A stretch of DNA of 29,721 nucleotides from a virus. Lineage: Duplodnaviria > Caudoviricetes. The stretch lies in the IMG/VR virus record IMGVR_UViG_3300027863_000561, positions 1 through 29,721 of that record; one strand, given 5' to 3'. Of the stretch, positions 1 through 29,721 are shown piece by piece; positions within the stretch are counted from its first letter, which is position 1, and every line of letters starts with the position of its first letter. The position numbers and the translations under genes were made by a program. Below the pieces are notes generated by a model, which was not told where the DNA came from, searched no databases, and worked only from the letters and a program-made list of their open reading frames with translations.

Positions 1-2
1 CG

Positions 3-578
3 CGTATCTCCTTTTGGGCCTACTGGTGGGGGCGTCAGATTGGCGACCGCGAGATCATGCGCAAGCGTGTGACCGATCCTAAGTGGGCCTATTACTGGGC
101 GCGTCAGATCGGCGACCGCGATATCATGCGCGGCCGTGTCACCACCTCGGAATTCGCGTATTTCTGGGCGCTCGAAATTGGAGACCGCGAGATCATGCGC
201 GAGCGCGTCACCACCTCGGAATTCGCATATTTCTGGGCGAAGGAGATCGGCGACCGCGAGATCATGCGCAAGCGTGTGACCGATCCTAAGTGGGCCTATT
301 ACTGGGCGCGTCAGATCGGCGACCGCGATATCATGCGCGAGCGTGTCACCGATCATAAGTGGGCCTACCGCTGGGCGAAGGAAATTGGCGACCGCGAGAT
401 CATGCGCGAGCGCGTCACCGATCCCGAGTGGGCCTATTACTGGGCGAAGGACATCGGCGACCGCGAGATCATGCGCGAGCGCGTCACCGATCCTAAGTGG
501 GCCTATTGGTGGGCGATCGACATTGGCGACCGCGAGATCATGCGCGAGCGCGTCACCGAATCCCGAGTTGGTCGCTGA
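3..578 (+). CDS. Tandem 23-aa repeat protein (W/Y-rich helical repeat), 5'-truncated by window edge
   Basis: Frame is open from position 3. Unit consensus is MRERVTDPKWAYYWAxxIGDREI. Nucleotide variation between units preserves this frame. Confidence 0.8.
   Translation, partial: RISFWAYWWGRQIGDREIMRKRVTDPKWAYYWARQIGDRDIMRGRVTTSEFAYFWALEIGDREIMRERVTTSEFAYFWAKEIGDREIMRKRVTDPKWAYYWARQIGDRDIMRERVTDHKWAYRWAKEIGDREIMRERVTDPEWAYYWAKDIGDREIMRERVTDPKWAYWWAIDIGDREIMRERVTESRVGR
15..567 (+). repeat. 69-bp coding tandem repeat (7 complete units plus partial flanks)
   Basis: Units start at ATG 57, 126, 195, 264, 333, 402, 471 and 540. Units 57-125 and 264-332 are identical. Confidence 0.95.
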
Positions 579-606
579 ATGGGAGAGGAAAATCAATAGG
601 AGAATT

Positions 607-1044
607 ATGACGAGCATTATGGATTACAAGACGCCGCAGGACGTGTGGCAGGCGGTGGTTTCCGCGATCCCTGACGTGGAAGCGTGGAACCGCAACCTGC
701 CGGAATTGAAGCGGCTGGCAGAGGAGTACGGCGAAGAGTGCAAAAAGTTCCTCGCCGCCGAGGCCGCCAAACGCGGTTACTGCTGGTCGCGCCTCACGCG
801 TGCCTACGTTCATCCGTGGCCCATGGTCGCCTGCTACCATCCTGGGCGATTGCTTGGCGTGGGCTGGCGTTCAGGGCAGCTTGCATGCGTATTTGTCTCC
901 AAGGACGGGGGCGTCCGCTACGAGTCCGAAAGCCACGAAATACCATACGCGACCGCAGAGAAGCTGGTGCGCTCTCCTTTCCCCGACAAACTGTACCAGC
1001 AGATTGTCAAGAACAAGGGCATCACGATGGTGAGGGTTGGCTGA
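607..1044 (+). CDS. Hypothetical protein with possible C-terminal KTSC-like domain
   Basis: SD AGGAGA precedes ATG 607. The C-terminal LLGVGW...LACVF...VRYE...IP...LVRSPFPDKLYQQIVK segment resembles the KTSC pattern. TGATG coupling to the helicase. Confidence 0.6.
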   Translation: MTSIMDYKTPQDVWQAVVSAIPDVEAWNRNLPELKRLAEEYGEECKKFLAAEAAKRGYCWSRLTRAYVHPWPMVACYHPGRLLGVGWRSGQLACVFVSKDGGVRYESESHEIPYATAEKLVRSPFPDKLYQQIVKNKGITMVRVG

Positions 1045-2654
1045 TGGCGTCTCTGTTTTCCGAAGGTGGCAGGAAGCTGTTTCCGCTTCGCCCGTACCAG
1101 AACCACTGCATTCCCAAATTCCGGCAGGGAATCAAGGAGGGACATTTCCATTCCATAGGCCAAGCGCCATGCAGATATGGGAAGACCGTCGTCTCCGCCC
1201 ACATCATCGACAGCGCTTTGCGCAAAGGGGGCCGGTGCCTGTTTGCCGCTCCGCGAATCTCGCTTGTGGACCAGACGCTCGAATCTTTACAGCAGCAGGG
1301 CTTTACCGATATTGGCGTGATGCAAGCTGATCACTACCTCACCAATTCCGAGGCGCCGCTTCAGATTGCGTGCTTCGATACCCTATACCGCCGCAAGCCG
1401 GAAGACTTCGACCTCGTCATCCTGGACGAGGTGCACCTGTGCGACGCCCGCATGTGGGAGCTGAAGAAGAGGTGGAAAATAGTATTGGCGTGGACGGCGA
1501 CGCCTTGGGCGAAGGGCCTCGGGCTGCACTTCTCCAAGCTGCACGTTTTCGCCACGATTCCAGAGATGATCGAGTACAACCGCAAGGACGCCGCCCTGGG
1601 ACTTGTTCCGGGCAAAGGCATCGGGCCACGGGCCGACTTGATCGCTGGTGTGGACCGCCTACGGAAAAACGATGCTGGAGAGTTCGTCGAGAGCGAGGCA
1701 TGCGCCTTCATGGACCGCCATGAGGTGGTTGCGGACGAAGTGGAAACTTGGCTTCGCACCCGTCAGGAAGGCCGGCACCCCGGCGACAGGACATTGCATT
1801 TCATCAGGCGGAGGGCCAGCGCACAGCCGAGGCTGGAGGCGTTCGCCGCTCACGGCGTCCGATTCGAGTACATAGATTCCTACACCAACGATAGAAGCCC
1901 GATTTTCAGGCAGTTCCGGGAGCGAAAAATACAAGGCATCATCAGCGTAGGATGCGTGAGAGAAGGGGTTGACCTCGACGCCCGGTGTATCATCGATGCC
2001 GCGCCTTCCAACTCCGAGATGACCATCGTGCAGAAACTGATGCGCGGAGGGACGCCCGGAGAGGGCAAGGAATACTATTGGCTGAACGACCACGCGGGGA
2101 ACGCCAACCGATTTGGCTGGTATGAGGACATTCGCCACGACATGCTGGACTGTACGCCGCCCCACGTGAAAGGCTGTGCTTATCCCCAGGAAGAGGTTGC
2201 GCCGCAAGAGAAGAAGCAGCGCGAATGCCCCGCTTGCCGGTCCTTTGTAGGGAAGGGGGCTTTGAGTTGCCCGGTATGCGGCAAATCGCTTTACGACGAT
2301 CCAACCGTCGTTTTGGAAGGCCAGCTCGGGGAGCTGGTCCACGGAACCAGCGTCCAGAAGAAAAAGAGTGCCAGGAAACGTGAGTACACTATGCAGGAGA
2401 AGCAGGAATGGTTTTCTGGCCTCCTCTGGATTTACCAGAAACGCGGGTCGAAGAACCCCGAGGGCGCAGCCGCTCATCGGTACCGGGAAAAATTTGGCGT
2501 GTGGCCGAACAAGATGGAGAGGACGGCCCGGCAGCCATCATTGGAAGTGCAAATATACGAGCGCCACGGCAGAATCAAATACGCGAGGAGCCAAGCAAAC
2601 CTTTGTGGACATAGTGAAGATGCAGCAGAAAATTCGGGAACAGCTTCTCGATAG
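1044..2654 (+). CDS. Superfamily 2 DExH helicase with C-terminal zinc ribbon (phage RadD/YejH-like)
   Basis: Q-motif LRPYQ, Walker A APCRYGKT, ILDEVH, TATP, EGVDLD and CPAC...CPVC. Confidence 0.9.
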   Translation: MASLFSEGGRKLFPLRPYQNHCIPKFRQGIKEGHFHSIGQAPCRYGKTVVSAHIIDSALRKGGRCLFAAPRISLVDQTLESLQQQGFTDIGVMQADHYLTNSEAPLQIACFDTLYRRKPEDFDLVILDEVHLCDARMWELKKRWKIVLAWTATPWAKGLGLHFSKLHVFATIPEMIEYNRKDAALGLVPGKGIGPRADLIAGVDRLRKNDAGEFVESEACAFMDRHEVVADEVETWLRTRQEGRHPGDRTLHFIRRRASAQPRLEAFAAHGVRFEYIDSYTNDRSPIFRQFRERKIQGIISVGCVREGVDLDARCIIDAAPSNSEMTIVQKLMRGGTPGEGKEYYWLNDHAGNANRFGWYEDIRHDMLDCTPPHVKGCAYPQEEVAPQEKKQRECPACRSFVGKGALSCPVCGKSLYDDPTVVLEGQLGELVHGTSVQKKKSARKREYTMQEKQEWFSGLLWIYQKRGSKNPEGAAAHRYREKFGVWPNKMERTARQPSLEVQIYERHGRIKYARSQANLCGHSEDAAENSGTASR

Positions 2655-3024
2655 TTACTCGATAGGCAGAGGCGTCTCCCAGGCCCTTGCCGATCTCGAA
2701 GCTGTGCGGAAAGAGGCTGCATATGATGGCTGGGACGGCCATGGGGGGAAGGCACTAAGTCCGGAAGCTTGCGCCTTTGCCAGCGTCTTTTTGGAAGCGC
2801 TGCCTACCATCGCACCGATTCCCGAAATAAGTGCTGACAGTGATGGAGAGGTTTCCCTTGACTGGATATTTGGCCCTAAGAAAGCTTTGACAGTCAGCAT
2901 CGACGGGCGAGGAAGGTGCGCGTACGCATGGATGCTTGGGCAGATCAACTCTCGCGGAACAGATTGGATCACAGATGGAATCCCTGCAAACATTGCTTAT
3001 GCGCTGGATCAACTCACTGCGTAG
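2620..3024 (+). CDS. Hypothetical protein (WDG-x-G family); start uncertain
   Basis: Protein-like sequence YDGWDGHGGKALS...PEISADSDGEVSLDW...LTVSI. It overlaps the helicase 3' end, and the frame is open further upstream. Confidence 0.6.
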   Translation: MQQKIREQLLDSYSIGRGVSQALADLEAVRKEAAYDGWDGHGGKALSPEACAFASVFLEALPTIAPIPEISADSDGEVSLDWIFGPKKALTVSIDGRGRCAYAWMLGQINSRGTDWITDGIPANIAYALDQLTA

Positions 3025-3045
3025 TTACCCGCGCGTTAATTGAGG

Positions 3046-3363
3046 ATGGCTATTCCAGTGAAATCAAGAGCTAAAACACCGAAGCGCGGCAAGCCAACCC
3101 CGGAAGAGAAGCAAGCCGCGCGTATCCATTGCCGCAATCGCGCCCGTGGCCGCTGTGAGTGGCGCGTGTCGCCCGCTTGCACCGGGAACGCCATCCTGCC
3201 GCTGGATGGTCCTCTGGGCGTCCGTGGCGAGCTTTGCCACGCCAAGGGCAAGCGGCGCTGGGGATGGATGGAAAACGAAGCCGTCGGCCAGCGGCACATC
3301 TGGGGATGCGCAGCATGCCACCGCTGGATACACAATGGCGGAAAGCCGGTACCCCCAAAATGA
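3046..3363 (+). CDS. HNH-like / zinc-binding endonuclease
   Basis: RARGRCE...C...ELCH...CAACHRWIH, a treble-clef/HNH-type Cys/His pattern. Confidence 0.7.
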   Translation: MAIPVKSRAKTPKRGKPTPEEKQAARIHCRNRARGRCEWRVSPACTGNAILPLDGPLGVRGELCHAKGKRRWGWMENEAVGQRHIWGCAACHRWIHNGGKPVPPK

Positions 3364-3426
3364 GGCCCCAATCTGGAGGAGATGCGAAGGGTGTAAAGAC
3401 GAAGAGACACCTATGGGGGTGAGCCG

Positions 3427-4167
3427 GTGAAGCCATATTACGACCACGCGGGAATCCAGATATACCACGGCGATTGCAGGGAGATTCTGCCGACGCTTGG
3501 AAAGTTTGATCTACTGCTGACTGACCCGCCGTACGGCGTTAGCGTTGAGGGAGCCGTGCATCATAATTTGCCTGGGAAGGGAAGCAGGAATCTCGATTTC
3601 TTTGTGGGTGACAACGATTGGACGGCGATGACATCGCTTGTAAGTGCGAGAATCTCGCTGGCGGAGGAGCATCTGAATGAAACTGGTTCGGCCTATATTT
3701 GGTGCGGCCATCGCCAGTTTGGGAATCTGTTGAGCATATTTGATGGCCAAGGCTACTCGACTCGGTTTCTGGTTTGGGCAAAGAAAGTCCCGCCCCCAGC
3801 GGCGCCTAATTCGGGATGGTCGTCTGGGGCTGAGCTGTGCGTCTACGCATACAAGCCGGGTAGAATATGGAACGGCAAGTGGCAGAATAACAACGTGCTT
3901 ACCTATGACTCTTACAGGCATGGGCAACCGGGCAAGGTAGATCATCCGACGCAGAAGCCGTTGAATTTAATCACGAAATTAGTCAAATTCTCTTCAGTTG
4001 AAGGCAGCACACTCCTCGATCCCTTTATGGGAAGCGGCACGACCCTGGTAGCGGCGAAGAACTTGGGCCGCAAAGCCATCGGTATAGAAATCGAAGAGAA
4101 GTATTGCGAGATCGCTGCTCGCAGGCTAAGCCAGGAGGTATTCGACTTTGAGGGGGTGAGCAAGTGA
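3427..4167 (+). CDS. DNA methyltransferase, N4-C/N6-A, beta class (N6_N4_Mtase)
   Basis: IYHGDC, TDPPY (motif IV), HPTQKP, LDPFMGSGTT (motif I) and AIGIEIEEKYCEIA. Confidence 0.95.
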   Translation: MKPYYDHAGIQIYHGDCREILPTLGKFDLLLTDPPYGVSVEGAVHHNLPGKGSRNLDFFVGDNDWTAMTSLVSARISLAEEHLNETGSAYIWCGHRQFGNLLSIFDGQGYSTRFLVWAKKVPPPAAPNSGWSSGAELCVYAYKPGRIWNGKWQNNNVLTYDSYRHGQPGKVDHPTQKPLNLITKLVKFSSVEGSTLLDPFMGSGTTLVAAKNLGRKAIGIEIEEKYCEIAARRLSQEVFDFEGVSK

Positions 4168-4226
4168 GACTCTCACGTAAGAAGCACCCCATCGTCGCTG
4201 TCTGCAAGGCATTGGAGGCAAAATGA
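4164..4226 (+). CDS. Possible 20-aa coupling mini-ORF (MRLSRKKHPIVAVCKALEAK)
   Basis: GTGA overlap with the methylase stop and ATGA overlap with the DUF1064 start. Confidence 0.3.
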   Translation: MRLSRKKHPIVAVCKALEAK

Positions 4227-4591
4227 GAGATCGCCACCGCGAAGCATGGACGGCGTTTTTCGAGGCCCGCGAACAAGCGAAGCCGTCGAAATACGGCAAC
4301 CAGCGAGCGGGGAAGTACGCAAGTAAGAAAGAAGCGGAGTATGCGGCCAAGTATGCCGCGCTCGAATCCGCCGGCGTAATCCGGCAATTGCGCGAGCAGG
4401 TACCATTTGAGTTAATACCTAAAGATGGTCGGCTCCGGGCCGTGAAGTACTATGCCGACTTCACCTACGTGGATGAGGGCGGCCTGCATGTGGTTGACAT
4501 CAAAGGGGGCAGCGCCACGAAAACGCCGGTCTACCGCTTGAAAAAGCGTCTGATGCGGCATCTGCTGGGGATCGATATTGAAGAAGTATGA
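4223..4591 (+). CDS. DUF1064-like PD-(D/E)xK endonuclease
   Basis: SKYGN...SKKEA...LREQVPFEL...YYADFTY...VVDIKG...YRLKKRLM. SD GGAGG. Confidence 0.85.
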   Translation: MRDRHREAWTAFFEAREQAKPSKYGNQRAGKYASKKEAEYAAKYAALESAGVIRQLREQVPFELIPKDGRLRAVKYYADFTYVDEGGLHVVDIKGGSATKTPVYRLKKRLMRHLLGIDIEEV

Positions 4592-4621
4592 AAAAGGGCC
4601 ACCCGGGGAGGGCGGCCCTTT
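4591..4621. terminator. Intrinsic terminator-like hairpin (better on the - strand)
   Basis: AAAGGGCC-A-CCC (4593-4604) pairs with GGG-C-GGCCCTTT (4610-4621). The A/C mismatch becomes G-U on the - strand, where a short U run follows. Confidence 0.55.
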
Positions 4622-4799
4622 GTGCGGGGTAGGACTATCTTTTGCCGAAGAAAGTGTTCGCATGAGGAGGAACAATGCCCCGCACCTGAAGTATCTCAGA
4701 TTTGATGATATTGCTCAAGTGCTGGGGAAAAAAATAACGGAGTTGGCCCAAAAGCCAAAACCCCCATCCGGGAGGAAGGGGGCTTTGGGACATACACGC

Positions 4800-5350
4800 A
4801 TTTAATGCCATCCCCTGGTCAAATGCTATTGAAATTCTACAGGACTTGTGCTGGAATAGCAATACCCCCGGTATCAAATGCAAAAACCCGCGACAATTCG
4901 TAAAACGTCAAAGTTTGGGCATTCTTGCGCCTGGGCATCCGGCCTCGCATGGAGTCGCTCCCGAGGTTTGCTGGCGGATAGAGAGCCGAGCCACCCAGCG
5001 TATATGCAAAGGACTTCTCGCGTGATAGCGGCAAGCTGATTGGATACAAGTCACCTGGCTTAGATGGCCGTGATGCCGGGTTGGGTGGCCCAAGGGACGA
5101 ATCAGTGAGTAGGGATTTGGCAATCCTGGCGAGAGTGAATGGACGAAAGATTTCTCTCCTTGTCGGAGAAATGCTCCAAATGGCAGGGAGTTGTTACCGG
5201 GCAATGGTTTCCACTGGCTTTTCTACCCCGGTCCCAAATGAGAGACGCGAAAAGAAATCGTCACGGTCCAACTTGGAAGTCCTTGAACATCGGCAGTTCC
5301 GGAAAGAGCGCAAAGGCGTCTCTCTAAGGGACTAAAAAGCCAGTGGTGTG
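4800..5350 (+). ncRNA. Candidate large structured non-coding RNA (unassigned family)
   Basis: Many nested helices, e.g. 5211-5222/5335-5346 (12 bp perfect), 5240-5248/5316-5324 (9 bp), 4990-4997/5082-5089 (8 bp) and 4934-4944/5066-5077. Non-canonical pairs are G-U on the + strand. No convincing ORF. Confidence 0.55.
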
Positions 5351-5376
5351 TCTATTTTAAAACGGGGAGGCATGAG

Positions 5377-5616
5377 ATGAGAAGAAAGGGATATTCTGCT
5401 GGAGATGGAATTGTAGATGGATGGAAGAAGTCGATAGCCGATCCAACTGCGGACTGGGGAAAGACGATTAGCGCAGCAATGCGACGCTCAGCCGAGATAA
5501 AGAAGATTCAAGAAAAACTTCATCGAAATGCAGCGATCATCACGCCGTCGAAGCTGGTAGGTAAGGTCGTGTTCGTGAATCCACAACTTGACAAAAACAG
5601 TCTAAAAGGAGAATGA
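5377..5616 (+). CDS. Hypothetical protein
   Basis: SD GGGGAGG upstream; 79 aa; no recognisable motif. Confidence 0.5.
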   Translation: MRRKGYSAGDGIVDGWKKSIADPTADWGKTISAAMRRSAEIKKIQEKLHRNAAIITPSKLVGKVVFVNPQLDKNSLKGE

Positions 5617-5617
5617 G

Positions 5618-5806
5618 ATGGGAATCAAAGAGATGTACAAGACTGAAATCCTCCAAGATACGGCTGGTAAATACGTAGGATGCGCTGTAATCAGGGCGAA
5701 TGATATTGTGGCAGCATCGACAAAAGCGCTTAATTCTGCCGATGATGCTAAAGAAGCAATCTCTGCCACTATCCAGCGGCTTTGGGTTGGGAACCCGGAG
5801 AAGTGA
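5618..5806 (+). CDS. Hypothetical protein
   Basis: SD AAGGAG upstream; 62 aa with a plausible beta-beta-beta-alpha pattern. Confidence 0.55.
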   Translation: MGIKEMYKTEILQDTAGKYVGCAVIRANDIVAASTKALNSADDAKEAISATIQRLWVGNPEK

Positions 5807-5868
5807 TTTACATGGGTAACTGGTAAGTAAACGCACGTCCTTCAATATTTATTTCTTCGTAAACAATG

Positions 5869-5910
5869 AAAAAGCTGGGCGGAAAAATTTCGCCCAGCCT
5901 CTCTTTCTTC
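5869..5910. terminator. Bidirectional intrinsic terminator between convergent gene blocks
   Basis: GCTGGGCG (5874-5881) pairs with CGCCCAGC (5891-5898). A-run on the left, pyrimidine run on the right. It sits where + and - gene blocks converge. Confidence 0.75.
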
Positions 5911-6035
5911 GTGCCGCCGTTGCGTAGGCGGCCCCGGTGTGTGTGGCCGGACGCTGTGCCTGTGTGGAGAATGAGACAGGCACAGACTGTTTCACCCCCT
6001 AAGCTCCCACCATGCGCCGCAGCAGCCCAGCCGGG

Positions 6036-6137
6036 TCAGCGCAGCAACGCCGCGCAGAACAGGTAGGCGAATACAGCGGCTATGGCCGCGCAGACCAACG
6101 CGTCTGCAATCTTCCGCAATCTGTCTATCTTGTTCAT
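6036..6137 (-). CDS. Small single-pass membrane protein (33 aa; not in ORF track)
   Basis: SD GGAGG, then MNKIDRLRKIADALVCAAIAAVFAYLFCAALLR*. Alternative in-frame ATG at 6164. Confidence 0.55.
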   Translation of the reverse strand: MNKIDRLRKIADALVCAAIAAVFAYLFCAALLR

Positions 6138-6160
6138 TTGACCGTCCCTCCGCACAAGTG

Positions 6161-6361
6161 TCATGGGTTTCCCCGTCTGTTTTTCGCTGGCCGTACATAC
6201 CGGGCGGCTCGGCGGTCGTTATTGGGGCGGAACTGTGGTACCCAGGTCAGGACCTGGAGGCGTCCGTGAACGACGCATCCCGCGTTTACGATCCGCACTC
6301 CGTTGTGGGGCTGTGCATTGTTCGGACAGCAGCAAGTGGGAGTTAGAGCATCTTCTGTCAC
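6161..6361 (-). CDS. Hypothetical Cys-containing small protein
   Basis: Fills the gap in the - operon. GTG start with upstream GAGG; contains CCCP and CxxH. Confidence 0.4.
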   Translation of the reverse strand: MTEDALTPTCCCPNNAQPHNGVRIVNAGCVVHGRLQVLTWVPQFRPNNDRRAARYVRPAKNRRGNP

Positions 6362-6363
6362 GG

Positions 6364-7053
6364 TCAGTGCCTCGTTTCCTGCGCAAGGTCAAGCGCAACT
6401 TCGGCCACGGATGCGGCGCTGCGTGCAATCTCTCTCACGAAGGAGGTACGGTCCTTGGCGATCCAATCGGGCAGCGTATCGTGGGAGATTCGGTGGACAT
6501 TGACCTTCGCTTCTACAGCTATTAGAGACGCGATATACTCCAGCTTGTTGCGGGCGGCGTAGATGGCCATTTCGAGAGTTTCTTCGCGGCTCTCGCGTGC
6601 CATCCACTCCGGCTCGTCGCCTTCCCCCTTGGCGAGGGCGACGAAGACACCGGCGGCCTCAATCAGTTCTTTTTTGGTCGTTACGCCCATTGCGTCGTCC
6701 ACAATACCGCATGCTGTTGCGCCATGCTCCCGGATGACCCGGCAGGCGTCGAGGACCGCGTCCAGGGCCTCCTTTTCGGACGGTGTGGCGCGGCGGTACA
6801 TGTTCTGCGAGCGGCATTTATCGGAGCACACCAGACCGTCCACCGTCAGCGTGGCCCCGTCGAGCGACCTTCCGGAGAGATATTTTCCTTCGCCGTCGTC
6901 ATCGAGATAGGTGTCTTTCATCCACACTCCGCGCACCAACTCGCAAAGGCTGCCGCAGATTATGCAGGTGGCCTCGTCGTCCGGATAGATGCCGGTGTCT
7001 TCGGGTGCCGCTGCGGGCAATACCATGTGATTTTCCCCGTCGTATTTTCTCAT
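6364..7053 (-). CDS. Hypothetical protein with CxxC / CSDKC zinc-binding motifs
   Basis: Start follows AGAGGAAGCAAAATG with ATGA overlap; contains CIICG...VCSDKC. Confidence 0.75.
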   Translation of the reverse strand: MRKYDGENHMVLPAAAPEDTGIYPDDEATCIICGSLCELVRGVWMKDTYLDDDGEGKYLSGRSLDGATLTVDGLVCSDKCRSQNMYRRATPSEKEALDAVLDACRVIREHGATACGIVDDAMGVTTKKELIEAAGVFVALAKGEGDEPEWMARESREETLEMAIYAARNKLEYIASLIAVEAKVNVHRISHDTLPDWIAKDRTSFVREIARSAASVAEVALDLAQETRH

Positions 7054-7682
7054 TTTGCTTCCTCTTTTCCAGTGAGATCGAGTTTTGGCGCGTAAGCATT
7101 CGCTGGCAGCACCGCGCCGGGCTCTAGCGTAGTGAGGCTGGGAAGATGGATGCAATCACCCGCTTCAAGCGTGACTCCTGCGGGAAGCTCCGCCAGCTCC
7201 CTAAGGTAGAGGTATGCGCCCGCGTTGAGCGCCGTCCCGGCGGCCAGCGTGTTCACGCTACAGAGGTTGATGCAGCCGCCCGCGCTGAGCGTGACTCCTG
7301 CGGGAAGCTCCGCCAGCTTCCCAAGGTAGAGGTTGCCGCCCGCTTTGATTGTGGCTCCGGCGGCCAGTGCGGTGAGGTAGCTCAAGTCGAGCGTCCCCCA
7401 CGCGTAATTGATGGAGCCATCTGGCTGTACGGCCTCCATGGCATCGAGCACGGATGCGCGAGCGTGATACATGAGCGCGGCCAGCATGCGGGCGCGCGGC
7501 GTGTCTTCAATTTCGCCCGGCTGCGGCCCGGCATCCAGCTCCGGCATTCCGGCGCGGATGCGGGCGAAGCCGAGCACGCAGCAGGATGTGCCGCACCAGT
7601 GTACTTGGTCGTATTTATGGCCTTGGAGTTCGCCACGCCGCGCGTCCCGAATGGCATCGAGAATGTTCTGTTCGGTTATCAT
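7050..7682 (-). CDS. Phage protein with CGTxCCxxG motif and LRR-like ~20-aa repeats
   Basis: Start follows AGAGGAAACAAAATG. Contains WCGTSCCVLGFA and repeats xAGGxLYLxxLAELPAGVTL. A 31-bp DNA identity occurs at 7168-7198 and 7288-7318. Confidence 0.8.
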   Translation of the reverse strand: MITEQNILDAIRDARRGELQGHKYDQVHWCGTSCCVLGFARIRAGMPELDAGPQPGEIEDTPRARMLAALMYHARASVLDAMEAVQPDGSINYAWGTLDLSYLTALAAGATIKAGGNLYLGKLAELPAGVTLSAGGCINLCSVNTLAAGTALNAGAYLYLRELAELPAGVTLEAGDCIHLPSLTTLEPGAVLPANAYAPKLDLTGKEEAK

Positions 7683-7849
7683 TTTGTTTCCTCTTTCCCA
7701 ATGCCTCCGCTCTTCCTTTTTTCCTTTTGCCTCTCCCTGTATCGCTTCAGTCGTTGGCGTTCGCATATCAGACACCGCTGCTGCCCATTGGCGCCCACCG
7801 CGTCAAATCTGTGTCCTTTCGCGCAAACTGGTGATCGTAAAGCTCCCAT
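7679..7849 (-). CDS. Small zinc-finger protein (56 aa; not in ORF track)
   Basis: MGALRSPVCAKGHRFDAVGANGQQRCLICERQRLKRYRERQK...GKEETK*. C-x3-H...C-x2-C plus basic tail. SD AGGGGG; ATGA overlap with the next gene. Confidence 0.7.
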   Translation of the reverse strand: MGALRSPVCAKGHRFDAVGANGQQRCLICERQRLKRYRERQKEKRKSGGIGKEETK

Positions 7850-7857
7850 TTTACCCC

Positions 7858-8193
7858 CTATTTGAATGCCATAAACGCCAAGGCTGAGAAGCAGAGCAGG
7901 GCAAAGGCCGCCATGTAAACGATGGCCTGTGACCAGAAGCGGAAGCTGCGAAGGGCGCGTTCATGATCCTTCGATTGCGACTCCGGATATTCGCTCAGCA
8001 ACTGGCTGTGGAGGGAAGGACGCATCAGGCCGGCACGAATCACGGCCTGCTGCGCGTCTCTATATTGCTGTGCCCGATTGTGGAGCAGTATGCGTTCCCA
8101 GGGCAGGAGCGAAGCCCCAGCCGCTTTGAGGTCGCATTCGGCTGCTTTGTGTCCAAGAATTTCTATTGCGGTCTCTAACTGTTCGGTGATCAT
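7858..8193 (-). CDS. Hypothetical protein with C-terminal transmembrane helix
   Basis: First gene after the sigma70 promoter; start AGAGGAAACAAAATG; C-terminus AIVYMAAFALLCFSALAFMAFK. Confidence 0.7.
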   Translation of the reverse strand: MITEQLETAIEILGHKAAECDLKAAGASLLPWERILLHNRAQQYRDAQQAVIRAGLMRPSLHSQLLSEYPESQSKDHERALRSFRFWSQAIVYMAAFALLCFSALAFMAFK

Positions 8194-8207
8194 TTTGTTT
8201 CCTCTGC

Positions 8208-8270
8208 GTCTTACTCTCCTAATATAGGGCAACGAGTAATGCGTGTCAAGTACTATTCTCAATTATTTTT
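8208..8270 (-). promoter_or_regulatory. Sigma70-type promoter, copy 1
   Basis: On -: A/T-rich UP tract, TTGACA (8249-8244), 17-nt spacer, TATATT (8226-8221). Confidence 0.85.
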
Positions 8271-8315
8271 AAACATTCTGGGCATTGTAGTAAGATAGCA
8301 GCAGGAGACAACAAA

Positions 8316-8519
8316 ATGATCTGCAATCGCTGTGGGCATGAGTGGGCAGAGAGGGTACGGGATCCTATCAGATGCCCTAAGTGCATGAGCCCATTATGGA
8401 ATACGCCCCGCACCAGGCCGGTGAAGCCGAAGCCGGGTGAGCCAGACTACTTTTGTCCCACGTGCGGGCGCAAGATCACGAGCGGGAACCCGGTGCCACC
8501 GAAAGAAGGAAAACATTGA
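8316..8519 (+). CDS. Small zinc-ribbon protein
   Basis: CNRCGHEW...RCPKCMSPLW...CPTCG; SD AGGAG; divergent from promoter copy 1. Confidence 0.75.
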   Translation: MICNRCGHEWAERVRDPIRCPKCMSPLWNTPRTRPVKPKPGEPDYFCPTCGRKITSGNPVPPKEGKH

Positions 8520-9613
8520 TCACCATCGACGAAGAATTTCAATCCATAATTCCGCCTCTGAGTGCTGAAGAAAAGCAACAGCTCGAAGCAAACATCGTAG
8601 CGGATGGATGCCGCGACCCGCTTGTGCTGTGGGGCAATGTCCTCGTAGATGGGCATAACCGCTATGAGATTTGCACCCGGCTAGGAATTAAATTCAAGAC
8701 GGTCCAGATGGATTTTGCTGATCGTGATGCCGCGATAGACTGGATTGGCGTCAACCAATTGGGCCGCCGCAACCTGACCGCAGACCAGCGCAGCCTGTTG
8801 CGGGGAAGGCTGTACAACAGAACGAAAAAGACAATGGCCGCTGCTGGAGCGATGAAGGGAAAAGCTAATGCAGAAGTTGCACAAGCTCCCCAAAACACCG
8901 CAGAAGCTCTGGCCAAGAAATATGGGGTATCAGAGCGCACTATCAAGAGCGACGGCAAGAAAGCTGAAGCCATCGAGACATTGCAGGAGGCCAACCCGGA
9001 AGCGGCGGAGGCTGTGCTTAAGGGCAAAAAACGCTTCAACGAAGTCCGGCGCGAGATAAAGCTGGAGCAAGTCAAGGAAGCGGCTAAGCTTCCTGATGCC
9101 AAGTACCGCGTGATCTACGCTGATCCACCATGGAAGTATGGCAACGATATGGGCGCAGCAATGCCGGGGACAACTGGAGCAAGGGACCATTATCCCTGCA
9201 TGACTATTGCAGAGTTATGTGCATTGCCGGTGCGCGAACTTTGCGAGTCCGATGCCGTTCTTTTTTTGTGGGTAACGTCGCCACTGCTATACGAGGCTGC
9301 CCCATTAATTAAGGCGTGGGGATTTGAATACAAAACCAGCTTCGTTTGGGACAAAATCAAGCACAATATGGGGCATTACAACAGTATGCGCCATGAATTT
9401 CTGCTGATATGTACAAGGGGAAGTTGCCTACCCGATGAAAAGAAACTGTTTGATAGCGTGCAGTCAATCGAACGCAGCGGGAAACACAGCGAAAAGCCTG
9501 AAGAGTTTCGTACCATAATCGATACTCTTTATCCCTATGGCAAGCGCATTGAATTGTTCAGGCGCGGAGGTGCCCCTAAAGGGTGGAGTGTCTGGGGGAA
9601 CCAAAGTGCTTGA
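8516..9613 (+). CDS. ParB-like N-terminal domain + HTH + MT-A70 family adenine methyltransferase
   Basis: LVDGHNRYEIC (ParB/Srx-like), AEALAKKYGVSERTIK (HTH), YADPPW, LFLWVT, HSEKP and IELF. TTG start overlaps the previous stop. Confidence 0.9.
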   Translation: MITIDEEFQSIIPPLSAEEKQQLEANIVADGCRDPLVLWGNVLVDGHNRYEICTRLGIKFKTVQMDFADRDAAIDWIGVNQLGRRNLTADQRSLLRGRLYNRTKKTMAAAGAMKGKANAEVAQAPQNTAEALAKKYGVSERTIKSDGKKAEAIETLQEANPEAAEAVLKGKKRFNEVRREIKLEQVKEAAKLPDAKYRVIYADPPWKYGNDMGAAMPGTTGARDHYPCMTIAELCALPVRELCESDAVLFLWVTSPLLYEAAPLIKAWGFEYKTSFVWDKIKHNMGHYNSMRHEFLLICTRGSCLPDEKKLFDSVQSIERSGKHSEKPEEFRTIIDTLYPYGKRIELFRRGGAPKGWSVWGNQSA

Positions 9614-10088
9614 TCTTGCATCTTCACGCGAAAAATATGCCAAAGGATATTACTCCGAGAAGCTGCAGGTTGGCTTGGAGTTTCAGGATGTCGTTACCAA
9701 GGCTTTATATCAACGCGGCATTGTAGTGGTAGGGTATGCATCGAAGAAATATCAGCACAGATGTGGAGAAAATATGCTTGGTGCGGAAATCAAGCGAGAC
9801 GATAATTTCAGAAAAACAGGAAACCTTTATCTGGAGATAGCGGAGAAGTCCCATCCCGATAACCCGAATTACATCGCAAGCGGTATCATGCGGGACGACA
9901 ATTCATGGCTATTTGTGATCGGCGACGAGGTGACTATATGGATATTTTCAACTAAATACTTGCGTTTGCTGCAAAATAGATACAAGGAAGTCAAAACGTC
10001 CACCAGTATTGGCAAGCTGATGCCACTCGCAGAGGCAGATAGATATTGCATCCGTAAAATTGAAGAGATGAGAAGTGACGAAGTTTAG
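9606..10088 (+). CDS. Putative PD-(D/E)xK nuclease-fold protein
   Basis: G-x-EFQD...AEIKRD...TGNLYLEI pattern. Overlaps the MT-A70 3' end and is visibly AT-richer than its flanks. Start uncertain. Confidence 0.6.
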   Translation: MLDLASSREKYAKGYYSEKLQVGLEFQDVVTKALYQRGIVVVGYASKKYQHRCGENMLGAEIKRDDNFRKTGNLYLEIAEKSHPDNPNYIASGIMRDDNSWLFVIGDEVTIWIFSTKYLRLLQNRYKEVKTSTSIGKLMPLAEADRYCIRKIEEMRSDEV

Positions 10089-10119
10089 TACAAAGTAAAA
10101 ACGAAAGCAGGAAGGTGCA

Positions 10120-10461
10120 ATGGAGATACAGGTTAAATGCCCGCGCTGCGAATACATGTTCCGGCACGGGAAGAGAGAAGAGAAAGAGAAAGCAGCGCCT
10201 GGGGCCCGCGTCATTGTCCTCCCGATGCGGGAGGTTCGGGCGTGCCTGCTCGCCGCGACCGGCAAGAGAAACGCGGAGATCGGCAGGATCCTCGAGGTCA
10301 ACGAGCAGTGCGTGAAGAACTACCTGCGCGGAGCGATGAAGACCATCGGCGTGAGTAACCGCGCCCAGCTGGCGGCGCTGCTGGCAGGCAAGGAAATCGA
10401 GCTGCGCGGCGCTGACAGGAGGACGGAAGCCGGGAAGAGAGCTGCGCCGCGCCCCGGATGA
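10120..10461 (+). CDS. LuxR/GerE-type HTH transcriptional regulator with N-terminal CxxC
   Basis: REVRACLLAATGKRNAEIGRILEVNEQCVKNYLRGAMKTIGVSNRAQL matches the LuxR C-terminal HTH. N-terminal CPRC. Confidence 0.85.
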   Translation: MEIQVKCPRCEYMFRHGKREEKEKAAPGARVIVLPMREVRACLLAATGKRNAEIGRILEVNEQCVKNYLRGAMKTIGVSNRAQLAALLAGKEIELRGADRRTEAGKRAAPRPG

Positions 10462-10463
10462 AA

Positions 10464-10676
10464 TTAGCCAATAGCCGGGACCGCGATAGGAATAGCGCAT
10501 TTTGCCAGCGCTTCCATAATGAGGTCTGCCACAATTATCGAGTCGTCAAGATTGAGCCTGTGTGTCCTGACTACATCGCGGATTACGTCGGACCTTTTGA
10601 CGCCGGTCGAATACGTGTATTTAACGGCTATAGCAGCCGCCAGCTTTCCGACGTCAGCTTTGCTCATGCGCGTCAT
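10464..10676 (-). CDS. Hypothetical protein (70 aa) with its own promoter (moron-like)
   Basis: SD AGGAGG-AAACAACA-ATG directly downstream of promoter copy 2. Confidence 0.7.
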   Translation of the reverse strand: MTRMSKADVGKLAAAIAVKYTYSTGVKRSDVIRDVVRTHRLNLDDSIIVADLIMEALAKCAIPIAVPAIG

Positions 10677-10696
10677 TGTTGTTTCCTCCTGTTTGT

Positions 10697-10760
10697 GTCT
10701 TACTGTATTCAATATAGCGCAACGGGTAACCCGTGTCAAGTATTATTTTCGATTATTTTT
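10697..10760 (-). promoter_or_regulatory. Sigma70-type promoter, copy 2
   Basis: On -: TTGACA (10739-10734), 17-nt spacer, TATATT (10716-10711). 43/50 identical to 8221-8270. Confidence 0.85.
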
Positions 10761-10785
10761 GTCGCCACTGATGTACACTGCTGCT

Positions 10786-11223
10786 ATGGCTCGTCCATCT
10801 AAGTACAGACAAGAGTATTGCGAGCGGGCGGCGAAAATGTGTCTCGGTGGTGCGACGAACGCGGAACTCGCTGATGAGTTTGGCGTTAGCATCCGAACCA
10901 TAGACGAGTGGAAAGCCAAGTATCCCGAATTTTTGCGCGCCATAAAAGCCAGTAAACCAGTTGCAGATCAACGAGTTGAGCGCTCTCTGTACGAGCGAGC
11001 GGTTGGTTACACTGTAGACACGGAGAAGGTCTTCTGCGGCAAGGACGGGCAAGTGACGCGCGTCGCGGTGCGTGAATACTATCCGCCCGACACTACGGCG
11101 ATGATCTTCTGGCTAAAGAACCGAAAACAAAAGGAATGGCGTGACAAGATTGAGCATACCGGAGCGGGTGACGGGCCCATTGAGCTGATCGTGCGGCGGG
11201 TGGGCGGAAGTGGCCAGCGGTGA
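10786..11223 (+). CDS. terS: Terminase small subunit
   Basis: MARPSKY...GATNAELADEFGVSIRTIDEWK (HTH)...VERSLYERAVGY...PPDTTAMIFWLKNR; coupled to TerL. Confidence 0.9.
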   Translation: MARPSKYRQEYCERAAKMCLGGATNAELADEFGVSIRTIDEWKAKYPEFLRAIKASKPVADQRVERSLYERAVGYTVDTEKVFCGKDGQVTRVAVREYYPPDTTAMIFWLKNRKQKEWRDKIEHTGAGDGPIELIVRRVGGSGQR

Positions 11224-12836
11224 AGGTCGAGATCAAGCTGCAGCCGAAGCAGTGGGAGATGCTTGAGCTGATCAGCGACTCACCCTACTCGGTGATTGGG
11301 GTGGGAGGCGGTCGCGGCTCCGCCAAGTCGTCGGGTGCCGACCGTTGTGCGATTGCGCTGATGCACGAGCGCAAAGGATTGACCGTCTGTCTCATCATGA
11401 GGACGTGGGTAAAGCAGATGGTCCCATTCCACATTGAGGCCATCCGCCGTGACTTTCCGTGGCTCGCCGACCATCTTGTCGCGTCGCCGCCTGCCATGCT
11501 GCGCGTGCCCAAAACGGGATCGCGGCTGGAGTTTAAGTACGCGGAGAACTATGAGGCAGTCGAAGAGGCTTTCAGGTCGGGCAACTACGACCTGATCATG
11601 ATTGACCAGGCGGAGCAGTTCACCTGGCGCGAAATCGTCGAAATTCGCAAAGCGGCGCGGAGCAAGGGCGGTGGGCAGGCAAAGCTTCTGCTATTGTTCA
11701 ACATGCGCGGCGCGTGCATCCAAGACCTTCGCAAAGTCTTTCATTTAAAAGAAGTTAGCAACCCCGAGGAGTACGTTTTCCTGAAGGTCAACCCATGGGA
11801 CAACGTGGAGTGGGTACGGACGGCGCTGGAGCGTGACGGATTGAGCGATGCAGATTACTACGCTCTGACGGACGATGAGCGCAAGGCTTACGCGGCGGCG
11901 AACGGTCCGTATACCAGTCAGCTGGCAACGGACGATCCAGTGATTGCCAAGGCGGATTGGGAGGGCGATTGGGATTCGCTCGAGGGCAGCTACTTCGCCA
12001 ACAGTTTCGACTTGGAGGCCACTCGGATCAACGGCTCCATAGCCGAGGCGCTGAGAAAGCCATGGGCGGTGCATTGGCTGGCACAGGATTGGGGGCGCGC
12101 CCACTATTGCGCAACGTATTGGGGATTCCGCGTCGCCGTGCCGCCGCAACAGGCGTTCGACTTATTGGGCTGGAAGCTGCATAAGCCTATCAACGTGACG
12201 GTGATCTACCGGGAGATGATTGTCTCCGAATTGGAGAGCACGGACGTAGGACAGAGCATCGTCCGCGCCACGCCGGAAGCCGAGCGTCGCCTGCATAAGG
12301 CGTTCTTCCTTTCTCCCGACGCGTTTGGCAAGAAGGACTCTGCGCAGACGGTGGCCATTAAAGAGAGTGTGGTACTGGTGGCGAACGAGATGCCTGTTGC
12401 GACGCCAGCGGACAACGAGCGCAAGGGCGGGTGGGCACTGATGAGCACGCTTTTGCGGGCGGCCAAGGGCAAAGGCTGGGGCGTCGATACGGATGGCAAC
12501 AGGTTTCAGTATGACGATGCGCTGCTAATATCGAGTGAGTGTGCTGAGTTGCTGAAGGCCATTCCGGCGTTGCTGCGGGACCCGAAGAACATCGATGACG
12601 TCCTGAAGACGGACGAGAGCCGGGCGATGATTGAGCAGGACTGCGGAGACGCGGCCCGGTACTTGCTCAAGTCGATGTTGAATCCCCGGAAAAAGAACCA
12701 GGAAGAGCTAGACCGTGATAAGCTGTTAGCGGAAAAGAGCATAGCCGGGCGCAGTTTGGTGCAATATAAGTTGACGATGGAGCACGAAAAGCGGCTCGAG
12801 AGGGCCGAGCAGCGCAGACCAGACCATTGGGAATGA
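11220..12836 (+). CDS. terL: Terminase large subunit
   Basis: LQPKQ adenine motif, Walker A GGRGSAKS, Walker B-position IMIDQAEQ, RNase H-like QDWG and DCGDAARY. Confidence 0.85.
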   Translation: MKVEIKLQPKQWEMLELISDSPYSVIGVGGGRGSAKSSGADRCAIALMHERKGLTVCLIMRTWVKQMVPFHIEAIRRDFPWLADHLVASPPAMLRVPKTGSRLEFKYAENYEAVEEAFRSGNYDLIMIDQAEQFTWREIVEIRKAARSKGGGQAKLLLLFNMRGACIQDLRKVFHLKEVSNPEEYVFLKVNPWDNVEWVRTALERDGLSDADYYALTDDERKAYAAANGPYTSQLATDDPVIAKADWEGDWDSLEGSYFANSFDLEATRINGSIAEALRKPWAVHWLAQDWGRAHYCATYWGFRVAVPPQQAFDLLGWKLHKPINVTVIYREMIVSELESTDVGQSIVRATPEAERRLHKAFFLSPDAFGKKDSAQTVAIKESVVLVANEMPVATPADNERKGGWALMSTLLRAAKGKGWGVDTDGNRFQYDDALLISSECAELLKAIPALLRDPKNIDDVLKTDESRAMIEQDCGDAARYLLKSMLNPRKKNQEELDRDKLLAEKSIAGRSLVQYKLTMEHEKRLERAEQRRPDHWE

Positions 12837-12846
12837 GGGTTGGCAA

Positions 12847-13149
12847 TTGAATATCGAATGGCTGACGAATAGGCGATCTATCGACATTTTGGAGCGCACC
12901 CTGGAGCAGCAGCGTCGCGACTTTGAGGCGCGGCTCGGTGAAAAGGACCTTCAGATTCGTCAGTTGAAGCTGGAGTTGAGCAACCTCAAATACCAGCCGA
13001 TGCGCCCTGGCCGCGACGATGCGCCGGCGCCGATTAAATGGAAGGAACCAGAGGACTCGCTGTCTCTGGATTGGAACGGAGAGCTGCAAAGGATGTTGCG
13101 ACTGGAGAAGCAAAATATCCAGACATATGAGGAAGAAGGTGGTGTCTAA
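12847..13149 (+). CDS. Hypothetical coiled-coil protein
   Basis: TTG start, heptad-like LERTLEQQRRDFEARLGEKDLQIRQLKLELSNL, TAATG coupling. Confidence 0.55.
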   Translation: MNIEWLTNRRSIDILERTLEQQRRDFEARLGEKDLQIRQLKLELSNLKYQPMRPGRDDAPAPIKWKEPEDSLSLDWNGELQRMLRLEKQNIQTYEEEGGV

Positions 13150-13541
13150 TGGCATTTACGAGTTCAGATGGAAGGAAGTTTACCAACCGTCCCCCGATGA
13201 AGGCCCACGAGGCTTTTCTAGCTCGAACGGCGAAGATGCGCGATCCGCTGCAGGCACCGGGCAGCGGTGACGAGGGCGATGAGTTGGGCGAGATGGAGCC
13301 GCATCACGCGGCGATCCACGACCATCTTCAGGCCATGCACGCGGAGACGGGCGAATCGCACAGCCATATCGAGCATCATGGCGACGGCTCCCACAGCAGC
13401 CATCATATCGATGTTTCGGGAGAGGTACGCGGGCCCTATAGGCACGCCTCGACGGAGGACTTGCTGGAGCATATGAGGAAGCACCTTCCAGACGAGGCGG
13501 ACGATGTGGAAAGCGACAACGACGAAGCGGAGGACGAGTAG
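13149..13541 (+). CDS. His-rich acidic hypothetical protein
   Basis: 16 His in 130 aa, with an acidic C-terminal tail. Confidence 0.7.
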   Translation: MAFTSSDGRKFTNRPPMKAHEAFLARTAKMRDPLQAPGSGDEGDELGEMEPHHAAIHDHLQAMHAETGESHSHIEHHGDGSHSSHHIDVSGEVRGPYRHASTEDLLEHMRKHLPDEADDVESDNDEAEDE

Positions 13542-13543
13542 CC

Positions 13544-13732
13544 ATGTTTGCGACCAAGAAGCTGAATCTGGGCAGCAGGGGCGGTGGAACGATCAAAGAG
13601 GGTGCAATGACGGCTGCGGCCAAGCGCGAGGGGGTGACGAACTCCGAATACGAGCAAGAGCACAAGCATTCGCCCGGGCTGGCTGGAAAGCGGGCGCGGC
13701 TGGCAATCGCCATGAAGGGCTGGAAACACTGA
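13544..13732 (+). CDS. Small basic phage protein
   Basis: IKEGAMTAAAKREG...GKRARLAIAMKG, resembling small basic proteins I recall from phage head modules; SD GGAGG. Confidence 0.65.
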   Translation: MFATKKLNLGSRGGGTIKEGAMTAAAKREGVTNSEYEQEHKHSPGLAGKRARLAIAMKGWKH

Positions 13733-13746
13733 TGGGGAAGAGATAG

Positions 13747-16308
13747 ATGGCAGATGAGGCCGTGGGCACCGAAGAACTGGATGGGACACAGGAGTTTGAC
13801 CCGTCTTCGCTGCCTTTGGGCACGCTTTCCCCCTTCGATGTTTCCGACCAGCCAATGTGGACCACGGAAAAGGGGAAAAACCTTCTTACGGATGAGCAAT
13901 CCAACGCAATCCGGGCCATGGTGGATGCGGTATCGAAGGCGGACGCGGTGGCGCGCCGTATTGAGGTGCAAGGCTGCTGGATGCTGGAGCTGCTTGACCG
14001 AGGATTCCATCGTCTGAAGCCCACGAATGGCGGGGGATGGGAGATTACAGGCGCGCCGGGGGTTGGCCGGTACTCGGGATACGGGATATTCGGCTCGAAT
14101 GTGGCAGGCGGCTGGTATGACACCAACGTCATCGGGGAGAAGAATGACACGATTGTCTCGCTGCTTACGCGCGAGGTGGCCGAGAGCACTTTCTTTGCCG
14201 AGAAGCCCGGCGATCCGGACGATGAGACCTACGCCGATGCGGCAAACGCGCTGAAAAGTTTCATTTCCGAAGACAATAAGTATGGGGCATTGCAGGCTGA
14301 CCTGGCGCGTAGCTTCTGCACGGACGAGACGGCCATAGCATACACGCGTCCCGTGGCCGACGCACAGAAGTGGGGCTACGAGGACGTATCGCCCGATGTT
14401 GTGCCGGAAACGGCGGATGGAGAGGACCCCGAGGACGCGGGAGCGGAGAGCAACAGGCCGCGCATTCGCACCATTTCCGAGATGTTCGGCAAGCTGGAGC
14501 GCAAGGTTTCAATCGTTTCAAAGTCGATGCAGGACTGGCAGTATTGCATGTTGTCTCGGGAGTACGACATTGCGGCGCAGAAGGCCGAGTTTCCCTGGAT
14601 CGCGTCGAAAATTACGGCGGGCGACTTGGGCATCGCCGAGTTGAAGCTGGACCGGCTGGCGCGTCAGTCGATCAATCTTTCCATGCAGTCGAATTACGCC
14701 ACCGGGGATTCGATGCTGCGGGACGTGACGAAGAGCCGTATCTGGTTCAGGCCGGGCTTCTATCTGGACGATAGCTGCCCAAAGAGTCTTCGCGCATGGT
14801 TCTGGCAGACCTTCCCGAAAGGGTTTTTGGCTGTCTATTCCGGGTCGCAGTTGGCGTTTGTCCGCAACGAGTCGATGGAAGAATCGTTGACCGAGTTTCA
14901 TGCCCGGACCGGGAAGGGCCAGAACCGGCGTGCGCTGACTGAATCTTATGCGGGTCCGCAGATGCGGGTGAATGTAATCACCGACCTTCTGGATGAGTTT
15001 GTACGCAAGGAAATACCCCGGGTTGGCTTGGATGCGGACATCTGGAATGTGGACGCTTTGCGCGCCTCCAGCACGCGGGTGGGCGTCTATGAGCCGTTCA
15101 ACGGAAGGAATTTGTCTCCTGGGCGTTCGGCGCAGGACAGCATGGTGCAGTTCCCGATGCCGCAGCCGCAACCGATTGCTTTTGAGTTCCTTCAATGGCT
15201 TACCGGGCCTTTGGCCGAGCAACTGACGCATGCCCAACAGGGGATTGCCGGTTCCCAGGACGCGAGCGACCCGGAGCAGACGGCCACCGAAGCCGGCATG
15301 AAGGATGAGAACGCGCGCAGCTCGTTTGGCGAGACGTGGAAGAACATGATTGATGGATTCGCCCAAATGACTACGCAGGCGGTGGCGTGGAACGCCCGTG
15401 TGCAGCCGGAAGCGGCAAAGTTCGACACCACCTTCCCTGGATTGGGGAGAATTCAGGCCCAGATGAAGGATTTGAAGCTGGGTTCGGCGATTGCGCGCGC
15501 GGACGCCTCGGCCAATTTCCCCGAGTCGTGGTCGGACCGCCAGAGGGTATGGAACCAGATGGTCAATGAGGCCCCGAACAACCCGGTGGTGGCGTCATGG
15601 CTCTCCGATCCTGAATCCGTGGCGTCGATGGCGGAGTTCCTGCCCAAAGGGGTAAGCAACCCCATTGTAGATGCGGTCAAAAAGCAGAAGGGCGAGTTCG
15701 ATGTGCTTTTGCGGAGCGGCCCGCAGCCCAACCCGCAGTACTTAGAGCTTCAGGCGCAGCTGGGGCCGCTTATAGAGCAGGGGTTGGCCGAACAGCAGCA
15801 ATTGCAGGCCGCCGGACAGCAGCTTGACCCGCAGAAGGAAGCCCAGCTTCAGCAGGCGCAGCAGCTTATCCAGAGCACGCCCCAGGAAGTGTCAAGTGTT
15901 CCAGTGCGGAGCACCGATCTGCACCAGGTTGAAGCGTCTGTTACCTTGAAGCTCATCAACGGGGCCATTGGGCGCAGGCTGGGATCAAGCCGCGAGCCGC
16001 AGGACCAGCAAATCTTTGCCAACCTCAATCTGCATTATCAGCAGCATATGGCCGAGGCCCAGAAGCAGGCGGCGCAGAACCAGCAGCCGATCCAGCCGCG
16101 CACCTCGATGACGGTGGCCGTGGACAAGCTCCCTCCGCAGGAACAGTCGAGCGCGTTGCAGAAGATGGGCATAGCCTCTACGCCGGAGAGCATACAGAGC
16201 GATCAGGCCCTTGCTCCGCACGAAGTGACTACGACGGAAAAGGGCGTAGGGCCCACGGGCAGCGAGGTTGAGCGTAAGACAAGCGTGGTAGGAAAATCAT
16301 TAAGTTAG
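13747..16308 (+). CDS. Probable portal protein (853 aa, Q-rich C-terminal barrel/extension)
   Basis: Position between TerL and scaffold/capsid, large size, QTATEA wing-like motif and Q-rich helical C-terminus as in P22-like portals. Confidence 0.75.
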   Translation: MADEAVGTEELDGTQEFDPSSLPLGTLSPFDVSDQPMWTTEKGKNLLTDEQSNAIRAMVDAVSKADAVARRIEVQGCWMLELLDRGFHRLKPTNGGGWEITGAPGVGRYSGYGIFGSNVAGGWYDTNVIGEKNDTIVSLLTREVAESTFFAEKPGDPDDETYADAANALKSFISEDNKYGALQADLARSFCTDETAIAYTRPVADAQKWGYEDVSPDVVPETADGEDPEDAGAESNRPRIRTISEMFGKLERKVSIVSKSMQDWQYCMLSREYDIAAQKAEFPWIASKITAGDLGIAELKLDRLARQSINLSMQSNYATGDSMLRDVTKSRIWFRPGFYLDDSCPKSLRAWFWQTFPKGFLAVYSGSQLAFVRNESMEESLTEFHARTGKGQNRRALTESYAGPQMRVNVITDLLDEFVRKEIPRVGLDADIWNVDALRASSTRVGVYEPFNGRNLSPGRSAQDSMVQFPMPQPQPIAFEFLQWLTGPLAEQLTHAQQGIAGSQDASDPEQTATEAGMKDENARSSFGETWKNMIDGFAQMTTQAVAWNARVQPEAAKFDTTFPGLGRIQAQMKDLKLGSAIARADASANFPESWSDRQRVWNQMVNEAPNNPVVASWLSDPESVASMAEFLPKGVSNPIVDAVKKQKGEFDVLLRSGPQPNPQYLELQAQLGPLIEQGLAEQQQLQAAGQQLDPQKEAQLQQAQQLIQSTPQEVSSVPVRSTDLHQVEASVTLKLINGAIGRRLGSSREPQDQQIFANLNLHYQQHMAEAQKQAAQNQQPIQPRTSMTVAVDKLPPQEQSSALQKMGIASTPESIQSDQALAPHEVTTTEKGVGPTGSEVERKTSVVGKSLS

Positions 16309-16319
16309 GGCGGTGACAG

Positions 16320-17564
16320 GTGCCAGATGATGGAGCGGTAGGAGTAGCGGAAGCGCCGATAGTTGAGGAAGTAGCGGCAGAAGCCGAGGCGCCGGCGGAA
16401 ACTTCCGAGAATGAGGGCAGCGAGCGGCTGGATGGCCGGAAGCAGCCAGACGCGCTGAAAAAGCACATTGCCGATTTGCGGCGACGCGCTGAAACGATTA
16501 CCGACCCGGCAGAGAAGAAGGCCGAGCTTGAGCGCATCAAGTTCCTCTACGATTCCAGCGGCAAGACCCGCGCCTACGAGCAGCATTTCCCCACGGTAAG
16601 AGAAGCGCGGGAAGTGAAGTCGCTGGTGGAATCATTTGGTGGCCGCGAGGGATTGGTTGAGCTTCAAAGCACGCTGTCCACGATCCAGGAGATTGACCAG
16701 CAGCTTGAGTCTGGCGACCCTCGCGCCGCTGAAAAGATGTGGGAAGAAGCCCCGGAGGGCATGGCCAAGCTGGCTCCGGCGATTTTCGCGAGGCTGGAGC
16801 AGGCAAACCCGCAGGCCTATGCCGAAGCGATCATTCCCCACGCTATCAAATTCTTTGAGAGCAACCGCTTCCCCGAGGCCTTTGACCAGATGGTGCAGTA
16901 CTATCGGGAGGGTGAGCAGGAAAAGGGGAACGCGCTGGCGGCCAAATTAGCGGACTGGTTCAACAAGAACCGCGAGGCCACGCAGGAACAGAAGGCCAAC
17001 CCGGAAGTTGAGCGCCTGCAACGCGAGCTGGAGGAAAGAAAATCCAGGGAGTCGGCGGCGGAGACGAACCGGGCATACGAGGAGGTGATCGCTCATGCCC
17101 GTCCGATCATCGACCGCCATCTCCGGCCCATAGCTACCAAGCTTGGCCTGAGCCGTGACCAGTATGACCTGCTTCGGGAAGATATATGGAGGTACCTCCA
17201 AGAGACTCGAAATGCCGATCCCACCTATAAAACGATAGCCAACGCGAAATACCGCGAGGGACTTTCCGCTGCTGTGCGCTATATGAAGAGCGAGACGGAA
17301 GCACGTGCCCAGGACGCGGTGCGGGCGCGGGTAAATCAGTGGTACAGGCACCAGCTCAAAAACGATGCCGCGATCACGCGCCACGCGACCCAATCTCCCG
17401 TGGTGCCTGGCGTGATGCGAGGCAAGGAGCCGACCCCGGCGGAAATCGATTACTCTCCGAAGGGGATCGCGGTCGCGAAGAAGTCGGGCTTTAAGGACCT
17501 GGGCGACATGATCCTTGCCGGGAAAGCTCCGCTGAAATCTGGTGGAATAAGGCAATGGAAGTGA
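16320..17564 (+). CDS. Probable capsid scaffolding protein
   Basis: Acidic, disordered N-terminus and E/A/K/R-rich helical composition, directly upstream of the capsid gene. Confidence 0.65.
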   Translation: MPDDGAVGVAEAPIVEEVAAEAEAPAETSENEGSERLDGRKQPDALKKHIADLRRRAETITDPAEKKAELERIKFLYDSSGKTRAYEQHFPTVREAREVKSLVESFGGREGLVELQSTLSTIQEIDQQLESGDPRAAEKMWEEAPEGMAKLAPAIFARLEQANPQAYAEAIIPHAIKFFESNRFPEAFDQMVQYYREGEQEKGNALAAKLADWFNKNREATQEQKANPEVERLQRELEERKSRESAAETNRAYEEVIAHARPIIDRHLRPIATKLGLSRDQYDLLREDIWRYLQETRNADPTYKTIANAKYREGLSAAVRYMKSETEARAQDAVRARVNQWYRHQLKNDAAITRHATQSPVVPGVMRGKEPTPAEIDYSPKGIAVAKKSGFKDLGDMILAGKAPLKSGGIRQWK

Positions 17565-17570
17565 TGCCTG

Positions 17571-17579
17571 TGCTATAGT
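17571..17579 (+). promoter_or_regulatory. Extended -10 promoter (TG-C-TATAGT) upstream of the capsid leader
   Basis: TGnTAnnnT match immediately after the scaffold stop. A similar TG-C-TATGAT occurs at 27472-27480. Confidence 0.5.
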
Positions 17580-17584
17580 GTTTG

Positions 17585-17736
17585 CAGCGAGTCACGGCCC
17601 ATAATAGTGACGGTACACCGCACCATACGCGGTTGTGTTGTGGCCCGGAAGAGGAGTAGACCCTCCTTAAAACGCTGGACTTCCGTGGAGAGCATGAAGG
17701 CGAAAGCTGAAATTCTTTTCACAGGAGGTCTGTCCA
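17585..17736 (+). promoter_or_regulatory. Structured 5' leader of the major capsid gene
   Basis: Stems 17591-95/17607-11, 17617-21/17629-33, 17646-51/17680-85 and 17652-56/17663-67; GAAA tetraloop 17702-05; anti-SD at 17658-17667. Confidence 0.55.
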
Positions 17737-19074
17737 ATGGCGGGCCCAATCAATGAAGCTGCGGTTGAAAGTATTGAACTTGAGCAGGTAGGGAAAGAAA
17801 TTGCCCTGGTCTGGCCCACGTTCCGTGGACTCTACAACGAGTTCGAGAAGTCGGCGAAAAAAGTAAACATCGCCAATGTCACGCAGGCCGCCGGAACGAG
17901 CCGTTCCGCGTGGCGCGAAACAATGATCATCCAGGGCGGCTCCGGCATCCAGGTGGGAAGCGGAGACGGTTCCCCGCTTGGCTCAGGAACGGGATCGAAG
18001 ACTGCGTCCTTTGCAATGGCCCCGATCTGGGCCTTCAACGTTACGCAATACACCCGTCTGGCGGAGATGGCCACCAGCGGCGCAGATCGTTCCGTGGTGT
18101 CCCTCACCAAGACGGAAGTCAAGCGGTCGATCAAGCAGTTCTACAACGGCATCGAATCGCTGTTCAACGGGGACGGCTCAGGCGCGGTGGACCAAATCCC
18201 GCTGGGGGCGACCGTGTCTTCCGGCAGCGGAACGGGCGACGAGACCAGCTACATCAGCGGGGTGCCCAGCGCCGCCGCTTTTGTCGATCAACAGGTTGTG
18301 CAGTTCTTCCCATCCGAGGGCGGAGCAAGCCGTGGTACCGCGACCATCAGCTATGTTGACGTCGTGGGACAGACGCTGTGGTTCTCGACCCCTCTACCGA
18401 GCACCGGCGGCGCGACGACTGTGGGCGACTTCATCATGGTTGCAGGGAGTTCCGGCGTGGCCGGGTCAAGCGTGCTTGGCATTCCCTACTGGAACTCCAG
18501 CGGGAACGTGGGGAGCAAGGGGGGATTGAGCCTTTCGACCTATCCTTCCCGTCTTTCCACTCCCGTCATCAATAAGGGCGGCGCGCAGATCACACCCAGC
18601 GACATCCAAAGGGCGATGGTGCTTTTGACCAGGACCCTCGGCGACGACGCCGAAGAACTGGAAAAGGGTGTATGGTACGGCAAGCCGGAACAGATGGCTA
18701 CCATCGCTTCTCAGTGGTACGACCTGATGGTGACTCAAAACCGAGAGCCAGAATCGGTGAATACCACTGACCGCGCCCGTGCTGGGCTGCCTGACACCTT
18801 TGGGCAGCGCAAGTATATCTACTCGAATACCGCCAAACCGGGCCGCATTGACCTGCTCTTCCTTGAGAACTGGTCGCTTGGCGAGCTTTGCCCGGTCGGT
18901 CTGTACGACTTTGGAGGCGGCAACACGGTGATGCCCGTGACGGACACTTCCGGGAACCCGGGAGCGACCTATACCACGGCCAAGATGTTCGTGTACGAGT
19001 GGGGCGGACAGTTGTGCAACCGCGTTCCACGCCATGGCCTCTACTTCACCAACGCGGGTACCATCAGTATCTAA
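17737..19074 (+). CDS. Major capsid protein
   Basis: Strong SD AGGAGG, 445 aa, position after the scaffold. LFNGDGSG motif and C-terminal GQLCNRVPRHG resemble HK97-fold coat proteins; hairpin downstream. Confidence 0.8.
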   Translation: MAGPINEAAVESIELEQVGKEIALVWPTFRGLYNEFEKSAKKVNIANVTQAAGTSRSAWRETMIIQGGSGIQVGSGDGSPLGSGTGSKTASFAMAPIWAFNVTQYTRLAEMATSGADRSVVSLTKTEVKRSIKQFYNGIESLFNGDGSGAVDQIPLGATVSSGSGTGDETSYISGVPSAAAFVDQQVVQFFPSEGGASRGTATISYVDVVGQTLWFSTPLPSTGGATTVGDFIMVAGSSGVAGSSVLGIPYWNSSGNVGSKGGLSLSTYPSRLSTPVINKGGAQITPSDIQRAMVLLTRTLGDDAEELEKGVWYGKPEQMATIASQWYDLMVTQNREPESVNTTDRARAGLPDTFGQRKYIYSNTAKPGRIDLLFLENWSLGELCPVGLYDFGGGNTVMPVTDTSGNPGATYTTAKMFVYEWGGQLCNRVPRHGLYFTNAGTISI

Positions 19075-19081
19075 CTCAACC

Positions 19082-19113
19082 GGGAGGGCGGTCAAAGCTG
19101 CCCTCCCTTACAT
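19082..19113 (+). terminator. GC-rich hairpin after the capsid gene (weak terminator or mRNA stabiliser)
   Basis: GGGAGGGCGG (19082-91) pairs with CTGCCCTCCC (19098-19107), followed by a short U tract TTACAT. Confidence 0.6.
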
Positions 19114-19127
19114 ATGAAAGGGCGGAC

Positions 19128-19475
19128 ATGGAGACGATTGAGGTAACGGACAAGCGGTCCAGCGCGGGCTACGTGAGAGAGAAGCCGGAGGTCCACGGAA
19201 AAGTCGAAGGATTTGTTCCCTCTGGCGATTATGTGCTGATTCGCAGAAATGAATCGATAGACCGGGACGGGATGATCGTGAGGCCGGAGATATCGGTCGA
19301 ACCTTCGGAACGCGGGGTGGTTATAGCGGTGAGCCATAAGGCAGCCCATGTGCCCGTAGGAGCGATTGCCAAGTTCGCCAAATACGGCGCGGAGAAAATC
19401 CTCTTCGACGATGCTGGAGACGATACTTACGTTTTGGTCCGGCACTATGATCTTCGCGGGTGGCACCTTGCCTGA
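19128..19475 (+). CDS. groES: GroES/Cpn10-like co-chaperonin
   Basis: PSGDYVLIRR...GMIVRP...ERGVVIAVS...VPVGAIAKFAKYGAE...YVLVRHYDL aligns by eye with the Cpn10 pattern PLxDRVLV...GIxxP...GxVVAVG...VGDxVxFxKYxG...YLIxxExDI. Confidence 0.75.
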   Translation: METIEVTDKRSSAGYVREKPEVHGKVEGFVPSGDYVLIRRNESIDRDGMIVRPEISVEPSERGVVIAVSHKAAHVPVGAIAKFAKYGAEKILFDDAGDDTYVLVRHYDLRGWHLA

Positions 19476-20148
19476 CATTGAGCGCAGGGAATGTCCTCCT
19501 GAGTTTCAGGAGCGCCTCACGCGCGCTGTGGGCACGAACCAGTATGGCGAGCCGCTGTTCAAAATAGCGTGGGGACAGACGGCCACTTATACGGCGGGAG
19601 GTGTTTGGCCGCATGATCATTTCTTCGGCTACCGCCAGCTGATGCTTTCAAATTCCAGTCCGTCCGGGAAGGGCCAACCGTGCTGGATGATTCTGGAGTG
19701 GCATCCTCCCCAGGATTACGGTACGGATGCGGAGTACTACTCCAAAAACCGCGACGAAACGACCGGATTGGACACCCTGGGGCCGTATCCCTATCACGGG
19801 CGCTATGAAGTTGCATTCAAGCTGGTGTCGCAGGAAGTACGCAACAATCGAATGACGATCATCAACTATCATCTCGACGGCATGGTGCTGGATACGGTGA
19901 TTCCGGTCATTGTGGAATCGCAGCGAATGACAATGCGAGACCGCTTGCGGGCCATCCGGGAAATGGAGGAACGAGACGAAAGGGCCCAGGACCGCGTTGT
20001 AGACGCGATTTATAACGACAGGAGAAAGCATGTTCTTCCGTCAGTAATCGCGGACAGGGAGCGGTTGATTCAGAAACAGCTGAGTTATTTTCTCAAGCAT
20101 TTTGGGCGCGTTCAGCCCGGATTCAAAGTTGGAAACGCAATGGCCTAA
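19468..20148 (+). CDS. Hypothetical phage protein
   Basis: TTG start overlapping the groES end; long ORF in the structural operon. Confidence 0.7.
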   Translation: MPDIERRECPPEFQERLTRAVGTNQYGEPLFKIAWGQTATYTAGGVWPHDHFFGYRQLMLSNSSPSGKGQPCWMILEWHPPQDYGTDAEYYSKNRDETTGLDTLGPYPYHGRYEVAFKLVSQEVRNNRMTIINYHLDGMVLDTVIPVIVESQRMTMRDRLRAIREMEERDERAQDRVVDAIYNDRRKHVLPSVIADRERLIQKQLSYFLKHFGRVQPGFKVGNAMA

Positions 20149-20160
20149 GGGAGGGCGACG

Positions 20161-21093
20161 ATGGCAACAGCAACAATCATCAGCTATGGAAACGTAACCA
20201 GCGGCAATAGAATATCGGAGTTGGGAAGGGCCGATAGCACGCCCGTCTACATCGATCCCGAGACGGTACGCCCTGTGGAGTATACGGTGTATCTCCATAC
20301 GATTTCGCGGCGTGCTTTCATGCAGCCCCATCCGATTTACAGGACCGTCATGGTCCCGGCGTGCCCCGCAGGAAAGCGTTCACACTCGTTCATGCAGGTG
20401 CAGCATCCTGTACACATGCCGCAGTTGAATCCTGACGATGTGAATGGGATGCCAATCACGCGGTTCGAGAATGCGAAGCGTGTGGCCCTGAGCATCTGCA
20501 ATCCGAACTATCGGGGGACCGATCTGTCCATCCAGGACAAAGAAGTCGATCTCTATGAAGTGATTGCCTCGGGCGAGTGCAACCTGACCCGGCAGGGAGT
20601 ATTCGCTTCGATGAACGCCGTCCCTACCGAGGAGGAACTTCGCAAGGCGGAGGCGAAGCGTGAGGCCTACTACCGTGCGCTCCTTGAGGACGGCGACAAG
20701 ATCGCCAAGTCGAGGCCCGATAAGCTGTACGAGCTTCTTACCGAAGATCACCGCATGGCCGCCGACTATTTTGGGATCGAAACAACGTGGCACCTTCAGC
20801 CGAAGGCAAAGACGGATTGCCCCAACTGCGGAGCGAAGATTCCGCAGGGAGTTGGGTTCCATTACGACAATGGGCGCGTTTGCGTACTCGATTGGGAGCG
20901 CGCATGGCTGGCTGGCGCGGTAAAGAAGGAAGACGTTCCCGAACCGAAGCAATGGTGGAAAGAAACTAAACAGGCTGCGCAACCGACGAAGGTGGAATTG
21001 CAGGCGAAGGCCAACGCCATGGGTATTGACGTAGATGCCCGCTGGTCGGTGGAAACGCTGCTGGCGAAGATCGCCGAGGCGCAAGAGGCCTAA
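20161..21093 (+). CDS. Hypothetical protein with CxxC motif and C-terminal HeH/Rho-N-like domain
   Basis: SD AAGGGAGG; CPNCG...H...C; C-terminal KVELQAKANAMGIDVDARWSVETLLAKI. Confidence 0.75.
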   Translation: MATATIISYGNVTSGNRISELGRADSTPVYIDPETVRPVEYTVYLHTISRRAFMQPHPIYRTVMVPACPAGKRSHSFMQVQHPVHMPQLNPDDVNGMPITRFENAKRVALSICNPNYRGTDLSIQDKEVDLYEVIASGECNLTRQGVFASMNAVPTEEELRKAEAKREAYYRALLEDGDKIAKSRPDKLYELLTEDHRMAADYFGIETTWHLQPKAKTDCPNCGAKIPQGVGFHYDNGRVCVLDWERAWLAGAVKKEDVPEPKQWWKETKQAAQPTKVELQAKANAMGIDVDARWSVETLLAKIAEAQEA

Positions 21094-21172
21094 GCAAAAG
21101 TTCCGGGCTGAGAGGGTTCCCAACGACCGCCCTCAATTAAGTTCCCTCAAGGCCCGGAAGCAAGGAAGGGTG

Positions 21173-22003
21173 ATGCCTACAACGCTGGTAGATGTTTCGA
21201 GCTTCCCCACGATCCAGACCATTACAAATCTGGTCCGTTCGGACGTTCGCGATGATATGCCCGGGGCCACGGACACGGTTGGCGAGGGGCAAATTCTCAT
21301 TGACAACATGAATATCAGCGTAACGATGGCAAACTTCTTCAACTCCGCAGTGCGGGAGCTGTCGCGCCAGCTACGCCTCCAAAACGCTCCCATGCTCATC
21401 CGGGACAACTACATAATCGCGAACATTCCGCCCATCAACGGCCCCCAAGGACTGGCGGTGGCCGATCCTTCGGTGCAGGTGGGGATCGGCACCAATGGAT
21501 ACTACGACGGGACCGAGTGGCACGCCTCCTATGCGCTTCCCAGCGACGTTTTTCAGGTAATCCGGTGCTGGGAAAGGAGGTCCGCATCGAACGACGTCTT
21601 CGTCGATATGGGCCAGCCTTCTGACGGAATGGCTGGCCTTTATCAAGGGCAGGGGTGGGGACGCTGGGAATGGCGCGGGGACATGGTGTGGACACCTGGA
21701 TCGCTTGATACTCGCGACCTTCGCATCCGCTATTTGATGATGCTCACCACGCAGTTTGTGGCGAACATCAACCCGGCGGAGCTTTACCTGCCTATCAAGG
21801 ATTGCGAAGAGTCGATTGCAAGGAAGATTGGGCGCATGTATGCGCGCCGCCAGGGCGGATCGATGTATGAAATCGCGTTGCAGGAAGAGAAAAGCGCAAC
21901 CAACGACTTTTTGAATCAGCACATTCACCAGAAGCAGGGCACAAATTACTTGACTAAGGGGTACGGATCGGAAGTCCCTCCCGTCCTGAATTTCGGCCAA
22001 TAA
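21173..22003 (+). CDS. Probable head-to-tail adaptor protein
   Basis: TIQTITNLVRS...FFNSAVREL...YALPSD...LRIRY pattern typical of podoviral adaptors; position in the operon. Confidence 0.65.
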   Translation: MPTTLVDVSSFPTIQTITNLVRSDVRDDMPGATDTVGEGQILIDNMNISVTMANFFNSAVRELSRQLRLQNAPMLIRDNYIIANIPPINGPQGLAVADPSVQVGIGTNGYYDGTEWHASYALPSDVFQVIRCWERRSASNDVFVDMGQPSDGMAGLYQGQGWGRWEWRGDMVWTPGSLDTRDLRIRYLMMLTTQFVANINPAELYLPIKDCEESIARKIGRMYARRQGGSMYEIALQEEKSATNDFLNQHIHQKQGTNYLTKGYGSEVPPVLNFGQ

Positions 22004-22059
22004 TCAACCGTGCGAGGAGCACCACAACCTTAATACTCGGTCGAGGAGGCCGAATCCAA

Positions 22060-22953
22060 ATGGCAAATCAACTTCTACTCGATCCGTTTCCAGGTGGACG
22101 GGACATCGGCAGTCAGGCGGACACATGGTCCGGCTCTGTTGCGTTGGCTGGCTCGGCTGTGGCGTCCGGCGAGCCTTTGAATTGGAGCAACGTCATTACC
22201 GGCGTGGGCTATAACGAGGTCAACCATGTCGGGGACGGCACGCATGGCAACGCAACCGCGCTGGTAACGGCTTTTTCCGCTAGCGGCGGGACCGTGACAG
22301 CCACGGCCAATAACAACTTCATCGTAGGACAGGCTGTAACTTTTGTGGGCAACACAACCGCTCTCGGGCTGCTTCTGAACGGCGTTGTGGTAACAGTGGC
22401 CAGTGCTACCCCAACCGCGTTCACCTTCCTTTCTTCCGCCACAGGGTCGGGAACGGGCGAAGTGGGGCTGGCCGTGACAGCGAATTCCAATGTGTACCCG
22501 CTTCAGAAGTCAAACGCCGCCGTGACCGGCCAGGTTACGGCCCTCTCGGCATCGGGCGGAATCGTTACGGTCACGGCCTCCAATACGCTCCTTCCCGGAG
22601 CACAGGTGGTCGTAACATCCACGGCGTCCGGCATTGGAACGGAAATCAGCGGAAACACTTACACCGTGATTCAGTCTACCGGCTCGGCTTTCACTTTTGC
22701 TTCTACAGCAACCGGTGCCACCGGGACGGGCACCTTCTCAGGGATCAACCCTCCCCAGCCTTACTCGGTGAAGTTCTGGTCGGAGCTTGCATCCGGGTAC
22801 GTCTATCAGTACTCGCGGACCACTGGAGTTCTCTACGTTAAGGTCCAGGGAGCGGCGGAGAGCGATCCTTTGGCCAACCTGGCCGCTGGAGCTTACCCAG
22901 CAGCAGTCCTCGGCGACGTTATCCGATATGAGGCGAAGTTCCAGAAAGCGTGA
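22060..22953 (+). CDS. Virion structural/decoration protein with two internal beta-rich repeats
   Basis: T/A/G/S-rich; duplicated unit VTAxSASGGxVTxTAxN...GxxV...TVxxxTxxAFTFxSxATG. Confidence 0.65.
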   Translation: MANQLLLDPFPGGRDIGSQADTWSGSVALAGSAVASGEPLNWSNVITGVGYNEVNHVGDGTHGNATALVTAFSASGGTVTATANNNFIVGQAVTFVGNTTALGLLLNGVVVTVASATPTAFTFLSSATGSGTGEVGLAVTANSNVYPLQKSNAAVTGQVTALSASGGIVTVTASNTLLPGAQVVVTSTASGIGTEISGNTYTVIQSTGSAFTFASTATGATGTGTFSGINPPQPYSVKFWSELASGYVYQYSRTTGVLYVKVQGAAESDPLANLAAGAYPAAVLGDVIRYEAKFQKA

Positions 22954-22956
22954 CAG

Positions 22957-25900
22957 ATGCCCGGTCAACCCGTTGTACTCGAAAATCTTTCGGGCCTTGT
23001 TTCTACGACAAGGCCCGAGGAATTACCGGAAGGGGCAAGTCCGCGCACCTATGATACGGATTTCGTCACAGGCCGAGTTGTGCAACGCCCGGGCCAGCAG
23101 AACGTCTACTCCTACAGTGCGACATTCTTCGGTCCCAATAATGGCGGAATTGCCGCCAGCGTGCCGACAGAGGGTAACCCGTGGGAATTTCCTGACAACA
23201 TCCTGGCTGCGGACGGCTCGTTTACTACTTCGACTGTTATCTCTGCGCTGACCACCGATACCCTTCGGATCACGAATTTCAATTTGACCGTTCCATCGAC
23301 TTCAAACGTAAGCGGCATTGAAGTTACGGTGAAGGGCTACGCCCCGAGCGCAACAGTGTATGCCCAGCTCCTGCAAAATGGGGTCGCGGTAGGGACAATT
23401 CATTCCGCAGTGCTTCCCACGACCAACGGCACCGTCCCGATGGGAGGCCCGAACGATTCCTGGGGCTTGGCGTGGAACTACGCAAGCGTCGATGATACGG
23501 CCTTCGGGGTCGATATCTGGGTCGTCTCCGCCGGCGCTGCTACGATAGCCCTGGACTCGTGCCAAGTCACCATCTATGGCAGCGAAGCGAGCGCAAACTT
23601 CAACGGTATCTTCAACGCCAACCTCAATTCAAACGACCTGACAACCATTGCTCTTGATGCGCTTGGCCTTCTCTGGTCGGAGGATGTCTACAACGCTCCC
23701 AACATCCTTTCGCGTGCATCGCTGATCCCTTCTGTAGTTCCCGGCAGTTACATGAAGGGGCTGGACGCAAATGGGGTAGCGTACATGGCGTTTTCCGACC
23801 TGAAACAGGGAACCAGCCAGCCCATGCAGTACAATGGGCAATGGGCCGACAGGATTACTCAGGTCGGTCCGGGAGCGGCCCCCGTATTTACCCCACAGCA
23901 GGCCGGGACGGACGTGTTCGGCATTACCTCGATTACACAGCCAGCGCAACAGGTCCGTGGCTACAGCTATTTTCTGCAATCGGCGGGGCCAGGGAACACA
24001 TCGGCGGGAAACAATGTCACCGTCTACTATTCCGATTCCACCCTTGCGGGACCGGACACCGATCTCGTGAATGCCTTCAATTCAGGCAACGCCGTATATC
24101 TGTACATGGAGTTTACCGGCACCGGGATTCCTACAAATGGCCCTTACGTGGTCCAGGTCACGTCGGTCGGGCTTGCATCCCCTCCGGGGCAACCGCGTGC
24201 GTTCTACTACTACACCTATACGCTCCCGACCTCCGCCTATCAGTATTACCAGGGGTCTGGACACTCTACCTACACCGCCACTTACCAGCGCTCCCTGGCC
24301 ACGCTGACGGCTTCCGCGCCAATTCCTGGATTGGCTGTTGGAAACCAGATCGTGGTCACCGGAGCTACGCCTGCGGCATGGAACTCGACGTGGGGCATTA
24401 CGCAGACGCTCAATTCGGGTGCGGTAAGCATCGGTCAGACTTCGGTGGCTTCTGGAGTCGCGACTTACGGCTACACGCTTGTTTCCGGCGTGGCCCCCGC
24501 TGCGGGCCAGTTGGTAACGATAACGGGGACCCTGAACGACGATGGAGCGCTGAACGGCGCGGACCTTCTTATTGTCTCATCGACCGGGGGGGCCACCGGG
24601 ACCTTCACTATCAACGTATCCGCTCCCGATGCCGCGTCTGCAGCTGAATCCGGGCAGGGAGTCACAGCCGGAACACAGTTCGCCTTCGACCCCGGGGCAG
24701 CGGATGTGGGAACTTCCACCGATCCCATTTTTGGCAATACCAGCGTTGGCGGCTCGCTGACATTCAGTGCGTCCTCATACACATTTATGACGGAGGGCGT
24801 GAAGCAGGGCAGCGTGTTCTTTATCACGCGCAATGGGGCGGTAACAAGGCCTGCAAATCCCGTCACATTCACGGTCCCGGCCAACACGGAGAGCATTTCC
24901 GCCACGCTGATTCCGATTGGCCCTCCCAACGTCGTGGCCCGAGGTATCACGTTTACCGAGAGCGGTCAGAACGGCGTGCCCGGCGGAAGCTTCTATACCT
25001 ACGACACGCCCGTTACCTACACGGTGTCTGGTGTCTCCTACACGGCCAGCGCGTTGATTGTTCCTGACAACGTTACGACTTCGGCCGTATTTACTTTCCC
25101 CGATTCCGTCCTTCTGGCGTCGGAGGAAATCGACGTCCCCGGCAACGACTACTTCAATCTGATCGAGATAGGCAGTCCGGTATGGATGGCCCAATATGCC
25201 AACCGGATGCTTTACGGACTTTGCCAGAAGAAGGTGCAGAACTTTGTGAATCTGTCGTTTGACGGGGGATATCTGCCAGGCTATGCACCCCAGCCGCTTG
25301 GATGGTCGAATACGGGGACCATCGCCGGTCTGAGTATGCAGCTCGTGGCCTCCGCCGACTTCGGGAACAGCCTGCAATTGCTGAATACGGGCGCGTCTAC
25401 CATGGCAAACACGGTGGTCCTTTACCAGACAGCCTATCAGGACTTCTATGGAGTGAACATCCTCCAGCCAAACACAGCTTATTCCGTCAGGCTCAAGGGG
25501 CGTGCGCTCAATGCGGATGGTCAGCAGGTACGAATTTCCATTCTTCCACACACCCCAACCGGATTCGGGCCGGAGGTGGGAGGGGCCACATTCACCTTGA
25601 ATCAGGGCGGGTTTACCATCCAGACTGCGGAGATATTGGGGGCGCTCCCGGTCATTGCCAGCAATCTTCAGCTGGCAATTGAGATCATCTCGTTTACCCC
25701 TGGGAACGGCGCGCAGATTGACAGGCTGGAGGTTTTCCCCACGAATGATCCTTCGGAAACCACGACGATCTGGACCAGCTACGCGGGGAACTTTGAAGCA
25801 GTCGATGCGGTAACGGGGCAGCTAGGGTGCGGCGATGACAACCCACAGGCCGCGCAGGGATCGTTCCAACTCCTCGAACAGCTTTATATCGAAAAGACAC

Positions 25901-26901
25901 GTTCAAGGTGCGTTACCCAGGATTCTCCCAACTATGAGCCAAACAACTGGCGGGTAGCGCTGGCATCGCAAGGGGTTGGAGCAATTGGGCCGAACGCCTA
26001 CTATGCGGACGAAGAGTTTGAGATCTCGGTAAACCGTCCCGGAATCTATCTCTTTGATGGAGGAAAGCCGGTTCCTATCACGCGCGAGTTGCAATCCAGT
26101 GGAACGAATGGGAGCCTCCTTGAGGCGGTCAACTGGGATGCGGCAGAGACGATCTGGTGTCGTTTCTCCACCCGCGAGAGGAGGCTGTATGTCGGCCTTC
26201 CGATGATTCTTCCAAACTTCTGGCTGCCAAACGCCGCCCCGGCCACTCCTACATCTCCGAATGTGATACTGATGGGCAACTTTACGGGCTGCCCGACAGC
26301 ACCTGAAATCGAGGAGGCCGTGGCCCTGCATACGACGATCTTTGGCGACTTGAAAGACATCGACATGAGGAGAAAATGGTCGCTATGGCAGATTGTATGC
26401 CCCGTAGCTGAGTTCATTACCAGGGCCGATGGAGCGACGCAGCCTCTATTCCTCTGCAACGGGACTGCGACCAGCAAAATTTACCAACTGGTGAATGGGG
26501 CTGCCTCGGGCGGCCAGAACACCGATGACGGCGCACCGATCAACTGGCTCTACACCACCTATGGCTTCACGAAAGCCAAGCAGGGGCAGCAGATTCCTGG
26601 ATTGGGTGCCTTGCGCAAAGTGTGGTATTACTTCGCAGCGTTGCTGGAGGGAACAGGGAAGGTTGCCATCAAGTTCTATTCCAACAGCCTCGGCGCGCTT
26701 CCCCGGAACACCTACACCGCGCCGCAAGCCACGCTCTCATTTCCTCAGCAAAACGATTGGGAGTGTCCCCTTGAGATAGGCGGCCAGCGTCTGTTTGTGG
26801 AGATTTCCTCGGTTGGGTCTGGCGGATACGCTGAAATCGGAGGCATTATGCTTGATGGCGAAATGGACAAGAATGCGCCTCACCGAGGGATGAACGGATG
26901 A
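22957..26901 (+). CDS. Probable tail nozzle / tubular protein B-like protein with inserted beta-sandwich domains
   Basis: 1314 aa. N-terminus LSGLVSTTRPEELPEGASP...DF...VVQRPG and C-terminal beta-propeller-like segments (GIYLFDGGKPVPIT) fit gp12/gp10-type nozzles; T/G-rich inserts. Confidence 0.6.
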   Translation: MPGQPVVLENLSGLVSTTRPEELPEGASPRTYDTDFVTGRVVQRPGQQNVYSYSATFFGPNNGGIAASVPTEGNPWEFPDNILAADGSFTTSTVISALTTDTLRITNFNLTVPSTSNVSGIEVTVKGYAPSATVYAQLLQNGVAVGTIHSAVLPTTNGTVPMGGPNDSWGLAWNYASVDDTAFGVDIWVVSAGAATIALDSCQVTIYGSEASANFNGIFNANLNSNDLTTIALDALGLLWSEDVYNAPNILSRASLIPSVVPGSYMKGLDANGVAYMAFSDLKQGTSQPMQYNGQWADRITQVGPGAAPVFTPQQAGTDVFGITSITQPAQQVRGYSYFLQSAGPGNTSAGNNVTVYYSDSTLAGPDTDLVNAFNSGNAVYLYMEFTGTGIPTNGPYVVQVTSVGLASPPGQPRAFYYYTYTLPTSAYQYYQGSGHSTYTATYQRSLATLTASAPIPGLAVGNQIVVTGATPAAWNSTWGITQTLNSGAVSIGQTSVASGVATYGYTLVSGVAPAAGQLVTITGTLNDDGALNGADLLIVSSTGGATGTFTINVSAPDAASAAESGQGVTAGTQFAFDPGAADVGTSTDPIFGNTSVGGSLTFSASSYTFMTEGVKQGSVFFITRNGAVTRPANPVTFTVPANTESISATLIPIGPPNVVARGITFTESGQNGVPGGSFYTYDTPVTYTVSGVSYTASALIVPDNVTTSAVFTFPDSVLLASEEIDVPGNDYFNLIEIGSPVWMAQYANRMLYGLCQKKVQNFVNLSFDGGYLPGYAPQPLGWSNTGTIAGLSMQLVASADFGNSLQLLNTGASTMANTVVLYQTAYQDFYGVNILQPNTAYSVRLKGRALNADGQQVRISILPHTPTGFGPEVGGATFTLNQGGFTIQTAEILGALPVIASNLQLAIEIISFTPGNGAQIDRLEVFPTNDPSETTTIWTSYAGNFEAVDAVTGQLGCGDDNPQAAQGSFQLLEQLYIEKTRSRCVTQDSPNYEPNNWRVALASQGVGAIGPNAYYADEEFEISVNRPGIYLFDGGKPVPITRELQSSGTNGSLLEAVNWDAAETIWCRFSTRERRLYVGLPMILPNFWLPNAAPATPTSPNVILMGNFTGCPTAPEIEEAVALHTTIFGDLKDIDMRRKWSLWQIVCPVAEFITRADGATQPLFLCNGTATSKIYQLVNGAASGGQNTDDGAPINWLYTTYGFTKAKQGQQIPGLGALRKVWYYFAALLEGTGKVAIKFYSNSLGALPRNTYTAPQATLSFPQQNDWECPLEIGGQRLFVEISSVGSGGYAEIGGIMLDGEMDKNAPHRGMNG

Positions 26902-27467
26902 GTAGCAAGAAGGGAATCCTTACCGGAGGCCGCGCCCTCACGAAGTGGGTGCAGGAGGAGGGGGTCAAGGGCACGCTCGTCCAAAAGATCATCGATGCGG
27001 TCAATACGCTGGCCGACAATGTTGGGTCCAGCGCGGTGGGTCGGCTGACCGCCCCCCCTCCGATCAACGGATTGAACGTGACGGTAGGAGGCGAATTTGC
27101 TCACATCACCGTCAACCATAACGCTCCGATCAGGCAGGGAATCCACTATTTCGTAGAGGTGGCCACGAATCCTAATTTTATCGGAGCGCACCCTATTCAC
27201 TTTGGGACTTCGCGGACCCGGGACCCTATCCATCTGGCCCCACTCGACTCAAGCGGGGCACCCCAGAGCTGGTATGCACGGGGTTTTTGCCAGTATGTTG
27301 GGTCCGATCCGTCCGTTCCCGTGGCCTATGGAGGGACGAGGCCTAGTCCGATTGTTACGACAGGAACGACCCGGCTTACATGGAATCCTTCTACCGGATC
27401 AGGAACTGCGTCAAATAGCGGATCGCAAATAGGGTGGGGATTCGGAAAAGTTCAGGAGAGGCAATAA
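26898..27467 (+). CDS. Hypothetical virion protein (possible FN3-like domain)
   Basis: ATGA-coupled to the nozzle gene; APPPINGLNV...YFVEVATNPNF...WYARG. Confidence 0.6.
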   Translation: MSSKKGILTGGRALTKWVQEEGVKGTLVQKIIDAVNTLADNVGSSAVGRLTAPPPINGLNVTVGGEFAHITVNHNAPIRQGIHYFVEVATNPNFIGAHPIHFGTSRTRDPIHLAPLDSSGAPQSWYARGFCQYVGSDPSVPVAYGGTRPSPIVTTGTTRLTWNPSTGSGTASNSGSQIGWGFGKVQERQ

Positions 27468-27519
27468 TGTTTGCTATGATAACAACGTGCGGTGGGCGGA
27501 CTAGCGCAGGAGAAGGCGC

Positions 27520-28107
27520 ATGTTCGGTTTAGGCGGTCCGGGATACAGCCAAGCACTTAACGCAGCCACCACAGCCAGTAACGTCGGGGCCGGATACGGA
27601 ACCAACGCCGCCACGGCCAGTTCCCAACTGATGCCTTTTCTGACCCGCGAACTTAATAATCCTCAAGGCTTTACGCAGCAGCAGATTGGCGCACAGCTAG
27701 GAGCGTCTGAGGCTGGTGCCGGGGGCGCGACCAGCGGCATTGCGACGATGGCGGACCTTGCCTCGGCCCGGAACCGAAATTCAGGCGGGTTCTCCGGTGC
27801 ATTGGATGCGGCGGCGAGGGAAAAAGGCCGTACCTTGGCGGGGAACTCTGAGCACATCGCGGCCAATAACGCCAATTTGCAGCAGCAGCAGCAGCAGGCT
27901 GCCGCGCGCGGCCTGATGGGTGAGCAAGGCATGGACCAGAACGCCCAGCTTAGGGCCATGGGGCTGGTTCCTCAGGACATAAACGCGGCCACCCGAGCTT
28001 ACGGCACCGGCGACTGGGCCTCTTCATTGGCGCGTGGATTAGGAGCCATAAATTCGGTTGGAAAGACGCTGGCCGGAGTTCCTGGATTGACAGGGTGGGG
28101 GGGATGA
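27520..28107 (+). CDS. Probable DNA ejection/pilot protein (G/A/Q-rich)
   Basis: SD AGGAG, low-complexity G/A/Q/N composition, and position after tail genes as for podoviral internal proteins. Confidence 0.55.
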   Translation: MFGLGGPGYSQALNAATTASNVGAGYGTNAATASSQLMPFLTRELNNPQGFTQQQIGAQLGASEAGAGGATSGIATMADLASARNRNSGGFSGALDAAAREKGRTLAGNSEHIAANNANLQQQQQQAAARGLMGEQGMDQNAQLRAMGLVPQDINAATRAYGTGDWASSLARGLGAINSVGKTLAGVPGLTGWGG

Positions 28108-29552
28108 TGCAGCCGGCGTCTCAAAACCCGGAAGATGTTTTAAGGTTGATGGCGGCCCCGAAGATTGACCCTCATGTCGCTTTGACGGTCCCAATCACCG
28201 CGAAGCCGCCTCAGCTTCCAGCTTTGCCGCCATCGATGTCTCAGGCTTCCCCTCCCCCTGTAACTACGATGGCCGCCCCAAGGGTGAACAGTCCAGCCTC
28301 GTTGCCGGGGCAGCAAGCACGCCTGGAAGATCATTTGATGGCCCTTCAGCAGAAGGACGATAACCCCTACGGCTCTCCGAATAACCATCCGGGGATGGCT
28401 GGCAAGCTGCTGCATGCCCTGAGCGTGGTCACGGGAGGCCCGGGCAGGCGTGCTTACCAGGAACAGCAGCTTGCGGATCAGATTCAAGGCCTTAGCAAGC
28501 TGGAGTCGGAAGAAGGACTCCAGGCGGCCCAAGGGCAAGCGGACACCGGGAACGCGGAGGCCCGTCTTGAGAGCGCCGCAGCGAAAGCCAATCCTACCGC
28601 GAAGAACGCGAAGCCTGAGACGTGGAAGCCGCTATTGGGAGGCGACGGCCAGATACTTCAGACATTGCCGGGGAAGCTTATTGAGGTAAGTTCAGAAGGC
28701 AACCTGCGTCAGAGCGACCTGCCGGATTCGACCACAATTGCTCAAAAGGAAGCACCTGACCACAGCGCATTTGCCGCATGGTCGAAGAATCCCCAGAGCT
28801 TTGAGGCCTTCCAAAAGTTTATGCACTCTTTTCCATCCAGGAGCGGCCACGGGGGGGAGCTTACTCCCTGGACCGCCATTGAGGCGATGAGAACAGCATA
28901 CACACTCAATCCGGCAATGATTCCGGCAGCCGCGCAAATGGCGGTGCAGGCTTTTGGCGAGGCCGGTATCCATCTTACGCCTCGGCAAGCCCTCAGTCTT
29001 TCCGGCGTTCCTGAAGGTCAGCCGCTTTCGCCGGAAACCGGGAACCCCATCGGAACAGAGATGCCCGAGGCCCCGACAGCCGCGATACGGACCTCCGCAC
29101 AGGGAGCGCAAACGCTTCAGGCCATGATCAAGCAAAACATCCTGCCAGCTCTCCTCGAAGCGCAAAAGGAAGGGGCCGTCGGCATAGGGAGCGGAAGAGT
29201 TCAGGACTTTTTGCTGCGAAAGATCGGCGATCCCAATAGCGCGGCTGCCAAGCTTCAGGCAACATTGGACGCGGTAGGCCCGATGCTGGGCCGCATGTAC
29301 GGGTACCATAGCGCTCGATACGCCCAGCATTTCAACGGCTTCCTGAACACCCGCATGACTCCGGACGCCCTCAAGGGATACCTGACTGGGGTGCTCGAGC
29401 ACGCCAAGACAGCCGAAGAAGCTCAGCGTGGTTACGGAGAAACGCGGAGAAGCGAAGCTCCCATAGTTCAGCACTCGCCAAGCACCGGACAGTACAGATA
29501 TTCGACGGATGGAGGTAGGACATGGCACCCCGGGCAGCCAAAAAGCCAGTAA
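28104..29552 (+). CDS. Probable DNA ejection/internal virion protein
   Basis: ATGA-coupled; P/A/Q-rich, 482 aa; synteny. Confidence 0.5.
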   Translation: MMQPASQNPEDVLRLMAAPKIDPHVALTVPITAKPPQLPALPPSMSQASPPPVTTMAAPRVNSPASLPGQQARLEDHLMALQQKDDNPYGSPNNHPGMAGKLLHALSVVTGGPGRRAYQEQQLADQIQGLSKLESEEGLQAAQGQADTGNAEARLESAAAKANPTAKNAKPETWKPLLGGDGQILQTLPGKLIEVSSEGNLRQSDLPDSTTIAQKEAPDHSAFAAWSKNPQSFEAFQKFMHSFPSRSGHGGELTPWTAIEAMRTAYTLNPAMIPAAAQMAVQAFGEAGIHLTPRQALSLSGVPEGQPLSPETGNPIGTEMPEAPTAAIRTSAQGAQTLQAMIKQNILPALLEAQKEGAVGIGSGRVQDFLLRKIGDPNSAAAKLQATLDAVGPMLGRMYGYHSARYAQHFNGFLNTRMTPDALKGYLTGVLEHAKTAEEAQRGYGETRRSEAPIVQHSPSTGQYRYSTDGGRTWHPGQPKSQ

Positions 29553-29721
29553 CTCCGAACGACTGGCAGACCGTAGACCCGAACGACTGGCAGACCGTCG
29601 GCCCAAATGACTGGCAAACTGTCAACGCCGCGCCTGTTCAGGACAGTACCAATCCCACGACGGGAGACAAAGCCGTCATCGGGCCGACCCAGCCTGAACC
29701 GTGGCTGAATCAGGTGGAAGA
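29522..29721 (+). CDS. Start of the next gene (probable large ejection protein), 3'-truncated; not in ORF track
   Basis: SD GGAGGT precedes ATG 29522; MAPRAAKKPVTPNDWQTVDPNDWQTVGPNDWQTV...; open to the window end. Confidence 0.7.
   Translation, partial: MAPRAAKKPVTPNDWQTVDPNDWQTVGPNDWQTVNAAPVQDSTNPTTGDKAVIGPTQPEPWLNQVE
29555..29626 (+). repeat. 3 x 24-bp coding tandem repeat (PNDWQTVx)
   Basis: Units 29555-78, 29579-602 and 29603-26; differences within PNDWQTV are synonymous in the 29522 frame. Confidence 0.9.

Follow-up and report, generated by a model that had tools for sequence, protein, structure and literature searches.

Few replicon families that initiate from RNA are described in the accounts drawn on here, namely ColE1, MRB and the cluster A mycobacteriophages. 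Antisense RNAs also serve phage immunity: in the c4-icd-ant system of P1/P7 and the CI-kil system of P4, the transcript that holds the target is also the one from which c4 or CI is cut. In their published description, the MRB plasmids of Vibrionaceae encode a two-hairpin RNA I of 68 nt and an RNA II of 465 nt and share a conserved core of 110 bp (PMC3035462). RNA-based origins are described for the prophages of the cluster A mycobacteriophages RedRock, Alma and LadyBird (PMC7157519). Divergent type I loci, in the sources cited, include timR-timP, istR-tisB, ohsC-shoB, orz-zor and agrB-dinQ (PMC7667032, PMC4147584).

We describe here a locus, seen in 20 versions in uncultured phages, which sequence comparison indicates to be a real and uncatalogued module of two predicted RNAs. 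A first-pass annotation of positions 4800-5350 had proposed a large phage RNA. That RNA is one half of the module, its small antisense partner having been overlooked, and a lone call of a large RNA can conceal a two-RNA system. What that annotation observed is partly confirmed, and its interpretation as an undescribed large phage RNA is partly supported by the sequences. Support is good for the antisense switch of the module but not for the output of that switch.

Setting, promoter motifs and relatives of the cassette

The window, by which we mean the whole stretch of 29,721 nucleotides analyzed, is an entire virus record, about half complete, of a tailed phage. An SF2 helicase and methyltransferases are encoded, together with a resolvase of the DUF1064 family whose gene ends at 4591, and terminase genes begin at 10519. 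The flagged stretch sits between the resolvase and two small ORFs (Table 1), which are followed by a terminator-like hairpin at 5874-5898. The junction with minus-strand genes at 5874-6000 is hairpin-rich (z -4.5 for 5850-5999). Directly after the resolvase stop lies a GC-rich hairpin (4593-4621) that reads as a minus-strand terminator and shares a CC-GGGA-GG cap with 4751-4786, and a plus-strand ORF of 47 codons without a Pfam match (4662-4805) overlaps the small RNA gene at its 3' end. Homolog contigs diverge upstream of 4748. At gathering score Rfam gave no match in the window, an E-value scan gave sub-threshold matches only, ARAGORN found nothing, and Rfam on the 18 homolog loci gave no match except 3 tRNAs. 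Three tRNA genes lie upstream of the cassette in L337 (2790-3035).

Table 1. Predicted features of the cassette in the window
Feature	Position	Strand	Remarks
Small RNA terminator hairpin and U tract	4750-4786	-	Terminator-like site; homolog-contig match
Predicted small antisense RNA, ~76 nt	4752-4828	-	5' hairpin with seed, then intrinsic terminator; z -2.63
Seed	4812-4826	-	Direct-repeat copy of leader 4865-4881; opposite strand, hence complementary
Sigma70-type promoter of long RNA	4829-4857	+	-35 TTGAAA 4829-4834; -10 TGGAAT 4852-4857
Sigma70-type promoter of small RNA	4834-4862	-	-35 TTGCTA 4862-4857; -10 TAGAAT 4839-4834
Predicted long RNA, ~490 nt	4864-5352	+	From promoter position and shared 3' end motif
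Conserved 5' core	4864-4936	+	Irregular hairpin; 5' end/SD pairs with CCUGGGC 4930-4936; motifs GACAAUUCG 4892-4900 and CGUCAARG 4906-4913
Leader ORF, 53 codons	4878-5039	+	Frame conserved, peptide not
Variable hairpin just 3' of core	4942-4967	+	Pairing probability 0.83-0.97; other contigs carry different hairpin sequences
3' terminal domain	5211-5352	+	Outer stem 5211-5222/5335-5346; CCGGUCC and GGG boxes; inner stem 5240-5248/5316-5324; GUGUGUC end
Two small downstream ORFs	5377-5806	+	79 and 62 aa; without known family; not conserved across the cassette family

The two promoter motifs diverge and overlap within 34 bp (4829-4862). In all 19 sequences of the family the plus-strand -10 element ends 32-37 nt before the core motif GACAATTCG. 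The plus-strand promoter scores at least 9 in 12 of 19, compared with 1.3% of random sites, and the minus-strand promoter does so in 10 of 19 homologs, compared with 0.7%. The plus-strand spacing therefore places the start of the long RNA near 4864, not at 4800 or 4592 as first proposed. It also takes the outer arms of the 5' nested helices of that proposal (4807-12 and 4843-49), which lie upstream of or inside the promoter, off the predicted RNA. A further minus-strand promoter motif, at 5383-5354 in the window, has no fixed place in homologs, and a conserved long antisense transcript was rejected as a candidate. In the window this motif would start an antisense transcript at about 5347, precisely where the 3' helix ends.

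The first-pass annotation suggested collecting homologs downstream of DUF1064 genes. The 25 loci sought in this way showed no similarity, none of 18 records with DUF1064 relatives holds the element, and the link is incidental. Patterns from the window's 3' domain and upstream hairpin returned 120 chance loci, later patterns returned 0 and 0, and metagenomes returned only the window itself; the middle of the window therefore has no readable homolog. The segment 4876-4940 recurs in unrelated contigs (contigs from four runs), and two rhizosphere contigs match 4751-4789, with 2 differences, and 5299-5388, with 787 other letters between. Core patterns gave 30, 120 and 68 viral matches, from which 18 distinct sequences were kept by profile score and by eye. 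With the window these make up the family set of 19, and a 20th copy, the second in genome G406, was added by a covariance model. This model picked out 12 true loci among 96 at 70-88 bits, and over true copies it ranges from 59 to 88 bits, against at most 24 on others.

All kept homologs are viral. A scan of the genome collection gave 40 matches, of which one (L373) is identical to phage locus L354 over 120 nt, with an equal model score, and the rest are chance. The annotated phages and plasmids yielded one chance match of 29-34 nt each, and the annotated phage collection no match to the cassette. Acidobacteriota, guessed as host from a transposase resemblance, were rejected: the element was not found in 401 genomes searched by DNA (21 short weak matches) or in 151 searched by model. 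We found no description of the element in the literature; three supplementary files of PMC10690425 do not contain the motif, and its other files may list it.

Two pairs of loci, L149/L353 and L152/L176, are identical from the core motif onward and have different promoters, small RNAs and seeds. Being identical only from that point, they suggest that modules are exchanged by crossing over at the motif. The sequences 3' of the core fall into classes (see below), and in two phages (L437:899-990, L341) the class H cassette abuts the large terminase gene at its 3' end and is oppositely oriented. The class H pair is too similar for covariation testing. In G406 a class H cassette stands alongside a class F cassette.

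Predicted pairing of the small RNA with the leader

The first ~20 nt of the leader are repeated upstream, and an RNA from the minus strand would therefore be complementary to the leader. In the window the two copies agree at 14 positions, with 1 mismatch and a 2-nt gap. In 14 of 19 homologs a hairpin and U tract follow 76-139 nt after the small RNA start. Among the exceptions, L149 has none, the terminator of L337 lies at about 200 nt, and three sequences have their first match inside the first hairpin.

The seed word differs from phage to phage, and it does so together with its own leader. Over the 19 sequences the duplex energy averages -20.7 kcal/mol for cognate and -11.2 kcal/mol for non-cognate pairs; the own small RNA is the best partner for 15 of 19 leaders, and none of 100,000 permutations reaches the cognate mean. 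Three of the four exceptions share one seed and the fourth is the window, the weakest case, whose 17-nt duplex (-13.6 kcal/mol) ranks fifth; extended to 25 nt it reaches -20.8 kcal/mol and covers the AUG. Differences between the DNA repeat copies are tolerated as G-U 28 times and form A-C 5 times, a bias that may partly reflect SD selection on the leader. The seed is predicted to be unpaired (0.70 against 0.41; 17 of 19 sequences), and in 17 of 18 cases the start codon falls within the duplex. In G406 the second copy, located only by the model, has the promoter pair and an in-frame AUG. Its own duplex (-19.6 kcal/mol) is the best of 20, and pairings with the other cassette of the same genome give -6.4 and -7.2 kcal/mol. 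Because this copy was found afterwards it provides an independent test of the seed rule, which it fits.

These sequence comparisons make an antisense switch between the small RNA and the leader highly probable. The seed is absent at other promoters in 7 genomes, which disposes of the small RNA as a master regulator of many leaders.

Leader frame and folding of the predicted long RNA

The stretch had been described as having no convincing ORF. This is only partly right. The ORF at 5081-5335 is unsupported, since a contig of 96% identity lacks one nucleotide at 5081. At 4878, however, a start codon with an SD-like signal is conserved in frame. In 18 of 19 sequences one particular frame has a start codon 5-7 codons ahead of the core motif, as compared with 4 and 5 for the other frames; the start of L149, a single contig, lies in another frame. 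Indels in the loop are always of 3 nt, 5 of 7 pairs stay in frame once their indels are summed, and the frame is open for 24-84 codons. Codon changes, 27 synonymous to 90 non-synonymous, are near neutral, searches with the leader peptide gave no protein family and no homolog, and all 10 matches of a fully degenerate codon scan were to the same nucleotide motif only. Constraint on the peptide was rejected on the last and first of these counts. With the frame kept and the peptide neutral, it is therefore translation, not the peptide, that appears to be selected. A RAPG-like text in the +1 frame, which we take to resemble an arrest motif, was also set aside, since stops precede it in 7 of 19.

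The pairing of the 5' end with CCUGGGC shows compensatory changes in 3 of 7 pairs, and in predicted folding this helix hides the SD in the nascent RNA. In the longer RNA it is retained in 5 of 19 (probability above 0.6), CCUGGGC otherwise pairing elsewhere. Support for the 13-pair core structure is modest: its covariation is reached by 5 of 500 shuffles and its number of double-change pairs by 122 of 500, and RNAalifold on the core returns an alternative 9-pair fold without compensatory change. A pseudoknot partner for the AAUUCG loop was sought and no conserved position was found. Strand signals are mixed in the inner GAC/GUC stem, which is flanked by C-A on the plus strand and pairs better on the minus strand; the SD helix, class E and a C-to-U change in the second G406 copy favor plus.

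Past the core the long RNAs form about 8 classes that cannot be aligned with one another, and the window aligns with none. The layout of its 3' domain is found, with different stem sequences, in L152, L194, L298 and L354, and for each stem only the cognate pairing of 120 permutations attains the observed length. In class E (4 sequences, 76% identity) 95% of cells are paired and 22 of 88 pairs are compensatory, against 0 of 500 shuffles, for a structure derived from the same alignment of only four sequences. Class E conservation extends far past the stop codons. The covariation that the first-pass annotation suggested looking for is thus seen in the 3' domain of the window and in a single further 3' class, and only within classes. 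Folded one sequence at a time, the 260 nt that follow the core go beyond z -2 in only 3 of 19. Of 9 paired sites in the fold predicted for the window, 6 are broken by substitutions in a 96% relative.

The 12 helices initially named are all complementary at their coordinates. No more than four of them prove stable when the plus strand is folded, with mean pairing probabilities above 0.8, namely 5211/5346, 5231/5332, 5240/5324 and 4942/4967; the remaining eight have plus-strand probabilities of 0.00-0.32. Short stems are not above shuffles, contrary to the impression of a region saturated with helices: perfect stems of at least 5, 6 and 7 bp are matched by 53, 94 and 18 of 300 shuffles. Stems of 9-12 bp do stand out, being reached by 3 and 2 of 300. 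By folding energy the whole of 4800-5350 does not go beyond shuffles on the plus strand (MFE z -1.17; -2.38 on the minus strand), nor does the middle, 4864-5204 (-0.97 plus, -0.86 minus), and the 3' domain does (5205-5356; -3.2 plus, -4.2 minus). Among 150-nt windows near the flagged stretch, only 5200-5349 and the hairpins at about 4550-4800 beat shuffles. A long, structured plus-strand RNA without an Rfam family is upheld by the promoter spacing and the 3' covariation. The idea of a single ornate RNA of about 550-760 nt, of the GOLLD or ROOL kind, had to be given up in view of the unrelated 3' classes and a 5' end predicted to be translated.

In L163 (2900-3130) tandem direct repeats and a purine-skewed tract lie downstream of the RNA and together resemble a remnant replication-initiator linker. 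Imperfect palindromes, which we take to resemble IHF or recombinase binding sites, lie just behind the RNA, 290-520 nt after the core, in L149, L152 and L163.

Possible outputs and comparison with known systems

What the full module does is less certain than the switch. Our leading but tentative reading of the sequences is that the cassette is a portable two-RNA unit whose full-length long RNA would serve as a replication-primer precursor under copy-number control. Nascent long RNA would first hide the SD, and a ribosome on the leader ORF would then let transcription reach the 3' domain. Where the small RNA covered the SD and start codon, the long RNA would go untranslated and would either terminate early or misfold. 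The last steps are the least certain: surviving RNA may hybridize with DNA and, in the manner of ColE1 RNA II, prime replication, and incompatibility would be determined by the seed. The fuller proposition of a translation-gated, seed-swappable, RNA-primed replicon, carried by a phage clade without initiator or primase and divided into at least a dozen incompatibility types, we hold to be possible but somewhat doubtful.

A primer of the ColE1/MRB kind is our best guess because neither an integrase nor an initiator nor a catalytic primase was found in the complete genomes tested. Tyrosine or serine integrase, ParA, Toprim_3 and the primase zinc ribbon were found in none of 5 complete genomes, and the HTH_36 initiator, Toprim_2 and Prim-Pol in none of 6, with no DnaC-like match over the cut-off. 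Of the searches, those that also returned the SF2 helicases covered most but not all of the 316 ORFs of at least 100 aa in the complete genomes. The absences are soft, since the majority of the genes lack a family and ParB-like genes found by PHROGs escaped the genome search. All 6 complete genomes have an SF2 helicase, and in G406, G408 and G410 the gene after it carries a primase zinc domain or a DnaB N-terminal domain alone. In the window, the short protein after the helicase (2368-3024) has unnamed look-alikes only.

The neighbors of the cassette vary (ParB-like, Erf, methyltransferase, HNH, resolvase, terminase), and 3 of 20 copies, those of L194 and L341 and the second one of G406, are followed by a convergent gene. 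The unit can therefore stand alone, which supports a primer output. The core is the only ORF-free segment that is shared with 3 or more other genomes among 7, all of which carry the element and were chosen via it. The cumulative GC minimum falls within 13% of the element in 6 of 6 genomes, a position confounded by gene direction. Skew at four-fold sites fits a bidirectional origin in just 3 of 6, which counts against the primer. So do the roughly 8 unalignable 3' classes, odd for one priming chemistry, the weak duplex of the window and a middle no better than shuffles, the presence of two copies in G406, the inner stem that pairs better on the minus strand, and the divergent small RNA and leader ORF, which are unlike ColE1/MRB, where the small RNA lies inside the long one and a leader ORF is not known.

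Also counting against the primer is a small co-directional ORF downstream of the RNA in most copies. One small ORF, beginning MWT(A/P)KRFFSPEQ, is the first after the RNA behind three different 3' classes in L164, L298 and L343 and is broken in L343. Downstream ORFs suggest another output of the same switch, the expression of small genes behind the long RNA through a translation-coupled attenuator leader of the type of P1 c4/icd or P4 CI/kil, giving phage-specific immunity or timing. Translation-coupled read-through predicts that SD, start codon and open frame are retained while the peptide is not conserved, and in the full RNA of most homologs a downstream pairing takes the place of the helix that hides the SD. 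The window has two ORFs and then a terminator, and an HTH_3 repressor was not seen in 3 of 6 complete genomes. We nevertheless consider this output somewhat less likely than the primer: the downstream genes are unrelated between phages, the convergent genes leave no room for a target, and the conserved 3' folds exceed what a leader needs. In addition, L149, L152 and L322 show by eye an extra promoter motif before the next gene, and Rfam gave no C4-clan match.

It is improbable that the cassette is a type I toxin-antitoxin-like addiction or exclusion device, with a harmful leader peptide or RNA and the small RNA as antitoxin. Its divergent, partly complementary layout is that described for timR-timP, tisB-istR and shoB-ohsC (PMC7667032, PMC4147584), its SD is hidden in a helix, it stands alone in varied places and orientations, and the two copies in G406 do not cross-react; such a device would be useful to a non-integrating prophage. 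The peptide, however, varies from 29 to 89 aa and evolves neutrally, with L149 starting in another frame and the degenerate codon scan recovering only the nucleotide motif, and no small ORF is strongly hydrophobic (highest 15-residue mean 1.7). Moreover, the divergent antitoxins of E. coli, as described in PMC4147584, do not overlap the start region, whereas the small RNA here does.

We also give little credence to the repeats being DNA operators for a phage repressor with incidental folds, or to the long RNA being a stand-alone ornate RNA: direct repeats do lie on either side of the overlapping promoters, an arrangement seen at switches under protein control, folding of the window's region and of most of the segments after the core is no better than chance, and class E covariation argues for a real large fold, but the wobble bias, the seed in a loop and the promoter-terminator frame point to RNA-RNA pairing, no repressor gene travels with the cassette among the neighbors compared, and the unrelated 3' classes argue against one RNA family.

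With 20 natural variants and their matched seeds, every step of the primer reading and of the switch is testable by swaps. Should the module be only a gene switch, it would still be an uncatalogued antisense module with promoters overlapping within 34 bp and many naturally orthogonal small RNA/leader pairs, which would be of direct use for synthetic translational control.

The element belongs to none of the known systems with which we compared it. GOLLD, ROOL and HK022 put resemble it in being phage-borne and several hundred nt long with a promoter-proximal conserved fold. The cassette differs in that only ~75 nt are conserved family-wide, the 5' end is predicted to be translated and there is a dedicated antisense partner; neither an Rfam model match nor one fold over the whole length was found. 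As with c4 and CI, the antisense RNA is predicted to block a short ORF gating read-through, and specificity lies in a short seed; the covered start codon and the kept frame would fit such gating of transcription. Unlike c4 and CI, the small RNA is on the opposite strand with its own promoter, no antirepressor lies downstream, and there is no C4-type Rfam match. The par locus of Enterococcus likewise has direct repeats read oppositely, but par is convergent.

Divergent type I loci share with the cassette adjacent divergent genes and a small RNA, ending in a terminator, that is complementary over ~18 nt to the 5' region of its partner in the cases described (PMC7667032, PMC4147584). A conserved small hydrophobic toxin peptide was not found in the cassette. 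The SD and start codon, over which its small RNA is predicted to lie, are at the extreme 5' end, its promoters overlap, and its structured part lies 3' of the ORF start. The cassette phages resemble RedRock, Alma and LadyBird, which are described as non-integrating without RepA and as having an ORF-free transcribed region of 400-500 bp (PMC7157519), and a ParB-like gene is nearby in 4 homolog loci. They differ in the absence of ParA from 5 of 5 genomes, and the published account of the mycobacteriophages gives no small antisense partner or leader ORF (PMC7157519).

Compared with MRB and ColE1, the cassette has an SD and leader ORF on the long RNA and no sequence similarity to plasmid records. 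RNA II in those plasmids spans all of RNA I (PMC3035462), whereas the small RNA here is not wholly within the long RNA's template; its promoter diverges, and it would pair via a duplicated word of ~20 nt. What the cassette appears to share with MRB and ColE1, as these are described, is a pair of RNAs from opposite strands, a small two-hairpin repressor with its own promoter and terminator and a replicon-specific 5' loop, element-specific pairing, and a long RNA of similar size with a short conserved core and a variable rest (PMC3035462). Those plasmids also have no Rep protein (PMC3035462). In 5-6 complete genomes of the cassette phages a soft search, with most genes lacking a family, detected no Rep initiator or primase.
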